Source of the DNA: Longimicrobiales bacterium
GTDB taxonomy: Bacteria; Gemmatimonadota; Gemmatimonadetes; Longimicrobiales; Gaopeijiaceae
Assembly: GCA_965116905.1 (NCBI GenBank)
Contig: OZ220732.1
Location: 96,001 to 160,000 of the forward strand
DNA length: 64,000 nt
Direction: 5' to 3'
A model generated the notes under the pieces. The model ran no database searches. It worked only from the letters and a program-made list of their open reading frames with translations, and was not told the origin of the DNA. The stretch's first letter is position 1; every line of letters starts with the position of its first letter. A program made the translations under genes and the position numbers. Shown here one piece after another: positions 1 to 64,000 of this stretch.

Positions 1-310
1 TGTCGTGCTTCTCGGCCGTGCGGCCGGTCAGCGGCTGGAAGACGTGCGTAAAGTGGGTCGCGCCTCGCGAGAGAGCCCAGTCCTTCATTGCGGCGGCAAC
101 GGCGTCCGCGACATCGGCAGTCGGTTTGTCGCCGTGTTCGATCGTCGCCATGAGCTGCTTGTAGATGCCTTCGGCGAGGCGATCCTGCATCTGAGAGAGC
201 CCGAAAGCGTCTTCGCCGAAAACCTCGGCGAGGTGGTACGGTTCCCTGGACGCGGGGGTCCAGGTGCGGACGGCGTTGACGGAATCAAAGGGCTTCGCGG
301 AGTGGGCCAT
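1..310 (-). CDS. glnA: Glutamine synthetase type III, N-terminal part (runs off the window's left edge)
   Basis: Manual translation from ATG at 310: MAHSAKPFDSV...AMKDWALSRGATHFTHVFQPLTGRTAEKHD, the characteristic GSIII N-terminal motif. Not in the ORF track because it is truncated. Confidence 0.9.
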   Translation of the reverse strand, partial: MAHSAKPFDSVNAVRTWTPASREPYHLAEVFGEDAFGLSQMQDRLAEGIYKQLMATIEHGDKPTADVADAVAAAMKDWALSRGATHFTHVFQPLTGRTAEKHD

Positions 311-473
311 CGGGTGTCGTTCCTCGTCGTCTGAGGGTGCGCTCGGGCGCCGGTTTTGGCAGTTCCGGCGGGCCCGATTGAACTGGGGGACTGCAAAAGT
401 TACCGGGATTACGGGAAAGGTGCAAAACGCCAGCAGGCAAGCCTGTGAGACCAGCGAAACAAGAGCCCCGGAC

Positions 474-514
474 TGTAAAGTAATGTTTACATAATGGAAA
501 TCAGAGTTTCCATT
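474..514. promoter_or_regulatory. Tandem palindromic operator pair TGKAAA-N6-TTTMCA
   Basis: TGTAAA-GTAATG-TTTACA (474-491) and AATGGAAA-TCAGAG-TTTCCATT (493-514), cores 21 bp apart, in the AT-rich divergent intergenic region. Confidence 0.6.
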
Positions 515-737
515 TTGACTTTGCCTGGGACGGCAGTCACGGCAACGCGCAGCTACCCGCGCCGGCCTGCGGCAACTTCCGGCGGTGACTCTCCGTATCT
601 GATGTTATCGCACCGGGTCTTCCGCCCGGAGAAAACGCGGCGAATCCGGCGCGCCGGAATTCGCGCAACAGTCGGACAATGCTACACTAAGATGCTGCCG
701 AGCCCACACTTGGTAATCCTCACACCAGGGGACACCC

Positions 738-2264
738 ATGGCGCCAACGCCGACCGCCTCATCTCTGGTTGAACGATTCAGGCTCAAGGAACGCGGTCGG
801 GAACGCGGTCATGAAGGCCAGCCACACCCCAGCCAGCCGACGCTCGACAACGTGGAGACCGAGGTTGTGGCCTACTGCGACGACCTGTACGCAAACAGGC
901 GCAACGAGTACCACCGCCACCGCTCCGCGCTTGAGGAACGCTTGCGGCCGCCACCTGCCAACCGTGGCGCCGACCCACTTGTCGAAAAAGCTTGCAAGGA
1001 GATGAAGGACGCCGTCGCCGAGGAGCGTCCGGACCTTGCGGGCCTGGCCAGGGAGGCCCAGCACGCGATTGGCGAGGTCAACCGCTTCAGGCGTGACGAA
1101 GCGCGGACGGCAGACGCCGACTTCCCCGAAAGCCGCGGCTGGCACTGGGGACTGCTCGTCGCTCTGATCGTTGTCGAGACTCTCGTAAACGGACTGTTCT
1201 TCGGGGCCAACGTGGAAGGTGGGCTGCTGGCCGGCACCAGTTACGCGGTCCTGATCAGTGTCGTGAACGTGGGTGTGCTCGGCTGGCTGATCGCCGCCCT
1301 GGTGCGCCTGATTCACCACCGTGACCCCCGCCGGAGGGTAGGCGGGTTGGCCGCGCTGACGGTGGTCGCCGCGGTCGCGGTCACCTGGAACCTCTTCGTT
1401 GCCCACTACCGGGAGGCGCTGCCCCCGGACTACCCCGTACCGCCCGATACGACCATGGTCGCGCAGCAGTCTGCGGTCCCTCAGGTCCCGCCTGACGCGT
1501 CTCCGCTCGAGCCGGGTCCGGTCGGAGAACCGCCAGCGGATCAGACCGGCGCTCAGGTGCCCGCCGCCGACTCCGTGCCCGAAACCTGCTGGCGCGGGCC
1601 CGACGAGACCCACGCCGACCAGGAGGCTCTCTGCCTGTTCCGGGCAAGTCCGTTCGGGCTGACCGGGTTCTACTCGTGGATGCTTCTGCTGATCGGGCTC
1701 GCCATGTGCGCGGCGGCCGCGATGGACTGGTTCAAGACGGACGACCCGTACCCGGGCTACGGGAAGCGGGAAAGGCGCCGGCGGAACACCGAGGAGCGGC
1801 TCCTCGACGACCGCCGCGAGCTTCTCGGTGATCTCAACGAGCTCCACGACGGTGCCGCGCGCAAGCTGCGCACCGATTTCCGAGACCCGGTCGAGGCACG
1901 GCAACTCGCCCTGAGTGACTTCAACAAGCTCGATGCCCGGCACACCGATCTGGTCGGCTTTGCGCGCGACCTCGAGAAGAGCTGCCGAGGAGCCCTGGAC
2001 ATGTATCGGACCGCAAACCGGGAAGCGCGGACTACCCCGGAGCCCCAGGTTTGGCAGACCCCGTGGGTGGCCGACTGGGATCTGCCGGAGCCACCGGACG
2101 GCTCCCGGCTGATGAGCGAAGCGGAGGCGGAGGAGCGCAGCCGGCACATGCATGAGGCGCTGGAGCAGCGTGAGAGCAGGCTGAGGGACTGCCACGACGA
2201 GTGCCGCGAGCTTGTGAACGAAATCACAAGACTGGACCCCCACGACAAGGCCGTCCCCACATGA
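738..2264 (+). CDS. Hypothetical 4-TM membrane protein with N- and C-terminal helical/coiled-coil regions
   Basis: 508 aa; hydrophobic segments WGLLVALIVVETLVNGLFFG, YAVLISVVNVGVLGWLIAALV, LAALTVVAAVAVTWNLFV, WMLLLIGLAMCAAAAM; Pro-rich loop with 2 Cys; DDPYPGYG motif; ATGA overlap with next gene. Confidence 0.8.
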   Translation: MAPTPTASSLVERFRLKERGRERGHEGQPHPSQPTLDNVETEVVAYCDDLYANRRNEYHRHRSALEERLRPPPANRGADPLVEKACKEMKDAVAEERPDLAGLAREAQHAIGEVNRFRRDEARTADADFPESRGWHWGLLVALIVVETLVNGLFFGANVEGGLLAGTSYAVLISVVNVGVLGWLIAALVRLIHHRDPRRRVGGLAALTVVAAVAVTWNLFVAHYREALPPDYPVPPDTTMVAQQSAVPQVPPDASPLEPGPVGEPPADQTGAQVPAADSVPETCWRGPDETHADQEALCLFRASPFGLTGFYSWMLLLIGLAMCAAAAMDWFKTDDPYPGYGKRERRRRNTEERLLDDRRELLGDLNELHDGAARKLRTDFRDPVEARQLALSDFNKLDARHTDLVGFARDLEKSCRGALDMYRTANREARTTPEPQVWQTPWVADWDLPEPPDGSRLMSEAEAEERSRHMHEALEQRESRLRDCHDECRELVNEITRLDPHDKAVPT

Positions 2265-3079
2265 GACGGCACCGGCGCAGACGCGCGAACAAGCAAAAAA
2301 ACCTTGCCGGGGCGGTCATCGGCGTAGTCGCCGCGCTCATTCTGATCGCCCTCTTCGTTCGCGGCCAGCGCCCGCGGCGCGCATTCGACGCCGCCAACTG
2401 TCCCGAAGACGGCCGGTACGCCGCGCAGATCGCGGTCCTGGTGGACCCCTCCGACACGCTCACCAACGTGCAGGAGGGCTCGGGTGCACCCCGGGTCCTG
2501 GAGCTCATTCAGAACGGCGCGCCCGAGACGGCCGAAATACGGATCTACACCGTCGGGCAGGCCGGCAGGGGCAACACGGGCGCCGTGCTCAGGGTGTGCA
2601 AGCCGGCTCACCCGGACGATGTCTCTTCGGTGACGGGCAATCCGCAGTTGGCGGAGCGGCGGTACCGCGACGAGTTCCTGGCCCCGCTCGAGCGCACGCT
2701 GGACGCGCTGCTCAACGTCGCGGGCGACTCGATCTCGCCGATCGTGGAGGGAATACAGGTCGCCGCGGTAGGGGCATTCCAGCCCCGCGCAGCCGACATC
2801 CCGCGCCAGCTCTTCGTCGTGTCCGACATGATCCAGAACTCGCGCAACCTCTCGTTCTACAGCGATCCCGTGGATTTCGGCCCGCTCTCGCGCACGCCGG
2901 ACTACGGCACCCTGCGCGTCGACCTCTCCGGCGTCGAGGTTTCGGTGTTCCTGCTCGCGCGCCGGGGTCGGGCCGGGCGAATCCAGGGCGGGACGCTGCG
3001 CGGCTTCTGGGAGGACTATTTCCTGGACCAGGGAGCGTCGCCGCTCGCCCGGCCCAGGTGGATCATGGTCGAAGGATGA
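2261..3079 (+). CDS. Membrane-anchored vWA-like (MIDAS-like) domain protein
   Basis: ATG at 2261 overlaps the upstream stop; basic N-terminus plus one TM; AVLVDPSDT (DxSxT), SPIVEGI and LFVVSDMIQNS resemble vWA-fold motifs. Confidence 0.65.
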   Translation: MRRHRRRRANKQKNLAGAVIGVVAALILIALFVRGQRPRRAFDAANCPEDGRYAAQIAVLVDPSDTLTNVQEGSGAPRVLELIQNGAPETAEIRIYTVGQAGRGNTGAVLRVCKPAHPDDVSSVTGNPQLAERRYRDEFLAPLERTLDALLNVAGDSISPIVEGIQVAAVGAFQPRAADIPRQLFVVSDMIQNSRNLSFYSDPVDFGPLSRTPDYGTLRVDLSGVEVSVFLLARRGRAGRIQGGTLRGFWEDYFLDQGASPLARPRWIMVEG

Positions 3080-4458
3080 CGCCCGCTCCCGCGTACCGGC
3101 TCGCCTCAAACTCCGAAGACGCTCGCAGGCAGCACCGCGACGCCTGGCTGATCGTACTGGCCATCGGCTGCGCGATCATCGTCTTCGGGAATCTCTTCGG
3201 CATCGGGGCCTGGTGGCTCGCATCGGCCGTCGCCGTGTGCATGGTCATCTATGGGTTCGGCATCCAGATCTACGTCGACGACGGCGACGTGCCCGGCGAC
3301 ATCAAGGGCGACTCGATCTACTACCTGGGCCTCCTCTTCACCTTTGCGGCCCTGGTCGCGGCCCTCATCACCTTCGACTGGGGCGCGGCGGGCACGGATG
3401 CAGACGGCACCACCGGATCCATCCGGAACTTCGGCATCGCGCTGCTGACGACGATCGTGGGATTGGCGGGCCGCGTCTGGTTCACGATGTCGCAGGAGTC
3501 GCCCGGAGACATCGCGGACACCGCCAGGTCGGAGCTGGAAGAGACGGTATCCCTGATGAAGGAGAGTCTCGACCGGGCGCGCGACGACCTGGACATCATG
3601 GCGAACAAGTTCCGGGACTCGTCCGCGGGTCTCGCGAAGACGGCCGCAACCATCGTGGAGAGCACAAAGAGAACGGCGGGAACGTACCAAGCGCTGGACG
3701 CGTACACCGGTCAGGTCGCCGGCGCTGCGGAGTCGCTCACCCATCAGATGGACCAGTTGAAGGGCGTGTGCGGCTTGTGCGCCAGCGCTCTCCTCTCGTT
3801 GCAGGAAACCGCAAGGGAGCTGGGGACCCATTTGGACGACGTGCCGGCCCGCCTCGGGAGTCATTTCGACAGGGCCCAGGCCCAACTCAAGAAGGCGGAA
3901 GCCACCTTCGACGGGATCAACAGGGTGGCAGGCCCCGCCGCGGAGCGAGTCGCCGATACGTTGCGGGGGGTGGAGGGCACCGCCGCCGCCGCGTCCGCGC
4001 TCGGCCGGTCCCTTTCGGGCATGCGCGGAAGTGCCGAGCAGGCCGGGAAGGCGCTCGCGGGCATCGCCGATGCGGTGGACAGTCACGAGGCTCTTCCCCT
4101 CTGGCAGGAGTCCGTGGACCAACTGCACGAAGGGACCCGGGGCATCCGTGGCATTGCCAGGCGCGCGGCCGAAATGAACGCCGAGTTCGAGGAGCTCAAG
4201 GCATCCCTGCGGGCCGCCCGCGAGGGGCTCGCGTCCGTCCCCGGCTCAGCCCGCTCGATCACCGAGCAGCTCGACCGAACGAGGCCGGATCTGACCACGA
4301 GCCTGGCGCCGCTTCACGCGGTGGCGCAGGACCTGCACGCCGAGCCGTCGGCCGAGCCGGCCAGCCGGATCCGGCGGGCGATGGCAGCGCCTCGGCGGGC
4401 GGTGGCGGGTACCTGGCGGGCGTGGAAGCGGGTGACCGCATTCCGGCGGCAGCACTGA
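3076..4458 (+). CDS. MotA/TolQ/ExbB/ZorA-like proton-channel subunit with long C-terminal helical tail
   Basis: ATG at 3076 (ATGA overlap); four hydrophobic segments including YYLGLLFTFAALV and FGIALLTTIVGL, which match the last two TMs of the MotA/ExbB family; followed by about 300 aa of Ala-rich heptad helix. Confidence 0.7.
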   Translation: MTPAPAYRLASNSEDARRQHRDAWLIVLAIGCAIIVFGNLFGIGAWWLASAVAVCMVIYGFGIQIYVDDGDVPGDIKGDSIYYLGLLFTFAALVAALITFDWGAAGTDADGTTGSIRNFGIALLTTIVGLAGRVWFTMSQESPGDIADTARSELEETVSLMKESLDRARDDLDIMANKFRDSSAGLAKTAATIVESTKRTAGTYQALDAYTGQVAGAAESLTHQMDQLKGVCGLCASALLSLQETARELGTHLDDVPARLGSHFDRAQAQLKKAEATFDGINRVAGPAAERVADTLRGVEGTAAAASALGRSLSGMRGSAEQAGKALAGIADAVDSHEALPLWQESVDQLHEGTRGIRGIARRAAEMNAEFEELKASLRAAREGLASVPGSARSITEQLDRTRPDLTTSLAPLHAVAQDLHAEPSAEPASRIRRAMAAPRRAVAGTWRAWKRVTAFRRQH

Positions 4459-4474
4459 CCTCGGGCCCCGACGA

Positions 4475-5689
4475 ATGCTGCCCGCCGAGAAGAAGCACTA
4501 TCGCAAGGGGTTGGCGCTGGGGCTGACCCTGGCCGAGACGTTCAGCATCGTCGTCTTCATCCTGTTGCTCGCGTGCGCCGTCCTGCTCCGCTTCGAGCAA
4601 TTCCAGCGGGACACGGCCGAAGCGCAGCTCGACACCGCCAGAGTCGATCTCCACCTCACCCAGGAACTGCTGAACACGGAGACCGTTTCCTGGGGCAACG
4701 CGCACGCCTGGTACGAATACGCGCGGCAGCTTCGCGACACCGTGGAAGCGCTGCAGGCCCGGGTGCTTGACGCCGAGCGCGCGCGAGACCAGGCCAGCAT
4801 ACGCGTAGCGCAGGCAGACTCACTGCTGGCCGAAAACGGCATATCGGAAGAGGTCGCGGACCGGGCCGCGCGCCTTGCAGGCGAACGCGATTCACTGAGG
4901 GCCGCCGCGGCAGAGAGCGACCGGCGTCTGCGGGAGGCGACCGCCCTGCGAGACTCGCTCGCTCAGCGCCTGGCCGATACGGAAAGGGTCGCCGACGAGC
5001 TTCGCGACGGTCTCGCCGGGGCCAACGGCCTGACTCCAGAGGAAGCCGAAGGCATCATCGGACAGGCGGCACGGTCCGCCGACCTGCGCGACTCGCTGGA
5101 CGCAGCCAAAAGGACGATCGGAGCCCTCGATCAGCAACTCAGGGCCGCCAGGGCAGAGATGCTCGCAGACCCCGATTCGCTTGTCGACTCACTCCGTGCC
5201 GGCCTCAGCGAGAGCCGCTTCCGCGAGGACACGTTGCGCAGCCGGGTCTGGGACGCCGAACGCGAGCGGAACGACGCCGTCGGGAGGGCCGAATACAGGG
5301 AGGCCCAGCTCGAGCAGCTTCGCCAGGGCAGCGGAATCGATCCCCCGCCCTGCTGGCTCGACCCCGAGGGCAATCCCGAGTACATCTTCCGGATCGAGCT
5401 GACCGACGGCGGCATGCGCCTGTTCGGAATCGCCCCCGGACACAGGATCACCGGCGACCCCGAGGCCGCGGGGTACGCTGCCGCGATCGAGGACGGCCGG
5501 GAGTACGCGTCGGCGGAGTTCCTGCGCCTCACCCAGCCCTTCTACACCCTGGGTGTGTCCCGAACCCAGGCCTTTGGCCCGATGGGGTGCCGCTTCTGGA
5601 TCCGGCCCGTCGACCGGACCGGCGACCGCAAGGATGTCTTCCAGGAGCGGCAGGATCAACTGTGGCGGCGGTTCTGGTTTCGGTGGTAG
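4475..5689 (+). CDS. MotB/ZorB-like single-TM protein with long coiled-coil stalk and unrecognised Cys-containing C-terminal domain
   Basis: N-terminal GLTLAETFSIVVFILLLAC resembles the MotB TM (acidic residue at the start of the helix); long coiled coil; C-terminal PPPCWLD...GCRFWIR with no OmpA motif visible. Confidence 0.6.
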   Translation: MLPAEKKHYRKGLALGLTLAETFSIVVFILLLACAVLLRFEQFQRDTAEAQLDTARVDLHLTQELLNTETVSWGNAHAWYEYARQLRDTVEALQARVLDAERARDQASIRVAQADSLLAENGISEEVADRAARLAGERDSLRAAAAESDRRLREATALRDSLAQRLADTERVADELRDGLAGANGLTPEEAEGIIGQAARSADLRDSLDAAKRTIGALDQQLRAARAEMLADPDSLVDSLRAGLSESRFREDTLRSRVWDAERERNDAVGRAEYREAQLEQLRQGSGIDPPPCWLDPEGNPEYIFRIELTDGGMRLFGIAPGHRITGDPEAAGYAAAIEDGREYASAEFLRLTQPFYTLGVSRTQAFGPMGCRFWIRPVDRTGDRKDVFQERQDQLWRRFWFRW

Positions 5690-5897
5690 GGGGGCTTGTC
5701 ATCATTGAGATCTGAGCGCTGATCGTTCGTTTTTCAATGATGAACCCCCGCGAGCGCATCTTCTGGCCCCCGTTGACCGCTGGCCGCAAAAAAAAAGGTG
5801 AATACCCTCCAGCCCGCGTGCGTATTTCGTAGACAGACCTGACGCGAAACGGGCTCGCCCGACTTCCGCGCCCGAACGCGCAACCCGGAGGACCCGC

Positions 5898-6170
5898 ATG
5901 GCCGACTCCAGCAAGTGCCAGGAGAGCGGGAACATCGCGCGTGACACCGTCCGCCGGCACCTCAAGTCCAAGCGGGGGCGCGGTGGTCCGGGCTTCCTCT
6001 CGCTCCTCGCCCTGCTCTTCATCGGGCTGAAGCTGACGGGTCACATCGAATGGTCGTGGGTCTGGGTGCTCTCGCCCCTCTGGTTCAAGATCCTGTTCGC
6101 GCTGCTGATGGTCGTGGCGGCAGTAGGCATTCACAAGAAGACGGGATGGAAGCCCTCCGGGAAGACCTGA
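5898..6170 (+). CDS. Small membrane protein of a type common in phages (Tmemb_185A / Fragile-X-F-like motif)
   Basis: GGAGG RBS; GFLSLLALLFIGLKLTGHIEWSWVWVLSPLW motif. Confidence 0.7.
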   Translation: MADSSKCQESGNIARDTVRRHLKSKRGRGGPGFLSLLALLFIGLKLTGHIEWSWVWVLSPLWFKILFALLMVVAAVGIHKKTGWKPSGKT

Positions 6171-6257
6171 AAAGTCCCCTGAGGGGTCCGTGGACGACCT
6201 CGCGCGAGCACGGAGAGTGGTGAGGCCACGCCAAGCTCACCGACTCGACACTTGTCG

Positions 6258-6626
6258 TTAGTCTCGCAAACTCGCGATTTGTCCACTCAGGTCGCTTCGC
6301 AACGTCCCCATTTGGCCAGTCAGTTCCGAACGGACCTGCCCGATTTCCAGGCGCAGTTCCTTTCTCAGGTCCGCAATCAGATCGCGCGTTTCGATCCGGG
6401 CATCCTGGATCTCGAGCCGGACATCCTGGATCTCGAGCCGGGTCTTCTGGATCTCGAGCCGGGTTTCAATCCGGAATTCCTGCAGCTCCCCTCGCAGATC
6501 CGCGAGCGCCTGGGACAGCGTCCAGACGCCGCCCCCTACCGTGACCGCCACGACCAGGACGAAGTGCCCCAGTTGAACGGGTTGGCTGAGTCTCGGCACG
6601 ATCGCCGCCCTCACCCCCTCCTCCAT
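6258..6626 (-). CDS. Small TM plus coiled-coil protein (CCDC90/DUF1640-like)
   Basis: Hydrophobic segment then heptads RLEIQKT/RLEIQDV/RLEIQDA. Confidence 0.6.
   Translation of the reverse strand: MEEGVRAAIVPRLSQPVQLGHFVLVVAVTVGGGVWTLSQALADLRGELQEFRIETRLEIQKTRLEIQDVRLEIQDARIETRDLIADLRKELRLEIGQVRSELTGQMGTLRSDLSGQIASLRD
6395..6470. repeat. 21-bp tandem repeat, about 3.5 copies, encoding coiled-coil heptads
   Basis: CTGGATCTCGAGCCGG core recurs with period 21. Confidence 0.85.
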
Positions 6627-6732
6627 GAAGCTCCTCCCGCGCTGCCGCCGGGAATCCGAAGACCCGGCGAGCGCACTCCGCCGCCCGCACCCTCCCTCGA
6701 CTCACAACTTGACCGCAAACGTCCCCGAAGCG

Positions 6733-8460
6733 CTACCCTTCCACCGTGAAGTGGAACATCATGCCCGCGCTAAGGTGCTCGGCGATGTGGCAATGCAGCA
6801 TCCAGTCGCCGGGGTTCGACATCTCCACCAGGATGTCCATGGTCGAGCCGACGGGCAGGATCGCGGTGTCCTTCCAGACCAGGTTGTCGTTGGGAACGTC
6901 GTCGCGGGCGAGCACTACGAACCGCTGCCCGTGCACGTGGATGGGGTGGTTCATGGGGTGGAAGGAGTCGGGCGAGTTGAAGACGCGGATCTTCACGAGG
7001 TCGCCCCTCTGGAAGGTCCAGTGGATATCGGCGTTTTCGCGGCCGGTGGCGAGGTCCCGCAGGACCCAGGTGACCTGCGTGCCCGACGACAGCCAGTTCA
7101 TCATGGGCATCGCGTCGTTCCACTCCATGGGAGGGATATAGAGCGTGTCCATCTCCATCGAGCGGATGATCGGGAGCGGGAGCCCCTGGACCCGTACGGT
7201 GGCCTCGAGAGTGTAGTCCGGCGCACGGCCCGCGTGCACGCGCATGGCCACCACCTCGGCCGCCACCTCTTCGATGCCGCGCAGCGTCTCGTACGCCTCC
7301 GTGACCTCGTCGGCGACCGGCGGCCCGGCGACCGTGACCCGCGCCAGGGTGTCCACGTGCGGGTAGAACTCGCCCCGGAAGTGGTTGATGGCCTGGATCG
7401 TATTCGCGATCGCCACCTCACCCTCCTCCGGGAAGACCACGTCCACCACGTACCGCTCGGCCGGCGCGATCACCACGCTCGACACCCAGTCCTCGCGCTC
7501 GAAGCGGCTCACGTCCGACGCGACCAGCTTCACGCGCCCCGACCCGAAAGTGACGTTGAAGGTGCGGGTGTTGGCGACGTTGGTCATGAAGAAGCGAACG
7601 ACCTCGCCCGGGCGGACCTGGAGCCCGTGTCCCGTCACGCCATTGACAAGCATCACGTTGCCGAAGCGCCCCATGAGCGCGTGGGTCGGCGCTTCCATTC
7701 CCCACGGGATCAGACCCTGGTCGTCCATCAGGATGTCGTCCAGGACCAGCATCTCCTCGCGGTGGGCGGGGCCATAGTAGTCCGGGTCGGGTGACGAGAC
7801 GAGAAGGTTGCCGTAGAGGCCCAGGTCCTGCTGCACGTCCTCGCGCATGTGGGGGTGGTACCAGAACATCCCCGCGTCGGGGACGTGCAGTTCGTAGGTG
7901 AACGACTCGCCGACCTCGATGGGGTCCTGGGTGAGCGTCTCGACGCCGTCGAAGCGGTTCTCGAGGCGGAGGCCGTGCCAGTGCACGGTGGTGGGGCTCT
8001 CGATCCGGTTGGTCACGCGCACCACGACCGTCGAGCCCTGCGGCGCTTGGATCAGCGGCCCGGGATACTGGCCGTTGTAGCCGTACATCGCCGCCGTGTG
8101 GCCGTTCAGCGTGCGCCGCACGATGGTGACATCGACATCGAAGGTGTCGCCCGCCGCCAGGTGCACGACCTCGCTGGGCCGCGCCTCGGGCAGGGTCATG
8201 ACGTCGATCCCCGCCGCCGCGAGGAAGGGCTCGACCGGCGGCAGCGCCATCTCCAGACCCGGGATCATGGGCATGTTCGGGTCCATGGGGGGCATGCGCC
8301 AGCCGCCACCCATGTCATGCATCATGTGGGCGGCGTGGTCCATCTCCTGGGCGGCAGCGGGCGGCACCGCGAGAAAGAGGACGGTGCCGGGCGCGACAAG
8401 GAGGACGGCCGTCGCGGCCGCGCGGAGCACGGCGGCCGCAGGCGCAACAACCCTACTCAT
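6733..8460 (-). CDS. Multicopper oxidase (CueO/CopA-like), Met/His-rich N-terminus
   Basis: HWHG, WYHPH, HPIHVHG and HCHIAEHLSAGM copper-binding motifs; signal peptide. Confidence 0.95.
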   Translation of the reverse strand: MSRVVAPAAAVLRAAATAVLLVAPGTVLFLAVPPAAAQEMDHAAHMMHDMGGGWRMPPMDPNMPMIPGLEMALPPVEPFLAAAGIDVMTLPEARPSEVVHLAAGDTFDVDVTIVRRTLNGHTAAMYGYNGQYPGPLIQAPQGSTVVVRVTNRIESPTTVHWHGLRLENRFDGVETLTQDPIEVGESFTYELHVPDAGMFWYHPHMREDVQQDLGLYGNLLVSSPDPDYYGPAHREEMLVLDDILMDDQGLIPWGMEAPTHALMGRFGNVMLVNGVTGHGLQVRPGEVVRFFMTNVANTRTFNVTFGSGRVKLVASDVSRFEREDWVSSVVIAPAERYVVDVVFPEEGEVAIANTIQAINHFRGEFYPHVDTLARVTVAGPPVADEVTEAYETLRGIEEVAAEVVAMRVHAGRAPDYTLEATVRVQGLPLPIIRSMEMDTLYIPPMEWNDAMPMMNWLSSGTQVTWVLRDLATGRENADIHWTFQRGDLVKIRVFNSPDSFHPMNHPIHVHGQRFVVLARDDVPNDNLVWKDTAILPVGSTMDILVEMSNPGDWMLHCHIAEHLSAGMMFHFTVEG

Positions 8461-9070
8461 ACCCGTAGGCGGCGCAGTTCTTCTCTTCGAAGGGGCCGTG
8501 GCCGGCCATGGTGTGCATCATGCCGCTGCGGGACATGCCGCGGATGACGATCGGGCCCGTCCACATGGTCGCGTCGGGGTCGAAGGCGGGTTCCAGCGTG
8601 ACAACCACCAGGAACTTGTTCCAGGCGACCTGGCCGGAGAAGCCTGCCGGGTCGGTCAGCTCGCCGGCCAGCGCGATCCGGTCCAGTTCGGGGGTGGTCG
8701 TCCACACCACGTAGGTACCGTCGCGGGCCGGGCCCAGACGCTCGAAGCGGACCGTGAAGTCGTACCGGTAGCTGCCGTCCTCGCCCAGCGCGACGCCGTA
8801 CGGCGAATGAGCGAAGGCGACCTCGCCGACGCCGGCGGCGTTGCCGGTACCGGGAACCCGCCTGGTGGAGACCATGGGGAACTGGTAGTACTCCGGGCCG
8901 GTGCTGGCGGCCGCGAACGCGCCGCAGACGCCGACGCCCCCCGCCACCTCGGCCGGCGAGTCGGCCACCCGCGGGCCACCTTCGGCGTTCCGGACGGGCG
9001 CCGCGACGACGAGCAGCGCCGCCAGCGCCGCGAATCCTCCCGGTGCCCCGGGTCCGGTCATCGTCATCAT
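8453..9070 (-). CDS. Exported hypothetical protein with C-terminal Met/His cluster
   Basis: Signal-like N-terminus; GMSRSGMMHTMAGHGPF; overlaps the oxidase start. Confidence 0.7.
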   Translation of the reverse strand: MMTMTGPGAPGGFAALAALLVVAAPVRNAEGGPRVADSPAEVAGGVGVCGAFAAASTGPEYYQFPMVSTRRVPGTGNAAGVGEVAFAHSPYGVALGEDGSYRYDFTVRFERLGPARDGTYVVWTTTPELDRIALAGELTDPAGFSGQVAWNKFLVVVTLEPAFDPDATMWTGPIVIRGMSRSGMMHTMAGHGPFEEKNCAAYGYE

Positions 9071-9089
9071 CCTGCTCCTGCCCCGCCGG

Positions 9090-10436
9090 TCAGCTCACGG
9101 GCCGGCGGATCGGACCGCGGTCCCAGTCCTGCACCGACGAGATGTTGGGCACGCCCCAGTCCTCGCCGTTCCAGCCGCTGAAGCCGTCCATGCGGAAGGT
9201 CCAGAGGCCGGTGGACATGTCGCTGACGACGATCAGGCCGTCGGCGTTGCGGACGTCGACCCCGAAGGCGCCGTTGAAGACGGGGGTGCGGTCACGGTTG
9301 GGCGGGCCGACGTAGGTGTCGTAGAAGCCGACCGTGACCGGGTTTTCGGGGTCCATGAGCGAGAAGATCTGCAGGCCGTCGAGGTAGCCCGAGGCGAAGA
9401 CGTAGGGCCAGCGGACCTCGTGGTTGTGGACCAGGTTCTGCCAGTCGGCGGTCCAGGCCGAGATGGGGGAGCGGATGTTGGTCACTTCGCCGTCGAGGGC
9501 GGGCTGGAGGTCGAAGATGCGGATCGGCGCGTACTGGTACTCGGTCTCGGCGACCACGTAGCGGCCGTCGGGGCTCGGGGTGAACGTGTGCCCGCCGCGC
9601 ACGCCGCTGACGCCCACCAGCGTGATCCTGAGCTCGGGGTTCTCGACGTCCGTGACGTCGTAGATGTAGTACCCGCCCGAGCCGCCGCCGTAGAACCGGT
9701 CCTCGCCGGTGTCGGGGTGGTATCCGACGTAGAAGTCGTGGTATCCGCGCCCGCCGCGGTTGAATTCGGTCTCGGGTACCGGCACCCGGCCGACGAGAGC
9801 GTTCTCAAGGTCGCCCTCGACCACCCGGCCGAGGTCGTAGACGTGGGCGAAGGGCCCGCTTACGGTCGAGAAGAGGAGAACCCGCGCGTCGGAGTGCTTG
9901 TAGACGAAAATGTTGTGGAACCCGCCCGGCAGGTCGGGCTCGCGGATCCGGGCCACCTCGCGGACGGTGGACGGATCGGGCAGGCCCGTGACGTCGAGCA
10001 CCACCGCGCCCATGTCGGTGTTGGGGCCGCCCTGTCCGAACTGCAGCGACTGCACCACGTAGTAGCGGTCGCCGATCTTGAAGTGCTTCACGTCCATGCC
10101 GCCGGTGCGCATGTGGAGGTCCTGGTTCTCGATCCTCCACTCGTAGATCACCTCGGGGTGCTCCGGGTCGGCGATCGAGACGATGTCGAGTCCCTTGGGG
10201 CCGACGTCGCCGTAGACCATCCGCGCGACGTACGCGTAGGGGCGGTCCAGCTCCTGCTCGATGTCCATGTCGGCCACCGACAGGCGCGGCCCCAGGGGGA
10301 TGTGCCCCAGGATGTCCATGTTGTCGCTGCCCGGCTTGGACGCCGTCCACTGGGCGTGGGCGGGCGGGGCCAGCGCGGAGAGGCCGGCAAGCAGGAAAAC
10401 AGCGGCGGTGAGTGCAGGGAGCGGACGACGGGACAT
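9090..10436 (-). CDS. LVIVD-repeat / choice-of-anchor B-like secreted beta-propeller protein
   Basis: Signal peptide; repeats GLDIVSIADPEHP, AVVLDVTG, YYIYDVTDVENP, GLQIFSLMDPENP; His motifs HN, HD, HT, HN; GGAGG RBS. Confidence 0.85.
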   Translation of the reverse strand: MSRRPLPALTAAVFLLAGLSALAPPAHAQWTASKPGSDNMDILGHIPLGPRLSVADMDIEQELDRPYAYVARMVYGDVGPKGLDIVSIADPEHPEVIYEWRIENQDLHMRTGGMDVKHFKIGDRYYVVQSLQFGQGGPNTDMGAVVLDVTGLPDPSTVREVARIREPDLPGGFHNIFVYKHSDARVLLFSTVSGPFAHVYDLGRVVEGDLENALVGRVPVPETEFNRGGRGYHDFYVGYHPDTGEDRFYGGGSGGYYIYDVTDVENPELRITLVGVSGVRGGHTFTPSPDGRYVVAETEYQYAPIRIFDLQPALDGEVTNIRSPISAWTADWQNLVHNHEVRWPYVFASGYLDGLQIFSLMDPENPVTVGFYDTYVGPPNRDRTPVFNGAFGVDVRNADGLIVVSDMSTGLWTFRMDGFSGWNGEDWGVPNISSVQDWDRGPIRRPVS

Positions 10437-10525
10437 GGCCTCAACCTCCAGGGAATTGGATCTCGCGTTGCAATCGGGTGCGTTGGTGAAAACTACGGGA
10501 GAGTGAGCGGGCGGAACAAGGAAGG

Positions 10526-11698
10526 CTAGCTCCCTACGATCTCCACCAGTTCCCGCAACCCGATCACTTCGATGCCGTCGCTGACAGGATATCGGTCATT
10601 CCCGGACCCGACCAGGTAGGTGCGGCTGGCCATGAGGTCCTTACGCGCGTGGTGGAGCCCCCGGCTGGGCGTGGGGGCCAGCCCGAGCTTGATCTCGATC
10701 GCCCATGGAGCTTCCTCACCGGGCAGACGGAGGACCAGATCCACTTCGGCGCCCGCCCGAGTCCGGTAGAACCCGGCGTGCGTTCCCGGAGGCGCGACCC
10801 CCAGCAGGTTCTCGATCACGAAGCCCTCCCAGCTGGAACCCGCGACGGGATGACCGGCCAGGGCATTGTAGTCGCGGATCTCGAGGAGAGCGTGCACCAG
10901 TCCGCTGTCTCGCACGTACACCTTCGGGGTCTTGATCAGGCGCTTCCGGACGTTTGTGCGGAATGGTTGCAGGCGACGGACCAGAAGGAGATCGACAAGC
11001 AGATCCACGTACCGTGAAATCGTGGAAGAACTGACCCCCAGGCTCCCTGCCAGCTTCGATGAGTTGAGCAGGCTGCCCTGGCTGTGGGCCAGCATCCGCC
11101 AGAGCCGTTCGATGGTTTCGGCGGGGAGCCGGACGCCAGCGAGGTCGGCGATGTCCCGGTGCAGGTACGTCTGGATGAAGTTTCGGCGAAACGCGGTGCT
11201 GTCCGCATCCGTCGCCGCCAGCAGGCTGTCGGGGAATCCCCCGCGGACCCAAAGGGAAAGGAGCGGCGGCGGTTCGTGCTCGATCTCCACAAGGTTGACG
11301 GGATTGAGACGGACGAACTCGATTCTCCCGGCCAGGGATTCCGACGACTGCCTGAGAAGGTCGATCGAGGCGGAACCCAGGATCAGGAATCGCCCGGTTC
11401 GCCGACCCCTCCGGCGCCCACGGTCGATCAGCCCACGCAAATCGCCAAACAGCTCCGGCGCCCGGTGGATCTCGTCGAGCACGACGAGGCGGTCCTCGAA
11501 CTGGCCAAGAAACAGATTCGGATCGGAAAGCTTGGCGCGATCGGTGCTGGACTCGAGGTCCAGATACAGGGCCTCTCGGGTTGCCGCGATTTCCAGGGCC
11601 AGTGTGGTCTTGCCGACCTGCCTGGGGCCGATCAGACCGACCGCAGCCTGGCGATCCAGTGCCGTCGTAACCGCCGAGAACGCAATTCTTGGTATCAT
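10526..11698 (-). CDS. AAA_14 ATPase with DUF4143 C-terminal domain
   Basis: GPRQVGKTT Walker A, LDEIH Walker B, LGSAS, GGFP, KxPKVYVRDSGL, EVDLV...IEIK. Confidence 0.92.
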   Translation of the reverse strand: MIPRIAFSAVTTALDRQAAVGLIGPRQVGKTTLALEIAATREALYLDLESSTDRAKLSDPNLFLGQFEDRLVVLDEIHRAPELFGDLRGLIDRGRRRGRRTGRFLILGSASIDLLRQSSESLAGRIEFVRLNPVNLVEIEHEPPPLLSLWVRGGFPDSLLAATDADSTAFRRNFIQTYLHRDIADLAGVRLPAETIERLWRMLAHSQGSLLNSSKLAGSLGVSSSTISRYVDLLVDLLLVRRLQPFRTNVRKRLIKTPKVYVRDSGLVHALLEIRDYNALAGHPVAGSSWEGFVIENLLGVAPPGTHAGFYRTRAGAEVDLVLRLPGEEAPWAIEIKLGLAPTPSRGLHHARKDLMASRTYLVGSGNDRYPVSDGIEVIGLRELVEIVGS

Positions 11699-11735
11699 CC
11701 TTGCTAATTTAGTATGGCATGCGTGATTAGCAAGG
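11699..11735. promoter_or_regulatory. Perfect 10-bp inverted repeat directly upstream of the ATPase start (putative operator)
   Basis: CCTTGCTAAT-N17-ATTAGCAAGG. Confidence 0.6.
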
Positions 11736-11740
11736 TTATA

Positions 11741-12337
11741 TCACCAAGGCAGCCGCTGCACCGCCATCCAGGCCGCCATGCCTCCGGTCACGGCCGACAG
11801 CACGACATTCCACCCCTTCTCCGACAGCGGCAGACTGCGCGTGGCCCCCAGCGCCAGCACCAGCACCGCCCCCGCAACCACGATCTGCCCGAGTTCGAGG
11901 CCGATGTTGAACGACAGCAGGGGCAGCAGCAGGTTGCGCTCCTCGCCCAGCACCAGGCGAAGGAAGCTGGAGAAGCCGAGGCCGTGGATGACGCCGAAGA
12001 CCAGGGCGAGCACATAGCGGGCGGGGCGCGCCGCGACCCGGTGCTCGGACGGATCCTCGCGCCGCACCGCCACAAGATTCGTCACCGCCGCGGCCACGAT
12101 CGTCACCGGGATCAGGAACTCCACGAGCCCCGTGTCGACCCGCACCAGCCGCAGCGTCGCCAGCGCCAGCGACACCGAATGCCCGACCGTGAAAGCGGTC
12201 ACCAGCACGAGCAGCTCGCGCCAGCGCGCCAGCGAATACGCCGCGCAGAGCGCCGCCAGGAAGAGGATGTGGTCGTACCCCTGGAGGTCGAGCAGGTGCT
12301 CGAAACCGAGGCGGAGATAGACGGTGAAGGTGGTCAT
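11741..12337 (-). CDS. HupE/UreJ family membrane protein
   Basis: LGFEHLLD..GYDHILFL, AFTVGHSVSL, FGVIHGLGF, FNIGLELGQ. Confidence 0.92.
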   Translation of the reverse strand: MTTFTVYLRLGFEHLLDLQGYDHILFLAALCAAYSLARWRELLVLVTAFTVGHSVSLALATLRLVRVDTGLVEFLIPVTIVAAAVTNLVAVRREDPSEHRVAARPARYVLALVFGVIHGLGFSSFLRLVLGEERNLLLPLLSFNIGLELGQIVVAGAVLVLALGATRSLPLSEKGWNVVLSAVTGGMAAWMAVQRLPW

Positions 12338-13758
12338 GGGTCAGCGGTGGCAGGTGCGGTGCGGGTGCTGCGGCGGGAGGCGGCCCGGCGCCCGCGCGCG
12401 GCCCTTGCGGCGGCCCAGATCGCGCACCAGGCCAGCCATGACACGCGTTCGCGGAGTGTGAGGGTGCAGAAGTGCGACCACAACAGCAACGGGACGGTGG
12501 CCGCCAGCTTGACCGCCGACCCCTCGTGGTACGGCATCGTGCGTTCCACGACCGTCACCGCGCGGCGGCGCTCCCCGTGCAGCACCTCCTCGATCGCGCT
12601 GCCGAGTTCGTCCGGCGACATGTGGGGCCAGCCCGGGAGCCGCATCACGCTCCAGGCCGCGACGGCACGCCCCCATCCGTGGTTGTTCGAGCCGGCCACC
12701 ACGGCCAGATCCATGCTGTCGGCCAGAGCGAGGATCTCTTCCCGCTCGGCACGGCCCTGCTCGAGGCCGCGCGGCGCCCCGTCGCCGAGCTCCACGCCGA
12801 TCACGCCGGCCGGCGAGCCGGGCCCAAACGGCACGATCCGGTCGAGCGGGCCGGGGATCGTGTATAGCATGGTGGCGGGCCGGGCGCCGCGGTCGTGCGC
12901 GGCCGCGATCGAGTCCGGGTCGAGGTGGTGCCAGGTGCCGTCCAGCGCGAAGGCGTAGCGCGCGCGGTCCCCCAGGATGTTCGTGTGGCCGTCGCGCAGC
13001 CGCACCTCCATGCCGCTCAGCAGGACGGTGCGTCCGCCAGCGCGCCCGCCGGTACGCCCGCCCGCGAGCTCTGGGTTGGCGGGCAGGGCCTCGGCCACGC
13101 CCGCCCAGGTGTAGTGATCGGTGACGTAGGCCGCGTGGAAGCCGCCGGCCTCGTGCCACGCGCGGTTCCGGGCCGCCGTGAAGCGCGACCACCCGTCGTG
13201 GGAATGGTTGGTGTGCGAATGGAAGTCCACCGCGACGAGGTCGGGCGATGCCAGCCGGATCGCGGCCATGGGGCGCGGGACGAGAGCGGCCGCCGCGTAA
13301 AAGGCGAGCAGGGCGGCAAGGGCGGCTGCGGCGAGGAGGGCTTCCCGGATGAGGCGGCGGGGGAGCGGGGTGCGGGGGGCGGGGGTGCGGGGGGCGGGTG
13401 TGGGGGGGGCGGGGGTGCGCCGGGGCTGGGCCGCGCCGGGTTGGCGGGCCAGACCTGGTGGCCGGCGGCCAGGGGCACCCGCCGCGACGAGGCGGCCGGC
13501 CGCGTACAGCGCGATCAGGGTCGTCAGAACAGCGTAGTGCTGGCTGACCGTGAGCAGGGTCAGCGTGTCCCAGAGGCCGAAGAGGGGTGCGCCGAGGAGG
13601 TAGCCGGGCGGGTGGTGGAGGGTGGCGGGGGGGAAGGGTTGGAGGGTGGCGGCGTCGCGCAGCGCGGGAACCGCGAAGAGCGTGGAGAACACAACGAGGG
13701 CCGCGACCAGGAAGGGGCCGCGGAAACGTCGCACAGGCTTGCCGACCACGCGCTTCAT
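12334..13758 (-). CDS. Membrane-anchored PHP-domain metallo-hydrolase
   Basis: DFHSHTNHSHDG, VTDH, GMEV, GSNNHG; N- and C-terminal TMs; ATGA overlaps with both neighbours. Confidence 0.8.
   Translation of the reverse strand: MKRVVGKPVRRFRGPFLVAALVVFSTLFAVPALRDAATLQPFPPATLHHPPGYLLGAPLFGLWDTLTLLTVSQHYAVLTTLIALYAAGRLVAAGAPGRRPPGLARQPGAAQPRRTPAPPTPAPRTPAPRTPLPRRLIREALLAAAALAALLAFYAAAALVPRPMAAIRLASPDLVAVDFHSHTNHSHDGWSRFTAARNRAWHEAGGFHAAYVTDHYTWAGVAEALPANPELAGGRTGGRAGGRTVLLSGMEVRLRDGHTNILGDRARYAFALDGTWHHLDPDSIAAAHDRGARPATMLYTIPGPLDRIVPFGPGSPAGVIGVELGDGAPRGLEQGRAEREEILALADSMDLAVVAGSNNHGWGRAVAAWSVMRLPGWPHMSPDELGSAIEEVLHGERRRAVTVVERTMPYHEGSAVKLAATVPLLLWSHFCTLTLRERVSWLAWCAIWAAARAARGRRAASRRSTRTAPATADP
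13359..13420. repeat. G-rich 15-bp tandem repeat encoding a TPAPR/TPAPP linker
   Basis: GGGGTGCGGGGGGCG-like units on the + strand. Confidence 0.75.
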
Positions 13759-15050
13759 CGCACCGTGGTCGCCAGTCGCGACGCGCGTTCGCCGACGAGT
13801 TCGGCCTGGCTCACAAGAGCCTCTTCGCCGATTCCCGGGAGCGCGAGTTCCTCCGCCACTGCCCTGGCTCGCCGGCTCGCCAGATCACACAACTCCCGCA
13901 CTCGTCGCCGGACAAAGGGCGGTGCCATGCCGCACCGTCTGGCGAACCGGTCCCAATCGATTCGGCGCAACTCTGCCAGCGTACGGCGACCCGCGATGTT
14001 CATCGCGAACCTTGGCGTATAACGTGGATAGGCAACGGTCGACAGCAGGTCGTAGAGCGGTGCCAGTCCTACCTCGCCCTCCGGTCCTCTGAGGAGACTG
14101 TAGTTCTTGCCGTGGGCATCCGCGTTGCCCAGCAACACGTGAACGATCGCTGCATCGAGCAACCCGAGCACAGCAACCGCGGGACGGGTACACACCCTTC
14201 GCACCAGATCGAAGCACTCCGGGAATCCGGGCCCGCCGTCCGAGGCATACTTCCTCTGGGGTACAAACCCGAGAGCCTGGCAGAAGTCCTCCTGGTGGAG
14301 CCGTTCCACCGTGCCATCCGGAGCGGTTCGCCGGTCGTAGCGTTCCACCAGCAGGTAGGTGCTGTCCGCCACAACCGCGGGTCGCACCGGTGCGACCTTC
14401 AATCCCATCCGTGACGCAAGGCGCATCGCGAACGCCTCGTTTTCGGTGGGATGGTCGAGGCCGGGGATTGGCGGCTTCAGGATGTGCGTGGTGGGCTGGC
14501 CAGGGACGGGAAGGGCGACACGCTCATCGGCCAGCACGACCGGAAGTTTGGATTGGGCTCCGGCCAGTGACATCCGCAAGCCTTCCCCCGGGGCGTCTGC
14601 CAGCCCCTCGTATTCCTGTCCGAGGCCGGCGAGAAACGGCCGCGTGCGGATCGTCTCCAGGAGAAGCAGCAGCTCGTCGTCCAGGAGTGGCACGGGCTCG
14701 GATTCCGCCGGAGCCTCGGGCGGTTCCTCGTTGTCAGACAGCAGGGTGAGTGCACCCGCCAACTCTGCACCCAATCCGGCCAGAATGCGGAAGGTGTTGG
14801 TAGGCGAAACCCCGAGTGCGACGGCAACGGCATCGCGTTGCGCGCCTTCAGGCAAGAGCCCCTCGAAAAACGGCAGGCAAAGCCGCGTACTGAAGCTCTC
14901 CGGTCGCTTGGGCAAGGAGAACGAAATGGGCGGCGCCGACCCGTCTTCGATCCACCCGCTGTCGTAGGTGAAACGCATCGCGCCATGTCGATCCAAAGCG
15001 AGTCGGCCGACTGTCGTCCCGGCCCACCAGACGGTCAGCGATCGACTCAC
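13755..15050 (-). CDS. hipA: HipA-family Ser/Thr kinase toxin
   Basis: GTG at 15050 overlaps the hipB stop; FFEGLLPEG, SLAGAQSKL, HILKP, HQEDFCQALG, GNADAHGKNYS, LAPLYDL. Confidence 0.95.
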   Translation of the reverse strand: MSRSLTVWWAGTTVGRLALDRHGAMRFTYDSGWIEDGSAPPISFSLPKRPESFSTRLCLPFFEGLLPEGAQRDAVAVALGVSPTNTFRILAGLGAELAGALTLLSDNEEPPEAPAESEPVPLLDDELLLLLETIRTRPFLAGLGQEYEGLADAPGEGLRMSLAGAQSKLPVVLADERVALPVPGQPTTHILKPPIPGLDHPTENEAFAMRLASRMGLKVAPVRPAVVADSTYLLVERYDRRTAPDGTVERLHQEDFCQALGFVPQRKYASDGGPGFPECFDLVRRVCTRPAVAVLGLLDAAIVHVLLGNADAHGKNYSLLRGPEGEVGLAPLYDLLSTVAYPRYTPRFAMNIAGRRTLAELRRIDWDRFARRCGMAPPFVRRRVRELCDLASRRARAVAEELALPGIGEEALVSQAELVGERASRLATTVR

Positions 15051-15349
15051 TCGGACGACCACGCCGGTCGCCGGCCGGCACCGGTCGGGGCCACCGATCG
15101 ATGCCCGGCCTCCTCACTTGACGCTGCCGCGGCCGATTCCGCCTCGACCCGGGGCATCTCAACGCGCAAAGTGCAACCGAGCGCATCGAGCACGGTGATG
15201 ACTTTCTCAAGCCGAACCGTCGTCTTGCCCCGCTCCAGCTCGGACAGGAATCGGACCCCCACCCCTGCGGCGCCGGCCAACTGATCCTGACGGAGGCCCT
15301 GTGCCCGTCTGGCAGCCCGTACGATGCGTCCGATTTCCGCAGGCGTCAT
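15047..15349 (-). CDS. hipB: HipB-like HTH antitoxin (y4mF family)
   Basis: MTPAEIGRIVRAARRAQGLRQDQLAGAAGVGVRFLSELERGK Xre/Cro HTH directly upstream of hipA. Confidence 0.9.
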   Translation of the reverse strand: MTPAEIGRIVRAARRAQGLRQDQLAGAAGVGVRFLSELERGKTTVRLEKVITVLDALGCTLRVEMPRVEAESAAAASSEEAGHRSVAPTGAGRRPAWSSE

Positions 15350-15360
15350 TTGGTAGGTCC

Positions 15361-15477
15361 TTTCCCGAACGGGAAAGATTGTTGCGCTGATAGCCCAAGT
15401 CAACCCTGAGGTTTCCCGAACGGGAAAACCCTACCGGCGACTCGGCGAATCACAGCCGGACTTGCCCGAACGGGAAA
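15361..15477. promoter_or_regulatory. Three palindromic operators TTTCCCG-AA-CGGGAAA (putative HipB sites)
   Basis: Copies at 15361-15376, 15412-15427 and 15462-15477 (third has one mismatch); spacing 51 and 50 bp. Confidence 0.8.
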
Positions 15478-15564
15478 ACCGGCTCGCTCGACCTCCGATG
15501 GCCTCCTCGGCCTCCTCGGCCTCCTGGTGGTCGGAAGCCTCCGGCAATCGGCCCCCGCTCCCTC

Positions 15565-17820
15565 TCACCTCGCAAACGTATGCGAGTACTTCACCAGCAG
15601 CGCCCGTCCGGATGACAGGGGGCGACGCGGGCCCAGCCCGTCGTCGCGCACGTTGTTGAAGCCCTCGTTGTACACGATCCAGAGGTCGGTGCCCTCGCGG
15701 AAGTGATAGCGGAAGCGCACGTTCAGGCTCGTCTGGTCGGTGGCGCCGTTGTACTGGCCGAAGGTGCTCATCGACACCTTGGGGTTCAGCGCCGTCTTGA
15801 CTCTCAGGCTTCCCAGCTGGGCGGTGGTGGCGACCCTCCGGTCGGCGAAGTTCAGGCGGTTGACCTCGTAGCCCGCCTCCAGTTCCAGGTATTTCGACAC
15901 GACCCAGACGGGCTTCAGCGACAGCCTGACCCGGGTGCCGTCGTAGAAGCTTCCCACCGAGGCCTCGAAGTCGCCCCTGAGGAGGTCGCTGCGCGGGAAT
16001 CTGAGCGTGGAGGTCAGTTCGTGGAACCAGTACTCGCCCGCCGGAATCACCACGTCCGAGATCGGGAACGCATGTTGCACGCTCTCGAAGCTCGACAGCG
16101 TCCCCAGGGTCAGGTTGGACCCGTCCCGGAAATCGAACTCGAGCTCCGGCTTGATCTCGCGGGACTCGGCCGTCCGGTCCGCGTTGCGGAAGTACTGGGC
16201 CGTGCTGATCTGGAGCGCGCGAGCGAGGAGCGGCGATGAGTCGTCCCGCAACTGCCGGTAGCGCAGCTGGGCGCCCCCGTAGGTGAAGTCCTTTCGCAGC
16301 TGAAACCCCAGGCCCGGCAGGTAGTCCTCGCCAACCCGGATCCCCTCGGCGTAGTACGAGAACCCCTCGTCGCGGCGTCGCTCCAGACGGACCCGCCCGA
16401 GGCCCGACTCCAGCCCGCCCGCCTGATCGGCCGCTTCGTCGAAGGTGTGGGCCCACTGGACGATCAGGTATTCGTAGCCGAACCACCGTATGACGGCGTC
16501 AAGGCCGAAGGCGGTGTTGTTGCGCCCGGATGACCCGAGGCGCGTGGTCAGCATCCCGCCGACGCTCGAAAAGTCGTCGATGACCTGCTGGCGCAGCCGA
16601 AACACGCCGACGTTTTCGGACGACAGGTCGCCGTGCGCGGCGGTCTGCATGCTCAGGAAGCCGAAGTCGGTTCCGGCCCAGCGCCCCACGGCCCGCGCTC
16701 CCCCGTAGATGCGCACGATCTCGCCCTGGTCCAGCCCGATCCGGCGGCTGTGGAAGAGCCGGTTGAACATCCCGCCCGTGTTGAAGTCGAAGGTCGAGGC
16801 ACGCTCCTGGAAGAACTGCCGCTTCTCGGGGAAAAACAGCGCGAAGCGGGTCAGGTTGATCTGCTGGTCGTCGGCCTCGACCTGCGCGAAGTCGGTGTTG
16901 AGGGTGAGGTCGAGCGCGAGGTTCGAGGTGGGCGAGTACTTCAGGTCGAGCCCCGCCTCGGTGGTGGGATCGCGCTCGCTCCGCCATTCGGCCCGCGGCA
17001 CGTCCGGCGGCTCGGCGAGCACCGGATTCTGCTTGAAGCCGCCAAGCGTAAACGGGGTCAGGTACACCGGCGCGGACTGTTGCACATCGCGGAGCACTAC
17101 GCGCTGCGCTCGCGACGGCTTGGCGAACCCCAGACGTCCCCACCTGGGCTCGATCGGCGGAAAGGTCTGACGCTCGTTCTTGCGGGCCACCGCGCGGTAG
17201 AGGATCAGCCCCATCTCCACCTCGTTCCCGGTGACCTGGAAGCCCAGCGTCGAGAACGGAATCCGGAACTCGGCGAACCACCCCTCTTCGGTCTGCGTGG
17301 TGACCACGTCCCAGTAGGAATTCCAGTCCCAGCTCATCGGCATGCCGTTGGTGAACTCGGCGTCGTTCGAGATCGTCCGGTCCTGGCGCACCCCCGACGG
17401 GTTCACGGTGAACCAGACCGCGGTCTCGTAGTCGTTGTAGCTGTCGATGATCACCGACAGGATGTCATCGCCGCTGTACTGGTCGCGGTAGAACGTCCCC
17501 GTTCGGATGCCGTCGGGGTCGGAGTCCCACATCCGTCCCGCGACGTAGAGGTAGCTGTCGTCGTGCGCCACCCACACCTCCGTCCGCTCCGTGAGCGCCC
17601 CGCCGAAGTTGGGCTGGTACATGTACATGTCGAATGGCGCGAGTTCGTCCCACGCCGCCTCGTCCACGACGCCGTCCAGCACGATCTCGCCCGGAAGGCG
17701 GGGAATCGTGATCGGGGAGTCGGGTGAGTGTTGCAGAGGGCGGAGTTGGCCGTGAAGGCCGCCCGTCGTCGCGAGGACTGCGACCAGGCCTGCGCCCGTC
17801 AGGAGGGAGCTTCGAGTCAT
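15565..17820 (-). CDS. CBM9-like plus DUF5916 outer-membrane protein
   Basis: Start set to MTRSSLL (signal peptide); IVLDGVVDEAAW, WFAEFRIPFSTL, LNTDFAQVEADDQQINLTRFALFFPEKRQFFQE. Confidence 0.85.
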   Translation of the reverse strand: MTRSSLLTGAGLVAVLATTGGLHGQLRPLQHSPDSPITIPRLPGEIVLDGVVDEAAWDELAPFDMYMYQPNFGGALTERTEVWVAHDDSYLYVAGRMWDSDPDGIRTGTFYRDQYSGDDILSVIIDSYNDYETAVWFTVNPSGVRQDRTISNDAEFTNGMPMSWDWNSYWDVVTTQTEEGWFAEFRIPFSTLGFQVTGNEVEMGLILYRAVARKNERQTFPPIEPRWGRLGFAKPSRAQRVVLRDVQQSAPVYLTPFTLGGFKQNPVLAEPPDVPRAEWRSERDPTTEAGLDLKYSPTSNLALDLTLNTDFAQVEADDQQINLTRFALFFPEKRQFFQERASTFDFNTGGMFNRLFHSRRIGLDQGEIVRIYGGARAVGRWAGTDFGFLSMQTAAHGDLSSENVGVFRLRQQVIDDFSSVGGMLTTRLGSSGRNNTAFGLDAVIRWFGYEYLIVQWAHTFDEAADQAGGLESGLGRVRLERRRDEGFSYYAEGIRVGEDYLPGLGFQLRKDFTYGGAQLRYRQLRDDSSPLLARALQISTAQYFRNADRTAESREIKPELEFDFRDGSNLTLGTLSSFESVQHAFPISDVVIPAGEYWFHELTSTLRFPRSDLLRGDFEASVGSFYDGTRVRLSLKPVWVVSKYLELEAGYEVNRLNFADRRVATTAQLGSLRVKTALNPKVSMSTFGQYNGATDQTSLNVRFRYHFREGTDLWIVYNEGFNNVRDDGLGPRRPLSSGRALLVKYSHTFAR

Positions 17821-17923
17821 TGTCGCGTGTGGCTGACCGCCCTGGGGGTCGGGGTTGGCGCGGCGACGCGTGGGACCGGTCGGCCCCGAAGAACGCTTCC
17901 GCGCACTTGTGATAACATACCTC

Positions 17924-18724
17924 ATGACCCACATCCACCATGAAACTGTTGTGGCGCCCGGCGCCGCGCCGACCAGGCGACTGCTCGTGCTGCATGGCAT
18001 CTACGGGGCCGGCAGGAACTGGGGCAGCGTCGCGCGGCGGCTCGTCAGGGCGCGGCCCGAGTGGAGCGTGGTGCTGGTGGATCTGCGCTCGCACGGGCGG
18101 TCGCCACGGCTGTCACCGCACACGGTCGAAGCCTGCGCGCGCGACCTGGTGCGGCTGGAGGACGACGTGGGCCGCCGGGCGGATGCCGTGCTGGGACACT
18201 CGTTCGGGGGGAAGGTCGCGCTGGTGTATGCACGGCTGCGGCCCCTTCGCCAACTGTGGGTCGTCGATGCCTCACCCGGAGCGGGCCGGGCCGGTGGCAG
18301 CGCATGGCGGATGCTGGGCGTGCTCAGGCGGCATCCGGGCCCGTTCGGCAGCCGCGCCGAGGCGGTCGCCGCCGTCGAGTCCGAGGGGTTCTCGACCCTC
18401 GTAGCCAAATGGATGGCCACCAACGCCGTGCCGACGGACAACGGGCTGGAGTGGCGCCTCGATGCGGACGAAATGGAGGCCTACCTGCGGGACTACTTCC
18501 GCACGGATGTGTGGGACGTGGCGCTGAACCCGACGGCCGGGACCGATGTCCACTTCGTGAGGGCGCTGGGGTCGCGGGTGCTGGACGAGGTGGCGGTGGC
18601 CCGGATCCGCGAGGCGGTTGGCGACGATCGCCATGTGTGCCTGCACGAGGTGGAGGGCGGGCACTGGGTCAATACCGAGAACCCGGACGCGCTGCACGAG
18701 TTGCTGGTGGCGGGGCTGGACTGA
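17924..18724 (+). CDS. Alpha/beta hydrolase (YbfF/ABHD11-like)
   Basis: LHGIYGAGRNW, DLRSHGRS, GHSFGG nucleophile elbow, GHWV. Confidence 0.9.
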   Translation: MTHIHHETVVAPGAAPTRRLLVLHGIYGAGRNWGSVARRLVRARPEWSVVLVDLRSHGRSPRLSPHTVEACARDLVRLEDDVGRRADAVLGHSFGGKVALVYARLRPLRQLWVVDASPGAGRAGGSAWRMLGVLRRHPGPFGSRAEAVAAVESEGFSTLVAKWMATNAVPTDNGLEWRLDADEMEAYLRDYFRTDVWDVALNPTAGTDVHFVRALGSRVLDEVAVARIREAVGDDRHVCLHEVEGGHWVNTENPDALHELLVAGLD

Positions 18725-18754
18725 AGGCCTACAGCTTCCCGGCGCGGGCTACCG

Positions 18755-18797
18755 CAAAAGCGAGGGCCCCCGCGCCGGCATCGGCGCGGGGGCCCCT
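18755..18797 (-). terminator. Intrinsic terminator hairpin between convergent genes
   Basis: GGGCCCCCGCGCCG-GCAT-CGGCGCGGGGGCCC with a short T-tract on the minus strand. Confidence 0.75.
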
Positions 18798-18845
18798 GAG
18801 TCCCGCGACGACCCGGCTGCCGCCAGGTCATCGCCGCCCTTCAGT

Positions 18846-21611
18846 CTAGTGGAAAATCTGGAACCCGAAGTTGAAGCGGCGCGGCATACCGATGTGCACC
18901 TCCGCGTCGTCGGCCTTGTGACTCAGCCGTCCCGCCTCGCGTTCCGCTGCGCTCCAGTACGCGTTGAAGCGGGAGTTGTCCTGCGCATCCTGGATGAACA
19001 CCCTGTCGAGCACGTTGAGCGCGTGCAGGAAGATCTGCACGTTCCCGCCGAAGGCTGCCGCCATCTCCGCGGGAAGCCTGTACGACATGTGGGCGTCGAA
19101 GATCGTGTACCCCGGAGGACGCCACGACTGGACGCCGGCTTCAGCGTCGGTGGTTCGCGAGAAGGGGTCGAAGTTGGCGTAGTGCTTCCCGTAGGTCCTT
19201 CCGACCAGCCGACCATAGAATCCGCCGCTCGGGAACACTGAGAGCGAGTACGCCACCTGGAACTGGGGTGCGTCGCCCACGTAGAGGTCCTTCACATAGA
19301 AGGTGTAGTCCAGCGTCTCCGACTGCCGGTCCTCGGCGCGGAAGCTGCCCGAGATGTCGTCCGTGTACTTCCAGTCGCCGAAGGACAGGGCACCATCGAA
19401 GCGCATGAAGTCGGATGGTTGGAAAGCGCCCTCCAGTTCAACCCCCATGTGGCGCGCGTCCATTCCGAGCAAGCGGATGATCGCGTGCTCGTTTTCCCCG
19501 AAGAAGTCCCTCGCGAAGCGTGTGCCGGTCCGGTCGTTCCACTGGGTGAAGTAGACGTTTGCGTCGAATGAGAACTGCCGGTTCAGCGAGCGGAATCGCG
19601 TCCCCGCTTCGAACGACGAAAAGGTCTCGTTCTGGGGGTTGGCGAGCAGTACGCCCTCACGGTCGTCGATCACGCCGTCGAAGATCGGAACCTTCGACAC
19701 CAGGCCGACGTTCCCGTACACCGACCACTCGGGGTCGAGATTGCGCTGCGCGCCGCCCTTGACCTGATAGCCGGTCAGGCCGCCGCTGCTCACTTGGTGA
19801 AAGCCGCCGCTGCCGCCGCCCCTGGCGAAGAAGTCGACGAAGTCGTAGGAGATGCGTGAGACACCCGCCATTCCGTAGAACGAACCCGCCAGCGATGACT
19901 TCTCGGCCTGCAGGTGGACGCCGACCCAGTTTACGTCGTTCTCGTTGTGGTAGTTGATCTTGTCGCCCAGGCTGCGGTTGCCCTCCGCTTCGGTCCAGAA
20001 GTCCGAGCTGCACCCACGGAAACAGTCGTTGTAGAACGTGCCGCCCAGCAGGTCGCGCACCTCCCGATAGTGCGCGATCGTGGCAGTCCGCCAATCAACG
20101 CCGAAGTTGGCAACCAACCCGTCGTCGAAGTCCTTCTGGAGCTTGGCGATGGCGCCCCATGTGGTCTGATTGTTGACCGAATTCCGAAGAATGCCGTAGG
20201 ACGCGCCGTCATCGTTTCCGCGGTTCCGCGCGATCGTCGCGTTCCAGTCGGCGACGCGCTGATTGTAGGTGTTGTCCCAGCGCAGCGAGCCGTAGGTGCC
20301 GGTGCCTCCACCACTGCCGCCGGAATAGTACGCGACGGTGTTGGCGGTCAGTCCGTTCCCGAGATACGAGTACCAGTTCAGGTTGACCTGGGGCTTGTGG
20401 AAGTAGTTTTCCCGCTCGTTGAGGAAGTTGCGGTTGTAGCGGCTGGAGACGCCCGCGCCGGGACCGCTGCTGTTGAACTGGCGCCCGTTGTAGCTGGGGT
20501 CCACGCCTGCGACGTTGGGACTCCAGAAGCGCCCGGCCTCGTTGGCGAATCGGGCAAGGCCAGCTGGATCATAGTCACTCAGCGAGGCCGCGAACTCGCG
20601 GTCCAGCGTGGCGATATTCAGCCTGTAGGACCTCTGGCCGTGGCGCTGGGGCGCCCCGAGAGCGTAGAACTCCAGCCGGTTGCGGTCGCTGAACCGGTAT
20701 TGCGACGCGACGTAGAAGGACCATGAGTCCTGCCAGACCCCGTCGATGATGCCGTCGGCGGTCGTGCGAACCCCCGAAGCGGACATCGAGAAATCGCCGA
20801 CCGGCCCCGTTGCGGCGGTCATTGTCGTCTTCAGGAAGTTCCCGCTGCCGAATTCCTGCTTGAAGATGTACCCCGGATTCGCGGGACTCGGGTCGGTGAG
20901 CACGTTCAGCGTGCCGCCGATGGACGGCGTGGCCAGATTGACCGCGCTGAGACCGCGCTGGAGTTGGATGCTGGTGGCGACGTCACCCGCCCCCTGCCAG
21001 TTCGACCAGTAGACCCAGCCGTTCTCCATGTCGTTCACGGGGACGCCGTTGATCATCACGGCGGTGTTGCGCTGGCTGAAGCCCCGCACGTTGATGCGCG
21101 CGTCGCCCGCCCCGCCGCCCTGTGCGGTCGCGTAGACCGACGGGGTGACGTTCAGGACCAGGGGCAGGTCACGCGACCCGAGCTGAGCCTGGATCTCCGC
21201 CTTGGAGACATCCGTGAAGGCCACTGGCGTACGCCGCTCCTCGGCACGTTCTGCAAACACCTCGATGCCGCCCAGCGCCAGCGCCGACGAGGTCATCGCG
21301 AAGTCGGCGACCACGGTGCCGCCGCCTTCTACCGTGAGCAACTGGCTCGCGGACGAGTATCCGATCAGCTCCACCGAAATGGTGTACGAGCCGGCGGGCA
21401 CGCCCACCACGTTGAACCGTCCGCTGTCGTTGGTCAGGCCGCCGTACTGCGCGCCGGTCTGGTCCTGTACCAGCACCACCTGGGCGCTCCCCAGGCCCGA
21501 TCCATCGGAGGTGACCATTCCGGTCACCGTACCGGTCTGCTGGGCGCTCAGCGGCAGCGCCAGAAACAGGGCTGCACCCAGCAGGCATGATGTTGAACGA
21601 AGTAGCTTCAT
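18846..21611 (-). CDS. TonB-dependent receptor with N-terminal carboxypeptidase-regulatory-like domain
   Basis: Start MKLLRS after a GGGAG RBS; plug motif INVRGFSQRNTAVMINGVP; C-terminal beta-signal RRFNFGFQIFH. Confidence 0.92.
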   Translation of the reverse strand: MKLLRSTSCLLGAALFLALPLSAQQTGTVTGMVTSDGSGLGSAQVVLVQDQTGAQYGGLTNDSGRFNVVGVPAGSYTISVELIGYSSASQLLTVEGGGTVVADFAMTSSALALGGIEVFAERAEERRTPVAFTDVSKAEIQAQLGSRDLPLVLNVTPSVYATAQGGGAGDARINVRGFSQRNTAVMINGVPVNDMENGWVYWSNWQGAGDVATSIQLQRGLSAVNLATPSIGGTLNVLTDPSPANPGYIFKQEFGSGNFLKTTMTAATGPVGDFSMSASGVRTTADGIIDGVWQDSWSFYVASQYRFSDRNRLEFYALGAPQRHGQRSYRLNIATLDREFAASLSDYDPAGLARFANEAGRFWSPNVAGVDPSYNGRQFNSSGPGAGVSSRYNRNFLNERENYFHKPQVNLNWYSYLGNGLTANTVAYYSGGSGGGTGTYGSLRWDNTYNQRVADWNATIARNRGNDDGASYGILRNSVNNQTTWGAIAKLQKDFDDGLVANFGVDWRTATIAHYREVRDLLGGTFYNDCFRGCSSDFWTEAEGNRSLGDKINYHNENDVNWVGVHLQAEKSSLAGSFYGMAGVSRISYDFVDFFARGGGSGGFHQVSSGGLTGYQVKGGAQRNLDPEWSVYGNVGLVSKVPIFDGVIDDREGVLLANPQNETFSSFEAGTRFRSLNRQFSFDANVYFTQWNDRTGTRFARDFFGENEHAIIRLLGMDARHMGVELEGAFQPSDFMRFDGALSFGDWKYTDDISGSFRAEDRQSETLDYTFYVKDLYVGDAPQFQVAYSLSVFPSGGFYGRLVGRTYGKHYANFDPFSRTTDAEAGVQSWRPPGYTIFDAHMSYRLPAEMAAAFGGNVQIFLHALNVLDRVFIQDAQDNSRFNAYWSAAEREAGRLSHKADDAEVHIGMPRRFNFGFQIFH

Positions 21612-21961
21612 TCGGATCTCCCTTCTCTCCCAGTTTGTCCCAGGTTCAAGGTGACGGCGGCAACGCCTTTCGCGCCGATTCCCCCGTCCTTCCCGGCGGT
21701 CCCGTGTCCCCTGCCGCCGTGCCCCAGGATGATACCCCGACACCGGAACGGAAGGGTCAAGAGACCGTAACGAAATCGTAACTCCAATTGTTCCACAAAG
21801 TGCGGTCTGCGGGTTCGCGTGACAAGCCCGCGGAGGGTCGGTTGACGAGCTTCGGGCAACCCCGGCCATCCAGCGCTGAGTCGCTCTTTCGAACGGCCGG
21901 ACGGGATCTGGACACGAATCGCGGAACCGCATAGAATCCGTCCGGCAACAAAGGAGGATGG

Positions 21962-22948
21962 ATGATATCCGTGCAAGGGATCACCAAGCGTTACGGCTCC
22001 ATCGTGGCGGTCGACCGGGCCAGTTTCGAGGTGGAGCGAGGGGAAGTGGTGGGCTTCCTGGGACCAAACGGGGCCGGAAAGACCACCACCATGCGCATGC
22101 TGACCGGAACGCTGCAGCCCGACGAGGGCACCATTCGGTTCGACGGCCGGCCGATCTCGGACAACCTGACGGGCGCCAAGGCGCGCGTCGGATACCTGCC
22201 CGAAGCGAATCCCCTCTATGACGACATGCTCGTCTGCGAATTCCTGGAATACGTCGCGCGGCTGCGCGGAATGGACGACGCCGCGGGCCGGACGGGGATC
22301 GAACGGGCGGTGGAGGAGACGGGGCTGGAGGAGGTCTTCTTTCGGCCCATAAGCGAAATCTCGAAGGGGTTCCGGCAGCGCACCGGGATGGCCGGCGCGA
22401 TCCTGCATGAGCCCGAGATCCTCGTCCTGGACGAGCCCACCGAGGGCCTCGACCCCAACCAGCGCGTCGAGATCCGGAAGCTGGTCAGCTCCCTTGGGGG
22501 CGATCGCACGGTCATCCTGAGCACGCACGTCATGCAGGAGGTGGAGGCCACCTGCGACCGGCTGCTGATCATCTCGAAGGGCGCCATCACGGCCGACGGC
22601 ACCGTGGCCGAGCTGATGGACGCCGGACGTGGCATCTCGCGCTACACCGTCGAGGCCGAGGGGGATGGCGTCGCCGAGGCTCTCGAGCAACTGCCCGGTG
22701 TGGCCGACCAGGCGGCCGAGGCCGTCAATGGACGCACGCGCGTCCGTCTCGAGACGACGGGCGATCACGAGCTTCGCCCGGAGATCTTCAGCCTTGCGAC
22801 CGCCCGTGGCTGGGTGCTGTGGGAACTGCACCGCGAACGGGCCACGCTGGAGCAGGTGTTCCGCGAACTGACCATGGACACCGGGGGTGAGCGGGAGCCG
22901 GACGGCGGAGATGAGCGGGAGCCAGGAGAGGAGGGTGGCGAGGAATGA
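21962..22948 (+). CDS. ABC transporter ATP-binding protein (GldA-like)
   Basis: GPNGAGKTT, ISKGFRQR, LDEPTEGLDP, STH. Confidence 0.95.
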   Translation: MISVQGITKRYGSIVAVDRASFEVERGEVVGFLGPNGAGKTTTMRMLTGTLQPDEGTIRFDGRPISDNLTGAKARVGYLPEANPLYDDMLVCEFLEYVARLRGMDDAAGRTGIERAVEETGLEEVFFRPISEISKGFRQRTGMAGAILHEPEILVLDEPTEGLDPNQRVEIRKLVSSLGGDRTVILSTHVMQEVEATCDRLLIISKGAITADGTVAELMDAGRGISRYTVEAEGDGVAEALEQLPGVADQAAEAVNGRTRVRLETTGDHELRPEIFSLATARGWVLWELHRERATLEQVFRELTMDTGGEREPDGGDEREPGEEGGEE

Positions 22949-25320
22949 TGAAGCAGATCGTGCTCGTGGCCCGCAAGGAGCTCCGGAGCTTCTTCGACCA
23001 GCCCATCGCCTATGTCCTGGCGGTGGCTTTCCTGGGTCTGGGGCTGTACATGGCGTTTCGGTCCCTCTATGCGGTGTCGGCGGCCAGCCTGCGGCCGTTC
23101 TTCGACCTGCTCCCGTGGCTGCTCGTGGTGTTCGTTCCCGCCGTGGCGATGAAGAGCCTGGCCGAAGAACGTCGGGGCAGAACGCTGGAATGGCTCCTGG
23201 CGCAGCCGCTGACGGAGACGGAGATCGTCCTGGGCAAATTCCTTGGAAGCTGGCTCTTCATCCTGATCACGTTCGCCGGCACGCTGCCGATGGCGGTCGG
23301 CGTCCTGATGGCTTCCGAGGCGGATCCGGGCATCATGGTCGCGCAGTATGTGGGCGCGTCGCTCCTTGCGGCACAGATGCTGTCGGTGGGGATCTGGGCG
23401 TCGTCCATGACGCGCAACCAGATCACCGCGTTCATCGCCGGGGCGTTCACCTGCTTCATGCTGGTGCTGATCGGGACGCCGATTGTCCAGATCGGCCTGC
23501 CGCGCCTGATCGGGGGGTGGGCGGTCCAGCTCTCGGTGCTGAGCCACTTCGAGAACGTGGCGCGCGGCGTGATCGACCTGCGCGACCTGCTCTACTTCGT
23601 CTCCACCTGCGGGCTGTTCCTGTTGCTGGCGGTCGCGGCGCTCGGCCACGAACGTCTGAGCCGCCAAAGCGAGGCCTTCCGCCGCCTGAGACTCGGGACC
23701 GGCGTCATCGCGCTCGGGGTCCTCGTCCTCAACCTCCTTGGCGGACACGTCCGGGGGCGCCTGGACCTGACCCGGGGCGATCTCTTCACCCTTTCGGAGG
23801 GCAGCCGCGAGATCCTGGGCAGCCTGGACGACGTCGTGAACCTCAGCTTCTTCGTGAGCGACGACCTGCCCCAGGAGATCCAGCTCACGGAGCGCGACGT
23901 GCGCGACCTGATCGCCGACCTCGAGAACGCGTCGAACGACATGCTCGCGGTCTCGGTGGTCAATCCGGACGACGGGGAGGACGCGGCCGACGAGGCGAGT
24001 TCCCTCGGCATCGCACCCATCGAGTTCAATGTCCTCCGTGACGACGAACTGCAGGTGAGGCGCGGCTATTTCGGGCTGGCCGTCACCTACGCCGACGAGC
24101 AGGAGACGATCCCCGTCATCGACCGGGCCGACGACCTCGAGTTCCGGCTTGTGTCGGCGATCGCCAACATGACCATGGACGAACGCCCCACGCTGGCGTT
24201 CATGAGCGGATTCGAGGCAAAGGACCCGTTCTACTACCGGAGCTTCCGCGAGAGCATCGGCGACCGCTACGACGTCACCACCATCGACATCCAGAACGAT
24301 TCGACAGGTGCGCTCACGCCCGATTCCATCGACGTGCTCGTGGTGGCCGCGCCGGCGCAGCCGGTTTCGCCCGATGTGGCGGACGCGATCGACGGCTACC
24401 TGCGGGGCGGGGGCGCGGCGCTACTCTTGATGGAGCGTCACGGGATGAACCCGCAGGCGCCGACATCGATGCCGATCGTCACCGGGCTCGAGGACCTTCT
24501 GGCGGCGCGCGGCGTGGAGGCTTCCGGGGACCTGGTCGTGGACCTGGCGTCGGCCGAACGCGTCTCGATGCGGCAGGGGATCTTCAACGTGATCCGGCCG
24601 TATCCGCTGTGGCCCGTGGCGTTTCGGGGCGACGATCACGCCACCAGCCGCGACCTGGACAACGTCAGCTTCGGCTGGGCCGCGCCCTTCACCTGGGAAG
24701 AGGGGGATCCGGCGGTGACCGCGCTGTGGAACACCACCGAGGGCGGCGCGCGCCAGCCGCCCGGAGGCCTCATCGCGCCGGGGATGGACCTCGGCGTGAC
24801 CGAGGAGGATCTGGGAATTCACACGTTCGCGGTCGCGGTGGATCCGTCGGCGGCGGACGCCGTGGACGCGGAGACCGGCGAGGAGGCGGTGGAGGACGGC
24901 GGGGACGCGGCGGACGGCGGGGACGCGGCGGACGGCGGTGATGCGGAGGCCATCGGTGACGAGGCGGACGCGGACGAATCCGCCGGCCCCATACCGGGAG
25001 GCAGGATCATCGCGGTCGGGGACGGGGATTTCCTGGAAGACCGATTCGTCCAGTCCAACTCGCAAAACCTGGTGTTTGCGGCAAACGCGGTGGATTGGCT
25101 CGCTCAGGACGAAGCGCTGATCGGGATCCGCTCCAAGGACCGCACACCGCCTACCCTCGCGTTCGAGTCCGAGGCCGGGAAGAACGCATTGAAATGGGGG
25201 TCCCTGGTCGGGGTGCCGGTGCTGTTCATGCTGTTCGGCTTCCTGCGCGTCAACGGGCGGACCACGCGGGCCGAACGCCGATGGAACGAGACCGCAGAGG
25301 GGGGTGCCAACGATGAGTGA
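22945..25320 (+). CDS. Fused ABC-2 permease (GldF-like) and GldG-like auxiliary domain
   Basis: EERRGRTLEWLL, HFENVARGVIDLRDLLYF, RLDLT...FTLS, NAVDWLAQDEALIGIRSK. Confidence 0.88.
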   Translation: MMKQIVLVARKELRSFFDQPIAYVLAVAFLGLGLYMAFRSLYAVSAASLRPFFDLLPWLLVVFVPAVAMKSLAEERRGRTLEWLLAQPLTETEIVLGKFLGSWLFILITFAGTLPMAVGVLMASEADPGIMVAQYVGASLLAAQMLSVGIWASSMTRNQITAFIAGAFTCFMLVLIGTPIVQIGLPRLIGGWAVQLSVLSHFENVARGVIDLRDLLYFVSTCGLFLLLAVAALGHERLSRQSEAFRRLRLGTGVIALGVLVLNLLGGHVRGRLDLTRGDLFTLSEGSREILGSLDDVVNLSFFVSDDLPQEIQLTERDVRDLIADLENASNDMLAVSVVNPDDGEDAADEASSLGIAPIEFNVLRDDELQVRRGYFGLAVTYADEQETIPVIDRADDLEFRLVSAIANMTMDERPTLAFMSGFEAKDPFYYRSFRESIGDRYDVTTIDIQNDSTGALTPDSIDVLVVAAPAQPVSPDVADAIDGYLRGGGAALLLMERHGMNPQAPTSMPIVTGLEDLLAARGVEASGDLVVDLASAERVSMRQGIFNVIRPYPLWPVAFRGDDHATSRDLDNVSFGWAAPFTWEEGDPAVTALWNTTEGGARQPPGGLIAPGMDLGVTEEDLGIHTFAVAVDPSAADAVDAETGEEAVEDGGDAADGGDAADGGDAEAIGDEADADESAGPIPGGRIIAVGDGDFLEDRFVQSNSQNLVFAANAVDWLAQDEALIGIRSKDRTPPTLAFESEAGKNALKWGSLVGVPVLFMLFGFLRVNGRTTRAERRWNETAEGGANDE
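24895..24948. repeat. 18-bp tandem repeat x3 (DGGDAA) in an acidic linker
   Basis: GACGGCGGGGACGCGGCG units. Confidence 0.8.
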
Positions 25321-26203
25321 GAAGTCCCTGCGCGCGTCGCTGTACTTCCTCGGCGCGGTCGTGGCACTGTACGTGGTGGCTCGGCTGGCCGGCGGCGCAG
25401 GTGGAGGCGCGACAACGACCGATTCCGACCTCGCGGAGGCTTTCGGGTCCATCGACACGGAGGTCCTTTCGGTCATCGAAATCGCCGGTCCCACGGACGC
25501 GATACGGCTGGAGAGGGCCGGCGATGCGTGGACCGTGAACGGTTTCGAGGCCGACTCGAGCGCCGTTGCCCGTCTTCTGAGGGCGATCGACGAGGTGGAC
25601 GTGGCCGGCGTGGCCGCCACCAACCCGGCGAATCACGCGCGCCTTGGGATCACCGCCGACAGCGCGTGGACACTGACCGCCGACGGTGGCGGCACGGTGC
25701 TCCTGGGGAAGACCGGCAATCGCTTCCGAACCTCGTACGCCCGGCTGCCGGATGCCGACGTGGTCAGCCTGATCGAGGGTGACCTGCGTTCTGCGGCGGC
25801 AAGGCCGCTCTTCGATTGGCGCAACAAGGTGGTGCTGCAGGCGGATACGGCTGCAGTGACGAGTATTCGCGTGAACAGGGACGGCCAGGAGATCCTCTAC
25901 GAGCGGCAGGACTCCGTCTGGACGACGGGCGGCGAGGAGGCCGATCCGACAACGGTTCGCAACATACTCCAGGAGCTGGCCGGGTTGCGCGCAAGCGGTT
26001 TCGCCCCGCAGGATGCCGAGATGCCGGCCGAGCCCGATCGACTTGTACAGGCCATGGACGCGGCGGGGAGCGAGGTCGCCTCAATCGCGCTCGTGGAGGA
26101 GGATGGCAACTTCCGGGTCTCCACGTCGGCAGGCCCCTACATTATCGAGATCCCCCCCTTCCGGGCCGACAGGATCGCTCCCGCGCCGCCGGACGACAGC
26201 TGA
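25313..26203 (+). CDS. DUF4340 domain protein
   Basis: N-terminal TM; duplicated domain with DWRNK; usual third gene of GldA/F/G-like operons. Confidence 0.75.
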   Translation: MSEKSLRASLYFLGAVVALYVVARLAGGAGGGATTTDSDLAEAFGSIDTEVLSVIEIAGPTDAIRLERAGDAWTVNGFEADSSAVARLLRAIDEVDVAGVAATNPANHARLGITADSAWTLTADGGGTVLLGKTGNRFRTSYARLPDADVVSLIEGDLRSAAARPLFDWRNKVVLQADTAAVTSIRVNRDGQEILYERQDSVWTTGGEEADPTTVRNILQELAGLRASGFAPQDAEMPAEPDRLVQAMDAAGSEVASIALVEEDGNFRVSTSAGPYIIEIPPFRADRIAPAPPDDS

Positions 26204-26264
26204 TACAGATGTCCGGCGGTCGTTGCGGGCCGTCGGGCCCGAGGCCGCCAGCAAGGAGCCGAGC

Positions 26265-28043
26265 ATGAGTCAGAGCCCCGCGTATGATGCGATCGTCGTG
26301 GGGTCGGGAGCGGGTGGCGGCATGGCGGCGCTCATTCTGGCGACCTCCGGGCTCCGCGTGCTCCTGCTGGAGGCGGGACGGGACTACGACCCGATCCGCG
26401 AGACCCCGATGTTCCAGTTGCCGAAGGACGCCCCCCTGCGGGCCGCGGGCACGCCGGAGAAGCCCTTCGGTTTCTACGACGCGACGGTGGACGGGGGCTG
26501 GCAGGTCCCGGGCGAGCCCTACTCGGTGGCCGATGGCTCCGAATTCCTGTGGTGGCGCTCGCGCATGCTGGGCGGACGCACCAACCACTGGGGCCGGATC
26601 TCGCTCCGCATGGGCGAATACGACTTCAAGCCGCACTCGCGCGACGGCCTGGGGTTCGACTGGCCGATGGACTACGAGGACCTCGCGCCGTACTACGACA
26701 GGACCGAAGCGCTGATCGGCGTCTACGGGTCGAACGAGGGACTCGAGAACACGCCCAACTCGTCTCCGGGTGTGCTGCAGCCGCCTCCGCGGCCGCGGGC
26801 GTACGAGCTCCTGACCCGCAAGGCGTGCCGCCGCATGGGAATCCCGGTGATTCCGGCCCATCTGGCGATCATGACGCAGACCCAGGACGCGGACCGGCTG
26901 CCGGGCGAGATCTTCCCCGGCAACGACCTGGCCCGGCGCGTGACCGCCGACTCCATGCGGGGGCGCGCCGCGTGCTACTGGGCGACGCCGTGCGGACGCG
27001 GCTGCTCGATCCGCGCCAACTTCCAGTCGACGACCGTCCTGCTGCCCCCCGGGCTCGCCACGGGGAACCTCGAGGTGCGCACGGGAGCGATGGTCCGCGA
27101 GGTCACCGTCGATTCGCAGGGGCGGGCGACCGGGGTCCACTACGTCGACAAGGCCACGCTGCTCGACGAATTCGCCTCGGCGCGCGTCGTCGTGCTTGCC
27201 GCGAGTGCCTGCGAGTCCGCGCGCATCCTGCTCAACTCCACGAGCAGCCTCTTCCCCGATGGCCTGGCCAATTCCTCCGGCCTCGTCGGCAAGTACGTGA
27301 TGGACACTGTGGGCGCGGGCGTGTACGCGCACATCCCCGCGCTGCAGGCGCTGCCCCCGCACAATGAGGACGGCGCGAGCGCGATGCACATGTACATGCC
27401 GTGGTGGCTGTACGGCCAGCAGCTGGCCGGCCAACTCGACTTCCCGCGCGGCTACCACATCGAGTTCGGCGGCGGCCGCCGCATGCCCGGCTACGGGGCC
27501 TTCGCCGGCCTCGAACCCCTCACGGGCGGCAGCTACGGACAGCGCTTCAAGGACGACTGCCGCCGCTATTACGGCAGCTTCCTCTTCTTCGACGGGCGCG
27601 GCGAGATGATCCCGAACGAGGACTGCTACTGCGAGATCGATCCGGACAAGGTCGACCGGTACGGCATACCCGTCCTCAGGTTCCACTGGAAGTGGGCCGA
27701 CCACGAACTCAACCAGGCCCTGCACATGCAGCGCACCTTCGCGGAGATCGTGGACGAGATGGGCGGCCAGCTGCTGACCACGGTGGCGAGCAACGGCGCC
27801 GACGCGATCTCGAGGGGAGGTGAGATCATCCACGAGGTGGGCGGGGCGCGCATGGGTGACGATCCGCGGACGTCGGTGCTGAACGAGTTCGGCCAGTCGT
27901 GGGACGTGCCCAATCTGTTCGTGACGGACGGAGCGCCCTTCGTATCGAACGCGGACAAGAACCCGACGCTGTCGATCATGGCGATCGCGTGGCGCGCCAG
28001 TGACTACATCGTCGAGCAGCTTCGGCAGAGGAGCATCGGATGA
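26265..28043 (+). CDS. GMC-family flavoprotein oxidoreductase
   Basis: AAGGAG RBS; YDAIVVGSGAGGG, GGRTNHWGR, HEVGGARMG, NPTLSIMA. Confidence 0.93.
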   Translation: MSQSPAYDAIVVGSGAGGGMAALILATSGLRVLLLEAGRDYDPIRETPMFQLPKDAPLRAAGTPEKPFGFYDATVDGGWQVPGEPYSVADGSEFLWWRSRMLGGRTNHWGRISLRMGEYDFKPHSRDGLGFDWPMDYEDLAPYYDRTEALIGVYGSNEGLENTPNSSPGVLQPPPRPRAYELLTRKACRRMGIPVIPAHLAIMTQTQDADRLPGEIFPGNDLARRVTADSMRGRAACYWATPCGRGCSIRANFQSTTVLLPPGLATGNLEVRTGAMVREVTVDSQGRATGVHYVDKATLLDEFASARVVVLAASACESARILLNSTSSLFPDGLANSSGLVGKYVMDTVGAGVYAHIPALQALPPHNEDGASAMHMYMPWWLYGQQLAGQLDFPRGYHIEFGGGRRMPGYGAFAGLEPLTGGSYGQRFKDDCRRYYGSFLFFDGRGEMIPNEDCYCEIDPDKVDRYGIPVLRFHWKWADHELNQALHMQRTFAEIVDEMGGQLLTTVASNGADAISRGGEIIHEVGGARMGDDPRTSVLNEFGQSWDVPNLFVTDGAPFVSNADKNPTLSIMAIAWRASDYIVEQLRQRSIG

Positions 28044-28807
28044 GCGAGGATCCAAAGGGCGGTCCAAGGGAGTCCGGCGTCGCGGCTGCCGGCGAGTCGG
28101 CCGCAACAAGGGGCGCGCCGGATCCGGACGCGATTTCGCGCCGCGGTGCGCTCAAGGTCATCGCGGCCACGGCGGCATTGGGCACCGCGGCTTCATGTGC
28201 CCCTGACAACGCGGCCCGGTCTACCGAGTCCGCCCACGAGGCCCTGTCCGGCTTCGAGCCCCTGCCACCGGCCAATCCCCGCGCTGCGGGCACGCCGACC
28301 GATCCGGACATGCTGGCGCCCGTGGTCCCCTGGGACATGGTCCTCACCGACGAGGAGATACGCCAGATCGCTGCACTGGCCGACGTGATCATCCCGGCGG
28401 ACGCGGCATCGCCGGCAGCCAGCGCCGTGGGTGTGCCCGACTACGTCAACGAGTTCGTATCCGCACCCGCCCACACGGAACAGCTGACCCAGCTGCGCGG
28501 CGGCCTGGCCTGGCTCAACCGCACCGCGCGGGAACGCTTCGGCGCCGAGGACTTCCCCGCCCTGGCGGCGGCCCAGAAGCACGAGATCTGCGACGAGATA
28601 TGCTTCGAGCCCGACGCGCCCGAGGAACTCAAGCCCCAGGCGCGCTTCTTCGACGCCTTCCGCGACATGTGCTCGACCGGATTCTGGACCACAGAAGAGG
28701 GGATGCGCGACCTTGGTTACGTGGGCAACATCCCGCTGCCCAGTTTCGACGGGCCGCCGCCCGAAGTGCTGGAACGGCTGGGGTTGGCGGGGGAGGATCT
28801 GGCTTGA
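28040..28807 (+). CDS. Gluconate 2-dehydrogenase subunit 3 family protein (Tat signal)
   Basis: SRRGALK twin-arginine motif; DVIIPAD, GFWTTEEGMRDLGYVGN; ATGA overlap with the GMC gene. Confidence 0.88.
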   Translation: MSEDPKGGPRESGVAAAGESAATRGAPDPDAISRRGALKVIAATAALGTAASCAPDNAARSTESAHEALSGFEPLPPANPRAAGTPTDPDMLAPVVPWDMVLTDEEIRQIAALADVIIPADAASPAASAVGVPDYVNEFVSAPAHTEQLTQLRGGLAWLNRTARERFGAEDFPALAAAQKHEICDEICFEPDAPEELKPQARFFDAFRDMCSTGFWTTEEGMRDLGYVGNIPLPSFDGPPPEVLERLGLAGEDLA

Positions 28808-28829
28808 GGGGCGCCAGCCAACGCTCAAC

Positions 28830-29999
28830 TCAACTCCCTTCCAGTTCCGTCCCCTCGTTGAGAATCGCGACGTACCGACGGTACGCAAACAGCCGGCCGC
28901 GGCGTCTGCCCGTAACCTCCCCGACGATGCCCTGGTCGACCAGCAACTCCATCGCTGAGGATGCACCGGAAAAGGAGAGGCTCGCGCGCTCGGCAGCCTC
29001 GGTAATCGACAGAATGGGCCGTTCCCTGAGCGCGGCGTAGACGCGAAGCGCAGAGCCAGCGCGGCGTCCCAGTTTCTCGATTGCGTTTCTGTCGTTCGCG
29101 AAGAGCTCCAATAGCCTTCTGGTAGTGTTCACCGCCCCCGCCGCCGTGACCTGCACACCTTCCAGAAAGAACTCGAGCCACGCCTCCCAATCGCCGGTCT
29201 CGCGCACGCGGTCCAGGAGTTCATAGTAGGTGCTCCTGTGTTGCTTGAGGTACAGGCTCAGATACAGGAGGGGCTCCTGCAACACGCCGGCGTGGATCAG
29301 AAGGAGCGTGATCAGGAGCCTTCCCACCCTCCCGTTACCGTCGAGGAACGGGTGAATGGTCTCGAACTGAGCATGTGCCAGCCCGATCCGGACCAGCGTA
29401 GGCAAGCCGTCGTTCCGTGCGTGAAGGAAACGCTCCAGGTCCCCCATGCAGTCCTGTACCGCCGTGTGGGGCGGGGGCACAAAGGCAGCGTTGCCCGGTC
29501 GCGTACCCCCGATCCAGTTCTGCGAGCGGCGAAACTCGCCAGGGTCCTTGTGGCTCCCTCGCCCGCGCGAAAGGAGTACCCCGTGGATCTCCCGAATCAG
29601 CCGGTTCGAAAATGGGAAGTCCCCGGCAAGCCGAAGTCGGCCATGCTCCATCGCCGCCACGTAGTTCGAAGCCTCCACTACATCGTCGACCGGAACACCC
29701 GGGACTTCGTCCGCCTCGTAAAGGAGCAGGTCGGACAAGGAGGATTGTGTACCTTCGATCTGGGAAGAGAGCACCGCCTCCTTGCGGATGAAGACGTACA
29801 TGAAGAGCGTGCGGTCGGAGAGCATGGTGGACATGCCGTCCAGCCGGCCGAGGCTGATCGCGGCCGCTTCCAGCGCCGACCGCAGCGGCCCGTCAAGTAC
29901 CAGCCCGGGCTTCGGCGGCAACGGCAGGGGTACGAATGCGTTGACCCGCTCACCACCTGTCACGGTGATTTCGTATTTTCCGGTCGGTCCTCGGTGCAT
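28830..29999 (-). CDS. Fic family protein (Fic_N + Fic + C-terminal HTH)
   Basis: EAVLSSQIEGTQ, PGEFRRSQNWIGG, canonical HPFLDGNGRVGR; start set to MHRGPTG. Confidence 0.93.
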   Translation of the reverse strand: MHRGPTGKYEITVTGGERVNAFVPLPLPPKPGLVLDGPLRSALEAAAISLGRLDGMSTMLSDRTLFMYVFIRKEAVLSSQIEGTQSSLSDLLLYEADEVPGVPVDDVVEASNYVAAMEHGRLRLAGDFPFSNRLIREIHGVLLSRGRGSHKDPGEFRRSQNWIGGTRPGNAAFVPPPHTAVQDCMGDLERFLHARNDGLPTLVRIGLAHAQFETIHPFLDGNGRVGRLLITLLLIHAGVLQEPLLYLSLYLKQHRSTYYELLDRVRETGDWEAWLEFFLEGVQVTAAGAVNTTRRLLELFANDRNAIEKLGRRAGSALRVYAALRERPILSITEAAERASLSFSGASSAMELLVDQGIVGEVTGRRRGRLFAYRRYVAILNEGTELEGS

Positions 30000-30202
30000 C
30001 GTTGCGACCTCGCTGCCGGTTTCGGTTATTCCAGAGAAGCGAATAGCGAATGTTGTTATTCTGTTTGAGATCCAAAAACATAATAACGACACCGTCGCGG
30101 TCGAAAGTGGGCGCCGGCGACGTTGCTATTCTGTTTTCTGCAATAACCCGACCCAATAATTCTGTTTTTCGTGTCAAATCAAAACAATCTCCCCTGAAAA
30201 CC

Positions 30203-30895
30203 ATGACTATATCCAGCTCGCGACCCCGCCCAACGTCATTCATCCTCCTCGCCGTCGCTTGCGTCACCGCTTGCGTCGCGATCCCCGAGGAGCCCGATCC
30301 GGTTCTGCTCGAGGCCATCGACTGGTACACCGGCGTGGCTGGCTCGGTGGACAACGACCGCGCCCGGGAATTGCTGGAAGAGGCAATGGCGGGCGGAGGC
30401 CCGCTCGCGATGATGTGGCTGGCCCGGGTTCACTCGACCGGACGCATGGGATTCCCGCGCGACGAGGAACAGGCCCGCGACATCGCCGCCGGGATGATTC
30501 GGGAGGTGCAGCGCGCGGCGGAATCCGGCGTCCTGGAGGCGGTATTCCTGATGGGAACGGCCTACGACGAGGGGCTGGGGAAGCCGGTCGATCACGAACT
30601 CGCGGCGGTATGGCACCGACGGGCGGCCGAGCGCGGCCATGTCCTCGGTGCGCACAACATCGGCAACCAGTACAGCGAGGGACGCGGGGTGGCCGAGGAC
30701 CCCGAGCAGGCGGTGGTGTGGTGGACGCGGGCCGCCGAGCGGGGTGATGCGATTACGCAGCTGCGCCTGGGCGAATCATACGAAGCCGGGCGTGGGGTGA
30801 CACGTGACCTCGATGCGGCGCGGGAGTGGTATGGGCGGGCGGCGGCAGCAGGGAATCAGGACGCCCGCGCGGCGCTGGAGCGGCTGGGGAGCTGA
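30203..30895 (+). CDS. Sel1-repeat lipoprotein
   Basis: Lipobox-like VTAC; repeats YDEGLG..D...A..W..RAAERG and YSEGRGVAEDPEQAVVWWTRAAERG. Confidence 0.9.
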   Translation: MTISSSRPRPTSFILLAVACVTACVAIPEEPDPVLLEAIDWYTGVAGSVDNDRARELLEEAMAGGGPLAMMWLARVHSTGRMGFPRDEEQARDIAAGMIREVQRAAESGVLEAVFLMGTAYDEGLGKPVDHELAAVWHRRAAERGHVLGAHNIGNQYSEGRGVAEDPEQAVVWWTRAAERGDAITQLRLGESYEAGRGVTRDLDAAREWYGRAAAAGNQDARAALERLGS

Positions 30896-31080
30896 GTACG
30901 ACTCGGCCCTCCACGGTGGATGACGGCGATGATCAGCCCGAACAGTCCGAATTGGAGCAGCAGGTAGCCCGTCTCCATCCAGATGAACGACCACGCTTCC
31001 GGCACCGTCTGTTTGGCGACGAAGGCGAGCACGTGTGAGGTCCAGAAGAATGCGCCTGTGATGAGGGCGAAATGTTCGGA
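30856..31080 (-). pseudogene. 3' remnant of a membrane-protein gene, 5' part missing
   Basis: Protein-like hydrophobic stretch FALITGAFFWTSHVLAFVAKQ...METGYLLLQFGLFGLII begins just after the sbcC stop, with no start codon outside sbcC. Confidence 0.5.
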
Positions 31081-31085
31081 CCCCG

Positions 31086-34000
31086 CTATTCCAGCAGCCC
31101 CGCCAGTGCCGAAGCCCCCTCCAGGCCGGCATCTCCACGCGCAAGTTCGTGCCGCTGCGAGCGTGAAAGCCATGTCACCTGGCTGCCCGATACGGTCCGC
31201 CTCACGGCGAGCACATCGTCGATCTGCTCCGCCACGGCAGCCACGTGGGAGATCACTCCCACCATCCGGCCCTTCCCCGACACCGTCGAGAGCGCCTCGA
31301 TGGCGGCATCGAGGTTGCTGCGGTCCAGCGACCCGAAGCCTTCGTCCAGGAAGAGCGACTCGAGGCGGCCGCCGCTTCGGGCCATCATCTCAACCATGCC
31401 CAGCGCGAGCGCCAGCGACCCGATGAACTGCTCGCCGCCGGAAAGGCTGGCGGGAGAGCGCGCCTCGCCGGAGTCGCTGTCAACCACGAGCCACTCCTGG
31501 TCCTCGTGGTCGCCCGGGTCGGCGAACGCGTAGCGGCCGCCGGTGATCTCCTCCAGCATGCAGGACGCGTAAACCAGAAGGTCGCGCGAGCGCCGCAGCG
31601 TGAGCCACTTGAGGAAAGCTCCCGGCTTGAGCGCGGCGTCGAGGTCGCCCAGCGCGAGTTCCAGGGCGGCGACCTCGTCGGCGGTATTCCGGAGTTTCAG
31701 AACATCTTCGAGGACCGCGGCGAACGCGTCGCGGGCACGCTGCGCGTCCCGGGCAACGTAACGGGCGTCGTCGGCGAGCGTGTCGGTGCGTTGAGCCAGG
31801 GCGTCGAGGTCGGTGGCATCGGCGGACGGATCCAGCTGGCCGGCGATCTGGCGCGCTTCCTTCCGGGCTTCGTCCGCGGCGGCGATGGCACGGCGACGGA
31901 GGTCTCCCGCCAGCGTCAACGTCTCGGCCATCGCGTCGCGGAGCCGGTCGATCCCGTCGCTGAGGGCGTCCGTCTCGACCGGATAGTAGAGCGCGGCGGG
32001 GATTGTGATGTCGGAGAACGGGGATCCGGACCCGTCGGAGCTCGATTCGGAACTCCATGAACGGACGGCGTCCGTCAGCACCGCCCGCTGGTCGGCGACC
32101 GCGCGCACGATTGTCTGCAGCGGCGCTTCGACTTCGGTCCTGGCAGTCTCGCCGACCTGCCTCAGAGCCGTTCCCGTTTCTTCGATGCTCGTGCGCAACC
32201 GGTCTCGCTCTTGCTCGCGCTGCCGCAGGATCGCCTCGCGCTCGCGGACTGCATACAGGGCGCGATCCACAGATGTGGTTTCCACCGTTTCCAGCTCCAC
32301 GGGATCGAGCGGCAGGGCCAGGCGAGGACGGAAGAGCGAAGGAATGGACTCAACGTTGCGGCTCAAGCCGTCCACAACCGACTGAACGGCGTCGCGGGTC
32401 GTGCGAATCTGTCCCCTGGTGTGCTTCAGGGACTGCCGGGCGGAGTTCTCGTCGATCAGGGCTCGCTTCTGCGCATCGAGGAGGCTCGCTGCCTCCTTGC
32501 TGTGCTCGTCCAGCCTGGCCTCGGCGTCGCTGAGCCGTCGCTGCACCGGCGCAAGAATCCGTTCCCGATCGGGGAGCTGTTCGTCATCGCCGCGCGAAAC
32601 GGGCTCCCCCAACCCGGCCGCGCGTCGCAGCCGCTCCAATGCGGCGCTCGTCTCGGAGCCGAGCTCTTCCAGCCCCTTCTCGATGTCCGCCATCGTCTGC
32701 CGCGCGGATTCCTCCCGTGCCTTGAGCCCGGCCGTGGTTCTGCTCACGTCGCGCACTCGCGACCGCGCCGCCTCGAGCGCCTGCTGCGCGGCGTCAAGAC
32801 CCTGATCGGGCGGCGCGGCCCACCCTTCGGGCAGGTCGCGCCAACAAACCGGACATTCGTCGCCCGTGTACAATCCGTGGGCGGCGGCAGCAGCGGCGTT
32901 CCCGCGCTGCGCGGCGGCCAGCGCCGCTTCCGCCCGCCCGGCTTCGTCCTTCGCGCGACCTTCGTTGGTCGCTGCGGTGACGAGCCGCGCTGCCATGTCG
33001 GCAATCTCCTCGCGCCGCCGGGCCCGCTCGCCACGCGTCGAGAGGAGGCGGTTCAGCAATTCGTCGCACTTGTCATACAAGACTTCGACACCCGACAGGC
33101 GATCGCGGGCGGATTTGACGGCATCTCCGAGGGGCGCCTGCTGCACGGAGTGCCGCGCCAGCCGATTGTTGGCGGCATCGAGCGTTCGCAGGGAGCTGTC
33201 CGCGTTCCTGCTGGCCGTGGCCTCGTCGGCGATCAGCGCCCGCAGCGTCGCGGCGCCCTCGACGGCCCTCGCGGCCTGTTCCGGGAGCGCGTCCAGCGCA
33301 GCCAGCGCCTGTGCCACCGTCCGATTGTCGGGGCCGTCGTCGGTCGGGATGCTGTTCAGGTCGCGCTTCAGTTTGGTGTGCCGGCTCTCCAGCTCCGCTT
33401 GCTGCGCGTCGATGCGCCGCCGGGCTTCGGCTACGAGAGCAAGCCGGGCTGCGAGCTTGTCCATCGCCTCGGGCGCGACCGTCGCGTCGACGTGCTGCGC
33501 GGCCGCGATGACGGCATCGGATTGCCGCAGGGTGCCGCGCGCGTGCTCGGCCCGCTCCCGGAGTTTGGCCAGGGCCCCTGCGTGCCGAGCGGCTTCGTCG
33601 GAAAGCTTGGTCAGCCGGTCAAGATGCTGCTGCGGGTCGTCCGGCCAGCGTGCCACCCCGTCCTGCAGGCGCGCCCCGAGCGTCCTGACCTCCTGCAGCT
33701 GCCGCCCCACAGCCTCGCCTGCCGCCTCCAGATCGCCGGTGCGCCACACCTGGCGCAGGATCTCGGTGCGGTCTCTCGGTTTGTCTTCGACCAGAAGTCG
33801 TGCGAATCGCCCCTGCGGTAACACAACGGTGCGGAGGAACGCGTCGCTGTCGAGTCCGATCAGCGCTTCGATGCGGTCGTTGACCTGCCGCACTTGCTCG
33901 ACCTTCTCCAGCGTCTCTCCGCCGGGGCCGAAGCAAACCAGCTGGGCCCGGGCCGGCCGGAGTCCCCCCGCCCCCGCCCTCCGGTCCACGCGCGTGACCT

Positions 34001-34253
34001 CCCACTCCTGGCCGGCCACGCGGAAGCGCAGCACCACGCGCATCGTGTCCGACGTGTCGTTCATGAGTTCCTGCTTGGACCGGCCGCCTACCGAGGTCTG
34101 GCCGTACAGGGCGTAGGTCATCGCCTCAAGGATCGAGGATTTCCCCGCGCCGGTATCGCCGATGACGGCGATCTGCGTGCGATGGCCGAAATCGATCTTC
34201 GCCTCGGCCCGGAAGGACCGCAGTCCCTCAATGGAGATTCGTAGCGGGCGCAT
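31086..34253 (-). CDS. sbcC: SbcC/Rad50 SMC-like ATPase
   Basis: MRPLRISIEGLRSF, GDTGAGKSS, LPQGRF, zinc hook CPVC, LSGGE, FLDEGFGSLD, ISH. Confidence 0.95.
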   Translation of the reverse strand: MRPLRISIEGLRSFRAEAKIDFGHRTQIAVIGDTGAGKSSILEAMTYALYGQTSVGGRSKQELMNDTSDTMRVVLRFRVAGQEWEVTRVDRRAGAGGLRPARAQLVCFGPGGETLEKVEQVRQVNDRIEALIGLDSDAFLRTVVLPQGRFARLLVEDKPRDRTEILRQVWRTGDLEAAGEAVGRQLQEVRTLGARLQDGVARWPDDPQQHLDRLTKLSDEAARHAGALAKLRERAEHARGTLRQSDAVIAAAQHVDATVAPEAMDKLAARLALVAEARRRIDAQQAELESRHTKLKRDLNSIPTDDGPDNRTVAQALAALDALPEQAARAVEGAATLRALIADEATASRNADSSLRTLDAANNRLARHSVQQAPLGDAVKSARDRLSGVEVLYDKCDELLNRLLSTRGERARRREEIADMAARLVTAATNEGRAKDEAGRAEAALAAAQRGNAAAAAAHGLYTGDECPVCWRDLPEGWAAPPDQGLDAAQQALEAARSRVRDVSRTTAGLKAREESARQTMADIEKGLEELGSETSAALERLRRAAGLGEPVSRGDDEQLPDRERILAPVQRRLSDAEARLDEHSKEAASLLDAQKRALIDENSARQSLKHTRGQIRTTRDAVQSVVDGLSRNVESIPSLFRPRLALPLDPVELETVETTSVDRALYAVREREAILRQREQERDRLRTSIEETGTALRQVGETARTEVEAPLQTIVRAVADQRAVLTDAVRSWSSESSSDGSGSPFSDITIPAALYYPVETDALSDGIDRLRDAMAETLTLAGDLRRRAIAAADEARKEARQIAGQLDPSADATDLDALAQRTDTLADDARYVARDAQRARDAFAAVLEDVLKLRNTADEVAALELALGDLDAALKPGAFLKWLTLRRSRDLLVYASCMLEEITGGRYAFADPGDHEDQEWLVVDSDSGEARSPASLSGGEQFIGSLALALGMVEMMARSGGRLESLFLDEGFGSLDRSNLDAAIEALSTVSGKGRMVGVISHVAAVAEQIDDVLAVRRTVSGSQVTWLSRSQRHELARGDAGLEGASALAGLLE

Positions 34254-34257
34254 CCGA

Positions 34258-35532
34258 TCAGCCGGCGTCCCCGGGGACATCCGGCTCCGACCCGAGGCTC
34301 AGCGCGCGCAGAGCCGCTTCGGCGCGTATCGTGAGCGCCGTCACCCCGAGGTCCGGTCCTTCCTCGCCGCCGGATCCGGCCACCGCCTCCCGGAAAAGCT
34401 CCTGGACCGACGCAAGTGGTGCCTTCGTCGCCCGGCCGGTCGCTGCCGTCGTCCGCCACTCGGCAAACAGATCGTCGATCGCGGGTTCGCCGCGGTCGTC
34501 CGTCTCCGCCTGCGAGATCGCCCTGACCCGCCGGTTCGCCACCTCGTTCACCAGGTTGAAGACCACGCACCCCGGTGACCACCCGGCCACGCGGTCCGCC
34601 AGATCGGGAATCGGGTCGTCGGAGGTGACCACGGCCTTGAGGAAACACCCGTCGAGCCCACCATCGCGAGCCCGGGCCTCCAGCTCGCCGAGTGTGCCGG
34701 CGAAGCTCTCCAGGCGCCGGCCCGGGGGCAATTCCCGCTGGTCCACCCGCACATCGTCGCCGATCGTGACCACGACGGCGTGCTTGCTCTGTTGGCTCTC
34801 GCCATAGTCCAGCGGGACGAGCGACCCGGCGTACCGGCCGCGCGCGCTCCCGGGGAGCTGCTGCGGGTCGTGGATGTGCCCGAAGGCGCAGTAGAGCGCG
34901 CGGTGCAGGCCCTTCGTGTGCGTGGCGTGGTCCTCGCCCACGGTGAAGCGGCGTTCGGACTTGCCCGGCCGCGCGCCGTCGACATGCAGGTGCGCCGTGT
35001 AGAGGACGATGCCTTGCGGGCCGGCCGCCTCACGCGCACCGCCGACCACCTGGTCGTTGAGGCTGCGGATGCCGTCGGCGTAGTCGCCCTCGAAGCGCGA
35101 GGCATCGGCGGTCGCGTAGTCGGTGATCGCGCCGGGTGGGATGAACGGGACGCACGCGAGGGCGACGGGGACTTCCGCGAGCTCGTCGAACTCCAGGACG
35201 CGAGGTGCGGTGACGAACCACAGGCGCCGGGGCGAGGCCACGCCCGCCATATTGTCGAGAACATCGAAGAGTGCCGCCGAGTCGTGGTTGCCGCTGATCA
35301 CAACGGTCGGGGCGATGCGGGCCAGCCTTTGCAGGGCCGTGACCCCAAGTTGCAGAGCCGGGTACGGAGGCCGGTATGCGTCGAAGAGGTCGCCGGCGTG
35401 AACGATCAGGTCGGGGCGCTCGGAGGCGGCCACGTCCAGTAGCCCCCGCAACGCTGCGCGGTGGTCCTCAATCCTGTCGTGGCGTCCCAGCTTCGCCCCG
35501 AGGTGCCAGTCGGCGGTGTGGAGGAGCTTCAA
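34258..35532 (-). CDS. sbcD: SbcD/Mre11 nuclease
   Basis: Probable TTG start; HTADWHLG, AGDLFD, SGNHD, AHL, FGHIH, YAGS. Confidence 0.93.
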   Translation of the reverse strand: MKLLHTADWHLGAKLGRHDRIEDHRAALRGLLDVAASERPDLIVHAGDLFDAYRPPYPALQLGVTALQRLARIAPTVVISGNHDSAALFDVLDNMAGVASPRRLWFVTAPRVLEFDELAEVPVALACVPFIPPGAITDYATADASRFEGDYADGIRSLNDQVVGGAREAAGPQGIVLYTAHLHVDGARPGKSERRFTVGEDHATHTKGLHRALYCAFGHIHDPQQLPGSARGRYAGSLVPLDYGESQQSKHAVVVTIGDDVRVDQRELPPGRRLESFAGTLGELEARARDGGLDGCFLKAVVTSDDPIPDLADRVAGWSPGCVVFNLVNEVANRRVRAISQAETDDRGEPAIDDLFAEWRTTAATGRATKAPLASVQELFREAVAGSGGEEGPDLGVTALTIRAEAALRALSLGSEPDVPGDAG

Positions 35533-35542
35533 GGTTCTGACC

Positions 35543-37366
35543 CTACAGCTCCACCTTCGGCCCGGACATCGCCGTGAGGTTGGACTGGATCGCATCCGTC
35601 CGCCCCCTGTCCCCCGCCTCGTCGGCCTCGGCCTCGTCGGGATTCGTGGCAAAGGGCGGGAAGGGGAAGCGCAGCGGGATCGGCTCGGGAACGATCGGCT
35701 GTGACAGCACCATGGTCCCGGGCATGAAGCGCGACGCGCGCTCGCGCAGCGCAGACGAGAGGAAGCGGTAGGCGTCGGCCTCGCTGGCGTCCAGCCGTCC
35801 GGCCACCTTGAGCGACGCGTTGCGGGGAAGCGCCGGGGCGACCGCCGAAGCGGCCTGCTGGGCGCCCACGAGGAGCACGCCCAGGGACCGTCCGCGCTCG
35901 GCGATGTCCACGAGCAGCTCCCGCAGTGGGGAGTATCCCTTCGCGGGCGCGTACTTGTTGAGCTCGTCCAGAACCACGAACCGCAGCGGCACGCGACCGG
36001 TCCCCTGCTTCTCGCGCCACACGCCGTCCAGCAGTGAGCCGACCACGAAGCGCTGGGCGTCGTCGTGCAGGGTGGAAATGTCCACCACGTGCAGCCGGGC
36101 GTTCTCCGACGACACGGGCTCCAGCCCGCAGCCGATCAGCGGTCCGATGTGCTTGCGGAGCCGCAGGAGCCGACGCAGATAGGCCTGGCGGGTGCCCGAC
36201 TGGGTGCGTCCGAACCAGGCCTTGAGGGCCTCGTCGTCGTCCCGGTTGGCCATTTTTTCGGTGAAGTCGACGAAATCCCCGAAGTCTTCCATGACATGGC
36301 CGAGGGCCGCGGGCACCGATTCCGGCTCCTTCGCCGCGAGTCGGTCCGGGTCGAAGCTCGTGTCCTCGGGGACGGTCGGGAGGATCACCACGGAGCCCGT
36401 CCGGCCACCCTCAAGCCGCCGAAGGTGCCGCAAGAGCTGAATGCGGAACTGCTGCTCGATGAAGCCGACCTGGGTCGAGCGGTCGTCCTCGGAGGTGAAG
36501 CAGAACTGGAGAAGCTGGTCACGGATGAAACGCTCCGGGGTCCATCCGTAGGCGTGTACGTCGGCGGTGTCGCGGGATTTGACCCCGGGCACGGTTCCCG
36601 AGACGCCGGGTCGGCGGGGGGCATACAGGCGTACCGAGCGGAAGGGACCGGGGTTGTCGACGCCGAGGGCGCGCCACTGCGTGCGAGCATTGGGCCGCCC
36701 GGGGAACTCGGAGTTCGGACGGTCCAGGTGGAGCAGGTCCTCGCCCTTCGTGTTGAAGACGAGTGCGCGCACGTTCTCGCGCTCGGCGCGGCCTCCGAGC
36801 AGCGCCATCCCGCTGTCGGTCTCCAGGAGCTGGTAGAGGATGTAGAGCGCGTACGAGGTCTTGGTCGCCACGCCCGAGATGCCGGAGATGGAGAAGTGCC
36901 CGCCGGACCGGCCGTCCACGAAGCGCATGTCGGCGTAGACGGGCTCGCCCCCCATGTCCACGCCGACCGGTAGCTTGCCGCGCTTCATCTCGTCCTCGAA
37001 CAGGGCCATGGCGCGGTCCGCACCCACGGCGCGCATGGCCGCGGAGCCCGCGTTCGGGGCCACGAAGAGCTCGGGAACGACCCGCAACACCCGCACCTCC
37101 GCCAGTCTCAGGTGCTCGGCAGGCATGATGCGGTCGACGACGCGCGCGGTGTCGGAGGGCAGGTCGGCGCCCTCGAATCGGCTGCGCAGTTCGGTGACGA
37201 TCCCGTAGTGAGTGACGTTCGTCCCGCCGGGAAGCTCGGTGCGGACCGCGATCAACTCGTCCAGCTGGACGGTCACGCCGGGATCGAGGACCACCCGAAA
37301 GTCGCGCGAATTCGTGCCGCTCGCGCCGTCCACGAGCCCGATGCGGGGGTCTCGGGGGTCGCTCAC
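35543..37366 (-). CDS. herA: HerA-family ATPase/translocase (HAS barrel + ATPase)
   Basis: GTG overlaps the nurA stop; variant Walker A SGISGVATKTS, FNTKGEDLL, Walker B VLDELNKYAP, ERGRSLGV..GAQQ. Confidence 0.88.
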   Translation of the reverse strand: MSDPRDPRIGLVDGASGTNSRDFRVVLDPGVTVQLDELIAVRTELPGGTNVTHYGIVTELRSRFEGADLPSDTARVVDRIMPAEHLRLAEVRVLRVVPELFVAPNAGSAAMRAVGADRAMALFEDEMKRGKLPVGVDMGGEPVYADMRFVDGRSGGHFSISGISGVATKTSYALYILYQLLETDSGMALLGGRAERENVRALVFNTKGEDLLHLDRPNSEFPGRPNARTQWRALGVDNPGPFRSVRLYAPRRPGVSGTVPGVKSRDTADVHAYGWTPERFIRDQLLQFCFTSEDDRSTQVGFIEQQFRIQLLRHLRRLEGGRTGSVVILPTVPEDTSFDPDRLAAKEPESVPAALGHVMEDFGDFVDFTEKMANRDDDEALKAWFGRTQSGTRQAYLRRLLRLRKHIGPLIGCGLEPVSSENARLHVVDISTLHDDAQRFVVGSLLDGVWREKQGTGRVPLRFVVLDELNKYAPAKGYSPLRELLVDIAERGRSLGVLLVGAQQAASAVAPALPRNASLKVAGRLDASEADAYRFLSSALRERASRFMPGTMVLSQPIVPEPIPLRFPFPPFATNPDEAEADEAGDRGRTDAIQSNLTAMSGPKVEL

Positions 37367-38340
37367 GCGGCCTCCTCGTCGAGGTTGTGCTGCATGACGG
37401 CTTCTCGAACGGCACGCACCGCGAGACGCGAGTCGCCCAGGAGGTGGTGAAGGTGCTCTTCGAGCGCCGCGACGGGGGTCAGGTTTACAGGCGCGCGGGC
37501 GTTGCGGTGCGGCGCCGAAGCGAAGGCCGGAATCCACCTCGCGGCGCGGTCGACCGTTGCAACGGCCTGGCCGCTGCCCGAACTCGCGGGCACCTCCAGG
37601 CGCGCGATCCCCGCCCATGGTCCCGCCCAGGGACCCGCGTCGCCCACCCGGATGTAGCACGCGTAGCGCTCGTCCTTCATGGCGAACAGGCTTGTCCGCT
37701 CGCCTACGGCCAGGCGCGGTACGGCCTGCCAGTGCTCGACCGCCAGCGTGCGCCGATGATGGGTCTTTACGTACCCGACCACGTGCGTCGCGCGGCTGCG
37801 ACGCATACCGTGCAGCGGCCCATCGAAAACGACCATCCAGTCGTCCGCCACCAGGCCGTCGGCGATGTCTGCCTCGGTGTCCCGCATGAGGCGCTGCAGG
37901 TGCTGCGACGCCGCGTGGGGTTCCTCGCTGTCGACCGAAAGGGGCGTCCAGCGCCACCCTCCAGGATGCGGTCTCAGCCGCACCTGCTGCCCGCCGGAGA
38001 AGATCACCGCGCGACCAATCTCCGCGTTTCGGATGACTGCCGGGCCGTCCGGACCGATCAGGACCGCGCCCGCCCCCCACGCTCCCGCGAGCCCGGTGAT
38101 CGTTTCCCCCTCCGCGTTCGTGTGGGTGAGGTGGGCCTCGGTTCGCCTCACTCCGTCCACGAAGCAGAGGTGAACCGGTGGACCCGCGTCCGCAGGCTGG
38201 TGAATCCGGAAACGGCCTCCGTCCTCCACAATCCGGCACTCGACCGTGTGCTCATCCTCCTCGTCGGCGCGAAAGCCGGCGCCATGGGACACGTCGAAGG
38301 GTTCGACGCCGATGAAGGGGCGGCTCGCGGCAACGGTCAT
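37363..38340 (-). CDS. nurA: NurA-family nuclease
   Basis: FVDGVRR, VVFDGPL, VGYVKTH, RAPVNLTPVAALE; adjacent to herA. Confidence 0.82.
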   Translation of the reverse strand: MTVAASRPFIGVEPFDVSHGAGFRADEEDEHTVECRIVEDGGRFRIHQPADAGPPVHLCFVDGVRRTEAHLTHTNAEGETITGLAGAWGAGAVLIGPDGPAVIRNAEIGRAVIFSGGQQVRLRPHPGGWRWTPLSVDSEEPHAASQHLQRLMRDTEADIADGLVADDWMVVFDGPLHGMRRSRATHVVGYVKTHHRRTLAVEHWQAVPRLAVGERTSLFAMKDERYACYIRVGDAGPWAGPWAGIARLEVPASSGSGQAVATVDRAARWIPAFASAPHRNARAPVNLTPVAALEEHLHHLLGDSRLAVRAVREAVMQHNLDEEAA

Positions 38341-38405
38341 TTCGAAGCAGCCGGATCGGTACCGATGACAAGGCCGACGGGCGGAGAGGTCAGTTGTTGG
38401 CTCAT
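38337..38405 (-). CDS. Possible 22-aa leader ORF coupled to nurA
   Basis: MSQQLTSPPVGLVIGTDPAASK; its TGA overlaps the nurA ATG (ATGA). Confidence 0.3.
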   Translation of the reverse strand: MSQQLTSPPVGLVIGTDPAASK

Positions 38406-38430
38406 ATCCGATCTTCTAAGATAAGCCAAC

Positions 38431-38465
38431 GGCCCCGGGGCCGGCACGAAGCCGATCCCGGGGCC
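38431..38465 (-). terminator. GC-rich hairpin downstream of TonB receptor 2
   Basis: GGCCCCGGGGCCGGC-ACGAA-GCCGATCCCGGGGCC; homologous to the hairpin at 42970-43006. Confidence 0.6.
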
Positions 38466-38495
38466 GCCGCCCGCCGGAAGACCGTCAGCAACCGC

Positions 38496-41390
38496 CTACC
38501 AACTGTAGCCCACCCGCGTGTAATAGAAGCCGCCGTTGAAGCCGAACGGCGTGAACTGGCCGAATCGGTTGCCCACGCCGGCCGCCGCCCCCGGATACTC
38601 CTCGGGGTAGGTGTTGAGCACGTTGGTGCCACCGACCGTGAGCGTCCAGCGGTCGGCGAACGTGTGGGCCGCCTCCATATCGAAGAGGATGCGGGACGGG
38701 TAGTCGATGGTATTGTCCGGGTTCGACTCGTAGTAGGGCTGCTCGCCGTCGAAGTAGCCGCCCCAATAGCTGCCGCGCACCAGGCAGCGAGACCCGCCGG
38801 CGAACACGTGATTCATCGCGAGATTGCCGCGCACGCCGGGGAGCCCTTCCTCGAGGATCCGGATCCGGTGAGAGGTCAGGGTGGTCGGGTTGAAATCCGT
38901 GACCGTGGTCCGGGTCCAGTTCCACGCGCTGCTCAGGGTTGTGTTGGAGCCGCCCGCTCCCTCGATCTCGTACGCACCAACCAGGTCGATCCCGTCGGTC
39001 CGGGTCGCGAAGTCGTTGATGAAGAAGCGGAACCGCGCCAGCACGCCACCCGGCCGGATGATGCCCTCGGCTTGCAGTTGCTCGATCTCCGCAGGACTGA
39101 GCGACCTGTCCTCGCTCGTCGTCAGACGGTCTGAAACCCGGATCTGGAAGAAGTCCATCGAAAGACTTAGGGGACCATCGTCGTACACCGCACCCAGCGC
39201 CAGGTTGACGGATTTCTCCGGTTTGAGCGGCTCGCCGCCGAATTCGACCGCCAGGGGTGATGTCGACGGGATTGTGCCGTTGTTCGTCAGGTCCATGATC
39301 GCAGGATCATAGATCGTCGAGATGTTGAAGGCGTTCTGCTGTCCCGGGGTGGGAGCGCGGAACCCGGTGCTGACGCTGGCGCGGAGACCGAAGTCCTCCG
39401 ACGCGCTCACGCGTCCCGCGATCTTACCGTTGACCGTTGTTCCGAAGTCCGAGAACCGCTCGACGCGCCCCGCCGCTCCGAACGTCCAGGCACCCTCGGA
39501 CTCACGGACCTCCAGGTCGCCGTACGCCGCGAAGTTGTTGCGATTCCAGATGCCCTCGGTAAGCGGTCCGAACCCGGTGAATCCGTTGGAGCCGGGGGTG
39601 AATCCCTGCGTCGCGAGCGAGCCCTCGGTCCACGACTCTGTGCTTCCCTGAATGATCTCGAAGCGTTCGTTGCGCCACTCGGCACCGCCGGCGAGGTTGA
39701 CCCGCTCGTTCATCGCGTAGGACAGATCGACGTTCAGGTTGACTTCCTGCTGATCGTAGATCCCTGGTTCGAACCAGGGGGTGCAGGGCTGATCCGGCAC
39801 TAGGAAAGACAACGTCCTGTCCGCGCCGGCGCACGGCTGGTCCGGTCCGAGCGAGGCATTGACCGTGTTGTACATGTAGAAATCCAGGTTGGACTTGCCC
39901 CATGACGCGCTCGCATCCCAGTTCAGGTCGCCGCTCGTGCCGTTGAGCCCCACCACCGCGGACGCGTCCAGCAGATAGGAGCCGAACTGCGGGGTGAACC
40001 CTCCCGGAAAGAGCTTCTGGAAGGTGAAGCAGTTGGGATCATTCATGACCCGGGCGTATGCACCCTTGTTGTCGGGTGTGTCGATCACCACGCCATCGTC
40101 GGTGACCCGGACCTCGGGGCACATCGCCGATCCGTCCAGCACACCGTCGTGCGCGTCAAGCATGTCGCCGATGAGGAGGATCCGCTCGTCACCGGCGTTC
40201 CGGGTTCCGAAGACGCCGCTGCGCGTGCCCGGGTTCCGGAAGTAGAAGCCGCCTTCGACCTGCTTGCTTACGAAGTTGCCGTGGCCGTAGAAATGCAGGT
40301 TGTCGCTGAACAGGTAGCCCGTGTTCGCCCACAGCTTGAGTTCGTTGGAAACCTGGGGAGAGCCCCAGATCTGCGCGGGCGCACGCACGCTCCTGTTGCC
40401 GGATGCGAGAAGCGCCAGGGCGTCGTTGCGCTGCGTGCTGCGATCCGTGGGGTTGGCGTTGCCGTACTCGCCGGTCAGGTTCAGGAAGCCGGTCTCGCCA
40501 AGCGGCAGGCCCACGTTCCCGGACAGGGCATACATCTCGCCGTCCCCGGGGAAAGCGCCCTCCTCGAACGGCTCGCTGGTTGCCCCGAGCGGATACCCGC
40601 CCGTCTTGAATTCGATCAGGCCGCCCGACCGGTCGTTCCGCAGCACGAAGTTCATGACGCCGGCGATCGCGTCGGAGCCGTACTGGGCGGACGCCCCGTC
40701 GCGCAGCACTTCGATCTGCTCCAGGGCCATACCGGGTATGAGCGCGATGTCGGGCCCCTGGGAGCCGTCGGCGAGGCCGTTGCCGTACCAGGTGATCACC
40801 GCGGCGCGGTGTCGGCGCTTCCCGTTGATGAGCACCAGGGTGTGGTCCGGGGCGAGGCCGCGCAGGTTGGCCGGCCGCACGAAGGTGGCCGCGTCGCTGA
40901 TCGGCTGGATGTTCACGTTGAACGACGGAACGACGTTGCGCACCAGGTTGGCGAAGTCGGTGTCCCCCTGCTGCACGATCTCGCGGGTCGAGATCACGTC
41001 TACGGGAACCGGCGATTCGGTGACGATTCTGGGCCGTGCACGGCTTCCGACCGCGACCAGACCCTCGAGCTCGAGCGTCGTCTCGCTGATCGCCACGTTC
41101 AGGGTGGTGGGCTGGCCATCCACCACCGTCACCTGCCGTCGCTCGGTCTGGTAGCCGATCAGCACGACCACCACTTCGTGGATTCCAGCCGGTATGCCCC
41201 CGACTTCATAGGTGCCGTCAGGACCTGTGATGGCCCCCAGAGCCAGGTCTGCCAGGCTGACCTGCGCCCCCGCGATGGCGCTACCCGTGCCCGTCGCGGT
41301 GACCCTTCCCCTAAGACTCCCTTGCGCGGCGGCCGAACCGGCCAGCGTGAGGACGAAGAATGTGCCGATGAATGCCGCTTTTCGCACCAT
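38496..41390 (-). CDS. TonB-dependent receptor (paralog 2)
   Basis: Start MVRKAAF; LRGLAPDHTLVLINGKRRH, LRDGASAQYGSDAIAGVMNF, C-terminal GFNGGFYYTRVGYSW. Confidence 0.93.
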   Translation of the reverse strand: MVRKAAFIGTFFVLTLAGSAAAQGSLRGRVTATGTGSAIAGAQVSLADLALGAITGPDGTYEVGGIPAGIHEVVVVLIGYQTERRQVTVVDGQPTTLNVAISETTLELEGLVAVGSRARPRIVTESPVPVDVISTREIVQQGDTDFANLVRNVVPSFNVNIQPISDAATFVRPANLRGLAPDHTLVLINGKRRHRAAVITWYGNGLADGSQGPDIALIPGMALEQIEVLRDGASAQYGSDAIAGVMNFVLRNDRSGGLIEFKTGGYPLGATSEPFEEGAFPGDGEMYALSGNVGLPLGETGFLNLTGEYGNANPTDRSTQRNDALALLASGNRSVRAPAQIWGSPQVSNELKLWANTGYLFSDNLHFYGHGNFVSKQVEGGFYFRNPGTRSGVFGTRNAGDERILLIGDMLDAHDGVLDGSAMCPEVRVTDDGVVIDTPDNKGAYARVMNDPNCFTFQKLFPGGFTPQFGSYLLDASAVVGLNGTSGDLNWDASASWGKSNLDFYMYNTVNASLGPDQPCAGADRTLSFLVPDQPCTPWFEPGIYDQQEVNLNVDLSYAMNERVNLAGGAEWRNERFEIIQGSTESWTEGSLATQGFTPGSNGFTGFGPLTEGIWNRNNFAAYGDLEVRESEGAWTFGAAGRVERFSDFGTTVNGKIAGRVSASEDFGLRASVSTGFRAPTPGQQNAFNISTIYDPAIMDLTNNGTIPSTSPLAVEFGGEPLKPEKSVNLALGAVYDDGPLSLSMDFFQIRVSDRLTTSEDRSLSPAEIEQLQAEGIIRPGGVLARFRFFINDFATRTDGIDLVGAYEIEGAGGSNTTLSSAWNWTRTTVTDFNPTTLTSHRIRILEEGLPGVRGNLAMNHVFAGGSRCLVRGSYWGGYFDGEQPYYESNPDNTIDYPSRILFDMEAAHTFADRWTLTVGGTNVLNTYPEEYPGAAAGVGNRFGQFTPFGFNGGFYYTRVGYSW

Positions 41391-41439
41391 CTGTAGTCTC
41401 TTTTCTGCTGCAATGGCGGTTCCGGAACAATGCCGTGCT

Positions 41440-42837
41440 TCAAGACACACCGAACCTGGCTTCCCAGTTGCGGAGGAGCGCGAAGTGGCTGCCGTCGGCA
41501 ACGGTGTAGTAGACTCTCTGCATCCCCTGCCGCCGGTTGGGCCCGAAGGACACGCGTTCGTCGATTCCCACGGGGAAGTTGCGTACGCTGAAGACCGCCG
41601 CTTCCAGCCGGGACTTGTCCGGCCGTCCGCCAAGGCGGCGGAGGATCTCCGTCATTATCTTCGCGTTGAGAAACCCCTCCAGGCTGACGAAGCCACGGGC
41701 AAGGGGTTGGTAGGATTCACCCCGGGTGAGCAGCTCCAGGTCCTCCGGCAACTGGGGATCGTGCCGAAACATCAACCGATGGTACTCGTTGACTGCCGGC
41801 AACGTAGCGTCGTCGTAGGCGGGAACGACCTGTGAATTGACCAGGAACCGGGTGTACGAATCCGGGTTCGCGCGTCTCTCGCGCACAGTCCGCTGCAGGT
41901 TTTCGCTCCCCACGAACGACAGGTTGGCGACCGGCACGTGCAACCCCAGATCGACGGCGTCCCGGGCGAACGCGGCGCATGCGGCGTAGGCGCCGATGCA
42001 GATCACGGCGTCTGGCGAATGCCCCTTCAGGATCTCCACCTGGCGTCTCATGCTCGCATTGAACGGCGTGCCGCGTTCGTAGGTGGCCTCGCCGGCGATC
42101 GTTTCTCCATGCCGGGCCAACGCTTCTCGCACTCCCGCCCAGCCGCTGCGTCCATACGCATCGATCTGGTAGAAGACCGCCACTCGCCGGCGCCCGATCC
42201 GGACGAAATTGTCGACAAGCCCGGCCGTCTCCTGGCGGTAGGAGGCCCGCAGGTTGAAGGCGAACTCGCCGTAGGGGGGTTCGCGCTGCGGCTCCGCTCC
42301 CGTGAAGGGAAAGAAGAGGTAGACCTGCTGGTCGCGGAATCGCTTCAGCAGAGGCAGGACCCGCGTGACGGTCGGGGTGCCAACGTACCCGAAGAGCAGG
42401 AAGACGTTGTCCTCCTGCATGAGCCGAATGGTGTTCGCGACGCACGCCTCGGGCTGGTATCCGTCGTCGTAGAGCTTGAGGACGATACGGCGGCCGTTCA
42501 CTCCCCCGGTATCGTTCACATGGCTGAAATAGGCCATCGCGCCGCGATACAGCTCCCTCCCCAGGCCGCGAGAGGGGCCCGAGAACGCGGCGGATACGCC
42601 GAGCAGGATTTCATCGGCCTGCGTGACGGCCTGGCAGCGGGTCCGGTGAGTCGGCAGGGAGGATGCGGCCAGCGGTTTTGCCCGGGGAATGGCGGCCAGC
42701 GCGGCGAACCCCGAGCGCAGAAGCGATCGGCGTGTCAGCAGGCTCGAGTTTGCAGGGGCTACGCTGGCGGAGGCAGCGGTGTCGGCATCCGCAACCGGTC
42801 GCGCTTCATCCATTCTCCGGTCTCGCCGTCCAACCAT
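41440..42837 (-). CDS. LivK-like (Peripla_BP_6) substrate-binding protein with Tat-like signal
   Basis: LTRRSLLRSG; GGVNGRRIVLKLYDDGYQP, GYVGTPT, FNLRASYRQE; start uncertain (42837 or 42813). Confidence 0.85.
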   Translation of the reverse strand: MVGRRDRRMDEARPVADADTAASASVAPANSSLLTRRSLLRSGFAALAAIPRAKPLAASSLPTHRTRCQAVTQADEILLGVSAAFSGPSRGLGRELYRGAMAYFSHVNDTGGVNGRRIVLKLYDDGYQPEACVANTIRLMQEDNVFLLFGYVGTPTVTRVLPLLKRFRDQQVYLFFPFTGAEPQREPPYGEFAFNLRASYRQETAGLVDNFVRIGRRRVAVFYQIDAYGRSGWAGVREALARHGETIAGEATYERGTPFNASMRRQVEILKGHSPDAVICIGAYAACAAFARDAVDLGLHVPVANLSFVGSENLQRTVRERRANPDSYTRFLVNSQVVPAYDDATLPAVNEYHRLMFRHDPQLPEDLELLTRGESYQPLARGFVSLEGFLNAKIMTEILRRLGGRPDKSRLEAAVFSVRNFPVGIDERVSFGPNRRQGMQRVYYTVADGSHFALLRNWEARFGVS

Positions 42838-42969
42838 GCGAGATGCACCCTTTTTTTCTGCTGTCAACGGGCATTTCCGTTGTATGCACAGCGTAGTTGG
42901 TGGGCTGGCGTTCCGCAACTCAAATGAGACCCACAGGTCGAGCGCAGCGAAGGGTCCCACGTTCGCCAC

Positions 42970-43006
42970 GGGAAAGCCCCGGCCTGGCACGAAGCCGGGC
43001 CGGGGC
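42970..43006 (-). terminator. Hairpin/terminator downstream of TonB receptor 3
   Basis: GCCCCGGCCTGGC-ACGAA-GCCGGGCCGGGGC, followed by TTT on the minus strand. Confidence 0.65.
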
Positions 43007-43059
43007 CACCGTTTGTCCGGCCGCCCCTGGACTCATCCGAGGGCAACCTTGGAGTCACC

Positions 43060-45951
43060 CTACCAGCGGTACCCCAGCCTCGTGTAGTAGAACCCGCCGT
43101 TGAAGCCGAACGGCGTGAACTGGCCGTAGGTGTTGCCCACGCCGGCCGCGGCCCCCGGATATTCCTGCGGGAAGGTGTTGAACACGTTCTGGGCACCGAC
43201 CGTCAGGGTCCAGCTGTCGGCAAAGGTGCGGGCAGCCTCGATATCGACCAGTCTTCGCGACGGATAGTCGATCGTGTTGTCGGAACTGCCCTCGTAGTAC
43301 GGCTGCTCTCCGTCGTAGTAGCCGCCCCAATGGCTGATCCGTGCCAGCACGCGCGTCCCGCTGGCGAAGTCGTGGTTGACCGAGATGTTGCCGCGCAGGT
43401 TCGGCAGGCCTTCCTCCAGGATGCGGATACGGCCTGCGCTCAGCGTCTCCGAATTGAAATCCGTGACCACGGTGCGATTCACGTTCCACGCGGTGCTGAA
43501 GGTGGTGGCGGAACCGTCGCCGCCAGCGGCCCGGTACGCGGCCACCCAGTCGATTCCCTCGCTCTTCGTCGAGAAGTCGTTGATGAAGAAGCGGAACCGG
43601 GCGAGCACGCCGCCGGGACGGATGATGCCCTCGGCGAGCAGCCGGTCAATGTCGGCGGGGCCGAGCTTGAAATCCTGGGTGAAGGTGAGCCGGTCGGACA
43701 TGCGGATCTGATAGGCATCGAAGGACATGCTCAGGTTGCCGCTCTCGACCACGCCGCCCACCGCCAGGTTGACCGAGGTCTCCGGCGTCAGCGGCTCGCC
43801 GCCGAACTCCGTCCCCAGATCGGAGGTCGACGGGATGGTCCCGTTGTTCGTCAGGTCCATGATGACCGGGTCGTAGATCGTGGAGATGTTGAAGGCGTTG
43901 GACTGACCGGGCGTGGGGGCGCGGAAGCCGGTGCTGGCGCTCATCCGCAGCGCGAACGCCTCGGACACGCTTATGCGGGCGGCCACCTTGCCGTTAATGG
44001 TGCTGCCGAAGTCGGAGAAGTTCTCGAAGCGGCCCGCCACGCCGAACGTCCACGCGCCCTCCGGCTCGCGGATCTCCAGGTCGCTGTAGACCGCGACGTT
44101 GCTGCGGTTCCACACGCCCTCGGTCAGCGGACCGAAGCCGGTGAACCCGTTCGATCCCGGCGTGAAGCCCTGCTCGGCCAGCGGACCCTCGGTCCAGCTC
44201 GCCCGGTCACCCGGGACGATCTCGAAGCGCTCGTTCCGGAACTCCGCGCCGCCGGCGAAGTTCACCCTCTCGTTCGCGGCGTAGGAGAGGTCGACGTTCA
44301 GGTTGGTCTCCTGCTGGTCGTAGATGCCCGGGTTGAAGTACGGGGTGCACGGCTGGTCGGGGACGTGCGGCGAGAGACGCTGGTCGGTGGCGCAGGGCTG
44401 GTCCGGCCCGAGCGACGAGTTGACCGTGTTGTACATGTAGAAGTCCATGTTCGACTTGCCCCAGGCCGCGCTGGCGTCCCAGGAGAGCTTCTCGCCCGCG
44501 CCCTTCAGGCCCACGACCGCGGAGGCGTCCAGCACGTTGGCGCCGAACTGCGGCGTGAACCCGCCGGGGAACATCTTCTGGAAGGTCCAGCAGTTGGGGT
44601 TGGCCAGCAATTCCTGCCACGCGGCCTGGTCTGTCACCACGCCCCCGGAAACCGCAACCCGGGGACAGCCCGCGGAGCCGTCGAGCACACCGTCCTGCGC
44701 GTCGAGCAGGTCGCCCACCAGCAGAAAGGCACCGTCGTCGTCGCTGGTGCCGAACACGCCGCTCCGGGTGTTCGGGTTCCGGAAGTAGAAGCCGCCCTCG
44801 ACCGTCTTGCTGACGTAGTTGCCGTGACCGTAGAACTGCATCTGGTCCCCGAAGACGTAGCCGGTGTTGGCCCACAGCTTGATCTCGTCGGACACTTCCG
44901 GCGATCCCCAGATCTGGGCCGGGTCGCGCACGCTGTTGTTGCCCTGCACGTTGATGAGGGCGACCGCGTCGTCGCGCTGCACGCTGCGGTCCGTCGGCAG
45001 CGCGTTGCCGTACTCACCGGTCAGGTTGAGGAATCCGGTCTCGCCGAGCGGGAGCCCGATGTTGCCGGACAGCGTGTACATGTCGCCGTCGCCGGGCAGC
45101 ACGCCACGGTCCACCCGGTTGCTGGTGTCGCCGAAAAGGTGCCCGCCGCTCTTGAACTCGATCGAGCCGCCGGAGCGGTCGTTCCGGAGCACGAAGTTCA
45201 TCACGCCCGCGATTGCGTCGGAGCCGTACTGGGCCGCCGCGCCGTCACGCAACACCTCGGCCTGCTCAAGCGCAAGTCCGGGAATGAGCGCGATGTCGGG
45301 GCCCTGGGAGCCGTCGGCGAGGCCGTTGCCGTACCAGGTGATGACGGCCGTGCGGTGACGCCGCTTCCCGTTGATGAGCACCAGCGTGTGATCCGGCGCG
45401 AGACCGCGCAGGTTCGCGGGCCGCGCGAAGGTGGCCGCGTCGGAAATCGGCTGAATGTTCACGTTGAACGACGGAACGACGTTGCGCAGCAGGTTGGCGA
45501 AGTCTGTGTCGCCCTGCTGGACGATGTCCGTCGTGGGGATCACGTCGACCGGAACGGGCGACTCGGTCACCGTGCGCGGCCGCGCGCGGCTGCCGACGGC
45601 AACCAGGCCTTCGAGCTCCAGCGCGGCCGTGATCATGGCCGCGTCGAGCCGGGTGGTCTGGCCGGCTGTGATCGTGACCTGGGTCCGATAGGTCTGATAG
45701 CCGATCAGGACGATCGCCACGTTGTGCGTGCCGGCCGGGATGCCGGAGACCGTGTAGCCGCCGTCAGCGCGGCTGTTCGCCCCCAGGTTCAAATCCGGGA
45801 GCGACACCTGCGCGCCAGCCAGCGCGGCGCCGGTGCCCTGCATGGTCACCGTGCCTTCGAGAGTTCCCGCCTGCGCGATCGCCGCCGTCGGCAAGAGCAG
45901 CGCGCCGAGCGCGCCGACGAGGAGCAGTTTCTTCGTCATTTTCAAATCCAT
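43060..45951 (-). CDS. TonB-dependent receptor (paralog 3)
   Basis: Same plug motifs and long identical blocks shared with 38496-41390; C-terminal FYYTRLGYRW; alternative start 45939 (MTKKLLL). Confidence 0.93.
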   Translation of the reverse strand: MDLKMTKKLLLVGALGALLLPTAAIAQAGTLEGTVTMQGTGAALAGAQVSLPDLNLGANSRADGGYTVSGIPAGTHNVAIVLIGYQTYRTQVTITAGQTTRLDAAMITAALELEGLVAVGSRARPRTVTESPVPVDVIPTTDIVQQGDTDFANLLRNVVPSFNVNIQPISDAATFARPANLRGLAPDHTLVLINGKRRHRTAVITWYGNGLADGSQGPDIALIPGLALEQAEVLRDGAAAQYGSDAIAGVMNFVLRNDRSGGSIEFKSGGHLFGDTSNRVDRGVLPGDGDMYTLSGNIGLPLGETGFLNLTGEYGNALPTDRSVQRDDAVALINVQGNNSVRDPAQIWGSPEVSDEIKLWANTGYVFGDQMQFYGHGNYVSKTVEGGFYFRNPNTRSGVFGTSDDDGAFLLVGDLLDAQDGVLDGSAGCPRVAVSGGVVTDQAAWQELLANPNCWTFQKMFPGGFTPQFGANVLDASAVVGLKGAGEKLSWDASAAWGKSNMDFYMYNTVNSSLGPDQPCATDQRLSPHVPDQPCTPYFNPGIYDQQETNLNVDLSYAANERVNFAGGAEFRNERFEIVPGDRASWTEGPLAEQGFTPGSNGFTGFGPLTEGVWNRSNVAVYSDLEIREPEGAWTFGVAGRFENFSDFGSTINGKVAARISVSEAFALRMSASTGFRAPTPGQSNAFNISTIYDPVIMDLTNNGTIPSTSDLGTEFGGEPLTPETSVNLAVGGVVESGNLSMSFDAYQIRMSDRLTFTQDFKLGPADIDRLLAEGIIRPGGVLARFRFFINDFSTKSEGIDWVAAYRAAGGDGSATTFSTAWNVNRTVVTDFNSETLSAGRIRILEEGLPNLRGNISVNHDFASGTRVLARISHWGGYYDGEQPYYEGSSDNTIDYPSRRLVDIEAARTFADSWTLTVGAQNVFNTFPQEYPGAAAGVGNTYGQFTPFGFNGGFYYTRLGYRW

Positions 45952-47084
45952 CCCTTTCCGCGGAAGGAGCGAAGCGTGTCGCAGAACCGGTCCATGTCGT
46001 CGGGCAGGCCGAACGACAGCCGGTTCCAGTCAAGCATCGGGGGGAAGTCCCGTCCCACCAGGAATCCCTCTTCAGCCATACGGTTTCGATAGGTGGCCAG
46101 ATCACCGCTGATCCGGTGCATCAGGAAGTTGGCCTGCGTGGGCATGTACTCCAGCCCCAGCTCGTCGAGCGTGGTTTCGACCATCTCCCGAGACTCGCGG
46201 TTCACCTCGCGGCTCCTGGCGATGAGCGCCTCGTCACGGAACGACGCGCCGGCCGCCGCAATGGCCAGCTGGTTCGCGTTGTTCCTGGAGGCGAAGTCCA
46301 TCAGTCGCGTGGCGGTGTCCGGGTGCGCGATCCCGTACCCGATGCGAAGCCCGGCCAACCCGTAGATCTTCGAGAAGGTCTTCACGACGACCACGTTGCG
46401 CTTCTTCTCGATCCACGGGAGCGAGCTCCACATGCGCTCGTCGTCGACGTACTCGATGTACGCCTCGTCCGAGAGGAAGAAGACGTGGTCGGGGGCCTCG
46501 GCGATCCAGGCATCGATCTCCGCGCTGGGCGTGATCGTCGCGGTCGGGTTGTTCGGGTTGCACAGGTAGACCAGCGCCGGGCGTCCCGTGCTCTCTGCCG
46601 CCTCGCGCATCCGCCCGATGTCGTGTGCGTGGTCGGCAGTGAGCGGGACCTTGACGAGCTCGTAGGCCTCGGTGCGCTGGTAGTTCGTCACCGCTTCGTA
46701 GGTGGGGTCCGCCATGACGAGCCTGGCGCGCGGCGCGGCATACGCCTGCACGACCATCTGCAGCACCTCCGCCGACCCCGTGCCGATCACGACCTGGTTT
46801 TCGGCGACCTCATGGGCAGCGGCCAGCTTCGAGAGGAGTTCGCCCTGCTGGTCCGACGGATAGCGGTTGGAGAGCACGATGGCCTCGACCAGCGCATCCT
46901 TCGCCGCGGGCGATATCCCCAGCGGGTTCTCGTTGGAGTTGAGGCGCACCGCCCCATTGCTCATCCTCCGCCCCGGGGCGCCGACAAGTCCCTCGAGGGG
47001 GCTCCCGAGTCCCCCGAACGCGCTGGCGCCGGCTACGACGCCCGAGACCGTTCCGGCCCTGATGAAGAAATCGCGTCTACGCAT
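45942..47084 (-). CDS. Tat-exported PLP-dependent class I/II aminotransferase (HisC-like)
   Basis: GGGAGG RBS; MRRRDFF Tat motif; LNSNENP, CNPNNPT, DEAY, KTFSKIYGLAGLRIGY. Confidence 0.9.
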   Translation of the reverse strand: MRRRDFFIRAGTVSGVVAGASAFGGLGSPLEGLVGAPGRRMSNGAVRLNSNENPLGISPAAKDALVEAIVLSNRYPSDQQGELLSKLAAAHEVAENQVVIGTGSAEVLQMVVQAYAAPRARLVMADPTYEAVTNYQRTEAYELVKVPLTADHAHDIGRMREAAESTGRPALVYLCNPNNPTATITPSAEIDAWIAEAPDHVFFLSDEAYIEYVDDERMWSSLPWIEKKRNVVVVKTFSKIYGLAGLRIGYGIAHPDTATRLMDFASRNNANQLAIAAAGASFRDEALIARSREVNRESREMVETTLDELGLEYMPTQANFLMHRISGDLATYRNRMAEEGFLVGRDFPPMLDWNRLSFGLPDDMDRFCDTLRSFRGKGWI

Positions 47085-47122
47085 GTGCAGCCTCCCGGAA
47101 AGAGGGTTGGAAAAGCCAAAAC

Positions 47123-47182
47123 TGTCCGAAAAAGTCGCAATTTGTCCGATTCTGTCGTATCCTGGCCGAAATTGTCGTATCC
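47123..47182. promoter_or_regulatory. Three imperfect 20-bp direct repeats (putative operator array)
   Basis: TGTCCGAAAAAGTCGCAATT / TGTCCGATTCTGTCGTATCC / TGGCCGAAATTGTCGTATCC, ending about 40 bp upstream of the aminotransferase start. Confidence 0.6.
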
Positions 47183-47342
47183 AACGCACGGGGAGACGGT
47201 GTTTCGCTAGACAGTACCAATATCGCCGGAGAAGCGGAACAGCGCCAGCGACAAGTGGCAAACGCGGTCGAAATCCCGGGTTTTCAGCGTCAATTCATGT
47301 CCGGCAGGGGGTCATGGATTCCCGTCATCTCCCACATCGTGC

Positions 47343-47990
47343 TCAGCCTCCCGCCGACCACGGGGGCACGACGCCGTTGACGCGCGCGTAGGCAATCGAC
47401 TGGCCCAGATGCTCGTGGCAATGCGCCAGGGTGAAGGTCATCGCGCCCCGCACGCTCGTCGGACCGAACAGGTCCACCGCCGCCCCCCAGTCATCGTCGG
47501 CGGTCCCCTCCAGCGCCTCGGCGATGTAGTCGAACGAAGCGGCAAGCGCCGCCACAACGGTCGGCTTGTCGGTGATCGATTCCGGATCATCGCCGTACCA
47601 CGCTTCCACACCCGCGGGCGGGTCGGTGCCCATGACCCGGGCAACGAGCCCGATGTTCGCGGCGGCCACGTGCATGTACACCTCCGAGACGGAACGCACA
47701 CCTTCGGCGGGCCGCCATCCGTAGTCGGATTCGGGCATGGCTTCGGCGAGGCCGACGTACTTCTCGCGCAGGTTCCCCAGGTCCCCCAGCAGTTCACTCT
47801 GCACGGTGGACTGAGCGGCCGTGGATTCGGCCCCGGCGGCCATCTCGTCGGCGGCCCCGGCCTCGGCGGCCTCCGCGGCCTCTCCGGCCTCGCCGTCGCC
47901 CGCGCCGCCCGGTGCGCATCCGGCCAGCGCGATCGCACAGATTACCGCGAACACGGTTGGATACTTCTCCATCAGATACCTCTTGTTCAT
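47343..47990 (-). CDS. DinB-family lipoprotein
   Basis: LAGC lipobox; LAEAMPESDYGWRPAEGVRSVSEVYMHVA, HCHEHLGQSIAYARVNGVVPPWS. Confidence 0.88.
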   Translation of the reverse strand: MNKRYLMEKYPTVFAVICAIALAGCAPGGAGDGEAGEAAEAAEAGAADEMAAGAESTAAQSTVQSELLGDLGNLREKYVGLAEAMPESDYGWRPAEGVRSVSEVYMHVAAANIGLVARVMGTDPPAGVEAWYGDDPESITDKPTVVAALAASFDYIAEALEGTADDDWGAAVDLFGPTSVRGAMTFTLAHCHEHLGQSIAYARVNGVVPPWSAGG

Positions 47991-48087
47991 GATGCCGCCT
48001 TTCCATTCGCGAGCGCGTCCCTGGCCGGTCTCCGCGTACCGACCGGTGTCCGGCGCCGACCGATGCCTCACCAGTCAATAGACAGCG

Positions 48088-49356
48088 CTACGTCGCCGCG
48101 TGCCACCACCTGGACGGCTTCAGACGCCTCCCTCGGCCGCTGGCGCGGTCCAGCCAGAGGGCCAGACGCCTCAGCGGGGTTCCGGCCAGCCACCGCCATA
48201 GCCGGTTGGGCCAACCGCGGAAGTCACGATTGTAGGGACATACGCGCACACAGATCGAGCAGTCCGTGTTCTGGTTGGCCCAGAAGCGGAAGCACTTCTC
48301 GGCGTCGGTCGTCCACTTGCGGATGCCCTGGATGTTGGACCGGTTGTGCACGACCCTGGACGGCTCACCCCCGTCGATCGCCCTGGCCGGACATCCCTCG
48401 GTGCAGGCGCGGCAGATGTCGCATACCTCCCTGACGCCAAAGCGCACGGGCCGGTCGTGGGCGAGCGGCATGTCCGTGAAGACCTTGCCGATGCGGACGC
48501 GCGGTCCGAATTCGCGGGTGATCAGGAGGCCGTGGCGCCCGTATTCCCCCAGTCCCGCCTTGATCGCAAGCGGGATGACCAGCGCCGAGTCGTTCATGCT
48601 GGCCACCGCCCGATACCCCAGGTTGGTGACGTACTGGGCAATGGCCAGAAGCACGATGGTGTCGCGCGAATAGGTGGCGCCGGTCGCCGTGCCGCTCAGC
48701 GCCGATGGCGCGGTTTGCAGGACGTCGAGGTCCATGGACTGCGCAATCACGATGACGTTGCCGAGGTCGGCCGGGACTTCCTGCGGCTTCTCGGCTTCGC
48801 GATCGCGGCTGTACGCGTGCGTGTACATCCACCGTTCGTCGTACCCGGTGATCCCGACCAGATCGGCGCCCAGCATGCGGGCGGCGTGCTTGACCTCTTT
48901 GGCCATCTCCTCCGGTGACTCGACGGGCAGCGCACTGCCGGGGCCGTCGCGCACGACCGTGTACGGGTCCAGGAAGCCCTCGCGCCGGTCGGCATCCCCC
49001 TTGAGCTCGGCGAAGATGTCTGTGACATGCCACGAGGCGTTTCGCAGCGCGTAGTCCCGCTGCGTGAACCCGTCCACGGACCGCCACTTCATCCGCGGGG
49101 TCCGGTAGGTCTCGTAGAACATGTCCGAACGGTCCGTGCGCACCTCGGGGTCCCAGAACGAGCGGCAGAAGATGTCGTCCCGCTGTGAGAAACGGCGAAA
49201 GTCCTCGTCTACCTCGAATCCGGCCTCGCGGTCGGACGCTGCGCTCGCGGCCTCGTTGCGGCCCGCGGCGGCGTTGCGGCCCGCGGCCTCGTTGCAGTGC
49301 GCGGCGGCGCCGCCGTCCGCGGCGGTGTCACGGGTTCCTTCGGATTCCTCGCCCAT
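48088..49356 (-). CDS. Reductive dehalogenase-like (RdhA-type) cobalamin / 2x Fe-S protein, no Tat signal
   Basis: GADLVGIT, PLAIKAGLGEYGRHGLLITREFGPRVRIGKVFTDMPL, CDICRACTEGCP, KCFRFW....DCSICVRVCPYN. Confidence 0.82.
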   Translation of the reverse strand: MGEESEGTRDTAADGGAAAHCNEAAGRNAAAGRNEAASAASDREAGFEVDEDFRRFSQRDDIFCRSFWDPEVRTDRSDMFYETYRTPRMKWRSVDGFTQRDYALRNASWHVTDIFAELKGDADRREGFLDPYTVVRDGPGSALPVESPEEMAKEVKHAARMLGADLVGITGYDERWMYTHAYSRDREAEKPQEVPADLGNVIVIAQSMDLDVLQTAPSALSGTATGATYSRDTIVLLAIAQYVTNLGYRAVASMNDSALVIPLAIKAGLGEYGRHGLLITREFGPRVRIGKVFTDMPLAHDRPVRFGVREVCDICRACTEGCPARAIDGGEPSRVVHNRSNIQGIRKWTTDAEKCFRFWANQNTDCSICVRVCPYNRDFRGWPNRLWRWLAGTPLRRLALWLDRASGRGRRLKPSRWWHAAT

Positions 49357-49390
49357 TCGGCCAATGTACCACCAGCCCCGCCAACATGCT

Positions 49391-51205
49391 TCAATCCACG
49401 GACTCCCGACCCGTCAGCGGGCGCAACTCCTCGCCCGGATTCACGAAACGGTTCAGTTCGATCCGGTACTGGCGGTCGTGCAGTTCCCGGTAGCGCCCGC
49501 CAGCGGCCATGAGCTCGTCATGGCTTCCGCGCTCGACCACCCGACCCTCCTCGATCACCAGAATCTGGTCCGCGCTCCGGATGGTCGACAGGCGGTGCGC
49601 GATGACGAACGTCGTGCGGCCCGAACGCAGCGCCCGCAACCCCTCCTGGATCTGCGCTTCGCTCTCCGAGTCGAGGCTCGACGTCGCCTCGTCCAGTACC
49701 AGAATGCGAGGATCGGCGAGGATCGCGCGGGCGATCGCGAGCCGCTGCCGCTGGCCACCGGAGACCTTTACGCCGCGCTCTCCGATCACGGTGTCGTAGC
49801 CATTCGGGAAGCCCGTGATGAACTCATGACAGTGCGCCAGCTTCGCGGCCTCCACGACCTCTTCCCGGGAAGCGCGCGGGCGGCCGTAGCGGATGTTGTA
49901 CTCGACCGTGTCGTCAAAGAGGAAGTTGTCCTGCAAGACGACGCCCACATGCCGGCGGTACTCGTCGAGCCGGATCTCCGCGAGGTCGCGGCCATCCACC
50001 AGCACGCGGCCCGAATCCGGCGCGTTGAACGACAGCACCAGTCCGGCCAGGGTGCTCTTCCCCGAGCCCGACGACCCCACCAGCGCCGTCGTGGTGCCGG
50101 GCGGCGCATCCAGCGAGACATTCCGGAGGACAGGCACATCGCTGTCGTACGCGAAGGACACGTTCTCGAACGAAATCGACCCCAGGATCAGTCCCAGCGG
50201 CTTCTTGTCCAGGTCCCGGTCGGCCTCGGTGCTCATCGTCCGCAGTTCCCGGATGCGGTCCAGACCCGCGAAGGCTTCGGTGATCTGCGTGCCGATGCTC
50301 GCGATCTGGACGAGCGGCCCCGCCATCATCCCCGTGAGGATCAGGTACATGACGAAGTCGCCGAGAGTCATGGCTTCGGTGACGATCGCCCGGCCCCCGA
50401 CGAGGATCATCACGACGCTGATGAGCCCGATGATCACGGAGGAAAACGACGTGACGGCAGACACGCCGGTCACCGATTTGGCCACGTTGCGCAGGAGCCG
50501 ATGCGCCCCCTTCGCGAAGACCCTGTCCTCCGTCCGCTCCGAGGTGTACGCCTTCACGATGCGTACGCCCGCCAGACTCTCGCCGAGCCGGCCGGTCACC
50601 TCCGCGTTGATCTTGCCCCGCTCCCGGAACAGCGGCCTGAGGCGCCTGAAGGCGATGGCCATGGCGCCGCCGAAGACCAGCAGGATCGACATGGTGAAGA
50701 GGGTGAGGACCCAGTTGACATACAGGAGGATGGCGAAGCACGTCGCCGACATGACCAAACCACCCGTCAGCTGCACCAGCCCCGTGCCCACGAGGTTCCT
50801 GATCCCCTCGGCGTCGGTCATGATCCGCGAAATCAGGACACCGGACTTCGTGGAATCGAAATAGTTGACCGGCAGGCGCGCGACGTGGGCCTGCACCGTC
50901 TTTCGCATTTCCGTAATGGCGCGTTGAGCGGTCACGCCGAGGATCTGGGAAAGCGCGAAGGAGCTTCCCCCCTGCACGAGCGCCGCCGCTCCCACTACAA
51001 GGGCCAGGGGCAACAGCAGATCGGTCCGCCCCTGGCCGACCACGTCGTCGATCAGGAATTTCGACGATGCGGGCGCCACGAGCCCGGCCAGACGGCCGGT
51101 CACCATGACCAACAGGCCCAGGGCGACCCGCCGGCGGTACCGCCAGATGATCGCCCTGGCCTCTCTCCACACCCTCGCCCGCTTCAGCTTCCTCTTCTCC
51201 GTCAC
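49391..51205 (-). CDS. ABC exporter, fused permease/ATPase (MsbA-like)
   Basis: TM domain; GSSGSGKST, VSGGQRQR, LDEATSSLD, IAHRLST. Confidence 0.95.
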   Translation of the reverse strand: MTEKRKLKRARVWREARAIIWRYRRRVALGLLVMVTGRLAGLVAPASSKFLIDDVVGQGRTDLLLPLALVVGAAALVQGGSSFALSQILGVTAQRAITEMRKTVQAHVARLPVNYFDSTKSGVLISRIMTDAEGIRNLVGTGLVQLTGGLVMSATCFAILLYVNWVLTLFTMSILLVFGGAMAIAFRRLRPLFRERGKINAEVTGRLGESLAGVRIVKAYTSERTEDRVFAKGAHRLLRNVAKSVTGVSAVTSFSSVIIGLISVVMILVGGRAIVTEAMTLGDFVMYLILTGMMAGPLVQIASIGTQITEAFAGLDRIRELRTMSTEADRDLDKKPLGLILGSISFENVSFAYDSDVPVLRNVSLDAPPGTTTALVGSSGSGKSTLAGLVLSFNAPDSGRVLVDGRDLAEIRLDEYRRHVGVVLQDNFLFDDTVEYNIRYGRPRASREEVVEAAKLAHCHEFITGFPNGYDTVIGERGVKVSGGQRQRLAIARAILADPRILVLDEATSSLDSESEAQIQEGLRALRSGRTTFVIAHRLSTIRSADQILVIEEGRVVERGSHDELMAAGGRYRELHDRQYRIELNRFVNPGEELRPLTGRESVD

Positions 51206-51260
51206 GACCCTTGCCCTCTGCGTTCGGTGGCACTCCGCACCAAGGGTAGCGCAGGCACGG

Positions 51261-51320
51261 GCCGACCCGCTACGGGCCGGACCGCTACAGGCCGGACCGC
51301 TGCTAGCCGGTCCGCTACAA
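51261..51320. repeat. 15-bp tandem repeat x4 spanning the TPR gene's stop codon
   Basis: GCCGACCCGCTACGG / GCCGGACCGCTACAG / GCCGGACCGCTGCTA / GCCGGTCCGCTACAA. Confidence 0.8.
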
Positions 51321-52187
51321 GCTCCGGCCGTGGGGCCACGGATCGCCGTTCGGCGGATGGCGTCGCTCGCGCATGTATTTCTCGGCCAGCTGACCCGTCA
51401 CAAACGCATCCAGTTCGTGCAGGTCCCTGCCGACACCTTCGAGGGCCACCAGCAGGTTCTTGCGGAACAGCGGGTTCCCACCGTCGAGGGTGACGGCAAG
51501 CGCCAGGGGCCCGATGGCGTCCTCGAAGCGGCCGTGCTCAATCAACAGATAACCCATGTTGTTCAGCGCCCACACGTCCTCGGGGTCGGCCAGCAATGCC
51601 TCTTCGTAGTTGGCGAGCGCGCTCGAGCAGTCACCGCTCTCGGCCTGCGCGCGGGCCAGGGTGCGCCACGCCGCGGACGACCCCGGATCGAGATCGGTCG
51701 CGATGCCGGCGTGCTCCCGCGCTTCGTAGGGACGGCCGATCTCGATGAGCGCCCGCGCGAGGTTGACGCGGCCCTTCGCGTGATCGGGCCTGTGCGCCAC
51801 CCACGCACGCAGGTGGGCCTCGGCGCTCTCCGGATCGCCGCCACGCCACGCCGCGATTCCGAGGGAATAGCGGTCGGTGGGGGCGACAGCATCAGCCTCC
51901 GTGACGGCTTCGATCTCCGTCACGGCCTCGACCTCCGGGACGGTCTCGGCCTCCGGGACCGCCTGGATCTCCGTGACGGCCTCGATCTCCGTGACTGTCT
52001 CGGCCTCCGTGACGGCCCCGATCGTCGTGACTGCCCCGATCTCCGCGATCGCCACCTCGCCCACGGGCAATCCCTCGTCCTCGTCCGTGCACGCCGCGAC
52101 TGCCCCAAAGAACGCGAGCGCCAGCCCCACAGCACTCCAGCGCAGCAACGCCTCCGACCGATCCCGCTCCTTCGTCGTGTACTTCAT
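51315..52187 (-). CDS. TPR-repeat lipoprotein with acidic hexapeptide-repeat linker
   Basis: GGAGGG RBS; VAAC lipobox; TPR motifs AWRTLARAQ, WALNNMGYLL. Confidence 0.85.
   Translation of the reverse strand: MKYTTKERDRSEALLRWSAVGLALAFFGAVAACTDEDEGLPVGEVAIAEIGAVTTIGAVTEAETVTEIEAVTEIQAVPEAETVPEVEAVTEIEAVTEADAVAPTDRYSLGIAAWRGGDPESAEAHLRAWVAHRPDHAKGRVNLARALIEIGRPYEAREHAGIATDLDPGSSAAWRTLARAQAESGDCSSALANYEEALLADPEDVWALNNMGYLLIEHGRFEDAIGPLALAVTLDGGNPLFRKNLLVALEGVGRDLHELDAFVTGQLAEKYMRERRHPPNGDPWPHGRSL
51885..52046. repeat. 18-bp tandem repeat x9 encoding TEIEAV-like units
   Basis: AEIGAV TTIGAV TEAETV TEIEAV TEIQAV PEAETV PEVEAV TEIEAV TEADAV. Confidence 0.85.
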
Positions 52188-52274
52188 CTTCCGGCCCTCC
52201 CGAAGCCTGGCCCCGGCCGGAGTCCGAATCGCTGTCGGCTGCAGCGCGAGGCGGTTGTGTACGGCCCGGGAAGG

Positions 52275-52290
52275 AGCAACGAACAGGCCA
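52275..52290 (-). promoter_or_regulatory. Sigma54 (-24/-12) promoter
   Basis: Minus strand TGGCCTGTTCGTTGCT gives GG-N10-GC with TTGCT, 88 bp upstream of the TPR gene. Confidence 0.7.
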
Positions 52291-52389
52291 ACCGGCTTGC
52301 AGCAGACGCTCCGGGCGCCAAAGCCGTTGCGCGGAAACGACTTGAGCGCGTGGATGGGATCGTTCAGCCGGCCTGCTTCATCCCTAATC

Positions 52390-52405
52390 GTGTCCGGATG
52401 GACAC
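52390..52405. promoter_or_regulatory. Palindrome, putative enhancer-binding-protein site (UAS)
   Basis: GTGTCC-GGAT-GGACAC, 100 bp upstream of the sigma54 motif. Confidence 0.5.
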
Positions 52406-52433
52406 TTGCGCGGACCTGGACGTGGACGTCATA

Positions 52434-53822
52434 TCACGTCGGGCGGCGGACCCCCAGCCGGTTCATGATCTTCAGGAGACTGGAATGATCGGCCAGTCCC
52501 AGCGCTTCCGCGGTCCGCCCGATCTTCCAGTCGTGGGCCTCGAGGGCACGTCGCACGATGGCCTGCTCCGCCTCCCGCTTCTGATCGCGAAAGGTGCCCT
52601 GCCCGCCGATGAGCACGTCGGAGGACACAGGCCGGGTGCCCCCGCCAGGCGCTGCGCCCGGTCCCAGGTCCGGGGGGAGATGATCGACGTCGAGGAGCGG
52701 CCCATCCGACGCGATGATCATCCGCTCGATCGTGTTGCGAAGCTCCCGGACGTTGTTGCGCCTCCAGTCCCGCGCCTGGAGCGCACCGCGTGCCGCATCC
52801 GATACCGGACGGGCCGACCGGCCCAGGCGCGCGGCGAGCGTTGCCGCGAAGTGGTCGGCCAGAAGCCCGATGTCCTCGCCGCGTTCGCGGAGCGCAGGCA
52901 CCCGGACGACGTGCACGTTGAGACGGTAGAACAGGTCCCTCCGGAACGCGCCGGTCTCCACTTCCGCGTCGAGGTCCCGATGGGTCGCGGCCACAACACG
53001 CGTTTCCACCGTGATCGGGTCCTCGCCGCCCAGCCGGGTGATCTCGCCCCCCTCCAGCACGCGCAGGAGCCTTGCCTGCAATGCGCCCGGCAACTCTCCG
53101 ATCTCGTCGAGGAAGAGGGTCCCCGCGGAAGCGCGCTCGAAGGCCCCCCGGCGGGCCTTGACCGCACCCGTGAAGGCGCCCCGGTCGTGGCCGAAGAGGT
53201 CGCTGTCGACCAGCCCCTCCGCCATGCCGCCACAGTTGACCGCGACGAACGCTTCCGCGCGGCGGCGGCTCTGCCGGTGCAGCTCCCTCGCCACCAGCTC
53301 CTTTCCGGTCCCGCTCTCGCCCAGGACCAGCACGGGGCTGGGTATGTCGGCCAGCTTCCCGATGGCCGAACGCAGGTCGATCATGGGCGTGCTCTCGCCG
53401 ATCATCGTCGGCCGCCGGGCACCGCCTTCCACCTCCTCGAGGCGCTCACGGAGATCGGTCTGGCGGAGCGCCAGCCGAACCTCGTGCACCACGCGCTCCA
53501 TGGGCTCGGCCTTGTCCACAAAGCTGAACGCGCCGAGACGTACGGCCTCCACGCACCGGTCGAAGCTGCCGGTGCCGGTGTACACGATCACCGGAACATC
53601 GATTTCCCGGTGCTCCATCGATCTGAGCACGTCGAAGCCATCCAGTCCCGGCATCTCGAGGTCGAGGATCACACAATCCACAGCCTCTTTCGTGAGGATG
53701 TCGAGCCCCTCCGAGCCTCCCGCCGCAACGCGCGTTCTGAAGTCCCCAAGGCGTTTGAGGTCATAGGCGTACTGCGTGGCGAGGGGCTTCACGTCGTCGA
53801 CGATCAATACCAGCGGATTCAT
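52434..53822 (-). CDS. Sigma54-dependent response regulator (NtrC/AtoC family)
   Basis: Receiver IVDD...LDLEMPGLDG; GESGTGKE, GAFTGA, FLDEIGE, FRRDLFYRLNV; C-terminal HTH. Confidence 0.95.
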   Translation of the reverse strand: MNPLVLIVDDVKPLATQYAYDLKRLGDFRTRVAAGGSEGLDILTKEAVDCVILDLEMPGLDGFDVLRSMEHREIDVPVIVYTGTGSFDRCVEAVRLGAFSFVDKAEPMERVVHEVRLALRQTDLRERLEEVEGGARRPTMIGESTPMIDLRSAIGKLADIPSPVLVLGESGTGKELVARELHRQSRRRAEAFVAVNCGGMAEGLVDSDLFGHDRGAFTGAVKARRGAFERASAGTLFLDEIGELPGALQARLLRVLEGGEITRLGGEDPITVETRVVAATHRDLDAEVETGAFRRDLFYRLNVHVVRVPALRERGEDIGLLADHFAATLAARLGRSARPVSDAARGALQARDWRRNNVRELRNTIERMIIASDGPLLDVDHLPPDLGPGAAPGGGTRPVSSDVLIGGQGTFRDQKREAEQAIVRRALEAHDWKIGRTAEALGLADHSSLLKIMNRLGVRRPT

Positions 53823-55543
53823 CGCGCTTCCTCTCCAGCCGCCTTGAGGATCATTTCGATCCGTGTGCCCTTCCCGGTGTCGCTCTCCAGGACGATCCTG
53901 CCACCGACATCCGCCACCAGTCTGCGCGCGATCGCAAGGCCGAGGCCGGTGCCCTCGGAACGGGTCGTGAAGAAGGGTTCGAACACCCGGGCGCGCAACT
54001 CGGTGGGAATGCCGGGGCCATCGTCCTCAACGAAGAGACGGTGCTCCGGCGGCACGGAGTCGGCGACGGCCTCAACCCCGATCCGCACCTCGCCGTTCGT
54101 CTTGCGGGCGGCCGCCACCGCGTTCGCAACCAGGTTCTCGATCACCCTGCGCAGGGAGACGCCGTCCATTTCCACCCACGCGGGCCCGGTTCCAGACCCG
54201 GGCACCAACCTGACCCCGTGCCCCATCCCCGCCCCGGCCTCGACCACCGACTGGGCGACCGCGCGAAGATCGCTGCGCTCCCTCGCCCCGTGGACGGCCA
54301 CGGCCCGGTACTGGTCCGCCAGCTCACCCAGGTAGTCGAGGCTCTCGGTCACGGTGGCCGCTCTCGCTTCGTACGTCTCCGACAGCGCGCCGGCACCGGT
54401 CCGATGCGCCTCGTCGAGGTGCCGCATCACGTTGCGAATCGGGATGAGGCCGTTGCGCACGTCGTGGTTCACCTGCCGCGCCAGCTCTCCCAGCGTGGCC
54501 CGCTTCTCGGCATCGCGCACCCGCGCCACGCCATCGCGAATGCGTCCCAGCATCCCGTTCAGAAACAGCCCCAGGCGATCCAGCTCGCGGGCGCCGCCGC
54601 GCGTGAAGGCGACATCGAGCCGCCCCAGGTGAACGCGGCGCGCCGTGGCCGCCAGCTTCTCCACGGGACTCGACAGACGGCGCGCCATCACCATGCCGAG
54701 GAGCAGCGCGAGCACGGCGGACCCCGCCAGCGCGACCAGGAGGGCTCGGTCCCAGGAGCGCACCATCGCTGCCCGCAACGGGTCCCGCCATGCCACCACC
54801 AGGTCGACGGGCACGATTTCGGTCCCGCCGTCCCAGCCGCTCCACGCAATACGCGCGATACCGCGACGCCCCTGAAACCCGGCGGCCTCCGGTGAGACCG
54901 ACCCGCTCCCGCCAATCCTGCGCGGCGCCCGGTCGGCCCCCGCAGCCGGGACGGCGAGCAGCGACACCTCGCTGTCACCCTGCACGGCCGCGAGGTCGCC
55001 CAGCCCGGCCCCCACGACCGCAACGGCGCCGACCCCGCCCACATCGAGACGGCGCGCCAGAACCACCGCGGCAACGTCGCCCCCCGGAAGCGGCACGCGG
55101 GCCACCACGGGCCCGGCCACCAGGTCCGCCACCCCGTCCGCCAGCCCGGCGAGGGCCGGATCACGCCGACCCGCGTCGCCCGGGAAGTGACTGGCCGCCA
55201 GGATCGTCCCCTCGCTGTCGGTCACATACGTGATCGTGCTTCCGCTCGACCCCGCGAAACGCGCGATCGTCCCCTGCAGCGCGCCCGCCGTTCCCGCCCG
55301 GAGCGCGATTCTTGCCGTGTTGTCCTCGGACAGCAGGCGCTCCAACGCGTCGAGGCGCCCCTCCAGCCGGCTCGTGTCACGCTCCCAGCTCCGCGCAATC
55401 CGGTCGAGGCGCTCCTCCATCCTCCGCTCGTTGGCCTCTGTCAGCCGGTTGGCGCCGACCGACCGCATCAGCAGTCCCATGCACAGCACCGGTATCCAGG
55501 CCGCGATGAGCGCACCGATCACCAGGCGGGCCCGAAAGCTCAC
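53819..55543 (-). CDS. HAMP-domain sensor histidine kinase (NtrY-like)
   Basis: 2 TMs; H-box ARQVNHDVRNGL, NLVANA, DDGPGI, FEPFFTT, GTGLGL. Confidence 0.93.
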   Translation of the reverse strand: MSFRARLVIGALIAAWIPVLCMGLLMRSVGANRLTEANERRMEERLDRIARSWERDTSRLEGRLDALERLLSEDNTARIALRAGTAGALQGTIARFAGSSGSTITYVTDSEGTILAASHFPGDAGRRDPALAGLADGVADLVAGPVVARVPLPGGDVAAVVLARRLDVGGVGAVAVVGAGLGDLAAVQGDSEVSLLAVPAAGADRAPRRIGGSGSVSPEAAGFQGRRGIARIAWSGWDGGTEIVPVDLVVAWRDPLRAAMVRSWDRALLVALAGSAVLALLLGMVMARRLSSPVEKLAATARRVHLGRLDVAFTRGGARELDRLGLFLNGMLGRIRDGVARVRDAEKRATLGELARQVNHDVRNGLIPIRNVMRHLDEAHRTGAGALSETYEARAATVTESLDYLGELADQYRAVAVHGARERSDLRAVAQSVVEAGAGMGHGVRLVPGSGTGPAWVEMDGVSLRRVIENLVANAVAAARKTNGEVRIGVEAVADSVPPEHRLFVEDDGPGIPTELRARVFEPFFTTRSEGTGLGLAIARRLVADVGGRIVLESDTGKGTRIEMILKAAGEEAR

Positions 55544-56655
55544 GGGAGGTCCCTCGGCGCGTCCCCGAGCGCAAACGCTCCGGTCTCACCGACGATGAGC
55601 ACGGTGGGCCCGTTTCCGTCTTCCCCGGCCCCCCACCCGGCCAGCGCCTGCACGGCTTCCGCGTAGAGGGAGCAGGGGTGCACGGGGCCGGCGGACACCC
55701 GCACCACGGCGGCCACGTCTCCGGGCACCCGCCCCGCGCCCGCCGCGTCCGCCGCACGGACCGTCAGTCGGCCCGGCGCGCCGGTGAACTCGGCCAGCAC
55801 CGCGGCCATGGCGCCCCCCCGCAACGCCGTCGAAGCCAGGCGCTCCGCGAGCTGTCGCGCGGGGAGGTCGCCTGCCGGGTAGCTCACCGTCCGGGCCCCT
55901 CCGGCCTCGTCGCGCACCGGTCCGCCGACATCCGGAACAGAAGGATCCGCCGCCGGATCCGCCGCAGCGCCCGGGCGCGATGGCGCGCAGTCGGCAGACA
56001 TCCTGTCCCAGTCGAGCGCCGACGGGCGCCGCGTCCCTACGGGGCCCCATTGCACCCAGTCCGCGCCCACCGCCCAGGCCAGCGCCTCCGAGTTCCCCGG
56101 CCCCGAAGTTCCCGGCACAGCGACGAGATAGGCGCGGTCGAAGGCCACCAGCCGGACCGGGATCCCGACGGACCTCGCGTACTCGATCGAGGCACCGTGC
56201 CGGGTCACGATTCCCGGCTCGCCGCGGTCGATCGCGTCCCGCACGTCATGGTCCTCCACGATGGTCCCCGGCCCCCCCAGTCTCGGGTCTGCGAACAATC
56301 GGGCGATTCCTGGCGCCGGATCCCGGAAGGAAACGCTCACCCGGTCGCCCGACACCACGATGTCCTCCACCCGGTGCCCGATCCAGGGAGGCTGGTCCAG
56401 CGGCGGCCACCGGGCCACCAGGTCCCTGCCCACCAGCCCCTGCGAGGCCGAGTCGAAGTCCAGCGTAACCACGCCTTCCGCGGCGACCCACCCGGCTCGG
56501 CCGGGCCCCGGCTCGCCATCGCAACCCAGGCGCAGCAACGCTTCGGGATATCCGATTCCGCCGTCGCCCGCCTCGCAGCCCGGGTTCGGATCCGCGGGTG
56601 CCGACGCACAGGCGCCCACAAGCGCGCACAGTGCAAGCCGCGTCCAGTTGTTCAT
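55540..56655 (-). CDS. Hypothetical lipoprotein coupled to the two-component system
   Basis: MNNWTRLALCALVGAC lipobox; stop overlaps the kinase start (GTGA). Confidence 0.65.
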   Translation of the reverse strand: MNNWTRLALCALVGACASAPADPNPGCEAGDGGIGYPEALLRLGCDGEPGPGRAGWVAAEGVVTLDFDSASQGLVGRDLVARWPPLDQPPWIGHRVEDIVVSGDRVSVSFRDPAPGIARLFADPRLGGPGTIVEDHDVRDAIDRGEPGIVTRHGASIEYARSVGIPVRLVAFDRAYLVAVPGTSGPGNSEALAWAVGADWVQWGPVGTRRPSALDWDRMSADCAPSRPGAAADPAADPSVPDVGGPVRDEAGGARTVSYPAGDLPARQLAERLASTALRGGAMAAVLAEFTGAPGRLTVRAADAAGAGRVPGDVAAVVRVSAGPVHPCSLYAEAVQALAGWGAGEDGNGPTVLIVGETGAFALGDAPRDLP

Positions 56656-56701
56656 GTCACATACTCTAACGATCCGGACCACGTCGGGTTAGAATCGACA
56701 T

Positions 56702-57619
56702 ATGCACGATTCCGCCGCCCTCTCCAGCCCGGAAATCCCCGGACCCGCGGTCTCCGCCACCTGGCTGGCCGCCCACCGGGAGTCGTCCGGCCTTGTGGTG
56801 CTGGATGGATCATGGTACCTGCCCGGCTCGGGCCGTGATCCCTTGCGCGAGTTCGAGGAGGCGCGCATACCGGGAGCGCGCCATTTCGATATCGACCGCT
56901 GCAGCGACCCCGGGGCGGAGTTGCCGCACACGGTTCCAGCCCCGGCGCTCTTCGCCGAATACGCCGAGGAGGTGGGGGTATCGGACGCGTCCAGCGTGGT
57001 GGTGTATGACGGTTCGGGCGTTAACCTCAGCGCCGCCCGCGTCTGGTGGATGTTCCGCTATTTCGGGTTCGACCGAGTGGCGGTTCTCGATGGCGGACTT
57101 CGCCACTGGATCGCTTCCGGACACCCGGTCGAATCGGGCCCGTCCATACGAACCCTCGAGGCACCGGCGCCCTTCACCGTAACCTCGCGTCCGCACCTCG
57201 TTCGCTCGCTGGACGATGTCGTGAAGGCCATGGGCGCCGCCGACGCCCAGATCGTCGATGTCCGCCCGCCGGGGCGCTTCGCCGGAACCGCACCGGAGCC
57301 GAGAGCGGGCCTGCGTGGCGGCCACATCCCGGGGAGCCGCAACCTCCCCTACACCAGCCTCGTGGACTCCGGCACTGGATTGGCCATCGACGGCAGCGAG
57401 CTTGCGGCCGCGCTGCGCGAGGCCGGCATCGATCCCGCCCGCAACCTGATCGGCACCTGCGGTTCGGGGACGAGCGCGTGCGCCTTCGCCTGGATGATGG
57501 CCCGGTCCGGCCACAAGGACGTGGCGATCTACGACGGATCCTGGTCGGAGTGGGGCGGACGCGACGATGTCCCGGTCGATACCGGCCCGCCCACGCCCAG
57601 GCCACCTGGCGAACGCTGA
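56702..57619 (+). CDS. sseA: 3-mercaptopyruvate/thiosulfate sulfurtransferase (tandem rhodanese)
   Basis: LDGSWYLP, RIPGA, AARVWWMFR, GHIPGS, CGSGTSAC, YDGSWSEW. Confidence 0.92.
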   Translation: MHDSAALSSPEIPGPAVSATWLAAHRESSGLVVLDGSWYLPGSGRDPLREFEEARIPGARHFDIDRCSDPGAELPHTVPAPALFAEYAEEVGVSDASSVVVYDGSGVNLSAARVWWMFRYFGFDRVAVLDGGLRHWIASGHPVESGPSIRTLEAPAPFTVTSRPHLVRSLDDVVKAMGAADAQIVDVRPPGRFAGTAPEPRAGLRGGHIPGSRNLPYTSLVDSGTGLAIDGSELAAALREAGIDPARNLIGTCGSGTSACAFAWMMARSGHKDVAIYDGSWSEWGGRDDVPVDTGPPTPRPPGER

Positions 57620-57646
57620 TTCCCGCGCCCTGCCGGCGCGAGCCTG

Positions 57647-58042
57647 CTAACGCGAGCGGTTGGCGGTCACCGTCCCACGGCGCGTGCCCAGGACCCAGTT
57701 TCCGGAAAGAAACGACTCGTCGCCCGCCAGCCTCAGCACCAGCCTGCCGGACTCGACGGTCGCTGTCACGATCACCAGGTTCACACCCACTTCCACCCCG
57801 ACGATGCGCGCCGTCATGCGTCCGGCCACCAACGCGCCCCGGTACGCCCCCGGTTCCCCCTCGATCGTCATCGTTCCTTCCGAGACCAGACTCTCGGACG
57901 ACAGGGTTACTTCGTATTCGCCCAGCGGATCGAGGGTCGCCTCGCCGACAACCGGAGCGTGAGCGCAACCCCACAGAAGCACGGCCGCGACCGTACCGAG
58001 GCGGAATCCCGTCGCCCCGCTGGTGCCAACCTTCCGGCTCAG
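57647..58042 (-). CDS. Small hypothetical lipoprotein, possible CTG start
   Basis: LWGC lipobox; the first canonical start (57982) leaves no signal peptide, while an in-frame CTG at 58042 overlaps the upstream TGA. Confidence 0.55.
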   Translation of the reverse strand: MSRKVGTSGATGFRLGTVAAVLLWGCAHAPVVGEATLDPLGEYEVTLSSESLVSEGTMTIEGEPGAYRGALVAGRMTARIVGVEVGVNLVIVTATVESGRLVLRLAGDESFLSGNWVLGTRRGTVTANRSR

Positions 58043-58305
58043 CCGGAGAACGCGGTCACGGCAATCCAGTCCGCTACCGTCCGAATCCCGGTGATCACGC
58101 CCTCACCCACCGCCACAAGCATGTCTCCCGCCATCGTCTTGTCGAGCAGACCCAGCCAAACGGCCACGGCCATGAGGATGGCCGCCGGCACGAGGACCCG
58201 CAACGCGATGCGCGCGAACTCCTTGAAGATCATCCAGGTCACCGCGAGCAGCAGCACGAAGACCACCAGCTCGCCGACCAGCGCAGGAGCAACGACTTCT
58301 GACAC
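58039..58305 (-). CDS. Small membrane protein
   Basis: 88 aa with two hydrophobic helices. Confidence 0.65.
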   Translation of the reverse strand: MSEVVAPALVGELVVFVLLLAVTWMIFKEFARIALRVLVPAAILMAVAVWLGLLDKTMAGDMLVAVGEGVITGIRTVADWIAVTAFSG

Positions 58306-58350
58306 CTAGCAGTCCGTGGATAGAAGGAGCACCACTCAATATACAACGAA

Positions 58351-58385
58351 GAGGAGGCGGCCCCGGTTTCCGAAGCCGCCTCCTC
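58351..58385 (-). terminator. Intrinsic terminator after the HU gene
   Basis: GAGGAGGCGGC...GCCGCCTCCTC stem followed by TTCGTTGT on the minus strand. Confidence 0.75.
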
Positions 58386-58426
58386 ATCGGCGCCACAGTT
58401 CTCCGGCGCCGCTGTTTGTCGGAGCC

Positions 58427-58711
58427 CTACGAAATCCTGTCCTTGAGGCCCTTGGCGGCCTTGAACGCGGGATACCTCTTCGCAGCGATGGTAATGCTCT
58501 CGCCCGTGCGCGGGTTGCGGCCGCTGCGGGCCCCTCGATGACGGGCCTCAAAGGTCCCGAACCCTCCGATCGAGACCTTTCCTCCGGCGTCGAGTTCGTC
58601 GGCAACGACGCCGAGGACGGGGTCGAACACGTGGTCCAGGACCTCCGCGGCTTTCGCCTGGGTCAAACCAGACTTTGCGGCGACCTTCCTGGCCATCTCG
58701 GACTTGTTCAT
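58427..58711 (-). CDS. hup: HU family DNA-binding protein
   Basis: AAAGGAG RBS; MNKSEM, GFGTFE, RSGRNPRTGESITIAA, PAFKA. Confidence 0.95.
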   Translation of the reverse strand: MNKSEMARKVAAKSGLTQAKAAEVLDHVFDPVLGVVADELDAGGKVSIGGFGTFEARHRGARSGRNPRTGESITIAAKRYPAFKAAKGLKDRIS

Positions 58712-58947
58712 CTGCTCTTGCTCCTTTGGGGGGTTTGCCTTCACCCGCGCTTGTCGCGGGATTCGGACCGATGCGACGCACCGACGAGCGCGTCGTGCTT
58801 CTGTTACACTACCATCCTGCCCTGTGCCAAAAACTCTCCATTCGGTTGATCCCCTGAAGAGTTCCCGCGTATCACTGTGACGGAAAACGCCTCGGAATGG
58901 AAGGGGCCAGCCGGGATCGCCGAGTAACGTCCAACCGTGAGATCATC

Positions 58948-59991
58948 ATGAAAGCTGCGATCTATCGGGAATACCGAGGTCCGATCACCGTCGAAACCCT
59001 GCCCGATCCCGTGCCGCAGCCGGACGGGGTCGTGCTGCGCGTTGCAGCCAACGGAATCTGCAGGAGCGACTGGCACGGGTGGGTGGGACATGATCCGGAC
59101 ATCGTCCTGCCGCACGTGCCAGGGCACGAGATCGCCGGGGTGGTCGAAGAGGTCGGGAAGGAGGTCAGGCGGTGGAAGGCGGGTGACCGCGTTTCGGTAC
59201 CGTTCATTGCCGGGTGCGGGCGGTGCAGGCCATGCCGGACAGGCAACCAGCAGGTCTGTGACCGCCAGTTCCAGCCGGGATTCCACGGTTGGGGCGGGTT
59301 CGCCGAGAGGGTGGCGCTGAGGCATGCGGACCTCACCCTGGCCGCGCTCCCCGACGCGGTCGACCCTGTCGACGCAGCGAGTCTGGGCTGCCGGTTCGCG
59401 ACTTCGTTCCGGGCGGTGCAGGCCCAGGGACGCGTGACGGGGGGCGACTGGGTCGCCGTGCACGGGTGCGGCGGGGTCGGGCTGGCCGCGGTGATGATCG
59501 CGGCGAGCCTCGGGGCCCGCGTGGTCGCGGTGGACATCCGCGACGAAGCCCTCGCGATGGCACGCAGCGTGGGCGCGGCCGAGGTCATCAACGCCTCCCG
59601 GTCCGCCGACCCGGTCGAGGAAGTCCGCGAGGTCACCGGCGGCGGCGCCCACGTGTCGATGGACGCCCTCGGTCACACCGACACCTGCTTCAATTCGGTG
59701 GCGTGTCTGCGCAAGCGGGGACGCCACGTGCAGGTGGGTCTCATGACGGCCGAGCACCGGCACGCGGGCATCCCGTGGGATCTGGTGATCGCGTGGGAGC
59801 TGGAGATGGTGGGCAGCCACGGGCTGCAGGCGCACGAGTACGACCGCATCCTGCGCATGGTCGCGTCTGGCTCGGTGGAGCCGGCGAAGCTCGTCACGCA
59901 GACCGTCTCCCTCGAGGAAGGCGTGGACGTCCTGACCGGCATGGACGAATACAACGTGCTGGGTGTCGTCGTCATCGACCGGTTCGCGTAG
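58948..59991 (+). CDS. Zinc-dependent alcohol dehydrogenase family protein
   Basis: GICRSDWH, GHE, CGRCRPC...C, GCGGVG. Confidence 0.93.
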   Translation: MKAAIYREYRGPITVETLPDPVPQPDGVVLRVAANGICRSDWHGWVGHDPDIVLPHVPGHEIAGVVEEVGKEVRRWKAGDRVSVPFIAGCGRCRPCRTGNQQVCDRQFQPGFHGWGGFAERVALRHADLTLAALPDAVDPVDAASLGCRFATSFRAVQAQGRVTGGDWVAVHGCGGVGLAAVMIAASLGARVVAVDIRDEALAMARSVGAAEVINASRSADPVEEVREVTGGGAHVSMDALGHTDTCFNSVACLRKRGRHVQVGLMTAEHRHAGIPWDLVIAWELEMVGSHGLQAHEYDRILRMVASGSVEPAKLVTQTVSLEEGVDVLTGMDEYNVLGVVVIDRFA

Positions 59992-62560
59992 CGGGACTGC
60001 CAGCGCGACTGCCGGGACTCCCGGGACTGCCGGCGGAACTCCAACCGGTCCAGTCGCGAACCCAGTCGCCGATCCAGTCCATCCCGGGCGAACCGATCGG
60101 CGCTCCGGGCGGCGCGTTCGGCGTCGCCACCGGCGTCCAGGGCGCATAGGGACGATCCTCGAAGCGCTGGATGTCCCGGGCCAGAAGCGCGAAGTGGGCG
60201 CCCTGCGCGCCGTCGTCCGAAGCCAGGCTGGCGGCCATCGACCCCAGTTGGCCGAGGTGCCGGGCCGCGACCGCTCGCACCTGCGACATCGGCGCCCCGT
60301 CGGCGAGCCGCATCAGTCCGTCCGCGACCACCCGCCCCACCGCCCTGCGCACCTCCGCCTCGTACGGCCCGTCGGCACCGTTCGGCTCGCCGACCTCCAC
60401 CAGGGCGGCGATCACGTCGCCCAGCCCCGGAAGCGATGCGTCGAGAAGACGCTGCTCCAGCAACCGCGCCGCGCGGCTCGGATTCAACACCGCGTCCACC
60501 ACATGCGCCGCGGCGACGACGGCCGGCGAGACCGCGTCGAACATCGGCCCCGTGTAGCGCGGGAAGAGCTCGCGCGTCCGTCCGTACCCCGACGGCCGGG
60601 GCGGCAGCTCCGCCAGGACGCTCTCGGGAATGGTCAGTTCGGCGGGCTGCAGCGCGCGCACGAGCGCGTCCAGGGCCCGGCTCTGCTCCGCGGCCGAGGC
60701 CGGCCGTACCGGGTCGAGTCCGTCGCCGCGGACCGCATACGTGTAGTGCATTCCCCCGAGCACCGACGCGGCAGCGGTCACCTGGTAGCGGTGGTGCAGA
60801 TACAGCGGGACGAGCGCCTCCTCCATCTCCGCCATGGGACGCCCCGCACGAATCACCCGCTCGCCGAAGCGGTCGAGGGCGGCGCGCCGGACATCGAGCA
60901 TGCGGTCCAGCTCGGCCCCCGCGTCCGTCCCGTTCGACCATTGATCGGCCCGCGCGTGCGCCGAGACGTCCTGGTTCGTGAAGAAGCGGACGTCCTCGTC
61001 CCAGGCCTCGTTCAGGATCCGCTCCAGTTCGGCCGCTTCGTCCGTGCCGGGCGCGAAGACCTCGTAGCCGTACCGGATCGCGACCTTGTCCCACTCGCCG
61101 ATGTCCGTGTCGTACACCTCGTCGTAGTCGAATCCGTCCCCGTCCAGGGTGATGAGCGGGTGCGGGTAGTCCAGCACCGAGATCCTGCCCGCCTCGCTGT
61201 CGTAGTAGTTGTGCGACAGCCCCAGCGTGTGCCCGACCTCGTGGGCCGAAAGCTGGCGGATCCGGGCCAGCGCCCACTCCGCGACGTGGTCGGCGGGCTC
61301 GTCGCCGTTTTCGTACGGTGCCAGCAGACCCTCGGCGATGAGGTAGTCCTGGCGCACGCGCAGCGAGCCGAGGGTCACGTTGCCCTTGAGGATCTCGCCG
61401 GTGCGCGGGTCGGTAATCGAACCACCGGTGCTCCACCCCCGCGTGGAGCGGTGCACCCAGTTGATCACGTTGTAGCGGACGTCGTGACTGCTCACGTCCT
61501 CGGGCCTCAGTTCGACCCGGAAGGCGTCGATGAAGCCGGCGGCCTCGAAGGCCTGATTCCACCACCGGGCCCCGTCCAGCAGCGCCGAACGGACAGGTTC
61601 CGGGGTCCCGGGATCCAGGTAGTACACGATGGGCTCCACGGGCTCGCTCATCGCCGCGGACGGGTCCCTCTTCTCCAGCCTGTGTCTGCGGATGAAGCGC
61701 TTCGTCATCGGCTCGCCGAGGGGCGTCGAGTAGTCCTGGAAGGAAAGTCCTCCATACCCGGCGCGCGGATCGTGGGCACGCGGCGTGTATTCCCCCAGCT
61801 CCGGGAGCCTGATGAAGGAGTGATGCATCCGGATCGTCGCCGCCGCCCCGGAAGCCGCCACGTTGCCGACCCCCTCGAACCCGCCGCCTCCGCCTCCGAA
61901 TCCGCCGAATCCCCCACCCCCGCCCCCCTGACGCACGAAGGTCAGCGAAGCCTCCATCTCGGTGTTTTCGGGGAAGTTCATGACCATGGGCAGGTACACC
62001 GCGCTGCGGCTCGCGTCCAGCCGGTAGGTCCCCGGCCGCATCCGTCCGGCGAAGCCCGCGATGTCCTGGAGCAGGAACGGCGTGAAGTCCACCAGCGCGC
62101 GGCCGTCGGTCTCCGCCCCCACCGTGAACCCCCACAGGGTCGATGGCGCGAAGGCATCCTCCACGGCCTTGCGCTCGGCCGCGTTGTCGCTCGATGCGCG
62201 GAACCGGTGGTTGGGCTGGATCATCAGCACCTTGGGCCCCACCCGGTGGAAGCGCACCACCCGCGATCCCGCGAGCTGTCCGCGGTCGATGCCGATGTCG
62301 TTGGACCCGAGTCCGGCACCGATCCCGGAGGCGTGAAGCACATCCGTGTCCCACCGGTCGATCTCGAGCCAGATCCTGCCCGTCGAAGCCTCCCAGTAGA
62401 GCGGCATGAAGCCGTCCATCAGATCCATCGAGGCGGTCTTCTCCTCGATCGTCGGCACCCCTCCGCCGGTCTGCGCCTCCGCTTGTCCCGAAACCGGCGC
62501 CTGTGCCAGGGCCACAAATAGTGTCACGGCCGCGGCGCGGCCCACGCGAATGCTCGTCAT
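59972..62560 (-). CDS. Secreted zinc metalloprotease (DUF5117/DUF4953, EcxA-like)
   Basis: Signal peptide; PIVYYLDPGTPEP, DPRTGEILKG, HEVGHTLGLSHN, SVLDYP Met-turn region. Confidence 0.9.
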   Translation of the reverse strand: MTSIRVGRAAAVTLFVALAQAPVSGQAEAQTGGGVPTIEEKTASMDLMDGFMPLYWEASTGRIWLEIDRWDTDVLHASGIGAGLGSNDIGIDRGQLAGSRVVRFHRVGPKVLMIQPNHRFRASSDNAAERKAVEDAFAPSTLWGFTVGAETDGRALVDFTPFLLQDIAGFAGRMRPGTYRLDASRSAVYLPMVMNFPENTEMEASLTFVRQGGGGGGFGGFGGGGGGFEGVGNVAASGAAATIRMHHSFIRLPELGEYTPRAHDPRAGYGGLSFQDYSTPLGEPMTKRFIRRHRLEKRDPSAAMSEPVEPIVYYLDPGTPEPVRSALLDGARWWNQAFEAAGFIDAFRVELRPEDVSSHDVRYNVINWVHRSTRGWSTGGSITDPRTGEILKGNVTLGSLRVRQDYLIAEGLLAPYENGDEPADHVAEWALARIRQLSAHEVGHTLGLSHNYYDSEAGRISVLDYPHPLITLDGDGFDYDEVYDTDIGEWDKVAIRYGYEVFAPGTDEAAELERILNEAWDEDVRFFTNQDVSAHARADQWSNGTDAGAELDRMLDVRRAALDRFGERVIRAGRPMAEMEEALVPLYLHHRYQVTAAASVLGGMHYTYAVRGDGLDPVRPASAAEQSRALDALVRALQPAELTIPESVLAELPPRPSGYGRTRELFPRYTGPMFDAVSPAVVAAAHVVDAVLNPSRAARLLEQRLLDASLPGLGDVIAALVEVGEPNGADGPYEAEVRRAVGRVVADGLMRLADGAPMSQVRAVAARHLGQLGSMAASLASDDGAQGAHFALLARDIQRFEDRPYAPWTPVATPNAPPGAPIGSPGMDWIGDWVRDWTGWSSAGSPGSPGSRAGSPATRTGR

Positions 62561-62588
62561 CGTACTGTCCTCCAGGGTTGAACTGCCG

Positions 62589-63761
62589 TTATCCGTTGCC
62601 GGTGCTCCTGCGAAGCTGGGCGCCCACCGCCTCCGCCACCAGCTTCATCTCCGCGGCCGTGTTGTACAGGTGGGGCGAGACCCGGATGCGGCCCCTCCGC
62701 AGGGACACCACGACCCCCGCTTCAGCCAGCCCCTGCTCCAGACTCTCTCCGTCGAGATCCGGGTGGCGGAAGGTGAGGATGTGCCGGCGCTGGCCCGGGT
62801 CGGGCGCGGTGACGCACCCCAGGGCCTCGAGCCGCTCGGCAAGGTCGTCGATCAGCCCGCCGACGTGCGCCGCGATCGCGTCGATCCCCGCCTCCTCGAG
62901 CAGCTCCAGCGTCGCCAGAAAGCCCGCGATCAGCGGGTATGCCAGGCTCCCTTCCTCGAAACGGCCGGCATCCGGGAGCAGCTCGTAGTGCACGCGGTCG
63001 AAGTTGAACGCATCGGTGGTGCTCCTCCACCCGATCAGGGGCGGATGGACGTGGCCCACGAGCGAGCGGTCCACGAAGACGGCCCCGATCCCCATCATGC
63101 CGAGCATCCACTTGTGGCTGTCTGCCGACAGAAAGCGAACACCGTCCTTCCTTACGTCGGTCGGAAGCGCGCCCACGGTCTGGATGCCGTCCACGCACAG
63201 CAGCACGTCCCGTTCGCGGCACAGTTCGCCGAGCCCGGCCAGGTCGGTGACCGCGCCGGTCGCGTACTGGGCCGAACTGACCGCCAGCACCCGGGTCGCC
63301 GGTTTCAGGGCGCGGGCCGCCGCTTCCACGGTCACCGTGCCCGCCTCGTCGGCGGGAACGACGTCCAGCGACGCGATTCCGCGCCGGTCCAGATCGATCC
63401 ACGGGTAGACGTTGGACGGGTACTCGACCGAGGCCGCCGCCGCGACGCGGTCGCCGGGACGCCAATCCAGCCCGGCCGCGAGAAGGGAGAGGCCGTGTGA
63501 GGTGTTGCGCACGAACGCGACTTCGTCGGCCTCGCAGCCGACCAGACGGGCGAAGCGTTCGCGGCACGACTGCGCCAGCGACTCCCAGTCGTCGAACGAC
63601 GGCCGGCCCATCCGTGCCATGGCGTCCATGAAGCCGTGCACCGCCTCGACGACGCGCGTCGAAGTCGGCGAAACACCCGCGTGGTTGAGGAAGATGTGGG
63701 TGCGCGATACCGGGAACTCGTCCCGATACGATTGCGGGAGGGTTCGTGGGGGAGTGTTCAT
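62589..63761 (-). CDS. Class V PLP-dependent aminotransferase-fold enzyme
   Basis: FLNHAGVSP, NTSHGL, VDGIQTVG, DSHKWMLG, IRVSPHLYN. Confidence 0.9.
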   Translation of the reverse strand: MNTPPRTLPQSYRDEFPVSRTHIFLNHAGVSPTSTRVVEAVHGFMDAMARMGRPSFDDWESLAQSCRERFARLVGCEADEVAFVRNTSHGLSLLAAGLDWRPGDRVAAAASVEYPSNVYPWIDLDRRGIASLDVVPADEAGTVTVEAAARALKPATRVLAVSSAQYATGAVTDLAGLGELCRERDVLLCVDGIQTVGALPTDVRKDGVRFLSADSHKWMLGMMGIGAVFVDRSLVGHVHPPLIGWRSTTDAFNFDRVHYELLPDAGRFEEGSLAYPLIAGFLATLELLEEAGIDAIAAHVGGLIDDLAERLEALGCVTAPDPGQRRHILTFRHPDLDGESLEQGLAEAGVVVSLRRGRIRVSPHLYNTAAEMKLVAEAVGAQLRRSTGNG

Positions 63762-63789
63762 GGGAGAGTCATGGGGGAGTGTTCATGGG
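63747..63789. repeat. 18-bp direct repeat duplicating the start-codon region
   Basis: TGGGGGAGTGTTCATGGG at 63747-63764 and 63772-63789. Confidence 0.85.
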
Positions 63790-64000
63790 TTGTTTCGCCT
63801 CCGGACAGCTTCGCGGTAGACCTCCAGGTTGCCGTCCACCATCGCGTCCACCGAGAAGCGGCTTTCGACTCGTTCCCGGGCGCGTCTTCCCATCGCCCGT
63901 GCGGCCTCGGGGTCGGCGAGTACCGACGCGAGCGCCGTGGCGAGCGCGCTGGCGTCTCCAGGGGGACAGAGCAGCCCCGTGCGCCCCTCCTCGATGATCT
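63783..64000 (-). CDS. Glycosyltransferase family 4, C-terminal end (5' part outside the window)
   Basis: Manual translation: IIEEGRTGLLCPPGDASALATAL...MGRRARERVESRFSVDAMVDGNLEVY...NNP*. Confidence 0.85.
   Translation of the reverse strand, partial: IIEEGRTGLLCPPGDASALATALASVLADPEAARAMGRRARERVESRFSVDAMVDGNLEVYREAVRRRNNP

Follow-up and report, generated by a model that had tools for sequence, protein, structure and literature searches.

Architecture and integrity of the locus

Here we describe four genes, G1 to G4, that lie near the start of the window, the whole stretch of 64,000 nucleotides that was analysed. The block comprises the following features, with membrane segments counted by hydropathy.

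738-2264, + strand: G1, 508 aa, four membrane segments
2261-3079, + strand: G2, 272 aa, one membrane segment
3076-4458, + strand: G3, 460 aa, four membrane segments
4475-5689, + strand: G4, 404 aa, one membrane segment
5315-5689, + strand: periplasmic head of G4, about residues 281-404, confidently modelled, with an invariant Cys pair
5713-5739, + strand: terminator-like hairpin and T-run directly after G4, in a position that suits the end of an operon

The open reading frame coordinates bear out the arrangement given in an earlier note on this DNA, with four co-oriented genes, ATGA overlaps joining G1 to G2 (2261-2264) and G2 to G3 (3076-3079) and a 16 bp gap between G3 and G4, and the hydropathy counts of 4, 1, 4 and 1 segments agree with its view that all four products are membrane-associated. 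To judge from their sequences, the genes are intact and under purifying selection, with dN/dS values against one set of same-genus orthologues of 0.065 (G1), 0.053 (G2), 0.244 (G3) and 0.119 (G4). No frameshifts were listed in the block, which is covered by independent contigs of three public runs. Two terminator-like hairpins were seen against 3.7 expected in shuffles, a count within chance, and no sigma-70 promoter was found. A sponge RNA-library contig over positions 1-6080 was rejected as evidence of transcription, since its flat depth and inclusion of intergenic DNA mean that it may itself be DNA.

As the earlier note stated, flagellar, tonB/tolA and zorC/D/E genes are missing from the immediate surroundings of the block; its neighbours here encode glutamine synthetase III, a multicopper oxidase, an AAA_14/DUF4143 ATPase and HipA. 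The small gene next door (90 aa, 5898-6170), which that note saw as fitting an accessory role, is not part of the system, since it follows the block in only 5 of the 20 closest loci, those at the same genomic site.

Distribution of the cassette

G1 to G4 form a conserved, unnamed cassette that occurs across many bacterial phyla. All four genes were present in the same order at 19 of 20 same-genus loci and at 71 of 80 GTDB loci from 14 phyla (seven of the nine misses fall at contig ends), so that the expected co-occurrence in other genomes was found, and the order was also kept in each of the five plasmid records examined. Within the genus the cassette is patchy (20/36), its flanks are variable and recombinases and transposases are frequent nearby; its position is stable in the five closest genomes. 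A small fifth gene is added in many loci and is mostly absent from the lineage of this genome. There were 394 matches among GTDB species genomes and 1,911 protein clusters, annotated as hypothetical. Viral collections rarely contain the cassette (two IMG/VR contigs and no INPHARED record), and a metagenome scan with one protein recovered only its own locus and two 20-residue matches.

Searches of Pfam, NCBIfam and PADLOC with the window's four proteins returned nothing above cut-off, and the suggestion that the block lacks a name holds in that no family in these three collections covers it. Matches to SMC, JetC, LmuB and apolipoprotein were dismissed as coiled-coil noise. Targeted literature searches turned up no description of the cassette; the listing of PMC4149787 mentions a pRL11025x tag, which may or may not correspond to these genes.

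A predicted, divergent motor pair with an exchangeable head

G3 has four transmembrane (TM) helices, and both the TM signature LGLLFT...ALLTTIVGL and the helical tail previously ascribed to it are present, the tail running for ~320 aa after TM4 on the predicted cytoplasmic side, with a continuous helix at residues 143-199 of the model. Two threonines, T89 (3340-3342) and T126 (3451-3453), are unvarying across 132 G3 sequences and would supply the conserved Ser/Thr ring; in the MotA_ExbB proteins of the host, the aligned stretches read LGFLGT/ALTTTAAGL. In a search of the host genome with the G3 profile, the three next matches were its three Pfam-confirmed MotA_ExbB proteins (E 2.7e-4, 0.14 and 1), and weak MotA_ExbB matches were obtained for 10 of 105 G3 members. 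The G3 model (pLDDT 85.7) could be superposed on ZorA II over 98 residues (Z 9.0, rmsd 2.4), tied with unrelated helical bundles, and ExbB, PomA, TolQ and ZorA dominated the Foldseek list with none at E<=0.001; these fold scores lie in the range usual for helical bundles. A PDB sequence search with a profile of the G3 TM region gave nothing meaningful, and matches of the full-length profile were set aside as generic coiled coils. The window's own G3 matched ZorA weakly and in the coiled tail only (best PADLOC ZorA E 4.8e-4), and reached 12.8 bits in NCBIfam against a cut-off of 190.

For G4, the MotB-like helix and long stalk described earlier are both present, but the acid in the helix is Glu rather than Asp: the TM motif GLTLAE carries Glu21 (4535-4537) and is followed by a predicted coiled-coil stalk of ~240 aa and the C-terminal head. 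This residue is Glu in 94 of 95 sequences and never Asp among the 94 motif matches. According to the accessible part of PMC4030992, an Asp-to-Glu change in MotB retains about half of the proton conductance.

The head model is closest to the TolR periplasmic domain, with modest Z scores of 5.4 and 5.3, the only ones of at least 5 among 48,161 chains. Foldseek gave the head no significant match, with ExbD at ranks 44-49, and a match to bleomycin hydrolase (E 1e-4) was dropped because the fold search lent it no support; the window's G4 did not match ZorB profiles. Among 76 G4 heads, 50 are predicted to be TolR-like, including the one here, and 22 are OmpA/ZorB-like on the same TM motif, the Inquilinus protein being ZorB II-like at E 4.9e-61. 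The predicted TolR-like and OmpA-like heads have been swapped repeatedly (AU p 0.014). G4 thus has what characterises the B subunit of a 5:2 motor, namely an adjacent gene, a single TM helix, an intramembrane carboxylate and a head of OmpA or TolR type. The invariant Thr pair, the alignment with host MotA_ExbB proteins and the Glu and head types of G4 support the proposed match of a MotA/ZorA-like with a MotB/ZorB-like protein, and on sequence grounds G3 and G4 are a divergent MotA/MotB-type pair.

A membrane module that can stand alone

G1, a coiled-coil protein, has helical, predicted cytoplasmic N- and C-termini and TM segments at residues 135-159, 162-193, 201-224 and 306-333. The conserved polar residues E147, N151, N177, N218, H223 and R225 lie within the membrane or at its boundary, and the protein carries a D336-PYPGY motif. 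It had no match in Pfam, NCBIfam, PADLOC or the PDB, and its ESM Atlas neighbours are without names. Besides a single TM helix, in which no His or Asp is conserved, G2 has a vWA-like domain that likely lies in the periplasm. MIDAS-like residues are kept in this domain (D62-x-S/T64-D65, S159 and D189), although the canonical fifth Ser of the MIDAS pattern DxSxS...T...D is replaced by a conserved D65, and the Cys pair C47/C113 is invariant. One of 92 G2 members matched VWA_3 below cut-off (E 2.8e-4) and the Atlas lead was VWA_2 (score 0.87); the vWA assignment falls below every curated cut-off. Given these residues and leads, G2 is likely a vWA protein, as the earlier note had it. PDB sequence searches with the G1 and G2 profiles gave nothing meaningful. 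At 11 loci G1-G2 occur without the motor genes, and the neighbours of such solo pairs include a methyltransferase, BrxL, HipA and, in one case, Zorya II ZorAB.

Neighbouring nucleases and defence genes

Likely exported nucleases of six families were found near 38 of 80 loci and near none of 17 control stretches, and 31 of the 37 measured lie within 621 bp of the cassette; from genome-wide density, about 0.3 SNases would be expected near the loci. In four of the five plasmid records a thermonuclease lies within about 0.5 kb. The locus of Rhizobium leguminosarum TA1 comprises six genes, in the order thermonuclease-G1-G2-G3-G4-SH3. The genome under study has no PF00565 match, its own locus has no nuclease neighbour, and in its phylum only 1 of 27 full loci has one. 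The orientation and side of the nuclease differ between loci, so hitch-hiking on islands may account for the linkage. The predicted exported nucleases of other lineages are a stronger effector lead than G1, the four-TM protein first suggested for this role.

PADLOC matches were obtained for 14 of 139 neighbour genes and 3 of 135 control genes, with generic matches included in both counts. The enrichment of defence neighbours is modest: by locus the comparison is 6/20 against 1/17 (p about 0.10), which is not significant. No zorC/D/E/F/G gene was found in the window or recurred among neighbours; a TolA/TonB transducer, TolB-Pal and a TonB-dependent receptor are absent from the window, and one TonB_C protein was seen among 300 neighbours scanned.

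Relation to known systems

The closest parallels are with ZorA-ZorB of Zorya types I and II (PDB 8qyd, 8vvn and 8vvi; PMC11890865). Like the cassette, these are distributed patchily on islands and pair a MotA-like subunit, which bears a Ser/Thr ring and extends into a long helical tail in the cytoplasm, with a B subunit that has one TM helix; 22 of 76 cassette relatives also have the OmpA-like head. In contrast to Zorya, the cassette has Glu in place of the critical Asp of ZorB, an extra N-terminal TM helix, two additional upstream membrane genes and no ZorC/D/E; in the window's G4 a stalk of ~240 aa carries a TolR-like head, the linked nucleases are of exported type whereas those of Zorya are cytoplasmic, and the window's proteins fall below all ZorA/ZorB model thresholds. 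TolQR/ExbBD resemble the cassette in the TM3-TM4 motif of G3, which aligns with host MotA_ExbB, and in the head of G4, but the cassette lacks TolA/TonB/TolB/Pal and has a long A-subunit tail, a long B-subunit stalk, Glu for Asp and a head interchangeable with an OmpA-like domain.

The accessible part of PMC12204202 describes two predicted families of vWA-coupled 5:2 motors, in which, as here, the gene for a TM-anchored vWA protein adjoins a MotA/TolQ-like gene. The first has TPR, TolQ and two TolR genes with an SHLS-type helix, and the second has the vWA domain fused to an Asp-bearing pore helix without TolR/MotB. As far as that part goes, the cassette differs in that its vWA gene is coupled to G1, that these two can occur without the motor, and that the B subunit with its Glu is encoded by a gene of its own. 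The entry-stage defences SNIPE (PMC13190303) and HXS (bioRxiv 10.64898/2026.01.06.697848) act on phage DNA as it crosses the envelope, as is proposed for the cassette, and some cassette loci adjoin a DUF4041 gene or paired radical-SAM genes. Neither system has a motor or detected homology to G1-G4, and the SNIPE nuclease faces the cytoplasm, unlike the exported-type nucleases linked to the cassette.

Proposed function and alternatives

The homology of G3 and G4, the fixed gene order, the solo G1-G2 pairs and the adjoining nucleases are the basis on which we read G1-G4 as a Zorya-like inner-membrane checkpoint against incoming foreign DNA, a reading whose chances we consider evenly balanced. 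By analogy with the family, five G3 would surround two G4 helices in a Zorya-like 5:2 ion-driven motor, with the T89/T126 ring facing Glu21 and protons driving rotation. When the envelope is deformed by a phage tail or by a conjugation channel, the head of G4, borne on the long stalk, would engage the cell wall or outer membrane, and the motor channel would open, as has been proposed for ZorB. The G1-G2 pair would form a detachable module in the membrane, whose vWA domain, likely metal-binding, would serve as a periplasmic grip; more speculatively, G2 might hold the conduit of the intruder, signal or force might pass through G1 and the tail of G3, and a neighbouring nuclease might cut DNA crossing the periplasm. 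For this genome's lineage, mostly without the nuclease and the fifth gene, the output may be entry stalling or local depolarisation. The G3 tail has no cytoplasmic effector such as ZorC/D/E, an observation that runs against the checkpoint reading. A more specific proposal, tentative and on balance somewhat unlikely, is a new class of 5:2 motor with an extracytoplasmic effector, in which a Glu-driven motor with an interchangeable TolR/OmpA head would sense envelope breach, a detachable G1-G2 adaptor, also usable beside a Zorya II motor, would grip the conduit through which DNA is delivered, and periplasmic DNA would be destroyed by an exported nuclease of any of the six unrelated kinds.

The cassette could instead be an accessory system of Ton/Tol type that supplies energy for import or for maintaining the envelope, its motor pulling a wall or outer-membrane target via G2 with no role in defence. 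The majority of TolR-like heads (50/76), the SH3, PG-binding and PBP1A genes among the neighbours, the stable position in the five closest genomes and the vWA force transducers described beside TolQR-like motors (PMC12204202, accessible part) fit such a role, but the neighbours show no recurrent TonB-dependent receptor, TolB or Pal, the distribution is patchy and island-borne, the ZorA-type long tail is foreign to ExbB/TolQ, G1-G2 survives without the motor and six nuclease families are left unaccounted for; we judge it unlikely. Abortive defence by depolarisation, with G2 and the G4 head sensing damage, G1 or the motor leaking ions and the nucleases as island passengers, is quite improbable. 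It would make use of the E/N/H/R residues that are conserved within or beside the TM helices of G1, and it accords with the ability of G1-G2 to stand alone, often near defence-type genes, and with the general lack of a nuclease in this lineage; against this, the nucleases are mostly immediate neighbours and belong to six families, and G1 is unlike any PADLOC model.

The exported-type nucleases that adjoin 38 of 80 loci, together with single phosphatase neighbours (PhoX in L068 and a metallophosphoesterase in L041), could also point to scavenging of extracellular DNA or nucleotides as nutrient, with the motor energising capture or import. Since the neighbours include no recurrent nucleoside transporter or receptor, mobile-element and restriction genes are commoner among them and the cassette is intact in a lineage mostly without the nuclease, we hold this to be decidedly unlikely. 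An AglRQS/GldLM-like motor that moves a vWA adhesin in surface adhesion or gliding seems very improbable: the combination of motor and vWA recalls myxobacterial gliding (PMC12204202, accessible part) and the long helical tail of G3 is GldL-like, though only at E 0.17 to TIGR03513, but outer-membrane track and secretion genes are absent nearby and the distribution over plasmids and islands is patchy.

To our knowledge, the families of 5:2 ion motors are few, and each has Asp as its defining pore residue together with a single type of periplasmic head. A motor with Glu throughout and several exchanges between TolR-like and OmpA-like heads would bear on stator evolution, and would permit natural tests of ion coupling. 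If defence does act at the step of DNA entry, it would add a periplasmic arm to bacterial immunity. These proposals are directly testable because tractable hosts carry the cassette, among them Rhizobium johnstonii 3841 (RL_RS31080-31100), Sinorhizobium fredii and Sphingomonas.

The gene block in the window

The sequence agrees with the earlier note in giving four open reading frames joined by two ATGA overlaps and a 16-bp gap, with four, one, four and one membrane segments predicted from hydropathy. Each gene occurs once in the host assembly, a single contig that is 97% complete, and dN/dS against one orthologue set is 0.05–0.24. Pfam and NCBIfam give no match above cut-off for any of the four products, and PADLOC returned weak coiled-coil matches only, which bears out the view that the block is unnamed.

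Features of the block and its surroundings
738-2264, +, G1, four-TM coiled-coil protein
2261-3079, +, G2, likely vWA protein
3076-4458, +, G3, MotA/ZorA-like protein
4475-5689, +, G4, MotB/ZorB/TolR-like protein
5898-6170, +, 90-aa two-TM protein, weak Tmemb_185A match (E 8e-4)
6258-6626, -, 122-aa protein with TM segment, coiled coil and short LEIQ-like internal tandem repeats
10526-11698, -, AAA_14/DUF4143 ATPase
13755-15062, -, HipA kinase

Glutamine synthetase III (divergent), a pair of small membrane genes, a multicopper oxidase, the ATPase and HipA surround the block. No plus-strand ORF of at least 60 aa begins between 5689 and 5898, and the 90-aa gene adjoins the block in the five closest genomes only. 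In 5 of 20 genus loci an ATPase of this family again lies close to the block, and a small gene resembling that at 6258-6626 stands upstream of G1 at L115.

Distribution and synteny

G2 is present in 20 of 36 genomes of the same genus, in 0 of 24 others of the order and, phylum-wide, in 30 of 301. The prediction that the four genes travel together was borne out: they stand in order at 19 of the 20 same-genus places fetched (from 21 non-self places), with flanks that vary except among the five closest. With an E-value threshold of 0.001, the G3 membrane-domain profile matched 1,911 protein clusters. One pattern searched against GTDB genomes matched 450 stretches, 394 of them confirmed; the best 80 of these 394 loci span 14 phyla as judged by record title (60 loci in Pseudomonadota), and 71 carry all four genes ordered on one strand. 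Seven of the nine remaining loci sit at contig ends, and G1-G2 are apparently absent from L068 and L113. The G2 search matched 24 plasmid or chromid records, and all five opened carry the block, most of its genes under a hypothetical or OmpA-family label. INPHARED held no phage record with the cassette, and IMG/VR two contigs. An IS3-like element splits G3 in an Acidobacteriaceae MAG (L089:8921-10275), a Paracoccus aminovorans plasmid carries an orphan VgrG gene immediately before the cassette (L125:4516-6603), and four tandem AAA ATPase paralogues of 386 aa each lie directly 3′ of G4 at L110:10705-15836.

A probable motor-family pair with an exchangeable head

G3 has invariant residues Y82, Y83, G85, T89, A122, T126, G129 and R133 across 132 sequences. 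In the host genome, the three strongest matches to its profile after G3 itself are the host's three MotA_ExbB proteins (E 2.7e-4, 0.14 and 1), the alignment falling exactly on both Thr-bearing helices; 10 of 105 members also match MotA_ExbB weakly (best E 6.2e-5). A model of residues 1-200 (pLDDT 85.7) drew ExbB, PomA, TolQ and ZorA in Foldseek at non-significant scores, and a wider fold search gave type II ZorA at Z 9.0 (rmsd 2.4, 98 residues), tied with unrelated bundles. Motif, profile and partner taken together make a convincing case for G3 as the A subunit, as the earlier note had it, and G3-G4 very probably form a motor-family pair.

The note's MotB-like reading of G4 also stands. Its membrane motif is G-L/F-T-x-x-E, the Glu being present in 94 of 95 sequences and the last falling outside the pattern. 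An Asp is critical in ZorB (PMC11890865); since MotB D33E retains about half of the proton conductance (PMC4030992), the Glu is consistent with a functional channel. Among 76 C-terminal periplasmic heads, 50 are an invariant-Cys-pair domain, 22 OmpA-like and four unclassified; the head tested from Inquilinus matches ZorB type II (E 4.9e-61). The window's head is modelled with a confident fold (pLDDT 93). Searched against 48,161 chains, it scored highest, though modestly, with two TolR periplasmic domains (Z 5.4, 80 residues aligned at rmsd 3.7; Z 5.3, 72 residues at rmsd 2.8), and ExbD reached Z 3.2. Head type requires four changes on the G1+G2+G3 tree (72 rows, 18 near-duplicates removed), and an AU test on 34 chosen rows rejects one common origin for the OmpA-type loci (p 0.014); judged by tree and test, the head is swappable between types. 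Among known motors, TolR- and OmpA-type heads characterise different groups (PMC12505986).

A fifth small gene (50–150 aa, unannotated) overlaps or abuts the G4 stop in 27 of 74 loci by iterated profile, and by eye in about 11 more. Overlapping examples include L041:7369-7587, L048:10209-10439 and L059:5846-6079. Its product has a helix at the N-terminus and ends in an amphipathic, W/F-x-x-R-L-F-G-like helical tip.

A detachable G1-G2 module

G1 has no known relative in Pfam, NCBIfam or PADLOC; polar residues are conserved in or at its helices. G2 conserves D62, S/T64, D65, S159-P160, D189 and a Cys pair. A Pfam match below threshold in one of 92 members and an Atlas lead scoring 0.87 make the proposed vWA identity likely rather than proven.

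Eleven fetched loci (L040, L174-L182, L184) carry G1-G2 without a G3-family or G4 gene. A G3 search of nine such genomes, 95–100% complete, gave no match (loci viewed in all but G222), and the full-locus genome G150 gave one in the same search; on this sequence evidence G1-G2 is a detachable module. Most solo G1 proteins align to the membrane part of the profile only. One solo G2 has, by eye, a lipobox-like start, which fits a periplasmic location. At L176:4343-10165 (G169:C1) the pair is convergent with three genes, namely a type II ZorA (E 6e-41 to 8vvi), one that is ZorB-like and one unassigned; neighbours of other pairs are a DNA methylase, BrxL and HipA, or VirB2/B3-like genes. At the solo locus L178:4940-8294 one G2 stands between two G1 paralogues.

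Nuclease and defence neighbours

Unsupervised clustering of neighbours at the best 80 of 394 loci gave one dominant family, a thermonuclease, at 29; a profile built from it found 31, with 15 proteins Pfam-confirmed at the strict thresholds used. Endonuclease I and non-specific endonuclease occur at two loci each, and S1/P1, PLD-type and GmrSD_C-type HNH nucleases at one each, so that 38 of these 80 loci have a nuclease neighbour, within 621 bp of the block in 31 of 37 measured (signal peptides called by eye). Hand-placed 12-kb control stretches from the same genomes held none (0/17), and chance would give about 0.3 PF00565 matches in 0.78 Mb of flanks (from 59 in 33 genomes, 162 Mb). In four of the five plasmid records opened (of 24) a thermonuclease lies no more than about 0.5 kb away. 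The linkage is not one inherited cluster, since the nuclease label requires 17 changes among 72 tree rows, though related rows are not independent. Against it count the window's own phylum, with a nuclease neighbour at 1 of 27 full loci (L034), and the host genome, which has no PF00565 match.

The expected enrichment near defence genes appeared by gene, PADLOC (E<=1e-15, generic matches included) marking 14 of 139 neighbours at 20 loci against 3 of 135 at 17 controls (p 0.01), but not by locus (6/20 against 1/17, p 0.10); it is suggestive, not decisive. Matches include Shango, Iet, OLD nuclease and PDC systems, and recombinases, transposases and restriction domains are plentiful in Pfam among 300 of the 324 nearest neighbours. 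Radical-SAM genes, which we take to be the HXS system, adjoin L044, L088 and L093. The S. fredii locus is flanked by a DUF4041 gene, the SNIPE domain (PMC13190303). Downstream of the cassette, L054:12399-15413 and L089:12806-15337 encode a caspase-domain and DEAD helicase fusion (HamB-like).

Proposed mechanism and relation to known systems

Building on the operon, the homologies, the membrane Glu, head swapping, the solo pairs and nuclease linkage, we propose, by analogy to ZorAB, that G3-G4 would form a 5:2 motor that opens once the G4 head meets deformed wall. More speculatively, G2 might hold a DNA-entry conduit, G1 and the G3 tail might act as a relay and the nuclease might cleave DNA within the periplasm; in the window's lineage the output could instead be blockage or depolarisation. 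We give this mechanism as a whole an even chance.

A Ton/Tol-like energiser, in which the motor would serve envelope energisation, is an unlikely reading, and abortive depolarisation is less probable again; DNA scavenging stands a shade below that, and motility is very improbable.

The cassette was not found in the literature searched, and supplementary lists of predicted defence systems, which lay outside that search, could include it. The claim of a separate family holds in part. The cassette falls outside Zorya membership, having no profile match, a Glu and no ZorC-G, and is distinct from the two vWA-motor families described in PMC12204202; in its manner of working, by contrast, it would resemble the Zorya core.
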